NCBI GenBank assembly: GCA_964188305.1
Contig: OZ076885.1
Length of the DNA: 64,000 nucleotides
Origin: Podarcis bocagei
Lineage: Eukaryota
Reading direction: 5' to 3' (one strand)
The first letter of the stretch is position 1. Each line of letters begins with the position of its first letter. The translations under genes were made by a program, and so were the position numbers. This document shows positions 1 through 64,000 of this stretch, one piece after another. Under the pieces are notes generated by a model that was not told the DNA's origin, did no database searches, and worked only from the letters and a program-made list of their open reading frames with translations.

Positions 1-329
1 CATGATTATAATTTTACTGCTGTGGGATGGTATCATTTGGAATTTCTGCCTCGGGCACCTAAACATCATGGGATGCCGTAAGCTGTTTCTGCCAGCCTTT
101 TTTGGCACCTATGCCGGCTGCCTCTAACTGTTCATATTAAAATGGCTGTTCTTCTGTCATATGATAGGAGAACCCAGGGCTGTTCCCCCCTTGCTACAGA
201 CACGTTTCAAATAACAGCAACCAGACTTATGGAAAGAACCAGCTACTCAAACAGATTTCATTTGCAAAATTGGCAGCATAAGGAATGAGCTTCTGCATGA
301 CAACTCCGCTTTATCTTCTGTTCCCAACC

Positions 330-1000
330 CTGGTTGCATAATGTTTGTGATGCAGGGGTACCAGTGCGCATGCAGAATCCCTAGTGCTTATGGGGTTTCC
401 AGTGCATGATAGGGATTCTACATGTACATACAGAGTGTTACCATTTACAGAACAAACTCTGGAAAGCCTTGAGTATGCATAGCTTTGATCGTGCCCTGTA
501 TGTGAATTGGTAGCACATGGGATCCATTAACTTACTGACCTGTGCTGATCACATCTGGGCATTCTGAATTGCACAGCAACCATTAAGACAGATTTGTGCA
601 CTAACAATTTCTCCTGGCCTTGAACCTCGAACCAATGCAAAAGCCGCTTCAAAGGCATGTGCACAGAAAGCTTTCCAGTCCATTGAATGGGATATAGGCA
701 CTGCAGGTAGGGAAAGTTGGGGCATCAAAGCCATTTCACAGCAAACAACTGGATTCACATGATGAGATCAAATGATGGTACTGGTATGTGGCTGAGAAAT
801 GAGTGCTAATGGAAAAGGACCAGTGTTTACAGTTGTCTAATACAGAGGACAGCCACCTTTTTGAAAGCATCCTCTGTTTGAACACTTGACTGGTCCAGAT
901 CCAGTTTGAAGATATGGAACCATTAGAAGGGAGAGCAAGGCTGTGAATTTGTCCACTATCAGTTAGCATCTGGACAGCAGATTGAGCAGACACTTACAGG
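330..1000 (-). mobile_element. Possible highly degraded DIRS/Ngaro-type tyrosine-recombinase remnant
   Basis: Minus-strand peptides SFSISTHFSATYQYHHL and AFEAAFALVRGSRPGEIVS resemble the YR motifs 'TI..YLSAI...H' and 'LF.AAF.LAFFG..R.GELV' in the expected order. Many stops and frameshifts. Confidence 0.3.
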
Positions 1001-1607
1001 TCACCTGGTCACAGTCTTCCTCACTCTGGTAAATGTATTGTATTGTGGTGTGATGTGTTTTTTTAAGCATAGTAATTATTTCTAAATGTGCACCTATACA
1101 TATAAATTAGCATATGCCTACCTTCTTCCTCTGGTCCCAATCTCAAGGGGACCTACTTATGCTGGTGCCCTGGGAGTCCACCACAACCTGAACCCAACTC
1201 TGGCCGAGCTGCAGAGCTGTTTGTGTTCTTAACTTTTACAGTTAAAATCGTGGGCCGAATATTCTTTTGCTAATACCTGCCTGCAGCTGCCGCCTGGAGG
1301 ACCACCCTCTCCTTCCACCTGTTGGACCTGTGACCTCGACTGGATCTTCAGACCAGGATCTGCCTGCAGCTGTGCAAGACCCTGGGCAGGCAGGCAGCAT
1401 TGGAAACACCTGCTGCCCCAGCTAGGCATGCATCAATTTCTGGCAGTCATCCCTTTGGGAGCAGAATAAAGGTGTGGGCTAAAATTATGGTTTTAATGGG
1501 GATGGGTGTTGTTTATTTGGGGGGGGTGTGTGTTTTAAATTGTTCTTTTAAATTTGCATTGTAGTTTTTTGTTTTCTAAGGCAGGTCAATATTCTAGAAT
1601 CTTTTAA

Positions 1608-1970
1608 GAGTTGGCAGAAGAAGACTGGAAAAAATTTAAGGCCTATCTACAAAAATATTGTAAAATTAAGGAATGTTGAATGATGCTGGATTGAAATTAA
1701 GTGGTTTCAAGCTGTAACTATGATAAAATGACTTTCTTTTTGTAAGTAAGAATTTAAAGCTACAATAATTTAAGATGTTGAGATAAGGATTTGCTGTATA
1801 AATAATTTAAACTAGGTATACAAGAAGGGGAGGTATGAGGAGGTCGGGGAAATAAGTTACAAGAAAATAAGTTGTGAAATTTATGTGTTTTTAATATTTT
1901 TATGTTTGTTCTTTCTTTTTGTTTGTAAAAAATTGGAAACTTTAATAAATATCTTTTCAAAAAACAACAA
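1608..1970 (+). mobile_element. 5'-truncated L1 3' end with 21-bp TSD
   Basis: ORF2 tail LAEEDWKKFKAYLQKY, then 3' UTR, AATAAA and A-rich tail. Direct repeat CAATATTCTAGAATCTTTTAA at 1587-1607 and 1971-1991. Confidence 0.85.
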
Positions 1971-2436
1971 CAATATTCTAGAATCTTTTAAATGTGTTTG
2001 GGAGAGTTGCCTTTTCATGTCACACAATTATAGATACCTGGTTAAGGAAAGGGATTTGGGACTAAACATCTGCACCAAGTAGATCTACTGCTATTGCTAC
2101 AATTTTGATTATTTAGAATTGGAATAGTATGAAGCCAGCAATATGAGCTATTGTATTGTTGTGTTTGTTTTAGCTATTTACATGCGCTTCTTACCTTGTA
2201 TTTTTATCCTGTGAACCACCTTGAGACCTTGTGATGAAGTGCAGTATATTAATAATAATGATGATGATGATATCTGAGTTGGGAGAAAGTTTCTGAGGCA
2301 CATGACAGTGTGTGTGTGGTCCATGATAGTGGACTGTATCTTCAGGAGTGGGGCTGGGAAACCCTTGAGAGCTGCCTTTGATCTCTGAATCTCTTCCCCA
2401 CCCACAAACAGAGAGTATGAATATTCAGGCAGTGCT

Positions 2437-2578
2437 NNNNNNNNNNNNNNNNNNNNNNNNNNNNNNNNNNNNNNNNNNNNNNNNNNNNNNNNNNNNNNNN
2501 NNNNNNNNNNNNNNNNNNNNNNNNNNNNNNNNNNNNNNNNNNNNNNNNNNNNNNNNNNNNNNNNNNNNNNNNNNNNNN
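2437..2578. other. Assembly gap (N run)
   Basis: Run of N. Confidence 1.
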
Positions 2579-3519
2579 CTCTCTCTTTTTTGTTGTTGTT
2601 GTTAAAAAGTGTGGCGCTTACTTTCACAACTTCATGGTAAGTACTGGCACCTATTTTTCTAGGGGGGGGGGAACTGGTTGTTTCTATTTTAAAATGGATT
2701 TAATTTGTGTCTGAGATAAGTGCCCCAAACTTGCCAAGGACTTCTGTGCCATATGAGCGTTTGAACACAGCATTACATTCAGTTGTCAAAGAGAGGAGGA
2801 GATGAGCGAACTGTAATGGAAACTACTGGTCCAGGTACATTCTCCCAGGTGACCCCAGCAAAATGAGCCTTCAGGTATCTCTTACTAGGGCAAAACCAGA
2901 GATAGGAAGGGAAATCAGAACCTGAGGAAAACGGAAACATGACTGCAGTAATCTGTTACTATTTGCAACTTGACTACTGGAGTCTTTGAAGAACCGCACA
3001 GCCTCCTCTTTGGTATTAAAACAAACGCATCTAGCTTTCTGCATCCAGGGTGTGAAAACCTTTCAATGAGCAACAAATTATGTCCATGTTCTGGTAGTTT
3101 CTTTTCAGTCTTTCAGACTAAATATTAATATATATCCTATGAGGAAACTCATTTGAGAATGAAAACGGCCCCTTAGTGTTGTGTGTGCCTTTATCAAATA
3201 ATGCCCATTAAATGTTGATATTAAGCACTTTAAATATAAATATTCAGTTTTGGATACTATATGTACGTGAGGTCAAATGATGTTCTCTCTATATTTAATG
3301 TCAGAAATATGCTTGAAGTGATTGCTGGCCTTATTTATTTATTTTAGACAAGCCTACTCAGATGTTTAGAATGTTGATGTGTGTTTTAATCTGTTTTTTT
3401 TGCCCATTGTTATTTTATCTTTGTGAAAGTCTTCAATTACTGTGGATAATTTTTCTTAGGTTTATCTTTTTATGAGATAAATAATAAATATATTTGTTTT
3501 ACAAATTGATAAACTGCTT

Positions 3520-3850
3520 CATGGTCCGAGGCCATTAAGGCAGTTTGCAGCAGGATAAAAAATATAAAATACAAATAATACAAATTAAAACCTTTTCTAC
3601 AAACTCTGAAAATAATAAAACCATTCCTACAGATGTACAACTAAAATTTAATAAATTACTAGGTCTTAAACCTTCTAAAACAAATCTTATAAAACAAAAT
3701 GTCTTCATCCTAAACTTAACGAGGCTGAGTGTCTGTCTAATTTCAACTGATAATTGCTTCCAGAGAGCTGGAGCTGCAACACTAAAAGACCAGTTTCTAG
3801 TATGACCTAAGTGGACCTTTGGTGCCTGAAGTACGTACTCACAGCAGTGC
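3520..3850 (-). mobile_element. L2-clade LINE 3' fragment
   Basis: Peptide RNWSFSVAAPALWKQLSVEIRQ matches the typical L2 ORF2 C-terminus (RAFSVAAP.LWN.LP). Confidence 0.75.
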
Positions 3851-4099
3851 CCCATCTGATTAGGCAGAGTGAGGCTCTTATTAGGCTCTGGAAAGACAAA
3901 AGTATTGGTTCCAGCATTACTTATGCCATTTCCCTGCATGTGTTTTGGAGACATAAGTAAATAATTGAGATGTCAGAATCAGTACATATGATGAAAGAGG
4001 AATGTATCTCTAAGAGTGAGACTATGCATTGTGGGGGGGGGGTGGCTGGTGTCTGTCTGTCTTGGGAGACAGTGGAAGAGTGCACCTTTGGGGGTGAAG

Positions 4100-4275
4100 T
4101 CAAACCATTAGAGAATTACAGTGCCTGCTGTGGCTGTAGAGACCAATATGGGAGAGACATGTTTTGTTGCAGCTGGGGCAGATGAAGGTGTTTGGTTTCA
4201 CTGTTACAGATGCACCATGGTGTTTCATCTCTCCGTGTTCCTCCCAGCGGTCATTTCTCCTCTGGTCACTTGCTT
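4100..4275 (-). mobile_element. RTE-clade LINE 3' fragment (C-terminal C2H2-like motif)
   Basis: FICPSCNKTCLSHIGLYSHSRHC is typical of the C-termini of RTE ORFs. Confidence 0.75.
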
Positions 4276-4940
4276 TGATGAGTGCATTGAAAAATGATCC
4301 TGATGGATGAAATTCACACACGCAAAGCTCCTTACATGATTCAGGATATGTATTTGTTGATTAATTATCTGCCTTTTGGCCAATTAATCCATGGAATCTA
4401 AACGAATTTGCATACTACCAAAACCACAGCATAGACTTTTTTTTTAAGCTATTGAAGAAAGTGTGTTGTGCTTTACAACTCAGTTCACAAACACTACGAC
4501 TTCTTATTACAAAGAATCACTGTTAACGTTTTATTATATGCTTCCTATTACAATTACAGGCCGGAACAAAAATAGCCTTCAAAACATAAACCAATTAATG
4601 TGCCTTTAAGTCTCAGCATCACCGGTTAACAATGGCCCACATCAATTAATCAGCTACAGCTTTAGTTGATTAATCTACCTATTATACTTGCATCCCTATA
4701 ATTTAAGCCATTCATCACTATAGCGATAGTTGAGAGGGGCACAAATTGTATGCGTGCTGGAATCTTTTAAAGCATGCTCCTAAGTAGTGGCTTCGCAGAA
4801 TCTCTAAATTGCTGAAAAGACTCCTCTGAATTTTAAAACAACAGGGCTTTGGGGTGTTTCTGTGATTTGAACTTCCTTCTCAGCAACCTTCACAACAAAC
4901 TTTCAGCTGCTTTTTTAACATCAGTATATTTTCTAAATTC

Positions 4941-5105
4941 TCGTACTTTTTTGTGTATAAGACTAGGTTTTTTAAATTTTAAAATAAGGTAAAAAATCTG
5001 GGGCATCTTATACATGGATAGTGCATATGCCCATTTTCTAAATTTGGGGTCCCCAAAAGTGGGTCTGTCTTATACATGGGGGCATCTTATACATGGAAAA
5101 ATATG
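4941..5105. mobile_element. Degraded Tc1/pogo-type MITE
   Basis: Repeated (G/A)TCTTATACATGG subterminal motifs and imperfect inverted ends. Confidence 0.5.
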
Positions 5106-8100
5106 GGGTGTGTGTGTGTGTGTGTGTGTGTGATTATTGTGGGGTGGCAACTACTGGAGCGAATATACAGAAAGCATCTAGAACACAGCAAATGTGGTGT
5201 CAGAAGGATTGCACAGGTGGGAGAAGAGTATGCTTCATCTTTGTTTACCTGTCACCTCCTACCCCCAGCCTGATGGGTGGGAAGGATAGAGAGGAGAGGC
5301 CTGGGGCAGAGAAAGCAAAGAACAGTGGAAAGGCTTAAGCACCTATGTTCTGTCCACTGCTCCACTCTCTGAGGTCACTAGGTGCATTTGTTCCCATGCA
5401 ATTGCATTACACTACAGGGTGCCTCCACACCAGCCTGTTTGATCCAAACTGCAGACCAGGACCACTGCAAATGATAAATTTCTGCTAGTCTTTGCTGCAG
5501 CTGATAACCAGCTGAGGACCAGTTTTCCTCAGTCCTGGCAGGCTGAAATCCACTGTGTGTGCCCCTGTGCTGTAAAACTGAGCTCTCTCAGCAAGGGATC
5601 CCCCAGCAGCAAGAGACCACTCCCCAGTTCAAGCAGTGTCTGACACTAAAGCAGGGGCCAAAGGACAGCCACAGAGCAGGAAAGAGTAAGCTCTGCAGCA
5701 CCCAGGACAGCTCCCTTGCAATAAACATTCTGTATATAATTCACTACGACAAAGTTCCAAAGCCAGACTGAACCCTCTTCTATGTTCTGTCAGGCCTCTT
5801 GCACATTGCAGGCTCTGCCCTCACCCTGAGTAATGGAGAGCCTTAAAGGCACCGTCTCGGAGCCTGCACACACCATTGCCATCCTGTTCATTCTGATTGG
5901 TTGGTGACTCTGATGAATTGGGACGGAAGATTACAAGACTCTAGATGGTGAAGGAGATGCTTCCTTGGGGAGAGGTTCTGGCTTGGGAGACTTCAAGTGA
6001 CTGAAGCCTGAGGAGATCTTTGTGAATGCTTGGCTCCTCTGTGGTTCCTTGAATTTGTAGGGGAGAGGAATACCTGCTAAATTATAGTGCAGATATGCTC
6101 TAAAATAAGAGAAGATGAAGAACGAGACAGTAGGTACACCGGCAAGGCACAGCCAGTCTGATCATATGATGTTGACCCGTCAATCAGCCAATAGGCTCTT
6201 TTTATGTCCATTGACAAGGTCGTTGAAAGCCTGGGGCCACAGAGAGGAGAGTACTTCAGGAAGTTTCTGGTCTGCTTAGTTTGTGTGGCAGAAAGGCGCC
6301 AGCTGTTAGATGATATCTGATATTTATGTTCTGCTTGGGTAAGCTATCCAAGCTTTTTTTTCTTCTTAAGAAAGATTTGAGATCAGGGTTGCAGCTCTAA
6401 ACACGCTTACTAGGGAGTAAGTCCTATTGAACACAGCAGGAGTTGCTTTTGGGGAAATTTGCATGGATTTTTCAGCAGGAGAAAATGAGTAAGGAGCAAC
6501 CCCCCCCCCCACATACGCAATGCCTGTATCTCTGATTCCACAAGGATGGGTCCTCAAATACAGCAGCAATTCCCATACTGGCTATGCACAAGCTCATTCT
6601 TCTCACCCCTATAAAATTCAATTGGGCAAACAGTTCTGTAATTCTAACTCCATTTATGTGGGAGTAAGCCCCATGGAATTCAATGGGACTTACATCTGAG
6701 TAGACATGGCCAGGAAAGCAGCACCAAGCACTAAAATTTAATGTTTTAAGCTCAGCTTTCAAACACTGTGAATGTTTGGAGGTGTCGATACTGAGGATTT
6801 CACTTCTGGTGTATTTAAGACGTGATTGTGTTTGCATGAAAGATCCATTGCTAAATATAAGTCAATTGGCACCAACGTCAGCATCAACTCTTTACCTTCC
6901 ATTTCCATCATTCATTGAAGATGGTTTTTGTTCTGTTTTCAGCCCACATGCTCTTCTAGCATCCCTCTCTTTGTGTTCCCAGATAGACTGTAAATATTAG
7001 GTCAGAAAAGTACATATTAGCCAAATCCACCATTGAGAGGCAATCAGTGAATCAGTGATTCCTTCACTACAGAATTTAAAAGGGGGGGGGTGTATTATAA
7101 AACGGGCCTTTTGTTTTTCCAAGGTTAAATGCTAGAATGGCAGAGAAGTATGGCTCTTTTCCCCTAACCATTTCCACCGTATGTTTCCCTGCCTCAAACA
7201 TTGCTTTATTCTTCAGCGTATGACTCAGTTTCACATATACAAATGAGCCTCTTTCAATAAAAAAATGATGTACCATTCGGAATAAAATTCAGAAGTGTCA
7301 TCAGACAATTAAAACTCATTTTAAATCAAAGAGTGGATTTTTAGAACTCACTTCTATCTCCTGCTTCCCAGTAATTAGAGAGTAGAAACTCTGGGCTGAA
7401 ATAATCCAAATTTTGGATCAGCAAATCTCAGATCCTGCAAATCAGAGATCCCTTTGTCTTCCCTGGTTCCCCCCTCTCCTCAGGGACATCAGGGTTCTCT
7501 GGTATGCCCATTGGCCTGGAAAGGTTGGGGACCCCTGTGTAAATAAATATGAGTTATGCAAGTTTTTATTTTTGTGGAAAGGATAATCTAAGAATTAGCT
7601 AGTATATGAATTCAAGCCCTGTCTACTTAACAAGGCAAATAGTGGCCAGATCTCCATTCTGTCTTTCCAAACTGATAGATTTTTAATAACCTTTCAGAAT
7701 TGGATATGGAGATTTTAATTATTTGATCCATAGTACTGTGCCAAAGCTACCATCAATATTTTTATCCACCGAACTCAACTGTCAGTATTTTCATTCATTT
7801 TCATTCTTCCTCATGTCTTCATATACAACTAGAAGTTATTATCTCATCGGATAGAGCAAATAATTTTAACATCAAGTGGCGGTGTCTCAACTTCCTTGCC
7901 ACAGAGGCTGAATCTTTGTTCCCAAACCACTGTTGCAATTTGTGGGTTATATAGTTAGGTGTGGCGTGGGGGTGGGGCTCAACATTTTGGAGACAATAAA
8001 TTTGAGATACTATTTCCCCCCCCTCCAAATGGAAAAATAAAATGCAAAAAAGTTCTTAAGCACCTTCTAATTTATATAACAATCTTGCATTGTTTCACAT

Positions 8101-8138
8101 CAATGAATCTGATCAAAGGCAAACAAGTTATATGTAGC

Positions 8139-8663
8139 CAGTGCGTTTTTCCTTAAAAAAATGTTTACGGGTACTCTCATTTTGACTCAAGAAAATCACC
8201 ATTTTATAGTTCAAATCGGAAAAAATAAATACAGCAAATGGATAAAAGTACAAAGAACATGCATTACCTCATATAACACAGCTGATAGCTCAGAGTAACT
8301 TCCACATTGGCATGAGGTTGTGTGCACCAACATCACACATCAACATTCTGCACTGCTTCACACATTAAACGCTCACTTCCATATGAGACTCAGGAAACAC
8401 GGGAAAAGAAATAAGTCCACCACTGGAGGTGGTAACAACGAAACTGACTAATCACCATGCTAGATTCCGACTCCTACTTCATACATTAAATGCTCGCTTC
8501 CTTTTGAGACTCAGGAAACACCATGACAGGAAATGAGGCCACCGTCGGGGTTAGCAATGGAACTGACGATTCACCGTGCCTAGAGAAGAAACTATTTTTT
8601 AAAAAAATTCACAAAATGTTTAGGGGTATGCATACTTCTGCATCCCCCCAGAAAAAAGCACTG
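8139..8663. mobile_element. Non-autonomous hAT element with internal tandem duplication
   Basis: TIRs CAGTGCGTTTTT / AAAAAAGCACTG. Perfect 8-bp TSD TATGTAGC (8131-8138, 8664-8671). Same ends as 26715-26863. Confidence 0.9.
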
Positions 8664-8708
8664 TATGTAGCTATAGGTATCTTTTAAGCAATATTATCCT
8701 TTTTTATG

Positions 8709-9100
8709 GGAACATAGGAAGCTTTTTTATACAGACGAAGAAGAAGAAGAAGAGGAGGAGGAGTTTGGATTTGATATCCCGCTTTATCACTCCCCTTCAG
8801 GAGTCTCAAAGCGACTAATAATCTCCTTTCCCTTCCTCCCCCACAACAAATACTCTGTGAGGTGAGTGGGGCTGAGAGACATCAGAGAAGTGTGACTGGC
8901 TCAAGGGCACCCAGCAGCTGCATGTGGAGGAGCGGGGAAGCGAACCCGGTTCACCAGATTACGAGTCCACCGCTCTTAACCACTACACCACACTGGCTCT
9001 CACTACAGAGCCATATGTCCATATATCTCAGTATTGACTACACTGGCTGGCAGCAGCTCTTGAGGATTTCTCACCAGGAACTCTCCTAACCTTACCTGGA
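8709..9100 (-). mobile_element. Squam3-type SINE remnant interrupted by a Squam2-type SINE
   Basis: 3' end GAACATAGGAAGC at ~8710, continuing at ~9006-9100 with the reverse complement of the body seen at 21164-21335. Confidence 0.6.
8734..9002 (-). mobile_element. Squam2-type tRNA-derived SINE
   Basis: Near-identical to 21916-22172 in reverse. (GAA/GAG)n tail and TACAGA on both sides. Confidence 0.9.
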
Positions 9101-9847
9101 CTACCACAATGGCCCTTCTTTTTAATAACTGAAAGCAGCTACCACAGCTGCAAGATTCAATGAAGGAACGCTAGTAGGAGAGGCTATTAAAGATGTATTG
9201 TCTCTCTCTCTCTCCCTCCTTTACTGACTTTTTGCTCAAAATTCTTCTTCCGAACTGTTTGGCATCCTGTATGAGTAAAAGATAATTCACAATAATCACT
9301 CACAGTTATTAAAATTTTATCCTTTGCAAATTATTACTCATGGTCACATCAAATCAGCAATAAACTAATTTAATTTAAAGCCTAATAAAAATGGATTCAT
9401 CACAGACATGTTGTGGAGCATGTCTCTCAATGTTTTACACAGAGCTTTTTCTTTTTTTAGGGCTTTCAGAAATAAGAAATGGGGAGCTGGAGGAAAACCT
9501 GCTATATATTCCCGGAACCTAAGAAGAATGATGCTGTGGAGGGCTCCAGTTGCCCTGCAATGAGGACAGCAGGGTGGAAGTTTCAGAACACCCTCCCAAA
9601 ACCTTTCTCTTATATAGCAGGAAAATCTACTGGTAGCTCTCTGGATGATTTGCAGCAATCGTTTCTGATTCCCAATTGTCTTGGAAGAGCAGCAACGAAA
9701 CACCTTTCCCCTCATCTAAATTAGCTAAGTCTGTTAAATTTATACATCACTTCCCACTACAAAATCCCAACATGATTTAAAAACAAGATAAGAAATGCAA
9801 CAATAAAACTGCATAAGCATGACTGAAAACAAAACAACCACCAATAT

Positions 9848-9878
<31 letters not shown>

Positions 9879-9989
9879 TTTCAGCAGCAGAACACTTTAT
9901 CACTTAGTGCTGCCCAGTTTCCTGGGTAAACAAATATGTATTTCCCTGGTGTTGAAAGAGTGATAAGGTTGGCACCAGGTGGGCCTCCC

Positions 9990-10170
9990 CGGAGAGGGCA
10001 TTCCAAGAGTGGGTGGTTATCACAGAAGAAGGCACTTTCCTGTTGCCACCCTCCAGACCTCTGTGCAGAGAAGGGTCCCACAGAATGATTTCAGGGTCTG
10101 GGCAAGTTCATTTGGGGAAAGGTGGTCCTTTAGGTGTAGAGGTCTTGAGTCATATAAAGCTTTAAAGGTT

Positions 10171-10219
<49 letters not shown>

Positions 10220-10620
10220 ACACAACTTGGAGTTGGGTGTGGAAACAAATTGGAAGCCAGTGCAGCTAGGCCAGAACCGGTGTTTTATGTCCATGCTGTT
10301 AATCACCTAGTAGCTGTGTTTTGCCCTAACTTTGATTTCTGAAACATTTACAAATACAGCCCCACATACAATGCATTTCGGTGCCATAATAATCCAGAAG
10401 TTGCTAGAGCATTGACAACCAAAGACAGGCTTCCCACATCCAGATAGGGTCGCAGCTGGCTATCAACTGAAGCTGGTAGAAAGCATTCCATGCTACTAAG
10501 GCCACCTGCGTCTCTCAAGAGGCTGTTGCATCCAATGAGTGGCCTGAAGTTGCACACCTGCTCCTCCAAGGGGAGTATAAACCCATCCAGAATGGGATGC
10601 CTTCCACTCATCTGGACACC
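9990..10620 (-). mobile_element. Degraded L2 LINE fragment containing an (AC)n microsatellite
   Basis: Peptides LRPYLDVGSLSLVVNALATS, NALYVGL, TFKALY and LKDHL are L2 ORF2-like. (AC)n at ~10173-10223. Confidence 0.7.
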
Positions 10621-11464
10621 CACTGAAGGAGGCTGCTAGCCAGAAGCGGACTTTTGTGTCAAAGAGCTGTGGAGCTCTGAAACTGAAATATGCATACTTA
10701 CCAAATATCAGAATGTGTTCAGAGGCACTGAGTTCTTTCATTCTAACTACATGTCTTTTGCATCTGACTCTTAGTTGTGTATATTGGAGGTCTATTGAAA
10801 AAACAAAAAGACTGTGAATTTGACAAACCTGAACCCGAAGTTTGCATGGACTCCACCAGCTCTGAACCTAATCCTTTTATTGCTGTATTATATAATGTGT
10901 GCTTGGAGTGGAGAAGTGGTTTCTGGTGCTTGGCAAAACAAAAGGGTATATTCCAGAAAACCCCTTGGTTTCAATAGGATTTTTTTTAAAAAAATTACAG
11001 CATCCTGACTCCAATTCTTTGAAGGATGCTGATTGGATTGAGCAGGCCAATCCACACCCTCCAGCCACTTTTTCACCAGCTTTCAATAGCTATGGCTCCT
11101 AGAGGCCTTGCTCAGTCTTTGCCAGCCTGTTCTAGGAATTTATATTCTTTTTCTTCCGAAAAGATCTCCCCATCACTACCTGACGAGTCACCTCCTCGCT
11201 ACTTTGCCTGCAGGCAGTCCCATTTTGTGATCCATCTGATCAGCAGGAGACCACAGTAATTGAAAGTATGAAGATGATTTAAAATACTGATATCCATATT
11301 GGACATGGCAGCTAGAGCTGAAGGGAGTTTTTAATTCAGCAACATCTGGAGGGCACCACATTGGCCACTTCTGCTGTAGCATTAAGGTATGTTGAGGAAG
11401 GAAGGGTCAAGGCAGATATGGCTGTCCTTGGTTCTGCCACCTGCCTTGTCCATTGTGTGTATGT

Positions 11465-11666
11465 ATTCATTCATTCATTCATTCATTGCATCTATATCCT
11501 TCCTTTTTGTCCAAGGAAGGCTTCATGATTCTCCTGCTCCTTGTTTAACAAACCTGTGAAGGAGGTTAGGCTGAGAGGCAGGGACTGGCCCACCCAGTAA
11601 GCTTCATGGCTGAGTGGGGATTTGAACTCTGCTCTCCCAGATCCTAGTCCAACACTCTAACCACTA
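11465..11666 (-). mobile_element. MIR/CORE-like SINE
   Basis: GGTTAGGCTGAGAG...GGGATTTGAAC...TCCAACACTCTAACCACTA with a (TTCA)n tail. Reverse of the 31510-31720 copy. Confidence 0.75.
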
Positions 11667-13314
11667 TTGATCCCAATCGATTCCCTGAAATTACAGATTT
11701 TTGGACAGCTCTTGCAGGTAACTAAAACACAGAATCGTTTATGTCAGAGAAACGTTGAGAAGGGGATGGAAGGCAGGCATTGAAACCTACCAATTTTTCA
11801 TAGGACTCTCCCACACTCTATATGTCATGGGGCACTGAAATGTAACTAGGTTTATGTTTACCCTGCTATTCAATTTATTTGATTGTCACCTTTAAGTATC
11901 TGGTTTCAGCAAAGAGCCTGTGTCAGACATTCTCACATTTCTTTTACTCTCACCTTTCTCCAAACCTTCTGTGACCTGCTGTGGCAGCCACAAAACAGAC
12001 AAACAAATTGTCAGAGAAGCCACCCACCAGCCTGTTATATTTCTGGGACTCACAACAGGGGAAAGGGAAACCTGTGTTAGAGCAAACCGGGCTACTTGAC
12101 ACCCAGGGCCTATAGACTAATGTGCTGAAAGGAGGACAATAGAGGAAGAGCAAAACTGTGCACTCAAACTAGCAATGTTGGCTACTATGTTTCTCCATAT
12201 TTCTGCTTCAGTTTGCTTTTAAAAAAGTCATTGTGAAAATCCATCAGGATTTTAGTGTGAATTTCTCTTAATACACAGTTTTGTGTTCATTTATGCGTAA
12301 TATACACCTTTTTTTGCAAGCAATTTCCCCAAACATAATGCATTTGGGCCTGTTATTATTCCTAATATAAGCACTGTAATGCACACCTCCCCTCAATTGT
12401 TGTACACATTATTTGATAGGAGAACTGCGACACCAAATTCAGAAAAGTGCCGAGCATTTGGCCCAGTTTATTGATACCTGTCTCATCCAGGGTAATCCGA
12501 ATCAGCTCAATTGTGTGGGAAAATCTAGATAAAGAATCAAAAGTGACTAACACAGGAGCAAAGTTTCAAGGAAGAAGCCCAAAACCAGCAATGATTGCAT
12601 ATTTCTACCGATGTGCAATGAATCAGTAGTCTATAAAGATGCTCGAAACTTTGGAAACTTTCTTTTATTATTCATGTATTTTTGCAAAGACCTGTAAAAT
12701 GTATTGCAATTGCAAAAACTGCAGGAGCATAATTCAATATGGCAGGACACAATAACATCAAAGATGGAAACAATTAATTAACAGCATATCTGGTGCAACA
12801 TTAATTTCATTTTTATAGTGGCTTGGCCAGATTCATCCTCGGTGCAAATTAGTGAAGCACAGTAGAAGCCAGTGATCTACTCCAATAGGCAGGTGGCCAA
12901 GTTTTGGCCACATCATTTGCTTCTGTTCCCCTCCTTCTGCCCCAGCAAACTCCCCCTCCTCACATAAAACCCTTCTAATAATTATTGTTCTGAATCAATA
13001 AAGCACGCCTCCAACATAAAGGAGGACAGGAACACTTTTTGCCTTGAGATAACTTTTATTACTACAAGGAGCTAATACAGGAAGTTTTGTGTAGGACTGC
13101 AGCCTTACAGAAGTATTTGTATTTGAGGGCTTGTTTCAGGGTGTGGAAATGGAAGATGCTTTTTATTAAGATAAGCCTCTTTTGGTACACCTGCAACAGG
13201 GGACTGACACAAATGCTGCCTCCAATTTGGAACAGGTAAATAATCATTAATTTTTTAAAAAATTGTCCCAGTCTTGTGCATGTATATTGAATTAATTTTT
13301 TTTAACCTTTTCCC

Positions 13315-13391
13315 TTGAAGACAGGAGTGCCTGGCGTGCTCTGGTCCATGGGGTCACAAAGAGTCGGACACGACTAAACAACAACAACAAC
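13315..13391 (+). mobile_element. Bov-B (RTE) extreme 3' fragment with TSD
   Basis: GTCCATGGGGTCACAAAGAGTCGGACACGACT followed by (CAA)n. TSD AACCTTTTCCC. Confidence 0.9.
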
Positions 13392-14959
13392 AACCTTTTC
13401 CCAAAATGGCAGATGTTTTTGCGCTGTGCCCACTGAATAAGGAGCTGCTACTGACACACAGAAGCTCTGTACCTGACATGCAGAGGTTGTTTCTTCCTTG
13501 GTTGGTAATCACTGTCCAAAATGTGTAAATCAGAGGGCCAGTCACTCCAGAGGTGAATGGGTGATAGAACCAGAAAACAGAATAGCCTGTACTGTGCAGG
13601 TGAAGGCGAAATTGCACTATTTTGAATGAAGAAGCAGTTCCTGGTTAGTTCATTTGGTAGTTCCTTTTCCAAGAAGAAAGGCCGACTCTCAAAAGGACCA
13701 GTCATGCATTGTCTTTCTGCTGGGTGATACTGAAAGAATGACCACCAGATTTACCTAGATGAAGAATGGAAAACCTGTGGGCATCCTGATGTTGCTGGAC
13801 CACACCTCCCAACAACACTGACCGTTGCCCATGCTGGCTTGGGCTGAGGGGTGTTGAAATCCAACAATATTGGGATTTCCATCCCATCATTATGCATATA
13901 CATGAATTAATTTCTGGTTCCTAAGAGCTGGGCCTTACTTTGCATGTTAATCCCACAATACAGACCCCATTCTTTCCACCAGAGGACATAAGAGATGGGA
14001 TTAGAGATTCTACCTCTTGGTTTTCCTTGTTTGTGGTGTTAATGATGAGCATGTTCCAGGGATTTATGTACATTCACACAGCCGGCACCAGTTCCACAAA
14101 TCCTGATTAACTGCAGCTACCATGTGAATAACACAATATGAGAACTAACCTTCCATGGTACGAGAGAGAAACTGACATCTATTGTTAAGTTTAATGAACA
14201 GTTTTATGAATCAAAGGGATGGAATAACTTTCAAAACAACAAAATAACTGTTAAACATGTCACACGGTGAGGCTACAGCAATCCAACAAGATCTATGATG
14301 TTATATAATGTCTGAAATCATCATAACATTGACTCATCAGCTGTATAAAGGATGCTAGATTCTTACACCTTAAAACAGGCTAGAGCAAGCATTGTGAAAT
14401 CTGCCATCGGAGAGCGTCAATGGTAAGAAAAATCCCACCTTACCTTGTGCAGGGCAGAATATTTGCGTAACGCAGGGGAGCAAGAGGCGTATGTTCTATG
14501 TCGGCAGCATATAGCATGCTCCCTTCCCCATTGATTTGTAGGAATTTTGTGACCACAAGGGGCTAAAGTGTATGGGCTGCATTAACATTATATTATGCAG
14601 ACCAAGAATGTTTTAACATTCATATCAATATTGGGGAAAAGATAGCATTTAGGTGATCTGCTAGGGCATTAAAAATGGTTGCAGAGATATAAATGTGACA
14701 CAATATAAAAGCACAGAACACAATAATTTGCAGGGGGACAAAAGAATGGTTTTATGAATTTGTCACACACAAAATGAATAATAGAAATGTTAAAACAACA
14801 AAGCTCTATAGACTCATTTTTTCTTTGAAAAAACCTCTCCGTATATTTTTTTTTTGCAAGAATTCTGATTTCACTTTGAAATGAGACTCCACACCCCCCG
14901 CTCTGCACCGACATATAACACTTGGTATAGAGAATGGAAGCTCTCTGAAGCACAACCCC

Positions 14960-14960
14960 T

Positions 14961-15028
<68 letters not shown>

Positions 15029-15029
15029 T
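14960..15029. repeat. (TTTC)n microsatellite
   Basis: Directly visible. Confidence 0.98.
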
Positions 15030-16689
15030 GCAAGAATACAGAGACTGGAGTTGATCCAAGCTAGAGGGGGGCAACTTGGAGAGCCCCACCCCTCCATTGT
15101 CAGCTATTTTTCAGCAGCTGCTCAAAAAAGAGTGGATATCTTCTTTAGGGAGGATGAAAAGTTTTTATCTCAAAAAACACACATCGCCGCTCTACTCAAG
15201 ACAGCTAAGCTGCTCTTCCTTTCATCCCTTTCCATGCTGAGTTTCCATCTTGACTCCATCCCACCTCTGTGTGTTCATTGTGGAGATCCATTTCTTTAGA
15301 AATCATTTCAGTGCTTTCCTTTGTAACTATGTTGGTTTCTGCGTAGTACCCACCTTATTATGAAGGGCATAAAAATGTCCATTGGCTGTGTGTGTGTTGG
15401 GGAGGCACAAATAATGAGGTGAATTTGGGTGATTTGGAGGTCTTCCCCCCCCCCCAAGTCAATGTGCGATGTCACCAATCCCCTCCCAGGTCAGATCAGG
15501 GCTTCTGCAAAGCCTTGTGTGACTTTTTAGTTTCTGTAGCTCTATGCTTTCCTTTCTCTCCACAATTCTCTAGACTTTGTAAGAAGTGAGGTTGTCCAAA
15601 ATGTTGCCCGTGGAGCACTGATGAGCTCTGAACTGCTCCTCTGTTCAAACACAACAATGGAACGTTTTTATTAAAAGTTAAAAGCTACGTTTAAGTTCCT
15701 AAGTACTCATGCATTGCTCTGCTTTAACAAAAACACAAAACCAGAACAACGCCTACTGGAGGACAGAAAAGAACACCAGAAAGAGAAGACTGATGTGAAT
15801 CTGGAAAAGTTTTTTTTTAAAAAAATGTACAAGCAATAATACTCACCCCCTCAACCACATCAGTATAGGCAAGAAAGAGCCAGAGTCAAACCCCTGCTTC
15901 CCCTCATAAGAGATTACAGAGGAATCCCATTTAATTTCCCCCATCCCCTGAACCTATTTGTTTGTGATATGTCAGGCTTAATCCACACTTGGATGGGCTT
16001 CTTTGACTGTAAATTCACTCACTTTGGCCCAGTCTCCATCACAGTGAGTGGGGAATACAGAGCTTAATTTAACTAGAGTGGTTCAAGCCTTGAATTCAGG
16101 CCAAAGTTGAAGAAGTATAGAGTGACTCAGGATCTGAATTTTCAGGAATGCACAGAGACCTGCAATAATTGAGAAAGGCAATAATGAAATACTCAGATCT
16201 GCTTCAGTTCCCACCCACTTTTCATTCATTTCTTCTTCTTCAGGTTTTTAAGCTCACCACTTTCACGGCAGTCTACTAGACTCTACTTTCCATCTAATCA
16301 GTTTTTGCCTTTACTTCCTAAGATCTGTTATTGTCTTTATGCCACACTTCTCGTTAGCTTAACTGTAACTGACTCAAAATGGAGCGATTGTTTCCTGCTT
16401 CCGGCTTTTCTCTCTTGCTCCCCCTTTTCTCTGACCCTCACCACCTTCAGATATCCATGCCTCTCCCCATGCACCTTAGCATCTGAAAATGTGCCTCTTC
16501 TTCTGAACTGTTGACCTCTAAGTTCTTTCTCCACTTTTGTGTATCTTCCCCTTCCCCCGCAGTCTTCTTTTTTCAGAGCTTTTCAGCTCCTGTTAAAATA
16601 AGCACCATGCACTACCTCGTTTTAGACAACATTGTGAAAGAATGGCTGCGCTATTTCTCAAATGATTCTGTTAAAGGGATGGGTTTTCA

Positions 16690-16986
16690 AGTTTTAGCTA
16701 AATGCCATAATTGGACAAGTGTAACACACTTTGTGCCACTGAGATTGATCCGGAAGCTGCAGCTGGTGTAGAACGCTGCAGTTGCATTGTTGAAAAAAGT
16801 ACCTGCATGGGCACATATTACCTGTCCTGAGGGAACTGTATAAGCTGCTGATTGGATCATGTTCAAAGCCTTTGTTTTGCTCTTGCTCTTATTATGTATT
16901 TTGTGTTTTTCTCTTGTGGTTTTTTTATACTGTGAACTGCCCTGAAATCTACAGAGGAAGGGCTGTATACAAATTTATTTATTTAT

Positions 16987-17030
<44 letters not shown>

Positions 17031-17520
17031 CATCCACTCCCTGGAAAAGACCCTGATGTTGGGAAAGATTGAGGGCACAAGGAGAAGGGGACGACAGAGG
17101 ACGAGATGGTTGGACAGTGTTCTCGAAGCTACCAGCATGAGTTTGACCAAACTGCGGGAGGCAGTGGAAGACAGGAGTGCCTGGCGTGCTCTGGTCCATG
17201 GGGTCACGAAGAGTCGGACACGACTAAATGACTAAACAACAACAACAATAATAAGCCCTGAACAATTTGAGGATCAAGTTACCTGAAGAACCATCTCCTT
17301 GTATGCAAACCTGTTTGACCACTTAAGACTTAATTCATCAGGTGAAACACCCTTAGTAGTAGCATCATGCCTTAGAGATGGTTGTAGGGCAATGGCATCC
17401 TGGGGTGCATTTCCCATGGTCCCTCCATAGTCTGGAATATCTTCCCTCTGTAATTCAGGAGGCACCATCAGTTAATCTATTTTAGGTGCCTCCAGAAAGC
17501 ATATATTTTTGCCCAGGCAA
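16690..17520 (+). mobile_element. Degraded L2 fragment interrupted by a second L2 tail, (AAT)n and Bov-B
   Basis: PLRLIRKLQLV*NAA before the insertions and a KALNNL...YLKNHL-like continuation after them. Confidence 0.65.
17036..17248 (+). mobile_element. Bov-B LINE 3' fragment
   Basis: Encodes LEKTLMLGKIEGTRRRGRQRTRWLDSV, then the Bov-B 3' UTR and (CAA)n. Confidence 0.92.
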
Positions 17521-19579
17521 AAGTAAGGTTGGATTTTGAAAATGCTTTGGGGGTGAATTCAGCATAGTGCTGTGGCAATTATTCTACCAGTGCAAACTTT
17601 CCAGCTTGGCAGATGGAACGATTCCCCTACTCTCCTCCCCACCATGGTTTTTCTCAACCACCAGAGCCATTTGGAGGGGGGGGGAGCCCTGTTCTGCTAG
17701 TAGAAATCCTTGCCCAAGCTTCTGCCAGTGACACTTGCTCTATGAATCCTGCTCTGTGTCTTTGTACTTATGCCACTGTAGTTTGCTTTTTATGTTTTTG
17801 TTATGTGTTCAGTAATTTTATACTGTGTTCTTTTGTTTTGGTTTTTTAATTGCATATTATATATGTATAACTTGCCCTAAAAAAAAAGCTAAATGGTCTA
17901 AACAAATCTCCGGATAAATAAATAGATAAATATAAATGCCAACTATATTTCAAAATGGGTGTTAAAATGGATTCCTGTTAAAATCTTAATAAGCATTGTT
18001 GGAAACTTCAATTATTATGTTATCTAAACTAAATACCGGTCAAAGCTGTTTAATCAGACGAGGCATAAAAGCAAAGGAGAGAATGTCTGTACAACAGACT
18101 GGAGTGTATATTGACAGATCCAAGCTGAATATTTGTGTGTTGCTCAAATCAATCCAGTTCATGAACCAATTAAATCAGAATAACTTGATCCAAATGATTT
18201 ATTCTAAATAAATCATTTGCTATATTGCAATGTTATTTATTCATACTAGCATTTTCAGTCATTGGAAATAGATGCTTTTTAAATCATTTTTTTTCATATC
18301 ACATATGGATAGCTATACTTGATGTGTGAAGATGCTTGGGATGTGGAACTATGTTGTTTATATAACTACGTAAATCAAGGGTTATGGAGAAGGAGAAAGA
18401 AATAGAGCGCAGATTTATTTTCTGGCTGTGTATGTTTTTGTTCTGTTGATAACTTCTGCAGACAAAGGAAGCAAAAAATGATGTGAATGTCTTTGATCCC
18501 CTGAAGTTCTGTGGGGTATTTCTAACCCCCTTCCTGCCACACCTATCTCTTCCCCAAACAGCTAATCATTCTGTGTTTTAACTCCTATGCAGGTAATCTT
18601 GTTTTGGCTCAGGGAGGAAATTGGATTTTGAGTCTGTAAGTGGAAGTTCAAATGAATGATGAATGAAGATACACACAAAAATACAGATTTAGGGAAGATA
18701 TTGATGAATTAAAGAGGGTACTTTGGAAAAATACAGATTTCTTAGCTGATTACATCAAATTGCACGAGTAACTGGCTTGGTTAGTATTACATTCTGATCA
18801 TACAAAAGCATACTTCTCAAAGATATTTTGGTTCTAATTCCTTGTTTTCTACTATTGGAAAACAAAGATTCTCGGGGATAGTTTAATGAATAATTATGAG
18901 TACTGGTGAATCACTGTACAGAGAGCCGTCAGCTTTCATTGAGCAGGACTGGCATATGAGGAGGATGACTTGGCATTTTGGAGAGCAGAGTTAGTTAGCT
19001 AGTTGTCCCCAAGTGCTCTGGCCTAGACTCTTCAAATCTACATCTTTCGTTAATAAATGACATTGCTTGAATAGTGGCCAAAGGATCAACCGGAAGCCAG
19101 CCTTATGAAACAGACAACTTTGGTAAGCAACATTTTAAACTAAAAGAATTAAGGGTGGTATGCAACTCAGTTTTACTTAGAACTGTGCCATTGAATGAAC
19201 ATGACTAAAATAGATTAATTAATTTCAGTGTGCCTACTCTGAGTAAAACTGAGTTCAATACCACCTTAAGGAATTGGCTTCTTTAATTTTTAGAGTAAGA
19301 CGAAGGCCTGAGCTCAGTGGTTGACATCTTTCGGCCCTGGACAGCTTACATCTGCAGTTCCTCCTGTCTTCCCACCTATTTATTGGTTGGGGGCAAGAGG
19401 GGTTTTAAAGGCCAAGCTGGCTGGTTGAAGGAAAATATATAAGGAAGAGTTGGGATAAAGCCCATAGTTTTAGCTTTTGCAGCCTGATGTTGTACACAAT
19501 ATACAAGCAAGTATGTGCTCAACCATTCATTCGCTTGACTTTTGCCCTTCATGGCTGAGTACAGCTAACTGGGAGGACA

Positions 19580-20060
19580 GGGTGTGGTGGATGTGGGTTT
19601 GCAAGAGGAGATGGTATCTGCCACCTTGAAGGAGTTGTTGGTGAGGCCACTCCTGGGGGTGGGTGGAACCTTTGTGGACTTATGGGTATTTGACAAATAC
19701 CTGAGAGGGTTGTGGCAGTGTAGTGCAGTCATTCTTGGAGGAATTATTTCTCCAGACCCATTCTAATCTGGGTTCACGACCAAATCAGCTTTGGTCGCAC
19801 CAATAGAAGACATTTATTGGGACAGAGGGAGTATGACCCTGCTGCTTCTCTCATCAGCTTTTGATACCATCAGTCATGGTGCCTTCCTGGACTAGAACAC
19901 TTACACTGGAGACACTGATCTGCAGAAGTTTCAGTATTATCTCCAGGGATAATTCTAGAAGATAGCATTGGATTAGTGTTTCTCAGCTCCAGGACAATTT
20001 AGCTACGGGGTGCATCACAGCTCTATGAAGCCATTGGGAGTGGTCATTAGGAGATTTCTC
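19580..20060 (+). mobile_element. Degraded L2/CR1-group reverse transcriptase fragment
   Basis: Motif remnants DPF*SGF and SAFDTISH, and a VRPLL context. Confidence 0.7.
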
Positions 20061-21163
20061 TGTAGCATCTAAATCAGGAGTGGCTTTGCAGGCCCTGGAT
20101 TAAACCATCAGGTTAATTAAAATGTCTTCCAGTGAAGTTGCACCAAGCTAATGTGACATAAGCTCACAAGCCGGAACCCTTTGCGAAAAACTGTAGCTAT
20201 ATGGTATTCTTTCTGCAAGAATAAATTATATCCCACTAATTCGTAGTATCTTCTGCTTGGAATTCAGGAAGACTCTTGTTTGAAATGCCATGAACAGAGG
20301 AGGCTTGCATTAGTCAAATGCATGGAGGATAAGGCTATGCACGGTAGGAGTCATGGTGGCCGTTTACCAGTTGTGATCATGACAAAAGAGTGCAAATTAG
20401 CAGGCTCTTCTTATGTTCTTGAGGCTTGAGATCAGCTTCCACTACCTAGCTTAAGAAGGCAGGCTGCTGTTGGACTAACTCAGTAAGGCAGTTCTTATTT
20501 TTCAAACCTAGGAGCCATTTTTGTTCTCTGTGTGCTACTCAGCAAATAATACCCAGGGCCCCCTTTGTGATGTGGGAACAATGGTACCTGCCTCACTAGA
20601 TCTCTTCTGTGGACTTTCAAGAGCTCCCAGATCTTCATTTGGAGGTGCTGCGGCAGGGCAATGTATTAATAACAGCAGCTGCAGTTCAGTGACTCATGCC
20701 TAGGCTAGGGAAGAATGAAAGGCTGGCAGTTGGGAAAGGCATTTATTACTTCAAAATGTGCCTTCATACCTTGCCGTTAAATCTTCATGGTGTTAAAAGA
20801 AAGAAAGAAAAGAAAACCAGAAAGGATTCAAAGTAAAGATTCAATCCCTGCTCATCCAGATTGGCTACTGCTTGTGATACCCGGAATTTGAAGGTCCAAG
20901 CTGATGCCTAGCAGAGTGTTTCAGAGCTGCTTCCTTCTGTCAACAAGTATTGTAGATCCAAATGCACAACAGTGGCTGTGCTTCCTCAGGCTGAGGCTGG
21001 GATTGCTTCTTTATTCCTTTCCCCTGTTGAAGGGGCTGAGATCAGGATGCAAGATATTCTTTTTTCTTTTTCTTTTTTGAAGTTCTGGGTTTTAAAAATG
21101 CAACCTGTCATCTTCCTGCAGGTCTTTTAACATGGTAACCGTGATTTCATATTGATATTGTAT

Positions 21164-21335
21164 TGGGCAGTGGCTCAGTGGTAGAGCACCTGCTTTGCAT
21201 GCAGGAAGGTTCCAGGTTCAATCCCTGGCATTTCTATGGAGGGCTGGCAGCCCAGAAAGTCACTGCCAGCCAGCGCAGACAGTGCTGAGCTAGATGGAGC
21301 AATGGTCTGATTCAATACAAAGCAGCCTTCTATAA
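21164..21335 (+). mobile_element. Squam3-type tRNA-derived SINE
   Basis: A box GGCTCAGTGGTAGAGC and B box GGTTCAATCCC, followed by a non-tRNA body ending GCAGCCTTCTA. Confidence 0.85.
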
Positions 21336-21915
21336 TTCCCATACTCATTGTAAACTCCCTAGAGACCACTTGGGTTAAGGGTACAGTATGTAAAATAAAA
21401 GTCTACTTACATTTTCTTCCAACAACATCCATACAAAAGAAGAGGCTGACTCTCCTAAAGGTACCCAGAGAGCTTGATGACTGATGAAGGATTTGAACTC
21501 ACGTCATCCATTTCTTAACCAGAATATATTAGCTCATGTGCCACAACGGCTTCCATTCTCACATCATCTTATACCAGGTCCAGGTGAGAAGACTGTGAAA
21601 ATTTGTTGCTGCTTCAGACCTGGAAGCCATCAGAGCACCATTCATGATGGAGCTGCTGCAATAATGCCTTCATGGGATTCACCTAGAACAGGACTAGTTA
21701 ATGGGACACCCTCCAGATGTTGTTAGATTACAATTACTATTACCTCTGACCATTGACCATGCTAACTGGGGCTCAACACCATCTGGAGGTTAGCCACCCT
21801 GATATAGAAGACTTTTTAGAAGTTCCAGCTGTATTTGTGGTTCATATATCATCTAAACCATAATCTCATTAGGTAGCCTTCACCTCTCTCTAGGCTGCTT
21901 CATTACTGCTTCATT

Positions 21916-22172
21916 GAGAGCCAGTAAGGTGTAGTGGTTAAGAGCGGTAGTCTCGTAATCTGGGGAACCGGGTTCGCATCTCCACTCCTCCACATGCAGC
22001 TGCTGGGTGACCTTGGGCCAGTCACACTTCTTTGAAGTCTCTCAGCCCCACTCACCTCACAGAGTGTTTGTTGTGGGGGAGGAAGGGAAAGGAGAATGTT
22101 AGCCGCTTTGAGACTCCTTAAAGGGAGTGAAAGGCGGGATATCAAATCCAAACTCTTCTTCTCTTCTTCTTC
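21916..22172 (+). mobile_element. Squam2-type tRNA-derived SINE
   Basis: GTGTAGTGGTTAAGAGC ... GGTTCG head, CORE-like middle and (CTT)n tail. Three near-identical copies in the window. Confidence 0.9.
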
Positions 22173-22312
22173 ATTAGGGAAGCTAGTTTATTCTCTGCAA
22201 ATGATCCCATCTGCAATATGTAGATAGTAAAAACAAAAAACAAAAACTGGCCTTCTTTACAAGGTTCTAATGATGTTATGCAATGTTCTCTAGGATGCAA
22301 TAGAATAATGAT

Positions 22313-22568
22313 CAGTGGCGTAGCGTGGGTTGTCAGCACCCGGGGCAAGGCAAGTAATTTGCGCCCCCTAACCTGCATGCCTGGCACACACCCCCCTCCA
22401 CAGTGGGCGGCGACACGGCGGCTCGGATCGGATTCGCACAGCCAGCACTGCAGTGAGCGAGAGTGAGTGAGTCAGGTAGAGGCAGAGAGCTGTGGGTGCG
22501 AGCACACCCCCCCCGATGTTGTGCCCGCTGCGGCCGGCCCCCCCTGCATCCCCCACGCTACACCACTG
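22313..22568. mobile_element. hAT MITE with GC-rich internal insert
   Basis: TIR CAGTGGCGTAGCGTGGG / CCCACGCTACACCACTG. TSD ATAATGAT (22305-22312, 22569-22576). Confidence 0.9.
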
Positions 22569-23930
22569 ATAATGATACTTATAGTATAAAGAATATTTAC
22601 AAATTTAAGCAGACAACCCCATCACTGGTTCTATTGATCCTCTGTAATTTATAGGAAATGCTTTTGAAGTGCATATTTGACTCATGGGCTTATGCCCATT
22701 TTGGTCTCCACAACCATCCTCACAGCATCGTTAATTTAGACATCACATGAATAGAACTGAATGTTGATACAGGATAATGGTCTCCTGCTGCTGCTACACG
22801 AAGCCAAGACATTTGCTTTTGACGCAGAAGACATAAGGCCTTGTGACAATGTCCTTTTACATCTATGTCATCAATTTCGGTTTTTTATTTTGAGAAACAG
22901 AGCGACAGCTGTTCAGAGAGTTTCTTGAAATGTCTCATTTTCACTTCCTGATAACTGGTATGACTGTATTTAAGGACCCAACAGCACTTCCCCTCTAAGA
23001 GAGAACATAAAAGTTCACAGCCCCAGGGCAATTTCCAGGTAGACGCTTCCGACTGCCGCTATTGGCTAGGGACAGAGAAGATTTCAAAGTTAGGAACTTG
23101 CCTTTCCCTGCCAAGTCCCCCTTTATAAAGCTATTCAGAATTTTAGCTGAGGCAATGCCAAGCCAAGCCCCCCCCCCCAAATGGGAACAATTTAAATCAG
23201 GCCTTTAATATTATCAGTAGCAGATGTGTGCAGAGAAATTATGGAAAGCGAGGCCAGCCCCCCCCCCCCCAAATCAAGGGTCTCAGAAATTCCTATAAGA
23301 GTGCAAAACCTTGTATATTTCTGGAATCAATAATTCCTCCAGCAGCAGCTTAGGAAAAGTGCAAACTGACCCCGTTATCCAGTCTATGAGCTAAGTGTGT
23401 ACCAGACTGAAGCCTGAAAGGAAGCTGCTAATAGCCATCGCAGAGGTAGGAAGAGGTACCAGATAATATTAGGTTATCCTCTAGAGAATACTGATAACAA
23501 GAAGGTTAGCTTCGCAGGACAGAAGGAGCAACAAAATAGAGACTTGGAAACAACTGATGATATCGCTAAAAGCATTGTTCACATTAAAACAAGAAAGAGG
23601 CGAAATGTCTAAATCAGGGAGAAGAAACCACTTTAGGACTGGAGAAAAGAAGGATAGGCTCAGAGAAATGATCATGGTTCAGAGGCTGCTATGATTGTGC
23701 AAGTAGGACGGGGCCACAGCATGGCGTGCTCCTGCTCAGACTTCCAACCAGTCATGCCCTTTCCCAGGTTCCCTCTGGTTTTCTGATTCTTCCTCCAAAC
23801 TTCCATGCCCACTTGTTCATGAGACTGTGCATAGATCCTTCAGTGATATATCCAGGGACAATATGACACAAAGTGAAATATACGAAGTTAAACTATAGAA
23901 GTTCTGTTGCTTTATGATTCCTGGGAGGAT

Positions 23931-23994
23931 TTTGTTTAGTTGTTTAGTCGTGTCCAACTCTTTGTGACCCCATGGACCAGAGCACGCCAGGCAC
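23931..23994 (-). mobile_element. Bov-B extreme 3' fragment with TSD
   Basis: Reverse of the Bov-B tail. Flanking repeat TCCTGGGAGGAT. Confidence 0.88.
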
Positions 23995-25105
23995 TCCTGG
24001 GAGGATATACAACACTTTTAAAAATAATGCCTAAGATTTATTCAGATGTCACGTTTTGACTCCCCCCCCCCTTAAATGTATTTATGGGTGATAGACAAGT
24101 AATTTTTACTCAGAGTAGACCCATTGAAATTAATGACCCTGACTAACCCAGGCCAGTTAATTTCAGTGTGTCTGTATTCTGAGCAAATGTTAGTTTGAAT
24201 ATGTTTTTAGTCTGGCACCCCAGCACTGGATTGCTTTAAATCCCAAACCATTCATTTGAGCAATCGCAAGATGGTCAAACCTCTAAGATACTCTTGGATT
24301 GCAATCTATGCTTGTGGATCTTGGCACCCATCGTAGGTGCTTGTGTTCAGATCTATTACTAGAGTAATAAAAATCAAAGAGCAATAAATACGATCAAAGA
24401 GGTTGGTGGTGATAAGGTTCTGAGATGTCTAAAATTAAGTTGAGGCAGAAATAGTTCCAGGAGGTATCAGGGTGATTTGGGAGATCTGGTGATGGATTGA
24501 ACGTCATTTGCAATAGCTCTCTAGCTACTTTGCCAGCATAGAAAAAAGGTTTTTAAAATTCCAGCAGCTGAAAGCCTGCCATCAGTCAGTCAGTAGAACA
24601 CTGCCACCCACCCACTTGGCTGGTATTGGAGTAGAAATGATGAGCATAAGTCACAATCGGTTTGTTTGTGCAAAAATTGTGGAGTTGAAGTGCCAGCCAA
24701 TGCCTGACTTGCTGTGTGTACTTGTAGCAGTATTTACAAGAACATCTGTGTACACTCTGGCTTCAACATGCTCAATTAAAATTGAACTGAAATATACTGC
24801 AACACTCATTCTCCCATTAGGCAGGTTGAACGGAGAAGGGCTTGGGGATTGTATAGTGAATAGTGGATTATTGCTGATCTGTATTTGTGTCAAGGTAATA
24901 ATGATGCCTCATTCCTAAATGCATTTGAGTTTATTCCATTTCAGTTTGCAGGGCACTGATAATTGCCAGGACTGGGTATTGAGTGCTGACTCTGGATGAC
25001 CATGAAACATGTCAGTGAGCGAATGGCACCTGCAACAGAATGTTGCAGTATATCTGATCTCCTAGGATTCCAGTTAACCAGCCATACCTTCCTCCTTTCC
25101 ATACA

Positions 25106-25345
25106 CAGTGTACCACTTAATCCATTCTAGGAGTCTGTTTGACTCCCAAAACTGTTTGAAAACCAAGGCTTGGCTTCTGATTGGCTGCAGGAGCTTCCTG
25201 CACTCAAGCAGAAGCCATGGAAGCCGCATCAGACGTTTGGCTTCTGAAAAACGTTCGGAAACCGGAACACTCACTTCCAGGTTTGCGGCGTTCGGAAGCC
25301 GATTTCTTCAGGAGCCAAGCCGTTCTGAGTACCAAGGTACCACTG
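25106..25345. mobile_element. Tc1/pogo-type MITE
   Basis: Ends ...GGTACCACTG|TA. Internal similarity to 36397-36646. Confidence 0.75.
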
Positions 25346-25401
25346 TAGCAGCTTTATAATTCTTCTCAAAATGATTCTCAGCATTCCATTCCAACATTGA
25401 A

Positions 25402-25639
25402 NNNNNNNNNNNNNNNNNNNNNNNNNNNNNNNNNNNNNNNNNNNNNNNNNNNNNNNNNNNNNNNNNNNNNNNNNNNNNNNNNNNNNNNNNNNNNNNNNNN
25501 NNNNNNNNNNNNNNNNNNNNNNNNNNNNNNNNNNNNNNNNNNNNNNNNNNNNNNNNNNNNNNNNNNNNNNNNNNNNNNNNNNNNNNNNNNNNNNNNNNNN
25601 NNNNNNNNNNNNNNNNNNNNNNNNNNNNNNNNNNNNNNN
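25402..25639. other. Assembly gap (N run)
   Basis: Run of N. Confidence 1.
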
Positions 25640-25690
25640 CTTTCATTTTTAAAGAAAGGGTGGGTGTTTACTGTGAGTGAGAGTGTTGTT

Positions 25691-26251
25691 GGCCTGGTTC
25701 ACACATCGCACGAAACCAAACCATGGCTTAGTGCAAACATGCAAGTGTTGGGGCTCCTAGACAGGAGATCTCAGCCGCTTTGCTCCCCCCTAGTCATTCT
25801 GCAGCTGCACCGTCCTGGGCTAAGCTATGGTTTGGGTTAGTCGGTCATTCTGCTGCTGCACTGCACTGAGCTAAGCCATGGTCTGTCTTAGCACGTCATC
25901 TTATTTATTTATTTAATTACATTTGTATGCTGCCCTTCATATGTAGATATGAGGGCAGTTCACAACACAATCATCTGAACCTGGATTTATGGTTTAACAC
26001 TCCTGGACAAACCATGAGCTGTAAGCCATGTAGGATAAACCCTGGTGACAGTTCATGGTTAGCCTTCAGAGAGTGAAACCATGAACTTGGTTTCAAACAG
26101 CATGCTAAGAAAAACCATGGTCTAGCACAGCACAACTGCAGAATGACCAGGGAGAGGAGCAAAGCAGCCACAGTTTTCTCTCTCGGAACCTACACACTCG
26201 TATATTTGTGCTAAGTCATGGTTTGGCTTAATGCGATGTGCAAAGCAGGCC
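25691..26251. mobile_element. Long palindromic non-autonomous DNA transposon (possibly PIF/Harbinger-like)
   Basis: Imperfect inverted arms of ~140 bp, GGCCTGGTTCACACATCGCA... / ...TGCGATGTGCAAAGCAGGCC, with repeated AAACCATGG motifs. Small L2 tail inserted at ~25900-25970. Confidence 0.7.
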
Positions 26252-26714
26252 GCTTTGGCGTTAAAGATTCTGAGTCTCATTCACAGAACAGTGAAGTCTC
26301 TAATCCCAGTGTAGACAGAGCCTCTGGGACTGTGTATACTTCTTTATCAGGGTCAGGGCACTCAAAACATGACTACAGTTTGCTGGCATTGGGGAAATCT
26401 ATAGCGGCAAGTACACATGGTCCATGCATGCACCCAGTATTTCCCTTTGTGAACAAGATGCCTCCCAAGGCTGCAGACACCTTTCTTTGAATTTCCAAAA
26501 GTTCAAAAAGCTGTGTAGCAATAAACTAGTACTGTTCAGTAAGGAAAAAATTATAATCTACTGGCATACTGATTCTTCTTTCAAAAGCCCTCATGTTAAT
26601 TTGATTTTTGGAGCTCAAGGGAATTGAAGGAACAATTTTTTTGGGGTGGGGGGTTTGAGCTCAAGGGAATTGAAGGAACAGCGAGGAGGCAAAGTGACCT
26701 GTTATGAAGTTAGC

Positions 26715-26863
26715 CAGTGCTTTTTTTCTGGGGGGGACGCAGGGTTCGCATACCCCTAAACATTTTGTGAGTCTAAGTTTGGCCTCATTGAGGGGCAGTA
26801 TTTCAATATGAGTAGGAAAATGAGAGTCCCCCTAAACATTTTTTTTAAAGAAAAAAAGCACTG
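26715..26863. mobile_element. hAT MITE
   Basis: TIR CAGTGCTTTTTTT / AAAAAAAGCACTG. Perfect TSD AAGTTAGC. Confidence 0.92.
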
Positions 26864-27517
26864 AAGTTAGCTCACGAAATATACCCACGAGGCAGCGATA
26901 CCCAAGAGTGTCTGGCTTGTGTTTTAACTTAATGGCATTAAGTTTCACCTCAATAAACCTGGCATAGTGTTTGGAACTAAGCTATGGAATCAATGAGTGC
27001 AGTTCAGCTCCATGGCAGTGAGTGCAAGTGTAGCTAGCCATGGATTTTAATGGCATGGGGCTGGTACACATGGGGCTGGTACTTCACCCAGCACTGTATG
27101 ATGAGGTGTGCATTGTGCACACCTGCCTGCAGATCTCAATGCAACCCTGGCACCAACTTTTAGGATCATTTGACCTTGAACCTGGGCACCCTCTGGAATT
27201 TGACACCTCAGGGGTTAACACTGTTAAAAAACAACAACCCAATATATCTCCAGTAATTATGACTGTCCCCAAAAGGGAATCAGCATATTCATTTAAAAGA
27301 TGTTAAAACAGAATTAGCCAGCAGAGACTTTCATAAGCAACACAGAGACAATAAGCTATTTATAAAAGAGCCGGCACGAATCATTCAAGCTATCAAGACG
27401 CATGCAAACATGGAAGAGAAGGAGGAGAGGGAGAAGGAGAGGGGATGCTCACAGGAGGATTCCTGTGCAGGGAAATGAGTTCTCTTTGGGATTCAAAATT
27501 TCCCTAGTTGCTAAGGC

Positions 27518-27582
27518 GAAGAAGAAGAAGAAGAAGAAGAAGAAGAAGAAGAAGAAGAAGAAGAAGAAGAAGAAGAAGAAGA
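27518..27582. repeat. (GAA)n microsatellite
   Basis: Directly visible. Source of the poly-K and poly-R ORFs. Confidence 0.98.
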
Positions 27583-28839
27583 GGTGTCCTTGTGGCAGGG
27601 ACAGGATGTATGATTAAAATGAAAGTGAAGACTAAAAATCCTATTTCCCAGTTTCATCAAGTTCAGCACATCTGTATAACTAGGCTAAGAGGTGACAGCC
27701 GGGCTGAAGATCCTGCCCCATCCTGATCTAACAAAAGGAAGGTGAAAATTAATAGAATCTGACCTGCAAGTAGTGATGGAAAGAGCTGCCATTTTTGGTT
27801 CTCTCTGTTTCTCCATTTCCCATTCGCCCACATTTCTGCAGCAATTAGTTCATTAAAAAAATAATAACCCCCATGACAATTCTTCAGCATTTTATTGTGA
27901 TTTCTTCTTCTTCTTATGAACACATTTTTGAATGCAGTTTGGACTAATGTACACATTTTTGCAAGCAATTCCTCCTAATATGATGCATTTCCATTTTTTT
28001 CATGAGTATATTCCATTTTCATACACTTTCCCCTAATATATGCATATTTTTTTTTGCAAACACTGGCTGAAGAACTGCATCACAAATTGTCGGTAAGTGC
28101 AGATTTCAAAGGGTGTGTGTGTGTTGTGTTTCAGTTCTCACCCTTTCTGGAAACTGAATCCAATGAAGTCACTTTTAAAGGTGAGCTCAATTGAATTCCC
28201 GCTCCCCATATCCCAAGCTGTGACCATACCAATTTAGCAAGCAATCCAAAGAGAGGTGCAGGAGGCAAGGGGTTAAATTAGGGTGCAATATGCATACCAG
28301 ATCAGTAATGAATGACTCCACTTCAGGGACACCACTTCAGAATACCTGCTACTCCTGGCTCTTCCTGTGTCTGGAATTTAAGCTTTCCATTCCATGCACA
28401 GCTCACCCTTATAAAAAAAGTAATCAAAACGGAACATGTCGACTAACTTGCCACGATGCTCATTTCCTTACTTTGCATCATGACTCATCCCCCCCCCACA
28501 TTGATTTCAATGAGACCTAAACACAACTCACTTAGTCTGGATCCCAGTTGCTGTGCGCAAAAGGCACCTCCCCATTCTGATGGCTGCAACACATTGTTGA
28601 CAGATGGTGTGGTCGGGCAGCAATGCTTACCTAACCTCCCAGAAGGCGAGTCACTGCTGCTTACTGGGCGTCCAGGTAAGCAGCTTCTCCACACCATGCC
28701 ATCTGCAACTAGTTGTAGACATTCAAGGCAGATACAGTTGTTGTGCTATATAGGCTGGCGTAACAGTATGGACAGGAAGAAACCCCTGACATTTCCTGCA
28801 AGTGTGGCTACTCACCTGCGTAAGAGCTTCAAGATTTAG

Positions 28840-29440
28840 CCTGATGACTGATTAAATTAAACACTTGACTGTCTGGCATATCACTCCGTTACCCACGGAT
28901 GGTACAGATAGTCACTTCAAATTGTACAAACACAAGGAATCTATTATTGGCATTTTTCTCTTGATTTTTCTCTGACGTTCAGCCCGAATTATAAGTGTTG
29001 TTGGCCGTATAAGGCTCCCAGCATAAATTTAAATCTGTTATCTTTTAGGCGATGGCAACTAACTGCAATCTCAGTAGCATACGGCATGGGGAGGTGGGAG
29101 ATTTTCTTGGCTCTGTTGTGAGAGAGAGAAATTAAAAAGGAGCCTACTATGCTGACTCACTAAGACAAACAACTTACTATGGAATACATTCAGGGCTTAG
29201 CAAAGAAGCAGCTGATATTGAGTCAGTGACTGACTAGTGTCTCCTCTTCCTCCCCCCACCCCTTGGGAAAGATTGGGCTTAATGTAATGAAGTAATAGCA
29301 AGTAATTAATCTGGATGCACCCTTTTATACTCGTATCAGTAATTATGTCGACAGCGAAAATGAACAAATAATTCATAGGCATACAAATAATTTGGTGGCG
29401 ATTTAGTGTGTTATTCTCCAGCGAACAAAAGCTTCATCTT
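28840..29440. promoter_or_regulatory. Candidate conserved non-coding element / enhancer
   Basis: Repeat-free block dense in TAAT/ATTA homeodomain cores with locally retained CpGs. Compositional inference only. Confidence 0.25.
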
Positions 29441-31509
29441 GGGACCAGTCTGTACTGTGCTTGTTTGGGGGTCAGAGATTCTCATTTGGCTCATCCCAGC
29501 AGAAGACATAGGAACATCCAAAACTAATTCCACAATGAACGAGGGATTCCAAGTTGGAATGGTTTTCTGTAATAATCTTGCTTGAGCTTAACTCTGACAT
29601 CATCTGTGATCACAAAACTGAGTTACTTTTTTAATGAAACATTCCCCTGCACTTGCTTGTACCATTGCTGAATAATGGAGATCCTTGGCACCTGACCTTT
29701 TCATAGGAGACTCTCCCTTGATACATTCTGTAGTGCAGAAGGAAGGAAAGCTGGTTTCTCACTTGCCCTTTTAAATTAAGAGGGTTCCCCCTTCTAAAAT
29801 GCTATTATAGCTTATCCTCTCTTAGACAATAATAAAAACAAACCAGCAAAACAAACTCTTCAGTCATACTGCACGTAGGAGTAAAGAAACACACCTCTGG
29901 CTGATCTCATTACTCTCCCTTCGAGAATGCCAATGCACATTGTTTACCTTTTAATAAAATGCCCATGTTTTGTGTTGTATGTAACTCGTGCAGGTTTCCC
30001 TGGAAGTTCAGTTTTCTTTGGGGTTTGTATACCTGCTTCTGCACACTTAGATTCCACTGGCAATTGTCTGCACTGGTTTGCAAAACATCATGCTATATTA
30101 ATAGGGAGTTTTGTGCAAGGTGGTGGCAAAGCTGCTTATGATCCCACAATGCCAAAACTGAGGAGAAAGCCATCTGGCCTGGCTTTTGTAGGTCTCGATT
30201 TCTTGTAGCCCAAACTGGTTACAAAATAAAACTGAAAGTATCAACATAGTTGCCTATCGTTTGTAGAATAGGCCATTCAAAGCTGTGCTGAGACAAGAAA
30301 AGATTCCACGGAACCAGTCTGAGCATCTGGGTGGCCAAACACTCTGTTTGGAGAAGATACAGACAGTAAATAGGCAGAATAAATATTGTGTACGCCTTAA
30401 TAAAGCTACCATCTGACATGCACTCTGTACTCATGCCAATCAATTATACAACCGCCTTCTTGCCCAGAGGGAATGGAACCACCCTCTAGTAATGATGTCC
30501 ACCTTAACACCTGATTCACCACAATCATACTCATGCAATAACCACACCTAGTTTGGATAAGATAAAGCTATAATTAGACTGTGCATAAGAACTGTCTAGA
30601 GGGACTGCAAGGTATCTGTATCTCATTTGATCATGACAAGAAGCACCATTCTGAAAGGGAAGATGTCGGACCAACGCCATCATCTTCCCCAAAGACTCAT
30701 TTGACTGGAATGTTGGCAATGTATTACGTACACTGCAGACTGACTGAATAACCAGGCGTTGTTGCCTCTCAGTGCGTCATCTGTTGCAAACATTGGTAAC
30801 ACTGTGGGCATTAAATGTTCCACACAGAATTGTCAAGTACAAGACTAGCCTGGGCAGAATTTTGAAACGTAAAGTGAAATATGTATCTCCCAATACCATA
30901 GCAAACCTTACAGAAGCCAAGTGCTGATGTCATCCTGACTCTTCACCCACTATATGTGCGTGCATCTGGTTTGTCACCATCCTGCCATATTTGCCCCCTT
31001 TCCTCTCTTCCCCCAAGCTGCTGCTCTTTCCTGGAAGCCCTTCCTCCATCTATCAGCAATTACTGGGTTATTAAAGCTTCAGGTAGGCACTACCCAAGAA
31101 AGCCACCTCAGTGCTCCTAGTGAGATAGCTGGTGCAGTGCAGTTTTTCATGGTGATGATTTTACAGGTACTGTGTAAATTAAAAACACACAGAGATATGC
31201 TCATCACATTCAAGTGGCAATACGGCTGTCAAAGTGGAATTAAAGCACATGACCTAAGAGAAATATGTTTTGGTCTGGGCAGCCACTTTCTTTGCCTCCC
31301 AGGTATCCAGCGACTGGGGCCATACAAGTTTTTGCTCTCGGGTGCTGAAGGAAGGAGGAAAGTTGGCAGGGATTGCCGTAGAAGCATCCTGTTAAAGGAG
31401 TGAACCTCTCCTTGGCAGTTCTGGCTCCAGGCACTAAGAAAACAGCAAGTGCAATCCAGCCATGGGGAAAGAACTTTAATTTCCCATTGGTTTCAGAAAC
31501 TATTATGGA

Positions 31510-31720
31510 AAACCAGTGTGGTGAAGTGGTTAGAGTGCCGGACTAGGTCTTAGGAGACCAGATTTGCATCCTCATCCATGAAGCTCCCTCAGTAGCCTCA
31601 ACCTGGAGTCACTGTCTCTCAGCCTAACCTACCTCTCAGGGTTGTTGTGAGGATAAAATAGGAATGGAGAGACCCATGCATGACACCTTGAGCTCCTTGG
31701 AGGAATGGTGGGAAATATTA
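31510..31720 (+). mobile_element. MIR/CORE-like SINE
   Basis: CCAGTGTGGTGAAGTGGTTAGAGTG head and CCTAACCTACCTCTCAGGGTTGTTGTGAGGATAAA core. Confidence 0.8.
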
Positions 31721-31748
31721 TTATTTTATTATTTATTAAATTTGTATA

Positions 31749-31892
31749 CATCTGAAGGCAGCCCTGTTTAGGGAAGTTTTTAATGCTTGATGATGATGAT
31801 GATGAGAGCCGCCCAGAGTGGCTGGAGAAACCCAGCCAGATGGGTGGGGTATGTATGTATGTATGAATGAATGAATAAATAAATAAATAAAT
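31749..31892 (+). mobile_element. L2 3' tail (young lacertid family)
   Basis: Matches the 3' end of the 43463-43790 copy. Confidence 0.8.
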
Positions 31893-31926
31893 AACCCTAT
31901 ACCCGCAGGGTGGTTCACATAATCAA

Positions 31927-32054
31927 NNNNNNNNNNNNNNNNNNNNNNNNNNNNNNNNNNNNNNNNNNNNNNNNNNNNNNNNNNNNNNNNNNNNNNNNNN
32001 NNNNNNNNNNNNNNNNNNNNNNNNNNNNNNNNNNNNNNNNNNNNNNNNNNNNNN
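31927..32054. other. Assembly gap (N run)
   Basis: Run of N. Confidence 1.
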
Positions 32055-32339
32055 TTAAGGGCTAAGGTAGATGATTGTAGCACTGCTAGTGAGGAAGCCT
32101 GCTAGTGTTGTGTGTGTGTATTTTGAATTAATAGCAGGCATGGGGAGGCCTAGTTTTAATTTGAACCAAAGGGAGTTTTTTACCCTCAGGCTAACAAAGT
32201 GTGAAGGTGATTTTCATTGGGACCTTGGGGGTGGGGAGAAAGGCTGATATCTCCCTATTTCACATGGTGTGGTCCTGATGCAAACTCCTCCCATTACTAA
32301 AATAATTTAGACAGGCTCCCCCATGTTGTGTTACATGTA

Positions 32340-32581
32340 CAGTGGGACCTCGGGTTACAGACGCTTCAGGTTACATATGCTTCAGGTTACAGACTATGCT
32401 AACCCAGAAATAGTACCTCGGGTTAAGAACTTTGCTTCAGGATGAGAACAGAAATCGTGCAGCGGCGGCGCAGCAGCAGCAGGAGGCCCTGTTAGCTAAA
32501 GTGGTGCTTCAAGTTAAGAACAGTTTCAGGTTAAGAACGGACCTCCGGAATGAATTAAGTACGTAACCAGAGGTACCACTG
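32340..32581. mobile_element. Tc1/pogo-type MITE (TA TSD)
   Basis: TA|CAGTGGGACCTC ... GAGGTACCACTG|TA. Same family as 46213 and 60734. Confidence 0.9.
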
Positions 32582-35059
32582 TAGTTTGCACTTTAGTTTT
32601 GTCCTCTGGAGGAGGTAGAACCACACTCCAAGCTGTGGTACATTTCCCACAATTCCCTGCAAAGAAACTTACACTAGGGTTCTCCACCAAGAGAGAAACC
32701 TGCCATGGAAAGCACTGCAAAAGTAGTAATTTTTGGTAACTGTGTTTTGCCTCTGCTGTCTCCTTAAATGACTCAAAGTTGACGGGGTGGGTGGGTGGTG
32801 AGGGCAATGCAGAAAAACCACCTGAACCCTACTAGAGATTGTCAAGAGGTTTCTTCAAGGACTTGCTAGAACAGGCAGCTGCTGCTCGACTCAAAAACCT
32901 AGGCCAATATCCATGCTGGGTGAAGGCTTAACAGCTTCCCTGCCACCCTCAACAGTATTTTCTTTGGACATGGATTGAGATGCATTTACCTCCACTTGAC
33001 ACATGGCTGCCCCCTCCCGCTGGAGACTGTCCCTCCCCCAGACAACGCAGAGTCACAGCAGCACCAGAGGGTGTGGGGGCAGTAGCATTTTGGGCATCAG
33101 AAGATCTCACCGTTTTTAGAACATCACAAATCATGGGCGACACAGCGCTGTGGCTCTTCTCCCACCAGTAAATCACAAAGCCACCTCTCTCTTTCTCCGT
33201 CTCTGTCTGTCTGTCTGTCTCACTCCTTTTCCCTTTTGTTCCACATACAGATCCCTCCTCTCATGCTCAGAAACATGCGAAGACAGCTCGTCCAGGGTCT
33301 GCTGCCAGAGCTCTGTTGATTTCACTGTGGCAAATGGGAACAGAAACTGGCCTCCCGATTGTGTCTTCTGTCAAACGGAGCACAGAAGCATTCACGAGGC
33401 TGAGTGCTTTGTATTTTGCTCTTCCCATTGGTGTGTGTGTGTGTGTGTGTGTGTGTGCACAAGCCTGCTGGGGCACACACACACACACACACGAAGCAGA
33501 AAGTGGAGCCGCTCTTTTGATCTGTTTCAAAGACCATGCGTGTTTTTGGGGGGGGGGTTAAAAAAGAAGCTAAACAAGTTGAGCTGTTTATGACTAGTTT
33601 AAAGGCATCCTATAAATGAAATTGTTGCTCCTAGAGAAACTGGGAAATGGGTATAAAAGCAGTGCCACTTAAGGTAACGTCTCTCTGCCTGGGAAATCCT
33701 GTGTGAGTTTGGTTTACAGATTATGTAAGGCATTTCCATAAGGAGTTGCTCACAAATACATAATGCCAAGGGAAGCCCTTGTGAGGAAAGACATATCTAA
33801 TGATCCAAGGAAAACTGGAGAGAATAAAGGAATCAGATGTTTTAAAAATGACATCCAGCTTCACTGGGTTGCATTCAGTGTAAGACAGTGGCAGTTCCCA
33901 CTGAAATCAATAGGACTTGGCTTACCTTTCACATTGGTTTCATTGGGACTAAGTGCAACTAGTTTAGTCTAAATCCAATTGATGGTCCCTGAAAATGTAA
34001 TGTAAGAGGGGGCCCATGGGCATATACAGAATGCCTTTCCTTCATCAACAAGCAACCATAACCTGGACAGGCCCTCCTCTAGGTCAGAGACTGTGCTTTC
34101 CATTAGGTTTGAACCCCAGGATTTGTTTGTTAAAAGGTAAAATGCTTCCCCACCGTATATAGTTCATGTACCTGCTGTGCTGTGTGCATATGTATGGAGG
34201 AGAAGACATGCAAGCACATGTCTTTTTCTCACAGGTAGTTAGTGAAACTGAGAGGGGAGGTAAGATGCGAAAAGATGACGCAACCAAAATCTTGATTTCA
34301 AGCATGCATGTTCTCTGATGGTGACAGCAGTAAACCTTGCACATAAGGTCCTACTTAAATCTGGAACCTTCAAGAGTATAACTGTGTCTACAGGATTGCA
34401 GCATAAATGTTCAAGTTACAGTTTGAAAGCCATAAAAATTGGAACATCTGGTGCTTACGTAAGCCCCATAAGGCTACAGGGCCTTCCTTGTGTGTTCCAA
34501 ATGCAAAGTTAAGGGCAGCCTGTTACAACAACAGAGCTTTACAACCGGAGGCTTTATAGCTATATAAAGACAACTCTCTTTTTTGCGCTGAAAGTCAGGA
34601 GTTCAAATCACCAGCAAACAGCCTGGGACAGAGGCCACACTTGCAGCAGCAGCAACTGTGGAGATCAGCAAGGAGAGCACACAGCAAATTTCAAAAATAG
34701 GTAGAAGCAACGGGGGGGGGGGGAGACCGATGGGGAGGCAGGGAGAGTGGAGACGGACATATGCAAAAGGTAGCAGTGCTTCCAATGTATTCTGCCCAGG
34801 ATGCCCGAGGCCCACTGTGCACTCATTAAGACTGAAGGGAAGAGGCAGAGAAGTTGGCTGCAGGAGAGTGGGAAATGACAGATGCAGAGGCTGTGCAAGC
34901 AGACCTGGGAAGCAAAGGATGGGCCTACATAGAAGGTCTCTAAGAAGTGCCTGGCAGCTGACTGGCAATGGAGAGGGTGAGGCACGTCTAGCAGACCACA
35001 ACTGTGAGTAGGTGTGTTTCAAACAACGCAGCCAGTGTGCCTTTGCATTCCCCACCCCA

Positions 35060-36140
35060 TTTTTGTTTTGTTTTTATTGAGTTTCATAAACAAGAATAAG
35101 GTAAAGGTAAAGGGACCCCTGATCGTTAGGTCCAGTCACGGACGACTCTGGGGTTGCAGCGCTCATCTCGCTTTATTGGCTGAGGGAGCCGGCATACAGC
35201 TTCCAGGTCATGTGGCCAGCATGACTAAGCCGCTTCTGGTAAACCAGAGCAGTGCACGGAAACGCTGTTTACCTTCTCACCAGAGCTGTACCTATTTATC
35301 TACTTGCACTTTGACATGCTTTCGAACTGCTAGGTTGGCAGGAGCAGGGACCGAGCAAAGGGAGCTCACCCTGTCGCAGGGATTTGAACTGCCGACTTTC
35401 TGATCAGCAAGTCCTAGGCTCTGTGGTTTAGACCACAGTGGCACCCGCGTCTCTCATAAACAAGAGTAATGTTATACAAATAAGTATACCAAGTTTTCTC
35501 ATGTCATTTGATTCTCACAAAAATAGCATAAAAATGTGGGGAAATGATTATTAGTGGTCAGTGTATAAGTTCTTGGTTCATGAATTATTTTAAACAATTA
35601 GGAAGAATAGAAAAAAGAAAAAAGGAGGGAGAGAGGGAGGGGGAAATGGCAAGTGGGGTGGGGTGGTTATGCTTCTATTCTTCTGCTTAGTGGTGTGGGG
35701 TTGTGTCAGCGTCACTTGTATGGGTTCTCTTACTATTCACTTGTTGTGTCTCCTTGGTGGTGAGAGAGGTTGGGGTGGCTTGAGGTGTGGTTGGTTGTCT
35801 TTGGTTGGCTGTCGTGAGAATTGTTTTTGTGTGTGAGCAGGGTATGACTGTGTATTTTTGAATCAGGTTAGCCAGATTGATTCATATGCTGTTGGGGGAT
35901 TCTTGTTGTTGGGCTGTGTATGTGTAAAGGGGAACCAAACTGGGGTGAAGGCATCTTCTTCTGTTTGTCCCTGTGCCAGTTTCAGTTTATTGGTTGGTTT
36001 TTCTAGTAAGGCTGTTTCCCATACTGCTTGATACCATTGGTTCATGTTTACTCCTGACAGATCTCTCCAGTGTCTGGCTACGATCTTTCTGGCTGCTGAG
36101 AGCAGGTGTGTTATTTGCATTGGATCTGAAAAGCTGAATG
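35060..36140 (-). mobile_element. L1-clade LINE 3' fragment interrupted by a Sauria SINE
   Basis: ORF2 C-terminal peptide LLSAARKIVARHWR...WYQAVWETALLEK...FTPVWFPF, then 3' UTR and T-rich (poly-A) end. Confidence 0.8.
35097..35453 (-). mobile_element. Sauria SINE (Squam1), full length
   Basis: GTAAAGGTAAAGGGACCCC tail through to the ...CACCCGCGTC head. TSD TCATAAACAAGA. Confidence 0.93.
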
Positions 36141-36396
36141 GAGGCAGAGACACAGAGGTGGGGCATGAATGGTAAGGTAGAGGTTAAGATTGGTGGGGCA
36201 GAAAGCAGGGCAGCCAACAGCAGGCAGAGTTTGGCCCCCACCCTCCTCCCTGCTACGTATTCTGAGATGAAGGAGCAGGTAGTGACACCCCCTGGACTGG
36301 TTGCAAGTGAGAAGACAGGCAAATCTGGGCTGACAGGGAGGGGAGGCAGAATGAGATTACAGAGTGGGGCTCCATTTACCCTAATGTACCATATTA

Positions 36397-36646
36397 CAGT
36401 GGAGCCTCGGAAGTCAAACGCCTGTAAACTTGAACGTTTTGGCTCCTGAATGAATGAAAACTGGAAGTGATTGTTCCAGTTTTGAAATGATTTTTGGAAG
36501 CCGAACGTCCAGCGCAGCTTCCGAAACTTCCGATTGGCTGCAGGACGCTCCTGCAGCCAATCGGAAGCCGTGCCTTGGAAGTTGAACGTTTTAGAAGTTT
36601 AACGGACTTCCAGAACGGATTCTGTTTGACTTCCAAGGTATGTCTG
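36397..36646. mobile_element. Tc1/pogo-type MITE
   Basis: TA|CAGTGGAGCCTCGGAAGTCAAAC ... GTTTGACTTCCAAGGTATGTCTG|TA. Confidence 0.8.
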
Positions 36647-38034
36647 TAATTTCAAAAACAGTTCATAAACAAAACAAAACAAAACAAAACAAAAACCTTT
36701 AAAATAATACTGATAAGAAAAAGTAAGGCAATGAAAAGCCCATATAAAGGCCAAAAAGGAGTTAATTGTTAAAGATAATCCAAAGCAAAAAAAGAAAGAA
36801 AATGTTTTGCTTGTTTCAGAAAGCTAGTAACTCTCTTCAGGGGAGAATTCCATAAAATTGGGGCTGCTATAGAGTAGTCTCTGCTCCAAGTAAAGACAGG
36901 GCTCTTATTTCCAGTTGCACTTGGATCTTATGTGCTGTTGGCAGTTCAAAGGCTGCCATTCGGTGTGCACTTAATGAGAAGAAAATCTCATGGACCTCCG
37001 TATTTCTGAGCAAATATACATCAGATCTGTTGGCAGGTCGGATGACACTTCTGTTTGAACATAATGCTAAATGGAAAAGGATCCTGCAAACCACTGCCAC
37101 AGTTAGAAGGTGTTTCAGTGCACTAATGTGCCTATTACTCTGTCTGCAGATTAGCTGAAAAGTACAAATATTCAACCACCTATTTAAACAAACTTGGAAA
37201 AAACGAGTTCTTCTGAAAATAAAGAAGGGTAGCAGGGCACAGTGCATTATGTTTGTAAAAACATAAGCTGAGAGCAAATGTTTGAACAGCCAACTTGCAT
37301 TTGATAACTTCAGTATTTTATTCAAAAGAAAGGAGAGATGGTTAACATTGGCATCAAGGTAGTACAGGAAACAGAAATGAAAGGAGAGGGGGAAAGTAAA
37401 CAAACAAATGCACTCACAATGGAACAAGGACTCTGTGAAGTGTTTACGCTGCAAATACAAACCGTGTGTGTGTACTACACACACATATCTGGTTTCAGTT
37501 TGGTTGGTTATATTTTAGCCCCAAATGGTGTCTTTTTAGAAGAGAAGAGCTCTTAGAAGCAGTTGAACAAAGTCTCTTCCTCATAAAAATAGCAGGGAAG
37601 GATGGCTTCACTGACACAAAATATCTCAGGTATTCCACTGCTGAAAGCAGTGCCCTGTGCTTTGACCCAATTCATAGTAATGGTGGTAACCTTTAAAGCC
37701 TTGGATGGTTTGGGACCAGGTTATCAAAGGGAGCGTCTCCACCCACATGTGCTTCTCAACGCATTCTGATCACCCATGGGGACCCTCTTTTGTGACACGG
37801 GAATGTCACCTACTGTGCAAAAGTAAGGGCCATGCCCACGGGTCTGCTCCTTAGCCCCTTCCCCTACCCGCTTTTGCCTCTAGCCACACTCACTTTTGCC
37901 TCTGGCCCTTGCACACTGCTAGCATGTGGCCCCTGAATGGTTGTCCTTCAGGAAACGTAGATTTGGGGCTGGAAGCGGCACCCCACCCTGCTCTAAAGGT
38001 CTCTACCCTGCTCCCAAAACAGGGAGGACTTAAT

Positions 38035-38165
38035 TCAAGTGTGGGGATTCTTTGGGCCTCTGGATGTTGCTGAACTACAACTCCCATCAGCCCTAACAAG
38101 CATGGCTGAGGATGATGGGAGTTGTAGTTCAGCAAAATCTAGAGGACCAAAGGATCCCTAACCCG
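38035..38165. mobile_element. Palindromic hAT MITE (older copy of the 47351 family)
   Basis: ACTACAACTCCCATCA / TGATGGGAGTTGTAGT inverted arms. Further degraded copies at ~13760-13885 and ~21700-21800. Confidence 0.75.
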
Positions 38166-38465
38166 GTTTAATACTATGGTAGCAGATTATTGTAGGCTAC
38201 ATCTGCACTGCAGCCTTTTAAGGTTGTTCAGAAGCAGCTGTTCTGCTATCAGCGGGAAGTGGGATTATTTATTAATTTGTTTTGTAGTGCTCTTCACTAT
38301 TTCCCCCCAAAAAAGGATCACAGTGAGGTTAACATGGGTGTCCTGCATGGCACCAAACAGAACAAAGTGCTTTGCTCCATCTCTTCAAATGTCCTATGAC
38401 CATTCATAAAGCAAAATTAAGCAATGTCTCATTTTAAGAGGTGATGAGAAGGAAGCACTTCCTGA

Positions 38466-38467
<2 letters not shown>

Positions 38468-38516
<49 letters not shown>
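38468..38516. repeat. (TTG)n microsatellite
   Basis: Directly visible. Confidence 0.98.
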
Positions 38517-40005
38517 ATATATAGATGGAGTCTTAGCTCTCTAACATATTACTGGCACAATATTTCATAATAATGAACCTAGACCTTGATCTGGAGAAGC
38601 AAATTTCCTGCATCTTGGGCTGAATGGCATTCTGTGTCATCACCATAGAGATGCTTCCATCCCTGGAATAGGACAGAAATCCTTCCCTATGCAGTGCAGC
38701 AGGGAAATGAGCAGGAGTGCATTCTGTGGTTGGTTAGCAAATGAAATATACATCTACACACCTCTTAGCTTGGAGCCAATGGTGAGGCGGAAGGCCAGGG
38801 ATGAACCATGACTAATGGAACCTTCCCCAGTCATGGGGGGGGAGGGGTGTGGCCGGCGTAATAGATGCATTATCAACTAAATATCTGGCTCATGGCCCCT
38901 TTCAGAGAAACAATGATGACGCAGAAGGCCATCTCCTGGAGAGCTGACTCAGAGGTGTGGCCTGGCTGGAGAGGATGGCTGCTGCTCTGGACAGGCTCCC
39001 AGACCTCATCAGAAATAAAAGCTTGTTTGGGTTAACCACTAACTTGGTTTATAGTGAGTTTCTATCCTGGATACTTAGCATGATGTCTGCTACTCAAGAG
39101 AGTTATCCCTAAGGCTGGGCTAGAATCTATAGATCTTCTTGTCTGGATAGTTCTATATTCAACCTGAATCATTTATCCAATAATTCTCTGTTTCTGGGAG
39201 TTTTCTTCCATATTGAGGGGGCTAACAGGAGTTGTTCAGGTGTCTTGTTTTGTCTTTACAAGTATTTAAGATCAAGGACACCAGCTCAGGATGACTGTGA
39301 TAACTGAAGCCCTTTATTCTCCTTGCAGGATAAAGACATGAGGATAAGATGCAGATGTGTGGGCTAGAAGCTTTCTCAATCATAGAATGATAAATGACTT
39401 AGTTCTTCAGCATACTGTGTTTCTTTAGATGTACGTTTACAAACTTATATTAAACTGGGTTAAAAGCTTCGAAATCACATTCCTGTAAATGAATAGCAAA
39501 GCAAAAGGGGGCAAAAGTTATTTTTTCTTCCTGTGTCTATATCCTTAAGTGTCTCCCATCCTTTTGAGAAGAGAAAGAACTGAAGCAGGGAGGCAAATGT
39601 AAGGAAGCTGCTGTTAAAATAGCTGTGAAACACTGTCTTCTGTTGACACATGCAGCATTTCAAGAAAACATATTTTTGTAAAAACTGAAACAGATTGTGA
39701 TGTTCGTCGGCAGGAATATTGCTAGAAAACATTCCTACTATACTCTATTTTCTTTTATCTGTTTTTCTCCCTCTCCTACAAAGGGTTCCTTAATTAATCC
39801 TGGTGTTGATGGAGGATGGCAGCCATATGACAAGAGTGATATTGGCATCGCTAACTTGGGCAAAACGATGGCGCACTTGCCAATGGCGAGGCAGAGGGCC
39901 AAACTAGATGCAGAAGACCCAGGAACAGGATCTGCAGCTTTTTGGCTAATAATAATTGAAAGACAGGTGAAAGCCCCCTGAACAGGATTCCCCCATATAT
40001 ACAGA

Positions 40006-40501
40006 GTGGATGCAGGTGGCGCTGTGGTCTAAACCACTGAGCCTCTTGGGCTTGCCGATCAGAAGGTCTGTGGTTTGAATCTCTGTGATGGGGTGAGCTC
40101 CCGTTGCTCAGTCCCAGCTCCTGCCAATCTAGCAGTTCGAAAGCATGCCAGTGCAAGTAGATAAATAGGTGCCGCTGTGGTGGGAAGGTAAACGGCATTT
40201 CCGTGCGCTGCTCTGGTGTCGGTGTTCCGTTGTGCCAGAAGCGGCTTAGTCATGCTGGCCACATGACCCACAAAAACTGTCTGCAGATGAATGCTGGCTC
40301 CCTCGTCTTATAAAGCGAGATGAGTGCCGCAACCCCAGAGTCGTCTGCGACTGGACTTAACTGTCAGGGGTACTTTGCTGCTCTGGTTCACCAGAAGTGG
40401 CTTAGTCATGCTGGCCACATGACCCGGAAGCTGTACGCCAGCTCCCTCAGCCAGTAAAGCGAGATGAGTGCTGCAACCCCAGAGCCGTTTGCGACTGGAC
40501 C
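40006..40501 (+). mobile_element. Sauria SINE with a second 3' module (composite)
   Basis: GGTGGCGCTGTGGTCTAAACC head. The 3' module occurs twice. TSD TATACAGA. Confidence 0.9.
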
Positions 40502-40839
40502 TATACAGAACTTGTATATATTCCACTCCACTTTAGAGCAAACAGCAAGTTTCAGGAGGAGAGATTTAAACTAGGAAAATGGCAGGAAGGAATGAGCTTA
40601 AGTCCCTTCCTCCAGCTCAGTAGTCTTTATTTATAACCCACCAATTGTTTTAAGGTTTGAAATGGCACCTTCCAAAGATCTCATTCATAGATATTCCATG
40701 TCTGTCAAATCTTGTTAGTAAGGAGAGTCTTTAGCTCTCCAAATGTTGGACTTTGAACCAATGGCTGCACATGTACTAATTCTTACTGATAACACCAAGA
40801 ATTATTTTGCTAAGAATCACTAGGATTCTCCCTCACACC

Positions 40840-40842
<3 letters not shown>

Positions 40843-40918
<76 letters not shown>
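40843..40918. repeat. Compound (CT)n(CA)n microsatellite
   Basis: Directly visible. Confidence 0.98.
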
Positions 40919-40920
<2 letters not shown>

Positions 40921-41680
40921 TCTGAAATTTAGGCATTAGTTAATCCACAGCCATGATGTCACACAAGTCATATCAGGCTTCGTAATGTAGGGAGCCTCTC
41001 CACCATCCCTTTAGCGCTGCTGAGGCATTGCTTCTTTGAAGCTGACTTCAATATTAAACTCAACAGAGCAGTTTATTATCCAACAATCAATAGCAGTGCA
41101 TATCATGGGGTGGAACCATGTATTCACTCCCCTGACACCTGCATTGCTTCTCTTTATGTGGATGGGGCTGGTGCCACTATGTACACCGCATTCCTGTCAG
41201 GCATCTGTGGAGTCCTAACTGTGCCACTGTCTCCTATCCCAACCTGTCCAGGCAAGTGGCAGCAATGCCAGTCTTGGGAGGGCTACGCCATCCCACAACA
41301 CTTCCTGATATGGGTTATGAGCAATGCAGTGCATTCTAAGCCATTTTTCAGACCCTCATGTCCGCCCCTCCCTGTGTCACTCCGTAAATGTATGCACTAG
41401 TAAAGAACCACTAAGAAACAAAACATCAATGGGGAAATAGAACAATGCCATCCAGCTCCCTCCTGTTGTGATTCCAGCTGCCATCGAGTCAGCTGTTTGT
41501 AGGGAGAACTCTGCAGTAAGAGCAGCCATGTCCTGACCCAAGCCTTGCTTCCTGCACTGGTCCTAGATCAAATCTGGAGTAGGGGGATTTTTTTTCCTCC
41601 TTCAGAAAGGTTTCTTTCTGAACATCCAGAATCAGTGTCTAACAACAGCAACAACAATAGCAACAACAACAACAACATCA

Positions 41681-42285
41681 TATTATTTATACCCCGCCCA
41701 TATGGCTGGGTTTCCCCAGCCACTCTGGGCAGCTCCCAACAGATTAAAAACAGAATAAAACATCAAACATTAAAAACTTCCCTAAACAGGGTTGCCTTCA
41801 GATGTCTTCTAAAAGTCAGGTAGTTGTTTATTTCCTTGACATATGGTGGGAGGGCGTTCCACAGGGCAGGCATCACCACTGAGAAGGCTCTCCGCCTGGT
41901 TCCCTTTTACCTCCCATCTCGCAGTGAGGGATCCGCCCGAAGGCCCTCGAAGCTGGACCTCAGTGTCTGGGCAGAACAATGGGGGTGGAGATGCTCCTTC
42001 AGGTATAGTGGGCCGAGGCCATTAAGGGCTTTAAAGGTCATCACCAACACTCTGAATTATGCTCAGAAACGTACTGGGAGCCAGTGTAGGTCTTTCAGGA
42101 CCAGTTTTATGTGTTCTCAGCGGCCACACCAAATCACCAGTCTAGCTGCCACATTCTGGATTAGTTGTAGTTTCTGGGTCACCTTCAAAGGTAGCCCCAC
42201 ATAGAGCACACTGCAGTAGTCCAAGTGGGAGATTACTAGAGCATGCACCACTCTGGCGAGGCAGTCTGTGGGCAGGCAGGGTCTT
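41681..42285 (-). mobile_element. L2 LINE 3' fragment (young family)
   Basis: Reverse strand encodes YVGLPLKVTQKLQLIQNVAARLV-type and RAFSV-type L2 motifs, followed by the tail. Confidence 0.88.
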
Positions 42286-43310
42286 ATTTGTATCACAGAA
42301 ACTGTAAGTTAAAGAACTTGGTGCCTGAGCTTGTTTTTCTCCTCCTCCCTCCTCGTTTCTTTCTTATCGCATGCCATGCCTTTTAGATTATAAGCTTGAG
42401 GGCAGGTACTGCCTTACTACAATTTTTTTGTATGCTTCTCTGGCAGCCTTTGGGGCTGCAGAGCAGGTATAAATGCTTTAAAATTAGCTGCCACAGCATT
42501 TAAAACAATCTAAAGAAAATAGCATTAAAATTCATCATTCATTTTAGCATTAAAATTGCATATTCCTTGTATCTCAGACACTGCCTGTTTCCTGAGACTC
42601 GGTAATTTTTCATCTGTGTGTTGGTTGTAAACTCCACTATACCTAGAGGAAAGGTAGATGAACACCCACACAGTGCTCTGATACCACCCTGTATCTCCTT
42701 TTACAACTGATAGCTTGGCTGTTATTCTGAGGCTTGCAGTTGTGATCCGCAGGTTAATGGGGCTTCTCCAGAGTAGGTGCTTTGAGGCATGTAGCCTGGG
42801 GTATGTGTTAGTCTTTGCCTGTACTGCAGCATTCTAAATAAGGAAAGCCTTGCCTCTCTTTCTAATCCACAAAGCAACCTCTAAAATTAGAACTGACCCT
42901 CTTTCTCTTTAGAGGCACATAAAAGAACGCAATAGGCCAAGCATCGCCAAAATAAAAATAAAAACCAACTAGGCAGGGATGGCTGCTGTTGGCACTCAGC
43001 AGTTTCTGACGCAATTGCTTGAGTGGAATACAAGCAGCAGAGTGACATGCGGGGCTGCTTTGCAAAGTGTGGAGGCTGGAGACTTTGCAAGGCTCCCCAG
43101 CAGTCCTTGGATTCATTGGGGAAATAATTTGGCAACCGTTCCCTTTGAAAATGGAATTATTTATCACTGAACGAAACCAGGACTGCAATCCAACAAGCAG
43201 CATTCAAACTCACCTACCTTTCATATCATTACACCAGTCACTTCTGAATGATCTCTTCATTGAGCAGCAACCCAGATTTAGTTGCAGAAAGTTTTCGGGG
43301 AGGTTATACC

Positions 43311-43454
43311 CAGTAGCGTAGCATGGGTTGTCAGCACCCGGGGCAGGGCAAGGCAAGGCCCCCTAAACCATGGATTTGCGCCCCCTAACCCTAACCCCCA
43401 GATGTTGCGCCCGGTGCGGCCGGCCCCCCTTGCACCCCCCACGCTACGCCACTG
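43311..43454. mobile_element. hAT MITE (short form of the 22313 family)
   Basis: TIR CAGTAGCGTAGC / GCTACGCCACTG. TSD GTTATACC. Confidence 0.9.
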
Positions 43455-43462
43455 GTTATACC

Positions 43463-43790
43463 TGAAGGAGCGTCTCCACCCCCATTGTTCAGCCCGGACA
43501 CTGAGGTCCAGCTCCGAGGGCTTTCTGGTGGTTCCCTCACTGCAAGAAGTGAAGCTATGGGAAACCAGGTAGAGGGCCTTCTCGGTGGTGGCTCCTGCCC
43601 TGTAGAATGCCCTCCCATTAGATGTCAAGTAAATAAAAAGCTATCTTCTAAAAAAGACATCTGAAGGCAGCCCTGTTTAGGAAAGTTTGTGATGTTTGAT
43701 TCTATTTTTAATATTCTGTTGTGAGCTGCCCAGAGTAGCTGGGGAAACCCAGCAAGATGGGCGGGGTATAAATAATAAATTATTATTATA
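43463..43790 (+). mobile_element. L2 LINE 3' fragment
   Basis: YLKERLHPHCSARTLRSS...RAFSVVAP, then a 3' tail closely matching the 41681 copy. Confidence 0.88.
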
Positions 43791-44582
43791 GAAGACACCC
43801 ACTACGTACCAACCATTTTTTTGGATTTCTTTGTGGGCAGATTTCATGGCATGGCATCCGGCAATTGTAATCTCATTCTTTCCAGCACACCCTTTTCTCA
43901 CCATAAAAATTCTGATTTTTTAGAAGGTGAGGAGTAGGTCCGCTGTGCCAGAGCGCCAAATCCACTTTAATTGCACAACTGGAATCTGCTGGTGTACAAC
44001 TGAATCCCACCCACCAAACAGAGATAGTCTGGGAGTAGCCAGTTCTACACCCTAACCTCCCTGGAATCCGAGGATTCCACACTTAGTTGCTATGTTTTTA
44101 AAAAAATGTTTATAGTATTAATTTAGTTAGATATTTGTATGCCACTCTTCATCAACTGATCTAAGGGCAGTTTGAAATAATTTGAATGATAGCACAATAT
44201 GCCTGTCTCCTGTTTTTAGTGCTGCTTGTAGTTAGGGTTGGTTTTAGAGGTACAGAATCATAAAGGGACCCAAACGGTCATCTAGTCCCACCCACAACAA
44301 AGGCAGATTGTAGGGAGAGAGACTGGTTCAGTCTCACTGGGCACAGAGCTTCTAGGACACTGCAGCAGGTACCGCAACTCACTGGCAGAGGAAGAGGAGT
44401 GCGGGGGAAGCACACAGCCACCGGCAGTGCGATCCTGGTAGGCGCACCATGCCCCGGGGTGCATGACAACACTGCCCCCCCTGCTCTCTGCCCTCCAGTG
44501 CTGGAGCATGAAGCTCTGCCACTGCTGCAACTATGGCATCCAACGGAAAGTGAGAGGTGTGTGCCACTGAAATTTGAGATGG

Positions 44583-44885
44583 GAAGAAGAAGAAGAAGAA
44601 GAAGAAGAAGAAGAAGAAGAAGAAGAAGAAGAGGAGGAGGAGGAGGAGTTTGGATTTGATATCCCGCTTTCTCACTACCCTAAGGAGTCTCAAAGCAGCT
44701 AGCAATCTCCTTTTCCTTCCTCCCCTACAACAAACACTCTGTGAGGTGAGTGAGGCTGAGAGACTTCAAAGAAGTGTGACTAGCCCAAGGTCCCCCAGCA
44801 GCTGCATGTGGAGGAGCGGAGACGCGAACCTGGTTCACCAGATTACGAGTCCACCGCTCTTAACCACTACTCCACACTGGCTCCC
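44583..44885 (-). mobile_element. Squam2-type SINE with expanded (GAA)n(GGA)n tail
   Basis: Near-identical to the other two copies. Confidence 0.9.
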
Positions 44886-45008
44886 AAGCTTTGCCACTGC
44901 CCCCTGCAGTGCAGGAATCACAGCTAAAGAATCCCCTCATCCTCCATCCCCTTGTGCTTCCAATCCCCTGTCCTCCCCCAACTGGTACAACAGTGTAAAC
45001 AAGGCTAG

Positions 45009-45448
45009 TGTCAGGGATTGGACTGAGGAGGAATGGTAAAGACTGCCTCCCCCTCCTCCTCAATCTTCCTGAGAAGAGGAAGACAGTATATATTTACAAC
45101 AGTGGCTTGCAGAAGGTCATGGCTCAGAGATAGAAGAGGGACAAATCATGGAAGAAGAAGAGGAGGGAGGAGCAGAACTGGAGCAGCTGGCTGACATGTT
45201 GTTATTAGAAAGCATTCTAGACCCACCTTCGCCCAGAACCTGACGAGCAGTAAAAGTGGGTGATGCTGTTGCCGACTGAGAAGGGGGTGGGGAGAAGTTT
45301 ACTCGGAGCAACTCAATTACCCAAAGAGGCAATGTTTCTAAGCCTCTCTCTGTGAACATTGAATAAAAGACATTGGTAAGAACTTCTTGTATATCTTTAC
45401 TGGCAGCCTGCCATGAGGGGGAGGGATCAGATTCCCTGAAGCCTGACA
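45009..45448 (+). mobile_element. Solo LTR (Gypsy/ERV-like)
   Basis: TGTCAGG...CCTGACA inverted termini, 5-bp TSD GCTAG (45004-45008, 45449-45453), and AATAAA at 45362. Confidence 0.85.
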
Positions 45449-45488
45449 GCTAGTAGCAAAATATATTATTCTTATTCTTATTCGTCTT

Positions 45489-45520
<32 letters not shown>

Positions 45521-46212
45521 TTTCCATACCGCTTTAGATTTTTAAGAAGAAATATCAATGCGGTTTACTACACATTAAAACATAAATAAAACAACCCGGA
45601 ATAAATCATTATTGAAGAAAGTCTCATATAAAGAATACATTCAAAGTAACATATTAACAGGAAACTAAAATATTATCTTAACGATTTCAAAATAAAACAT
45701 TACTGCAGAATGCACATTTAATGCAGCAAAGTTAACATTTAAAAAAATATATTTCCAAAGAAAACATTGCTAAAGGAAGTCAAGTATAAAATGCACTTTT
45801 AAAACAGCATGCTAACATTCCCACACCTCCTCGTCCTCCTTTCCTGTAAACAGCAGTGACTTAACCGTCAGGAGGTCAAGTAACCTCCAACCAACCCATC
45901 CACCATGTTGAGAGAAAACAAACAAGGAGAAGGAATGAAAGATGCAAATCATCAGATATTATTATTATTATTTACTTCAATTAAAAGTTCTTTGAAGTAA
46001 AAAGCTTTCCATTTACCACCTAAAACCCAGCAAGGAAGGTGCCACCACAGAGAAGTTCCTACAGCTTGTGACTATGCACCGTACTTCAGAAAAGAACCCC
46101 CCTTTTATTTTAACATACTTTTGAAAGAAACCAGATATTTGAATCCTCCTGGGCATAATTTTTTTAAAAAGTGCAATCTGCTTTTAAAAAGTTAACTGTA
46201 CAATATTATGAA

Positions 46213-46430
46213 CAGTGGTGCCTCGGGTTAAGTACTTAATTTGTTCTGGAGGTCTGTTCTTAACCTGAAACTGTTCTTAACCTGAAGCACCACTTTAGCT
46301 AATGGGGCCTCCCACTGCCACCGGAGCACGATTTCTGTTCTCATCCTGAAGCAAAGTTCTTAACCCAAGGTACTATTTCTGGGTTAGCGGAGTCTGTAAC
46401 CTGAAGCATCTGCAACCTGAGGTACCACTG
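46213..46430. mobile_element. Tc1/pogo-type MITE
   Basis: CAGTGGTGCCTCGGGTT ... AACCTGAGGTACCACTG|TA. Confidence 0.88.
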
Positions 46431-47350
46431 TATCCCTAATGCAAAACACTCTTACATATGGTACTGAAATAAATAAATATGTCTCTGGGTAAGTTGTGTG
46501 AAATGCTTTTAGGAGACCAGGCACCTGAGCTGAAAATACTGCCTAAGCTTTTGTGCCCAATTAGGCAAAAGTAAAAATGATTTCTCTCAAACACTTTGCA
46601 AGAGAGCTGGTGCATTTGCATGCCCTATTTGCATGTTGTTTACTAGCTTTCTTGCAAACTAGCTTTAGCCAGAAACCTGTCTTTAATGACCTCGTCATTT
46701 CTATTTGATATATTTTTTAAACAACAACAACAACATTTGTTTGGCATTAGGTGGTAAAGGAAATTAAATTTGAAAAGATGGAATTTCCCAAATGATGGAA
46801 ACAAAGGCATCCTACAACCAGCAAGGCTTTGTTCTGAACCTGCCACATTTTCTCTTAGTTGCTGCTTCTAGGCATTCCCTGCAGCATCTGCCCAGCGACA
46901 CAGGTGAAGCTGCCCTATGGAAGCAGCATACCTGTCTACTATCCAGTTCACTGTGGTCTATGCTGTAATGTCAGCAGCATGCATTGCACATATAAAAACA
47001 GTTAAAACAATTACATATTTAAAAACAATATCCACTCCAATACAGATACCAGCTGGGATAAAAATCTTTACTTAGAAATCTTCATGAAAGAAGAGCATCT
47101 TTGGCAGATTCCCAAAACATGACAGAGACAGCGCCTGGCTGATATTTAATGGGAAGGAGTCCAAACAGATAGGTGCCACCGACTAAAAACCAAATTCCTA
47201 CATCATACAAGAACAGACCTTCTGATAAGATGCCCTCTGCTCCATAGCTCTATTAGGTTTATAAGGGATGCAATTATCTTTCAAGTATCCTGGTCCCAGA
47301 TGGCTTTATGTACCAGTATGGGCATGTTGAACGTAGCCTAGGGGCTAAAT

Positions 47351-47486
47351 CAGGCATAGGCAAACTCGGCCCTCCAGATGTTTTGGGACTACAACTCCCA
47401 TCAACCCTGACCACTGGTCCTGTTAGCTAGGGGTGATGGGAGTTGTAGTCCCAAAACATCTGGAGGGCCGAGTTTGCCTATGCCTG
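47351..47486. mobile_element. Near-perfect palindromic hAT MITE
   Basis: Inverted arms of ~53 bp. TSD GGCTAAAT. Confidence 0.95.
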
Positions 47487-47834
47487 GGCTAAATTGACAG
47501 CCAATTATTTAGCCCAAGCTTTTGAAAATTGCTTTATCAACAACCAGGGACAACGTCACTATGAAGTGACATGAAGCTGTTTATTTAGGTAGCTTTGGGG
47601 GGTGAGGGTCCGCTTAATGCAACAGCACACAGAAGGTCCTAGATCTCCACCTAAAAGCTCACAGTGGAACTAGGGTATGCTTCTGCCTGAGACACTTAAG
47701 AGCTGCTGACTCGTATGTGACAGCTTCAAATGCTCATTTTTCTGCCTTCATCCATATCTTTGCAGAGGAGCTAAAAAGCTGCACAGTTTTCTGAACCTGG
47801 GTCTCCTGGGTCCAAAAATGGCATTCATTTCTGT

Positions 47835-47947
47835 CATGGGCGTACCCAGGAGGGGGCATACTCCCAAATCAAGTAAATCAATATAAAATACTTAACTAAC
47901 TGAGATTCTGCACACACGCCCCAACAAATATCCTGGTTATGCCCATG
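47835..47947. mobile_element. hAT MITE
   Basis: TIR CATGGGCGTACCCAGG / CCTGGTTATGCCCATG. TSD ATTTCTGT. Confidence 0.88.
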
Positions 47948-49534
47948 ATTTCTGTTCACAACAGTTCACAGGCATATAGATATACACCAGCATTCTCAGG
48001 AATATCTACAAGAGAGAAGATTGTCATATTTTCCTACCATCGCTTTCTGCTTCCTCTTGCTCCTGTTTTTATTCTCTTACATGTTCATGGGGTCATGTTT
48101 CCACACACTTAAAAATATTGAATTGGGGTCTTCCTTCACCTACCCTCAAATTTATGGAAATACAACAGGCATAACATGTTATCTTACTATAGGCAAGATT
48201 GTGGGCAATTGGAGCTTTCAAAGTAAGAAGGTCTTGAGCACTTCTCTTGAAAAGACACACTTTAAATTGTAATCACATACAATCCAGACCATAATAACTC
48301 CATCTTTTATTTCCACACAATTGCAGCCTCGGTCATTTATTGGTATCAAAGACCCGTGCAGGGGTTGATGCTGCTGCTGTCGTTTCCATGCGAAAGACTC
48401 CTCAGATTGGCCTTGCCTTACTTTTGGGCATAGAACTTCAGTTTCCAAGAAGTCAAAAATGTTTTGAGTATTGGTACAAAGAAGCCACATGAGGGAGCAT
48501 TTGAAGAAATGAAGTGCACTTGTTTCATCAGTGTAACTGAGAAAGAACCAAATTACCACTGAAGCCAGGATTTAAGCATATCTAAAAAGGGTCACCTATT
48601 TAACAACTTTTGTTCAGTTTATGCACAACTTCAAAAGTGACATATATGCAGGACTCTCCTAAGTCACTGTTGCCAGTTCTATGATTTGAGGGTAAGTCTT
48701 TATATTAGGGCTGGGCAAAAGGTAGCTTGAAATTTGACATCCTTCCGCCAGGCCTTTGGTCAGGGTTCAGTCTGACTCATTTTCTCTTTGTATAAGAACA
48801 AGCACGAAGGAGGTTTCCCAGGCCACTCACAGGCCCTTATAATATCAGTGGGAGCAGTTGGTCCTGGCGAGTATTAGCCGCTTTCAATTTTAACCTGAGG
48901 ATTGTCATTTGTCCAGTTTTAATTTTAATTTATTTGAATTAATTTTGGGATGCATTTTAATCGATTGATTGCTTGTTTTTTAATGCATATTGTATTATTT
49001 ATATGATGTTAGCTGCTCTGAGCCCGGCTTCGGCCGGGGAGGGTGGGGTACAAATAAAAAATCATCATCGTCATTATTATTATTATATCTCTGGGTGGTT
49101 GCAAAAATTTCTAATCCCAACGATTTAACAATGGCAAAAGGTGGGTCCTTCCTCCTTTGAACTGGGGTCATGAAACATGGACAACTTTGATGTAACCAGG
49201 AGTGAACTTTTGCTTCCAATGACTGTGAACTCGGTTTAGTTCTGGTACTGGCTGGGAAACCTAGGCTCAGAATATACCCAGGGGCACCCTGTCCTGTCTA
49301 TTTCTAACTGCTACACCTTTTTCAACTGGCTTTGCTTAATATATTATTTATTTGTTTGTTTGTTACATTTCTTTCATAAAGTTTATATACCTCTTGACTG
49401 TAGGGGAAAAGAAACCTCAAAGTGGTTTACAAAAAGCTAAAAATAAAATTATCAAGAAAAAATGTACAACAATCGTTTAAAACATGCAAAAAAAATTTAA
49501 AAGCTAAAACAGGTTGAAATCCACAACAACTTTC

Positions 49535-51688
49535 AGACTTCCGGGTTAGCGCCTCCGGCAATGGCGGATTTCCTCTGATCGGGAGGAATCCGCTCCGTGG
49601 AAATCAGGGTCTGGACCGCCACGGCGAGGCGGAGACCCACTAAAAACCACAGGCGGGAGAAGCCTGTGGACGTGGGATTCGGCTGGTACCTTTTGCACCT
49701 CCCCTACTCATGGGGAAACCCGGTTTCGGGGATCCGGAGCGACGTGGGGTGAGCGGCGCGGTGCTTCGAATCGACTGCTTCTTTCACGGAGTGAAGCCGC
49801 ATTGCTGTTGCCGGAGAGCGCTGACTTTTTCCTGTGGACAATTGGACTTTAAACAACTACCCGTGAGTAGAACGGAAAATTGGATCTTTAAACATCTTAA
49901 TTTGGCACCGAAATGGGAAGGTTTCAAACAGGAAGTCCGCCTTCCTCTTTTGTAAATAGATTGAAGCAAAGGCGCTGCAAGCTAAAGTCTTGGAAAGCCT
50001 CTTCTAAAGGATTAAATTTCCATCAGTTAAAACTACTAAACCCCCCTTGGAAGCAGGAGAAGAAGGGGGAAATTTTAGATTGCCTAAGCCTGCAGGAGAG
50101 AGAGTGAAGAAAGATAAATTGCCACCGTTTTGAACCTGGGAACGGGCTGCCAGTAAGATCGATGTTTTGGGAAAGTTCATTGACTGTGAATAAAACGCAT
50201 GTTGACGGACAGTTAAATAAGAGAAATCTATTGTTTCCATTGTTTCCTTTTGCACTTAAAAAGGAGCAAAAGGAGCTGAAAATTGAAACTAATTTTGTTG
50301 CTGGATCTGCGTTTAAAAGGACGGATACAAATAGAAATTGTTTCCTCTAGAGGGAGCTTTTGAAACTGTTGCAGGAGTGGAGCTGGGGAATTTTCCAGCT
50401 GCAGAGATTAAAGACCGTGAGAATCAGAGATTGACCTTGGACAAGAATGTCAACAGAAGAAGCCTTAGTGATTGCATTTTGCAAGATAAGTGCTTTATTG
50501 GAACAGCTTCATGAGAAGACGGATGTGATGACTACTAAAATTGATAATTTGGGACAAAAAATGACTGATTTGGGACAAAAAGTGAATACCTATACAGAAA
50601 CTACTCAGGAATTGATTCAGGAATCCACTCTGACATGGCAAGTTGTGGAGAAGACGAGGGAGAAAGCTGTTGTTGAACCTCAAGTAATACAAGTGGAGAG
50701 AGCCCCAGCCGTTCAGAGGCAATTTGATGAATATAAGCTGTTGCCTTCTACGATTGAATTTAGAGAAAGCCAGATTTGGAGGGATGGAGTCCCGCTTGGA
50801 TTGGAGAAGGAAAGTTGGATAGATCCCCTTATACAGGGATGCTCTGGCTTTTGGGATCTGGATTTGGGTCAGGGGAGATTGGAGTTGTGGGGGCCTTTAG
50901 CTTCGGAGGGATTTTGAAACACGCTCTGAAATATCTTATGGACTTTAGTTTTGACTATGGAGAATGGGCTGACCTGTCGAGAAGGAATAAAGACATTGTT
51001 AGGTTGGAGTTTCCCTGAGATCTACTCCTCAGCGCCAAAGGAAGGAAATTAAGAACAAGATCAGCAGAAGATAAAGTTAAGTGCATGTATAAATATGAAG
51101 AAGATCTGCAGAAGGGACATGGAAAAGAGTTAAGAGCCTCGGACAGAAGATCACCAGGACCATATGGAATTGATAGAAAGGACTGACAGAATCCGAGACC
51201 AGGGAGAAGAGACGGTGAAAGAAGATTGGAAAAAAGTTTAAAATTTATTTAGAGAAAAATTGTAAAATTAATGAGTGTTAGAAAAATGTTGGAATGAAAT
51301 TATATGGCTTTAGTAGAAACGTTATAAGGAGTTAAGTTCAAATACGTTTTAGGGTTTTAATGGTAAGATAAGGTTAAAATAAATCAAGACAATTAAATGA
51401 CAGAAAACAGTGAAAGATGGAAAGGATTTGCTGAAATAATTAAGAACTAGAATACAAAAAAGGGAGGTGTGAGGAGGTCGATGAAACAAGTTAATGAAAG
51501 ACAAAGATATGGAAATATTGGATGTGTTTTTTAATTGTTTTTGATTTGTTTTTGTTTTGATGTATTGTGTCTTTTGTTTTTTTTAATGTATTGTAATGTA
51601 TTGATTTGTATTGTTTACTTTTTCTCTTTTTTTACTTCTTTCTGTAATCTTTAAATTTTTAATAAATATTTTTTTAAAAAAAACAACA
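49535..51688 (+). mobile_element. Complete non-autonomous L1 derivative (HAL1-like), 2.15 kb
   Basis: 19-bp TSD GAAATCCACAACAACTTTC, CpG-rich 5' UTR, ORF1-like coiled-coil ORF, ORF2 C-terminal remnant, AATAAA at 51661 and A tail. Nested in an older L2 remnant. Confidence 0.85.
50447..50917 (+). CDS. L1 ORF1-like coiled-coil ORF (156 aa) inside the HAL1-like element
   Basis: ATG-initiated. Heptad repeats KIDNLGQKMTDLGQKVNTY. Lies after the 5' UTR. Confidence 0.5.
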   Translation: MSTEEALVIAFCKISALLEQLHEKTDVMTTKIDNLGQKMTDLGQKVNTYTETTQELIQESTLTWQVVEKTREKAVVEPQVIQVERAPAVQRQFDEYKLLPSTIEFRESQIWRDGVPLGLEKESWIDPLIQGCSGFWDLDLGQGRLELWGPLASEGF

Positions 51689-52801
51689 GAAATCCACAAC
51701 AACTTTCTAAGCATCTGGGTAGACTTTTCTAAACAAGAATGTTTTTAGCAGGCACTGAAAAGAATTCAGAGAATGTACCTGCTTCATATCAATTGGCAGG
51801 GAGTTCCAAAGTTCAGGTGCTGCCACACTTAATGATCAAGTTCGTACAAATGCAGGAAGTGTTTTATGTGTCATGGCCATTATACTGGGTTCGTGTAAAG
51901 AACAAATCCTGAAACTTGCCTGCTGTGTTTCACACAATGCAACACTGATCATTCATAAATCTACATCAGTGGCATGCAACACTCTGTCTTGCAGGTACCT
52001 CATATTTAAGATCTGCATTCTCTACTTACATTTTTCATCAAACTCTAATTATAAGTATCACACTGAAGCAGCCATAGAAGTGGAGAGGCATTGAACTGCT
52101 ATCAATTTGACTGAGGTTAGTTTATTTTTCATTATAGGTAATCACCTGATCATTTTGATTAAAATGAAGCAAGTCAGAGAGACTAATGTTTGCCATTAAT
52201 TCCCTCTCCGGAGAACTATTCTTTCCAGCTCCTCTGAGTTGGACTTAAAAGGCAAATGGTATTATAAGTGTTAATTTCAAAGTGAATTATTCAAGAAGTG
52301 CTCTGTGTCAGCAAGCTTCATTTTGTGGAACTATATTTATGTCTTCCTTAAATACAGTTCACCCATTCCACGATCTTTTATAGATCCAGGAAGTGTGTCG
52401 GCTGTGAAGAAGTGCTTATGGTAAAAGGAAGTTTTGGCAGTTCGGTTCAATTAATGTGAAAGGCAGGATGTAGCCTTGTTTCAGGAATATCTTAGTAGCA
52501 ACAATACGTGAGGGGTCTTGATTCTGCAAACTTGCCGCTATTGTGTAGTTTCCACAGTTCCTAAGCCCAGAAGCAGCTCGCCAGGTGGAGGAGAGCTACT
52601 CTGCCAGGCAGATTGGTTGCTGTCTCCTATTGGGAGTGGGAGAGCGAGGGACAATATGGCGGCAGGTCAGTTTGGTACAAGCGCACCAGAGGTAAATTTC
52701 CAATGACCTTCTCACCACCTCAAGCCTTCCAGAAAGCAACAGTGACCCACCTGCTGCAAAGGTAGCATAGTTGCTCTGCCCCACCCAGCTTCTGCCTAAG
52801 A

Positions 52802-53123
52802 CAGTGGTCAGCAACCTTTTTCAGCCATGGACTGGTCCACCGTCCCTCAGACCATGTGGTGGGCCAGACTATATTTTGAAAAAAAAATATGAATGAATTC
52901 CTATGCCCCACAAATAACCCAGAGATGCATTTTAAATAAAAGCACACATTCTGCTCATGTAAAAACACCAGGCAGGCCCCACAAATAACCCAGAGATGCA
53001 TTTTAAATAAAAGCACACATTCTACTCATGTAAAAACACGCTGATTCCCGGACCATCTGCGGGCCGGATTGAGAAGGTGATTGGGCCACATCTGGCCCCT
53101 GGGCCTTAGGTTGCCTATCCCTG
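52802..53123. mobile_element. hAT (Charlie/Buster-like) MITE with internal ~64-bp duplication
   Basis: CAGTGGTCAGCAACCT / AGGTTGCCTATCCCTG termini. TSD GCCTAAGA/GCCTAAGG. Repeats at 52905-52968 and 52976-53039. Confidence 0.88.
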
Positions 53124-53749
53124 GCCTAAGGCATGAGTATGGATTGTGAGATTGGGGGGTTGCAACCAACAAGGGAAGAATCGATAGCCACGGTTCCTTC
53201 TCTTCCCAGAAATGCTTGTGCTGGTGGAGCATTCTCCACAGCATTGCACAGAATTGCTCTCTTTGTCTTTAGAGAATGCACACCTTCATCCTAGCAAATT
53301 TGTGCAAATTTCCTCAACATGTTAAATGTTCAATCAATAGGTGAACACAGGGCTGGCAAAAGTTGGGGAAGCAACAATGTATTTTTTCCAAGCACCACCA
53401 TCACCATTATTTTGACTACATTTAAATTACCCACCCTTCAACCTAAGGTCCCAGGGCAGGTCACAACAGTCAAGACTTGAATTGTAAATGGATTGCCTTT
53501 GTACAGTACTTGCTTTATTTCATTTTGGAATAATGAAATATTCTCTAGATGGGAGCACAAAGCACTTTCTTATGCTGCATGCCATATACACAGGAATATA
53601 AAATAGCACTGCAATCTAGTTTCTGCACAAATCCACACATTTGTAGCTGGGGTTTTGTTTTTTGCCCTGGGTGAAACCTCCAGGGGGTTGCAATTGAGGC
53701 TCCTAGTCTGTGTGCGCGCGTGAGTGTACACAAATGCACATGGGGTGTA

Positions 53750-54290
53750 TACCAAACTGGGTCTTTGACCAGGGTGAAATAAAGCCTAGGTATGACCCTG
53801 CATACTTTTCTGTCCTCCATTCAGGCAAGCAAGATTTGTGATCGGAGTTCAAGGACACCTACCAGCTGGGCCAAAACCCTTAGGGAGGGGTGTAGACTGG
53901 GAAGGAATGTGGGTTTAATAGGGTGTGTGAGGCTAGAGAGGGAGGCTGGGCCAGCTGGGACCTGAGGTTCCTAAGTCGGGGTGAGCCAGCCGAGCTTGGG
54001 ACAGGGCATTGGACCTGCCTTTTTGCTGGCAGGGCTGGGTTAACTGATGGATGTTTTGAGTGTTGCAGCTCTAGTAGAAATCCATGAGTGCAGAGTGCTT
54101 TTATCACCTAAGAACATCTGAGATGAGTAAAGGAAAAGTGAGACTCCAATTTCTAACAGCAGCTGCGCTTTAAACAAGTAGTAGGCCAAGTCCCAGAGCA
54201 GCATTTTCAGCTGAGTATCAAGAACAGCACTGTACACTTCAAAGTCAACTCCTATCCAGAGGGCAGAAAGATTTATAGGGAAGTACAAGG
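53750..54290 (-). mobile_element. Possible degraded DIRS1-type tyrosine-recombinase remnant
   Basis: Minus-strand pieces LLWDL, SAGSPRLRNLRSQLAQPPSLASH and PTFLPS resemble WDL..VL, TSARRVSEL.AL...PP and PTFLPKV. Confidence 0.25.
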
Positions 54291-55478
54291 CTCCTTAGAT
54301 TTTTCCTCCTCTGCAATCAGCAGATTGGGGCTCGGCTCAACAGAGGCAAGCGCTAGTTTCTCTTCTCCCCACCCCCCATAGGGCAGTGTGTGCTTTACAT
54401 TCACAGTAGGTTTTAGCGAATGGTCATGTAAGGCACTCGCTGTGCACTCCTATGCGTGTTTATTCAATCCCACTGTGTTCAATGGTTCTTACTCCCTGGT
54501 ACATGTGCACAGAACTGCAGCCTAATAATTTAATGTATTTATTTAATCAACCTCTCATACTCTGCGTACGCACTTCACAAAGTAAAGCCCATAAAATCAC
54601 AAAACACACACACACACACATATATATACAAATATACACATATACATACAAATATACATATATACACACTTAAGCATCCAGCATCAAAATACTGATTAAT
54701 GCCATCTAAAAGTTAACAGTGCCTGGACAAGTGCATATTTCTTTATCAGGAGGTATGTGGTATGTGTAAGAACACATCCATTTGTTACTTGTAAGATCTG
54801 TTGCTTTTTCCTGTGAGATTCTGATGGACATGTCTGTAAGTTGATGATGCTCACAGGAAAAACGGAATTGTTAGGGTCCCCCTCCCACTCAGCTGGAAAG
54901 CTGATGACTGCAAAAGTCAGAATACTGGACACTTGCATGCCTTTGAAATTAGGAAAGAGTTATCAAAAATGGTAATGGCAACAAGGCAATCCTTCACTTG
55001 CCTACTGAGAATAAGTTCCAATGGGCCTTACTCCCAGGAAATTCATGGGAACTGAGACATAAACATCACCCTGGTAAAGCATCTGAAGTACGTAAGTGAT
55101 ACACTCATCATTCTATGAGCATGATCCAGCAAACATTGACCATGACTATGTCCCATTGAAATAAATGTGGAACTGAAATTAGTAATGACTAATCCTAAGA
55201 GCCAACACACATTTAACTTAGCGGCAGAACTCACTGGGGCTCACTTCTGCATAACTATGAACACCATGGAGCTATATTTTACATCCCATTGTTTTTAATG
55301 GGTAATGACCAAGATTTGTCCCTAATAATGCCTTTGTCCTAGTGGCAGCTCTTCCACTTGTGTAAGGCAGGAAACTAGATTTTTGTCACTTTCTTCTACC
55401 AAATGCAGACCCTCTGTATCTTCGAAACTTTTTCTAGTGGTTGCAGGGGTCTTCTGAAAAAAGTATTATGGTATATGG

Positions 55479-55624
55479 CAGGGATGTCCAATTGGTCGAT
55501 CACGACCTTTGGGTCTGACTCCCAAAAAAAAGCTCAACAAATTTGGTCAATCCAATGGGTAGATCACTGCCAGTGTTTTTATAGTGGGAGTAGATCACAG
55601 TCTCTTGGAACTTGGACATCCCTA
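55479..55624. mobile_element. hAT MITE
   Basis: CAGGGATGTCCAA / TTGGACATCCCTA termini. TSD GTATATGG/GTATATAG. Confidence 0.8.
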
Positions 55625-56140
55625 GTATATAGCCTAGAGGGCTGCAACAGATATTGGGGAAAATGCTGTGCCTTGCCTTATGCGAAAGGAAGTGAAATTT
55701 GACCCTACTCTTCAATTTACAAATCCCTTTAGGGTGGAATGTGTCTTTTTGTGATGAAGTGTGTCTTCATCAACTGATACAATCAGAAATATCTTAGTTG
55801 CGTACCTACGTATCTTCTCTTAAGACACTAAGGGCTGGATGAAAATGGGCTGGGGAGAGGGTTTGGGTTGAGTAGAGGTGCCTCTCCATGTGGCTATGCG
55901 AACTGAGCTGGCCTCCAGCTGACCACCACAAGCATCACGCTCTTGGCATCAGCCTTTCTTTTTTTCACCCACCAAATGGGGAGGTGAGTGGGAGGCACTG
56001 GAAACCCGAGCCAGTTGGGCTCTTATCACACCAGGCATTGGCCTGGTCCCGACCCAATAGCTGTGGATAGCTTGGAGCTGCCACAGGGATCAGGCTTGAT
56101 CATCCCCCTACCAACTAATTTAGACTGAGTCAAATCCTAA

Positions 56141-56578
56141 TACAAAGGTCCGTATAGTAAAAGCTATGGTTTTCCCAGTAGTGATGTATGGAAGTGAGAG
56201 CTGGACCATAAAGAAGGCTGATCACTGAAGAATTGATGCTTTTGAATTATGGTGTTGGAGGAGACTCTTGAGAGTCCCATGGACTGCAAGAAGATCAAAC
56301 CTATCCATTCTTAAGGAAATAAGCCAGACAAATCGTGAAGCTGAGGCTCCAATATTTGGCCACCTCATGAGAAGAGAAGACTCCCTGGAAAAGACCCTGT
56401 TGTTGGGAAAGATGGAGGGCACAAGGAGAAGGGGACGACAGTGGATAGTGTTCTCGAAGCTAGCAGCATGAGTTTGACCAAACTGCGGGAGGCAGTGGAA
56501 GACAGAAGTGCCTGGTGTGCTCTGGTCCATGGGGTCACAAAGAGTAGGACATGACTAAATGACAAAACAACAACAACA
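56141..56578 (+). mobile_element. Bov-B LINE 3' fragment with internal deletions
   Basis: VKAMVFPVVMYGSESWTIKKA...LRVPWTARRSNLSILKEI...LEKTLLLGKMEG. (CAA)n tail and TSD AAATCCTAA. Confidence 0.93.
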
Positions 56579-56664
56579 AAAATCCTAAGAATGTATGTCA
56601 CACTTATATGTTAAGAACATTGGATTGTTCGTGCAGAATGAGAACATTCAGCATGAATATTTGT

Positions 56665-57142
56665 TGGGGTTTTTTGTTTTTTAAATTTTTATTTTTATTA
56701 TTATTGTTGTTGTTGTTGTTATTTTGGACAAAGTAATAATCACAAATAAATAAGAGTAAAAATGTGCACCCCACCTCCGAGACCATTCCATTGTAACTAT
56801 CCAACCTCCCAAAATTTCAACACCTCTTGAGATGGTTTGACCCCTTTCCGTTTTAACAGTGCAAATTCTACAAACACCCTCCATATCTCCTCAAAATCAT
56901 TTCTCCTGCATATTCCCCATCTTACCTTAATGGCACATGTTAATTTATCGTTAATAGTTATATCCCACACCTCCTTATGCCATTCTTCTATTTTATATTC
57001 TGCTTTCCCCTTCCACTTCCTGGCTATAATAATTTGTGCAGCTGTCAATAAAATTGTGAGCAAGTCCTTCATAGCCTGTGAACCTTCCACACCATCGTAT
57101 ATTGATAATAGTGCTACCTCTGAACTTTTGGTTAGCTTTAGC
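56665..57142 (-). mobile_element. L1-clade 3' fragment with TSD
   Basis: LLTAAQIIIARKWK...EEWHKEVW...FEEIWRVF. TSD CATGAATATTTGT (56652-56664, 57143-57155). Confidence 0.85.
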
Positions 57143-59553
57143 CATGAATATTTGTAATGTGAATGAGCATTCTTGTCAATGAAAGCTTTACATTTGCATT
57201 GCTTAATGACAGAAGCAAGCGCCGGCATGTGCAAATGTATTTAAGCTGGGTTCACATTACAACTGGAAACCACATTCGAAGCACATTTTCCTTCTGAAAG
57301 AATTCTGGGCACTGTAGTTTGTTAAGAGCTGCTGGGAATTGTAATTCTGTGAGGAGTAAACTACAGGGCCCATAATTATTGGCAGAGGGAATGTGCTTTA
57401 AAGGCTGCAGTCTTAGATTGTGGCAAAGCAACTTTCAGCAAGACCTACAGACTGAGACAGTGCACAGACCTGGTCTTCTTGTGCAGCACATGAGAGCATT
57501 TCTTATGATGTACCCTAGAAGCTTTGCAATGAAAAATACATTCCTTTCTTTGTTATTCATTTTTTCCCAGCTCAATTTTTTTAAAAATCTGAATGGGTAA
57601 TTCCTACTCAACAGTAAATTAACTACATGCCTGGCATTATCAATCAGTGTCAGTGGCTGTATCAGTTACTCAGTTGGATTAGAGCTGGATAAAAGCAACA
57701 CACAGAAGAAAAAAAACATGTGTTGTGGTCTTTTCCCCATGTGAGCTTCCCCTCAGTCCAATAAAGCACATCAACAACCATGTGTGGTGGTTTCTCCAGC
57801 TGGTTCTGATAGCTGAGGGAGAAGAACCTACCTCAAAACAAGGCCTGGTTTCAGGCTTGTAAAGTAGCCACATGGGTTCTCCAACTGTTGCCCAAAGAAC
57901 ATTGAAACCCGCACAGATATAATCACCTCGCCAAGCAGCCTCGATACTTCTGTCAAAAACATTCCTGAAACTTCCAGTGATCCATTTGGGGCCTTGTCAC
58001 CTATGAGATGCAACTTTAAGGCATTCACAGCATGTGCACCTGTGCAAAGCATTGCTTCCAGTGACTTTTTAAACATGGAATGACTTCTCAGCAGTAGTAA
58101 TCAGCCTCACATGTCAAAACTGTCTGTCATCTGTTGTTTACTAGATTCAAGTTTCACACCGATAGATAATCTTCAAAGGAAGATTACCCTTCTTTCCTTT
58201 CTATACGTAATAAGCACTGATGAATTGGCCATTCTTTGCCTTTGATCCATCAGGGCCATATTCCATTGTCAGGAGGACTTTGAAGTGGCATTAAGCATAC
58301 ATTAGGAACTGCAGAAAAGATTGCAATGTATATGTTTATTACTGCATATATACACCAGGGAACAGATGGGGAAGGTAATATCCCTTCAATCCCAAACCAG
58401 TGAGATGTCCAGCTGAAAAGGCATCAGTCATTGCTGCTTCAGGATTATTATTTTTTTAAAAAAGAACTGCCTTCTCTTTATTACAAAATACAACATAAGC
58501 TCCAAAGCAATTAAGGGATATGTACTTAAAATTCATTCCAGACTCAACTCGAGTCCATTCGACTCAGTTGCTTGTTTTGGGGAAAAATCATTAGCGTCTA
58601 AAGTTTCAGTAACTTGGGAATGTTCCTTGGTTTTCTAAATGAATGTGTTTACCGCACAAGAGTCCATCATGAACAATTACTACAATTTTATATGAAGTTC
58701 CTATTAAATTGAAAAGCAAGATGTAAGGGTTCAGAATTCTTAATGGAATGAATGGTAATCAACAGTCTCTACGTTTGTCTTGTAATTGGACCTGCCAGAA
58801 AAGCTATCATGTTATTCAAACATTTGGGTGTTTCCCTCCCTCCGACATAATTTGATCCATAAGGATGTCTAGCTCAGTCAGCTTTTTGTACACAAAGGAA
58901 CATTTAATAAATGGGCTAACTGAAGTGGACTGCAATGTGGGTTAGAGTCAGAATTACACATATTACGGCAATGTGCAGTTTCAGCACCTAGAATTACCAA
59001 TAGGTGGCAGAAAGTCAAAAAAATGCAAAAATCCCAGATTTTAATAATGATCAAATATACAAGAATCCCCCTCTGTATCCCTTCCACATCTGCACAGAAT
59101 TAGAAGGTAAGGGGAAAATATTTGTCAAACAGAGGGATTACTTACTAGGATTTACCATATTTTTTAATAATTTCAGCAACTTCCCAGGAGCGTGTGAAAA
59201 ACCCAGTAGTGCAAATCAACTGATCCTTGTTAGATTTCCCTCGCCTGACAGCCACCTACAAATATATATGAGATTAAGCATTTCCAAATCCTTATTGTTA
59301 TCCTTTCCCTTGCTGTTCAAAGATAACACGATTTCCCACGGATTTAGTCACCTTTATCCTTCTTTAAACTTGGACAAAGCTATAAATTGAAAGCAATTAG
59401 CTGCACAGGGCTGCTTTTGATTCAAAATGGGATGATCAGATAACCAACACATTTTCTGAAGCAGTTGCTAAAGCCTGAGAGCAGAGCATGATAGAAACTG
59501 TTCCACTGTGAAGTGGTTCAAACTGAGTCCATCCAAAGTTATGTATACTAGAG

Positions 59554-60273
59554 CAGTGTTTCCCAACCGGTGTTCCGCGGCACACAAGTGTGCCGTGAGA
59601 CGTTGGCTGGTGTGCCGTGGGAGGGAGGCGGGCGAGTCGGGCGGTGAGAGGCGGCGGCGGCGAGGATCCGCGTCGAGCCAGGGGCGGCTCCGCGGTGGTG
59701 GTGCCGAGGTTTCTCTCTCCATTCTCCCCTCACACACACACAGGATCAGCTGACAGGACCCAGCCAATGGGGCGGCGGCGGGGCAGCGCGTGCAAAAGGG
59801 AGGAGCGCGAGACAGCGGACGAGGAGGAGGCCGGCATGTCCGGGCAGCAGCAGCAACAACAGCAGCAGCAACTCCCGGCGACGGCTCCTCAAGCCCCGGG
59901 CAACCCTACTCCCTCACCGGCCTCGGCCGCCCTCCTGCTCCACCCGCCGCCGCCTCCCCCGCCGCCGCCGGCCACCTCGGCCCCGCCGCCGCCCCCTCCT
60001 CCGCCCGCTATCGCCGCCACCACCACAACAGCCGCCGCCGCCTCAGCTGCCGCCGTCCCTCAGTCCCTCGCTTTGCTGCCTCCTCCCCCCCACCCCCAAA
60101 GCTTGGAGGTTCCCCGGCAAGGGGGAGGGAAAAAAATTGAAAACTTTCACTTTCATGCGTCCCTCCCGGCGTGACGCTGCGCGCTGACGTCACGGGGCTG
60201 TAATGGTGGTGTGCCGCGAGATTTTTTTCATCAAACAAGTGTGCCTTTGCCCAAAAAAGGTTGGGAAACACTG
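59554..60273. mobile_element. Non-autonomous hAT (Buster/Charlie-type) transposon carrying a captured host-gene fragment (Pack-hAT)
   Basis: Perfect 15-bp TIRs CAGTGTTTCCCAACC / GGTTGGGAAACACTG. Perfect TSD TACTAGAG (59546-59553, 60274-60281). GTGTGCCG subterminal repeats at both ends. No transposase. Confidence 0.93.
59836..60060 (+). pseudogene. RANBP9: Transposon-captured 5' fragment resembling RANBP9 (RanBPM) exon 1
   Basis: MSGQQQQQQQQQL...SAALLLHPPPPPPPPPATSAPPPPPPPP matches the recalled RANBP9 N-terminus (MSGQ...QQQQL...AAALLLHPPPPPPPATAAPPPPPPPP). It stops before the SPRY domain, and the frame runs on into element sequence to TGA at 60174. Confidence 0.75.
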
Positions 60274-60504
60274 TACTAGAGTGTGGGCCTCCAATAGGAC
60301 TCCCAAAGGCACACAGGTGCCCACAGAGGCCTTCTCTGGCACATGCAGTGTCTCCTCCCCTTGCTAAAACCAGGTTTGAAATAAGCATTCTATTTTAGCT
60401 AATATAAATAAATAAGCTGTATTATTCCTGATGGCTCTCTCTCTCTCTGTATGTGTGTTACCAATGACAATTTATCCACTTTGCAAATGTGCTGGTTGGT
60501 TACT

Positions 60505-61075
60505 CCCTACATGAGAAAAACGTGGAAAATGTTTACTGCATATTTACAGAAGAATTGTAAAGAGGTTAATACAATAGCAGGGTGTGTTTTTTAACTACTT
60601 ATAATATTAAGGACAATGTTTGGAAATATTTAAAGATATTAAGAAAATTATAGACACATACAGCATATGAAAATATAAAAGAATCGGGAGAGGGAATGGA
60701 GGGAAGTCAAGGGATTGGAGGAATCCCAAAATACAGTGGTACCTCGGGTTAAGTATTTAATTCGTACCGGAGGTCCATTCTTAACCTGAAACTGTTCTTA
60801 ACGTGAAGCACCACTTTAGCTAATGGGGCCTCCCGCTGCTGTCATGCTGCCAGAGCACGATTTCTGTTCTCATCCTGAAGCAAAGTTCTTAACCGAGGTA
60901 CTATTTCTGGGTTAGTGGAGTCTGTAACCTGAAGCGTATTTAACCTGAGGTACCACTGTACGGATTTAATATGGTATGAAAATGTTTTATTTTCTATTTT
61001 TATTGTATTTGTTTATTATGGTATGTGAAGACAATCTCTGATTGTGAAAGATAATAAAAGAATTATAAAAAGAGA
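60505..61075 (+). mobile_element. L1-clade 3' tail interrupted by a MITE
   Basis: HEKTWKMFTAYLQKNC-like ORF2 end, GGGAAGTC 3' UTR motif, AATAAA and A-rich tail. Confidence 0.6.
60734..60958. mobile_element. Tc1/pogo-type MITE (TA TSD)
   Basis: TA|CAGTGGTACCTCGGGTT ... AACCTGAGGTACCACTG|TA. Confidence 0.92.
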
Positions 61076-61606
61076 AACACCCCCCCAACATTTTGGGAGG
61101 GCAATTCAGGGCACCCCACCACCACTACACTGACCTTGCCCCATCCCTATAGCCAACCCCTTCCTGAAATTCTTTCATTTTTTTAAAAAAGCTGTGTGTG
61201 TTTGCTTGTTTTACTACTGTGAGAACAGTATGCTAGACTAGATAGCCCTTTGGCTTAATCCAGCCACAAACTTTTACTGTGGTGATGGTACAACCTGATG
61301 CCAATCATTAAACCCCTTAGGCTGCATCACCCTTTGATTGGGTAGAATATTGTCTGCACTGTTAGCTAATTGGCAAGAGCATCCTTGTCTTCATGCCTTT
61401 AAAAAGCAAGCACACCACAACATCTGGAGACTTGACTTTAAAACCCTCCTCTGTTACTGGCTCATTATGTGGTGTTGGGAATGTTTTGCTGATATCCTTT
61501 CAACCAAAGGGGTAAGGTAGCTAGTAGTGGCTTACAGCAGAAATGAAACAATAGCCAAGTACCATTTCAGAGACTAGCAAATGTATTATTGGATTGCGAA
61601 GAGTGA

Positions 61607-61680
61607 TGCATCTGATTAGGTGGGCTTTAGTCCTCAAAAGCTTACGCCATGATAAATTTGTTAGTCTTTAAGGTACTGGT
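61607..61680 (+). mobile_element. Penelope-like element terminal fragment
   Basis: GCATCTGA..AGGTGGGCT...AAAGCTTA.GCC...ATAAATTTGTTAGTCTTTAAGGT resembles sauropsid PLE ends. Confidence 0.55.
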
Positions 61681-64000
61681 GTTGTTCTTTTTGTTGTTTT
61701 GCTAACATTGCACCATAATTGACTTTATGGAGTTGTTGTGAGGATAAAAAGGCCATAAAACACTTTGGCAATGCTATTACAAAAAAGGAGAATGGCACAG
61801 AGGATGGTTCAGATGAGAACTCAGTGTGCAGAGCCTATATATAGTTCGGGACCATGGATTGCACTTTGCCTGCTCACCGCACCCAGGCAAACTTCTCTTA
61901 GCAGGCAACCACACATTGGATTTGTGAATAACATGTGGGATCCAATGATTGTAGGCTGGAATGTCCTGACTCTATCCAAAATTCTTTTTGATTTTTAGGT
62001 TAGGCTTTTTTAATGATTCTAAACCTTCCCCTAGGGACCACCCACCCCTCTGGATCGGTTCCTGAGGAAACTCAGGGGACAGGTCTAAGGTACCCCCCCC
62101 CAATTAATATAATATAAGATTAGGGTTTAAATGTATAGCCAGGAGGGGCACCAAGCAGGATGGACTCTTCTGTTTATCAGCTAGTAAGCTGAAGGATCTG
62201 ATCCTGTGTGGTGTTGCTCCTTTTCAAGGAGCACACAAGGGAAGCAAGCTGCTGATGAAGGAGCACATGATTTTCCTGCAAGAAAGCTGCTTGCGAAGCA
62301 GCATTGGCGCCCCACAGGAACAATGCCTCCACTCAGCGGCCGTTGAGCAGAGGAATTGATCCTGCAGAGTGGGGCATAAGGCAGGAAGAAGAACCACAAC
62401 ATTGGGCCTGCTTCTTCCTAGGAAGAAGTAATCATTGGTTAGATAGGGCTTGGCCTATTTGTGTGGTTTCCCTGCTCTGCCTGCCTTGCTTTCCTGCCTG
62501 ATGCCCCACCCACCACCAAGAGCCATGAATTTCTCTGGGCTGTCCAACCCACCTTGCAGCCATCCATCACTGTCCAACACCCGAAGCTCTCTGATTGGGC
62601 TCAGGCCTCAGTCAAATCCAGTGCACAGCCCTAATACACACCCTTGGCTGGCTCTGCCTGTCATTGGATGTGGTTGCACCTGCCACTGACCCTGGCTGCG
62701 CCTACAGTGTGTTTCCCTGCCTTCCTCCCCACCAGTTCCAAATGGGCACCATCCATCACTAGAGGTGGGCCAAGGAAGAAACAAATTTCTGCTGTGTCAT
62801 TGGACAATCTGTGCACTCATGGCTGCTGTATTCTTGTTCAGGGAAGAAACATGCTACAAATGTTTTTAAATAGCTTATTTGCTATATATATAATATTATT
62901 CATTGGTTTGCTTAGCTGTCTGTTTTCCAGACCAGTGACCTCATTCTAGTATCTGAAATAAAACATATTTCATAAGGCAAACATTACACGAAGCACATTT
63001 ATTTTTGTGCTACCCTGCATTTTTTTGTTGTTCAAACATGTGTGAAGTTTGTGAACTGTACCAAATTGAGCTACGTGAAAACCATAAATTTAAATGAATA
63101 AAACATTGGATTTTACATCTGGAGGACTGTGCTCTAAAAGCTGGAGCTGATTTAAAGTTGCATCAGGGCAGAAAGCAAACCAGATCTTTAATTTTTGTTT
63201 CATGTTAGCCAAGAAATAATTTTTCATTGCCCTTCTTTTGCGGGAGCTCTCAATGTGACACGAGCAATGGAGGGTATTAACAATTAAACAACAATCTTAA
63301 GCAATAATCTCAGCTGCTGTTGCCTGTGGCAAAAACACTGGAGACAAAACATAGATTTTAAATGAGTTGAAGATGTTATGAGAGGGACATTTTCTGTGAA
63401 GGACACACACGTTTGTTCTATCCTGCTGTCTCTGTCCAAACAGGTTCACCAGGGTTTTGAAGCCCTACAGACCCCTCTACCATTTCTGAATTGTGCCAAT
63501 AGTGGCAGGTAGCAGTGCCTCTGTGTCCTGCTTCAGTTGGCACATAAGCAGAGCAGCGGAGACGTAGGAGCAGCAGTCCCAGAATTGGAACCTTACAGTA
63601 GCCCAGGGTCTGAATGGAGGAGGAGCCCAAGAAGCAAGGTCAAGAAGCAGTCCAAGGTCAAATCTCAAGAGCAAAACAAGAAGTATGGTTCGCAAACAGT
63701 AAAAGGCCCAAAGGCCCAACAAGGGTTTCTTTTTTCTAATGACCAGCCAGGTGATAGGAACCCACAAGTCAGAAATCTAATGGGAAGATGCTCCAGCATA
63801 CTGTCCCTCTATGTGTGTGTGGAGGGAGGGCATTCTTGTTTCCTTTGTTATTATGTCATGTTTTTTGGTGTTTTTATACCATAAACCATCCTGTGATCTT
63901 CCAATGAAGGGCAGTGTATAAATTTAATAAATAGTTCTACTACGAATACTGAATGATTTACAACCTAAACCTTCAGTGTATCATGCAAAAGTTCACAGCT

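What the first reader, a model, noticed from the sequence alone, without database searches (positions are those of the whole stretch)
59554..60273. Pack-hAT: a lizard DNA transposon carrying a RANBP9-like 5' end
Seen in the sequence: a 720-bp unit bounded by perfect 15-bp TIRs and a perfect 8-bp TSD (TACTAGAG). Its interior is an island of very high GC/CpG in AT-rich surroundings and encodes MSGQQQQQQQQQL...AALLLHPPPPPPPPPATSAPPPPPPPP. Established knowledge: the nnnTAnnn TSD is the Buster/Charlie hAT signature. From memory, RANBP9 begins MSGQ-polyQ and contains AAALLLHPPPPPPPATAAPPPP before its SPRY domain. Inference: the element acquired the RANBP9 5' UTR and exon-1 start and transposed it here as a unit, analogous to plant Pack-MULEs. 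This is rarely reported in vertebrates. Intact CpGs, TIRs and TSD imply a young insertion.
Basis: partly seen in the sequence, partly recalled or inferred. Interest (0 to 1): 0.9.

Follow-up and report, generated by a model that had tools for sequence, protein, structure and literature searches.

The report
Lizard hAT transposon carrying RANBP9 exon-1 start
A 720-bp cut-and-paste (hAT) transposon with no transposase gene carries the start of the host gene RANBP9 inside a CpG-rich core, and it belongs to a multi-copy family in wall lizards, which is a rare vertebrate case of a DNA transposon that captured a gene's 5' end and then spread it.

Summary
There are perfect 15-bp TIRs (59554-59568 and 60259-60273), a perfect 8-bp TSD TACTAGAG, and a core with GC 0.71 and CpG o/e 0.88 in flanks at about 0.2.

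A genuine RANBP9 exon 1 from another squamate (Logan contig L002; E 1e-41 to human RANBP9) aligns to 59828-60029 at 78% nucleotide identity. The non-repetitive core between polyQ and polyP matches 58/71, z 13.7 against triplet shuffles. This is homology, not poly-P/Q convergence.

The window holds no exon-1 3' half and no SPRY exon, so it is not the RANBP9 locus.

New findings:
- Fifteen distinct small Podarcis muralis UniProt proteins carry RANBP9 exon-1 pieces joined to stretches identical to this element. Four run into the translated right TIR (GWETL) and then into different flanks.
- The family is therefore multi-copy, with several deletion subfamilies. This copy has lost the exon-1 3' half and its splice donor.
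- The left arm matches hAT ends in unrelated metagenome contigs, and its first 14 nt match an insect hAT2_NA TIR. That places the left cargo boundary at about 59621.

Not shown: the parental locus in this genome, and whether 59621-59827 is RANBP9 promoter/5'UTR.

The scan has flagged this element before on other DNA of this genome (about 10 RANBP9 notes, 84 'Pack hAT' notes, all unchecked).

The parts
59546..59553 (.). Left copy of the 8-bp target-site duplication, TACTAGAG
   Evidence: Read directly. Listed as family D19, 100% identical to 60274-60281.
59554..59568 (+). Left terminal inverted repeat, CAGTGTTTCCCAACC
   Evidence: The same 15-mer starts hAT-like ends in metagenome contigs L003-L005. 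Its first 14 nt are the TIR reported for insect hAT2_NA MITEs (PMC3845634).
59569..59620 (+). Left subterminal arm with GTGTGCCG repeats, which are presumed transposase-binding motifs. This is transposon backbone, not cargo.
   Evidence: Repeat families D4, D5 and D8. The arm aligns to L003, L004 and L005 up to GGTGTGCCG(T/C)GG and then diverges, while L003 and L005 go on matching each other.
59621..59827 (+). Cargo part 1: CpG-island DNA that looks like a promoter or 5'UTR, with a CCAAT box at 59762-59766 and GC boxes. Its origin is not established.
   Evidence: Composition. No detectable match to the upstream region of the distant squamate RANBP9 contig L002. Positions 59647-59682 match residues 5-16 of P. 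muralis protein P0025 at 10 of 12 positions; the shared stretch is RGGGGEDPRR.
59828..60045 (+). Cargo part 2: RANBP9-derived. It holds the last 8 nt of the 5'UTR, the ATG at 59836, and about 70 codons of exon 1 (polyQ, the LPATAP...AALLLH core, polyP, then an Ala/Thr-rich run).
   Evidence: blastn 59828-60029 against L002:1537-1726 gives 78.2% identity over 202 nt. Alignment A1. Local score 112 against a shuffle maximum of 33. Core 59869-59939 is 58/71 identical, z 13.7. tblastn of P0004 residues 4-70 covers 59857-60057 at 78%. L002/P0004 is RANBP9 (E 1e-41 to 7nsc_A).
60046..60106 (+). GC-rich linker of undetermined origin, lying after an internal deletion that removed the rest of exon 1 and its splice donor
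   Evidence: No match to L002 exon or intron. The P. muralis copies carry the exon-1 3' half that is missing here.
60107..60187 (+). Segment shared with other family members. It is either captured intron-1 DNA or right-hand backbone.
   Evidence: The tail of P0131 (...FVRPSRCDAAR, then a stop) matches this stretch across two reading frames.
60206..60258 (+). Right subterminal arm, with GTGTGCC motifs at 60210-60216 and 60239-60245
   Evidence: Repeat families D4 and D8. Sequence read.
60259..60273 (-). Right terminal inverted repeat, the exact reverse complement of the left TIR. It translates as G-W-E-T-L.
   Evidence: Four P. muralis proteins end HYKG-WETL followed by different residues.
60274..60281 (.). 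Right copy of the target-site duplication, TACTAGAG
59836..60171 (+). Chimeric open reading frame of 111 codons. The first ~70 codons are RANBP9-derived and the rest is read-through. Nothing shows that it is a functional gene.
   Evidence: No Pfam family. Long ORFs are expected by chance in DNA of 70% GC.

Best explanation
This is a non-autonomous hAT transposon of the Pack-TIR (gene-capturing) type. Its backbone consists of the 15-bp TIRs plus about 50-bp subterminal arms that carry GTGTGCCG repeats. A slot between the arms holds genomic DNA copied from the 5' end of the host gene RANBP9.

Inferred history:
1. The ancestral family member acquired the RANBP9 CpG island, the whole of exon 1 and the start of intron 1. 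The likely route is template switching during repair of the gap left by an excision.
2. A hAT transposase supplied in trans then mobilised it many times in lacertid lizards.
3. Internal deletions gave subfamilies that were themselves amplified.

The copy in this window is one such deletion derivative. It keeps the upstream CpG-rich DNA, the ATG and about 70 codons, but has lost the 3' half of exon 1 and its splice donor. It inserted at a single TACTAGAG site in AT-rich, CpG-poor DNA.

Shown here: the TIR/TSD anatomy, RANBP9 homology at nucleotide level, absence of the rest of RANBP9 from the window, other family members with other flanks in Podarcis muralis, and homology of the backbone to other hAT-like ends.

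Inferred only: the capture mechanism, trans-mobilisation, the RANBP9 origin of 59621-59827, and a recent insertion date.
For: - Anatomy: perfect 15-bp TIRs and a perfect 8-bp TSD with TA at positions 4-5. Subterminal repeats occur in both arms.
- Backbone: the left arm aligns with hAT-like ends in three unrelated metagenome contigs as far as 59620 and then diverges. A 14-nt identical TIR, an 8-bp TSD and a TA preference at +4/+5 are reported for insect hAT2_NA MITEs (PMC3845634).
- The comparison sequence is genuine RANBP9. P0004/L002 matches human RANBP9 at E 1e-41, better than RANBP10, and carries no such TIR.
- Cargo homology: 59828-60029 is 78% identical to L002 exon 1. The non-repeat core is 58/71 identical, z 13.7 against triplet shuffles.
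- Genomic rather than cDNA origin: the P. muralis copies read through the exon-intron boundary (HYKG followed by G-rich read-through, as in L002).
- Family: 15 distinct P. muralis proteins hold RANBP9 exon-1 pieces.
  - P0131 residues 1-31 are 100% identical to window 59853-59945 in a shifted frame, and its tail matches 60107-60184.
  - Four models end in the translated right TIR (GWETL) followed by different flank residues.
- Not the RANBP9 locus: no exon-1 3' half and no SPRY exon is found in the 64 kb.
- Unchecked notes of this scan list about 10 further RANBP9-type copies on several pieces of this genome.
Against: - The parental RANBP9 locus of this genome was not seen, so the capture boundaries are not mapped.
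- Only 8 nt upstream of the ATG align to the one RANBP9 contig available, which comes from a distant squamate.
- Protein-level statistics are not significant once composition is corrected.
- No autonomous hAT with this TIR was examined.
- No second copy could be read at DNA level in this genome. Multi-copy status rests on protein models of a probably congeneric species and on unchecked notes.
- The junctions could not be checked against long reads.
Confidence: 0.85

Rival explanations
1. The cargo was filled into a hAT element already resident at this locus. This is the transposition-independent gap-filling route described for most animal Pack-TIRs. On this reading the unit never transposed here with its cargo.
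For: Tan et al. 2021 found that nearly all animal Pack-TIRs are single-copy and fit gap filling in place (PMC8277862).
Against: The same cargo is joined to the same TIR next to different flanks in P. muralis. The scan holds about 10 unchecked notes of like elements elsewhere in this genome. The TSD is perfect, and this deletion-derived cargo shares its segments with other copies.
Confidence: 0.06
2. The RANBP9 resemblance is a coincidence of low-complexity, GC-rich sequence. On this reading the element is an ordinary MITE whose core merely encodes polyQ and polyP.
For: Composition-corrected protein comparisons are not significant: E 0.25 to human RANBP9 and E 8 to P0004. A 5.8-billion-protein search returned only two hits.
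Against: The 72-nt non-repetitive core aligns without gaps to the orthologous place in a real RANBP9 exon 1, 58/71 identical, z 13.7 against triplet-preserving shuffles. The order MSGQ, polyQ, core, LLLH, polyP, ATSA, polyP is colinear. Sister copies in P. muralis continue into the unmistakable RANBP9 stretch [48 protein letters not shown].
Confidence: 0.03
3. This is the true RANBP9 promoter and first exon in place, or an assembly artefact that pasted RANBP9 exon-1 reads between two repeat ends.
For: The core looks like a housekeeping CpG-island promoter followed by an ATG. GC-rich first exons are prone to assembly errors.
Against: The exon is truncated and lacks its donor. No further RANBP9 exon lies in the window. 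TIRs plus a TSD bound it exactly. Independent data from P. muralis show the same cargo-TIR joints.
Confidence: 0.02

Closest known systems
Pack-TIRs of animals, especially hAT-borne ones such as Pack-hAT-N8_XT, which carries the CAPSL 5'UTR in Xenopus tropicalis (Tan et al. 2021, PMC8277862)
   Same: A non-autonomous TIR element of the hAT superfamily with an 8-bp TSD carries a short piece of a host gene's 5' end. In the frog case, several copies have distinct TSDs.
   Different: That survey of 100 animal genomes found only 4 multicopy cases, each with very few copies, and none in its one lizard, anoCar2. Here the family has at least 15 annotated members in P. muralis, several amplified deletion subfamilies, and a cargo that spans a CpG island, the ATG and coding sequence.
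HelibatN3 and other bat Helitrons that captured the promoter, 5'UTR, first exon and part of intron 1, e.g. of NUBPL (PMC4224331)
   Same: A vertebrate DNA transposon amplifies a host gene's 5' end (promoter, first exon, intron start). In bats such 5'-end cargos reach the highest copy numbers and can feed into host transcripts.
   Different: Helitrons are rolling-circle elements with no TIRs and no TSD. The carrier here is a cut-and-paste hAT, and its copy number is probably tens to hundreds rather than thousands.
Pack-MULEs of rice and other plants (PMC5861414; my own recollection of Jiang et al. 2004 and 2011)
   Same: A TIR element carries host gene fragments. A bias towards GC-rich 5' gene ends is from my recollection and was not checked here.
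   Different: A different superfamily (Mutator, 9-bp TSD, long TIRs), in plants, with thousands of different cargos.
hAT2_NA MITEs of Bombyx, Rhodnius, Heliconius and Manduca (PMC3845634)
   Same: The TIR C(A/G)GTGTTTCCCAAC is identical over 14 nt in the Manduca form. They share the 8-bp TSD and the TA preference at positions 4-5.
   Different: These are insect elements with no reported gene cargo.

Membership tests
hAT superfamily, non-autonomous element | 8-bp target-site duplication | tested here: met
   TACTAGAG on both sides, perfect.
hAT superfamily, non-autonomous element | Short TIRs (about 10-25 bp) beginning CAG or TAG, with subterminal repeats | tested here: met
   15-bp perfect TIR starting CAGTG, and GTGTGCCG repeats in both arms.
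hAT superfamily, non-autonomous element | Terminal homology to other hAT elements | tested here: met
   The left 67 nt align to element ends in L003-L005. The TIR equals the published hAT2_NA TIR over 14 nt. That those relatives are hAT rests on their 8-bp TSDs and on the paper's classification.
hAT superfamily, non-autonomous element | An autonomous partner with the same ends that encodes a transposase with a hAT dimerisation domain | not tested
   None in the window: no other exact TIR and no hAT domain in the long ORFs. An unchecked note of this scan (s1-345158) claims autonomous copies elsewhere in the genome.
Buster/Charlie clade of hAT | TSD consensus nnnTAnnn across many insertions | tested here: inconclusive
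   This single TSD fits (TA at positions 4-5). A consensus needs many copies, which could not be read here.
Pack-TIR (gene-capturing TIR transposon) | Internal sequence homologous to a host gene and unrelated to transposase | tested here: met
   59828-60045 is homologous to RANBP9 exon 1. No transposase-like ORF is present.
Pack-TIR (gene-capturing TIR transposon) | A parental copy of the captured sequence elsewhere in the same genome, without TIRs | not testable with these tools
   No search of this genome was available. A TIR-less RANBP9 exon 1 was seen only in another squamate (L002).
Pack-TIR (gene-capturing TIR transposon), multicopy class | Several copies with the same cargo and different TSDs or flanks | tested here: inconclusive
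   Protein models of P. muralis show the same cargo-TIR joint followed by four different flank read-outs. About 10 unchecked notes concern this genome. No second copy was read as DNA.
RANBP9 gene in place | Complete exon 1 with a splice donor, followed by SPRY-domain exons | tested here: not met
   The exon breaks off near codon 70. tblastn with exon-1 3' halves and with exon 1-3 products gives only noise in the 64 kb.

The most novel reading that the evidence does not exclude
One hAT family in lacertid lizards may be a vertebrate counterpart of Pack-MULEs. On this reading it is recently or currently active, it repeatedly picks up CpG-island promoters with first exons (RANBP9 here; unchecked notes name SIX5, PACS1, SPR, GNAL, CDK5R2 and others), and it spreads them in tens to hundreds of copies. 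Full-length members would carry a working promoter, an ATG and a splice donor, so they would start new chimeric transcripts wherever they land. The Ensembl models in P. muralis that begin in the cargo and end in flanking DNA would be the first trace of this.
Probability: 0.3. Interest if true: 0.8.

Novelty: new member of a known kind. Interest (0 to 1): 0.58.

Why it matters
Gene capture by cut-and-paste transposons is well documented in plants but sparse in animals. The one broad animal survey found almost only single-copy cases and none in its lizard (PMC8277862). A hAT family that captured a complete gene 5' end (CpG island, ATG, first exon, intron start) and then amplified it has two consequences. 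It is a natural system for studying how Pack elements arise and spread in a vertebrate. It is also a source of dispersed promoters and first exons that could rewire host transcription. On the practical side, these copies already contaminate gene annotation: 15 'uncharacterized' or 'RANBP10' proteins of P. muralis in UniProt are fragments of this transposon family.

Tried and rejected
- Protein-level tests of the RANBP9 match fail on composition. phmmer against PDB gives E 0.25, Pfam gives nothing, and composition-adjusted BLASTP against P0004 gives E 8. I therefore relied on nucleotide alignment with shuffle controls.
- The HMMER search of 1.84 billion representatives gave one relevant hit, P0001. 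Its contig L001 matches the cargo for about 165 nt, then runs into unrelated CpG-rich DNA with no TIR. That contig remains unexplained.
- A third word-index search with the 185-aa ORF added nothing.
- Exact look-ups of P. muralis UniRef proteins for their DNA failed.
- The left cargo (59626-59827) and right cargo (60040-60205) show no significant match to the L002 upstream region or intron. An apparent 9-mer match to the intron is chance level.
- An exact 24-nt scan of metagenomes found nothing. A gapped pattern found three hAT-like ends.
- Pfam on ORFs next to the L004 end gave nothing. My impression that they resemble Buster-type transposase motifs is unsupported and I dropped it.
- I first read HYKG-WETL as proof of splicing into the TIR. 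I rejected that as proof, because a genomic deletion joined at the shared GGT gives the same protein.

Full report
**1. Observation**

The sequence at 59546-60281 reads TACTAGAG, then CAGTGTTTCCCAACC, then 690 nt, then GGTTGGGAAACACTG, then TACTAGAG.
- The repeat finder lists the 8-mer pair as 100% identical, and lists the inverted pair as well.
- The 15-mer occurs exactly twice in the 64 kb, and these are the two ends.
- The element has GC 0.68 and CpG o/e 0.86. The two 2-kb flanks have GC about 0.40 and CpG o/e about 0.2.

**2. Backbone**

Both arms carry the motif GTGTGCCG(C/T)G (families D4, D5, D8).
- A gapped scan of public metagenome contigs for the TIR plus this motif returned three contigs, L003-L005. 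Their ends align with the window's left arm through GGTGTGCCG(T/C)GG.
- Beyond that point L003 and L005 continue to match each other, while the window switches to GC-rich DNA. This places the left cargo boundary at about 59620/59621.
- A published table gives C(A/G)GTGTTTCCCAAC as the TIR of insect hAT2_NA MITEs, with 8-bp TSDs and TA at positions 4-5 (PMC3845634).

Together with the 8-bp TSD, this places the carrier in the hAT superfamily as a non-autonomous element. No autonomous partner was seen in the window.

**3. Is the cargo RANBP9?**

The protein comparisons are weak because of composition:
- Human RANBP9 (7nsc_A) aligns AAAALLLHPPPP..PPPATAAPPPPPPPP to the ORF at E 0.25.
- A search of 1.84 billion representatives gave only P0001.

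The word-index search found P0004. Its Logan contig L002 holds a 153-aa ORF. That ORF begins MSGQQPQQLPATTP...AALLLHPPPPPPPPPATSAPPPPPPPP and continues into ...[53 protein letters not shown], followed by a GT. P0004 matches human RANBP9 at E 1e-41, better than RANBP10, and L002 has no such TIR. L002 is therefore a genuine RANBP9 exon 1 of another squamate.

At nucleotide level:
- Window 59828-60029 aligns to L002:1537-1726 at 78.2% over 202 nt (alignment A1). The local score is 112 against a shuffle maximum of 33.
- The 72-nt stretch between polyQ and polyP has no simple repeat. It aligns ungapped at the orthologous position, 58/71 identical, with score 45 against a maximum of 27 in 500 triplet-preserving shuffles (z 13.7).

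This rules out poly-P/Q convergence. Composition-adjusted BLASTP remains non-significant (E 8), and I report that as a limitation of that test. Homology starts 8 nt before the ATG. Upstream of that, and downstream of about 60045, nothing aligns to this distant relative.

**4. Not the RANBP9 locus**

tblastn of exon-1 3' halves and of exon 1-3 products (P0004, P0124, P0055, P0105, P0047, P0102) against the whole window gives only noise. The exon here stops near codon 70 and has no donor.

**5. A family, and this copy's place in it**

The P0004 search also returned many small Podarcis muralis UniProt entries. Cluster look-up gives 15 distinct sequences. They fall into several structural variants:

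| Variant | Members | Structure |
|---|---|---|
| a | P0008, P0124, P0011 | The exon-1 3' half, from ...AASAGPMPAGSGGG... onward |
| b | P0013 cluster (eight members) | ATTAAATPGDGSSSPGQPYSLTGLGRPPAPP joined directly to EKELKRRL... |
| c | P0009 | A shorter deletion |
| d | P0025, P0132, P0046 | GGE(K/R)RGGGGEDPRR joined to EKELKRRL... |

- The N-terminal 31 residues of variant (b) are 100% identical to window 59853-59945 read in the +1 frame of the RANBP9 ORF.
- Residues 5-16 of P0025 (variant d) match window 59647-59682 at 10 of 12 positions; the shared stretch is RGGGGEDPRR.
- The tail of P0131 matches window 60107-60184.
- Four models end HYKG-WETL followed by D, T, L or LYSIYTT. G-W-E-T-L is the translation of the right TIR, GGT TGG GAA ACA CTG.

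So RANBP9 exon-1 copies in P. muralis abut the same TIR and then different flanking DNA. Several models read past the exon-intron boundary into G-rich sequence, as L002 does, which points to capture of genomic DNA rather than cDNA.

The simplest history is one capture of the CpG island, exon 1 and the intron start, then transposition, then internal deletions that each founded an amplified subfamily. The window's copy is another deletion variant, which keeps the 5' part and lacks the 3' half of exon 1. The differences among P. muralis copies (R to H, R to W, R to C, T to M, P to L) are of the kind produced by CpG transitions. That is my inference, because the codons were not seen.

The identity of out-of-frame stretches suggests that the window comes from Podarcis or a very close relative. 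This was not established.

**6. Earlier notes of this scan**

These are unchecked AI notes.
- About 10 notes describe RANBP9-type hAT elements at other places and on other pieces of this genome, with sizes of 520-740 letters.
- 84 notes mention 'Pack hAT', with other cargos (SIX5, PACS1, SPR, GNAL, CDK5R2, ARHGEF33), and one claims autonomous copies.

I use them only as leads. They agree with the protein evidence for a multi-copy family. If the 722 windows were a random 3% of a genome of about 1.5 Gb, they would imply on the order of a hundred or more RANBP9-type copies. That is an extrapolation.

**7. Mechanism**

- Shown: the ends and TSD of a hAT insertion, a host-gene cargo, and dispersed relatives.
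- Inferred from established knowledge of hAT and Pack-TIR elements: a transposase supplied in trans binds the TIR and subterminal repeats; the cargo entered by template switching during repair of an excision gap; the deletion derivatives arose by abortive gap repair.
- Not known: whether this copy is transcribed. It has a CCAAT box (59762-59766), GC boxes and an ATG, but no donor.
- The high CpG content means either a very recent insertion or an island kept unmethylated.

**8. Comparison with the literature**

- Tan et al. 2021 (PMC8277862) found 370 Pack-TIRs in 100 animal genomes, 208 of them on hAT. Only four were multicopy (three in frog, one in alligator), and none was found in the lizard anoCar2.
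- The closest functional analogue in vertebrates is bat HelibatN3. It amplified the NUBPL promoter, 5'UTR, first exon and part of intron 1 to about a thousand copies, but by a rolling-circle element (PMC4224331).
- Searches of the held library for Pack-hAT, Podarcis/hAT/RANBP9, and lacertid DNA transposons found no description of this family. The library is incomplete, so this is not proof of novelty.

**9. Verdict**

It is a new member of a known kind (animal Pack-TIR on hAT). It is unusual for its amplification and for carrying a complete gene 5' end. The main gaps are the parental locus, DNA-level copies in this genome, and the autonomous partner.

Noticed in passing
L001:1-1751 (Logan contig of run ERR14042001): The first ~165 nt are near-identical to cargo 59821-59995, apart from a 12-nt shorter polyP and one substitution. 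The contig then switches abruptly to a different CpG-island-like sequence and on to AT-rich DNA, with no TIR anywhere. It could be a rearranged copy, a mosaic cargo or an assembly-graph chimera.
   Followed up: partly
L003:2306-2424, L004:660-770 (minus strand), L005:978-1100 (JGI metagenome contigs Ga0081606 and Ga0247629): hAT-like element ends in AT-rich, non-lizard contigs share the 15-nt TIR and the GTGTGCCG subterminal repeats with the lizard element. Together with the identical 14-nt TIR of insect hAT2_NA MITEs (PMC3845634), this raises the possibility of a widely distributed or horizontally transferred hAT lineage.
   Followed up: partly
window 60304-60314: The flank 30 nt beyond the right TSD contains CAAAGGCACAC, an exact 11-nt inverted match to the right-arm motif at 60239-60249. 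It may be the remnant of an older related element at the insertion site, or chance.
   Followed up: no
window 60730-60962: A 229-bp MITE with 24-nt TIRs (CAGTGGTACCTCGGGTTAAGTA...) flanked by TA on both sides, which looks like a Tc1/mariner-type element, lies 460 bp downstream of the hAT element.
   Followed up: partly
window 47351-47486 and 38044-38158: Two short palindromic elements have 49-58-nt arms (90-98% complementary) that share the motif ACTACAACTCCCATCA. They are probably copies of one MITE family.
   Followed up: no
window 41681-43777: A large inverted-repeat structure, with arms of about 330 nt in three blocks (83-92% complementary) around a core of about 1.45 kb.
   Followed up: no
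window 21164-21236: Rfam scores a tRNA match (47 bits) but ARAGORN calls no tRNA there. It is likely a tRNA-derived SINE head or a pseudogene.
   Followed up: partly
UniProt entries of Podarcis muralis (P0008, P0009, P0011, P0013, P0025, P0046, P0124-P0132): Fifteen annotated 'uncharacterized' or 'RANBP10' proteins of 76-119 aa are fragments of this transposon family's RANBP9 cargo, not independent genes. This is an annotation artefact worth flagging.
   Followed up: yes
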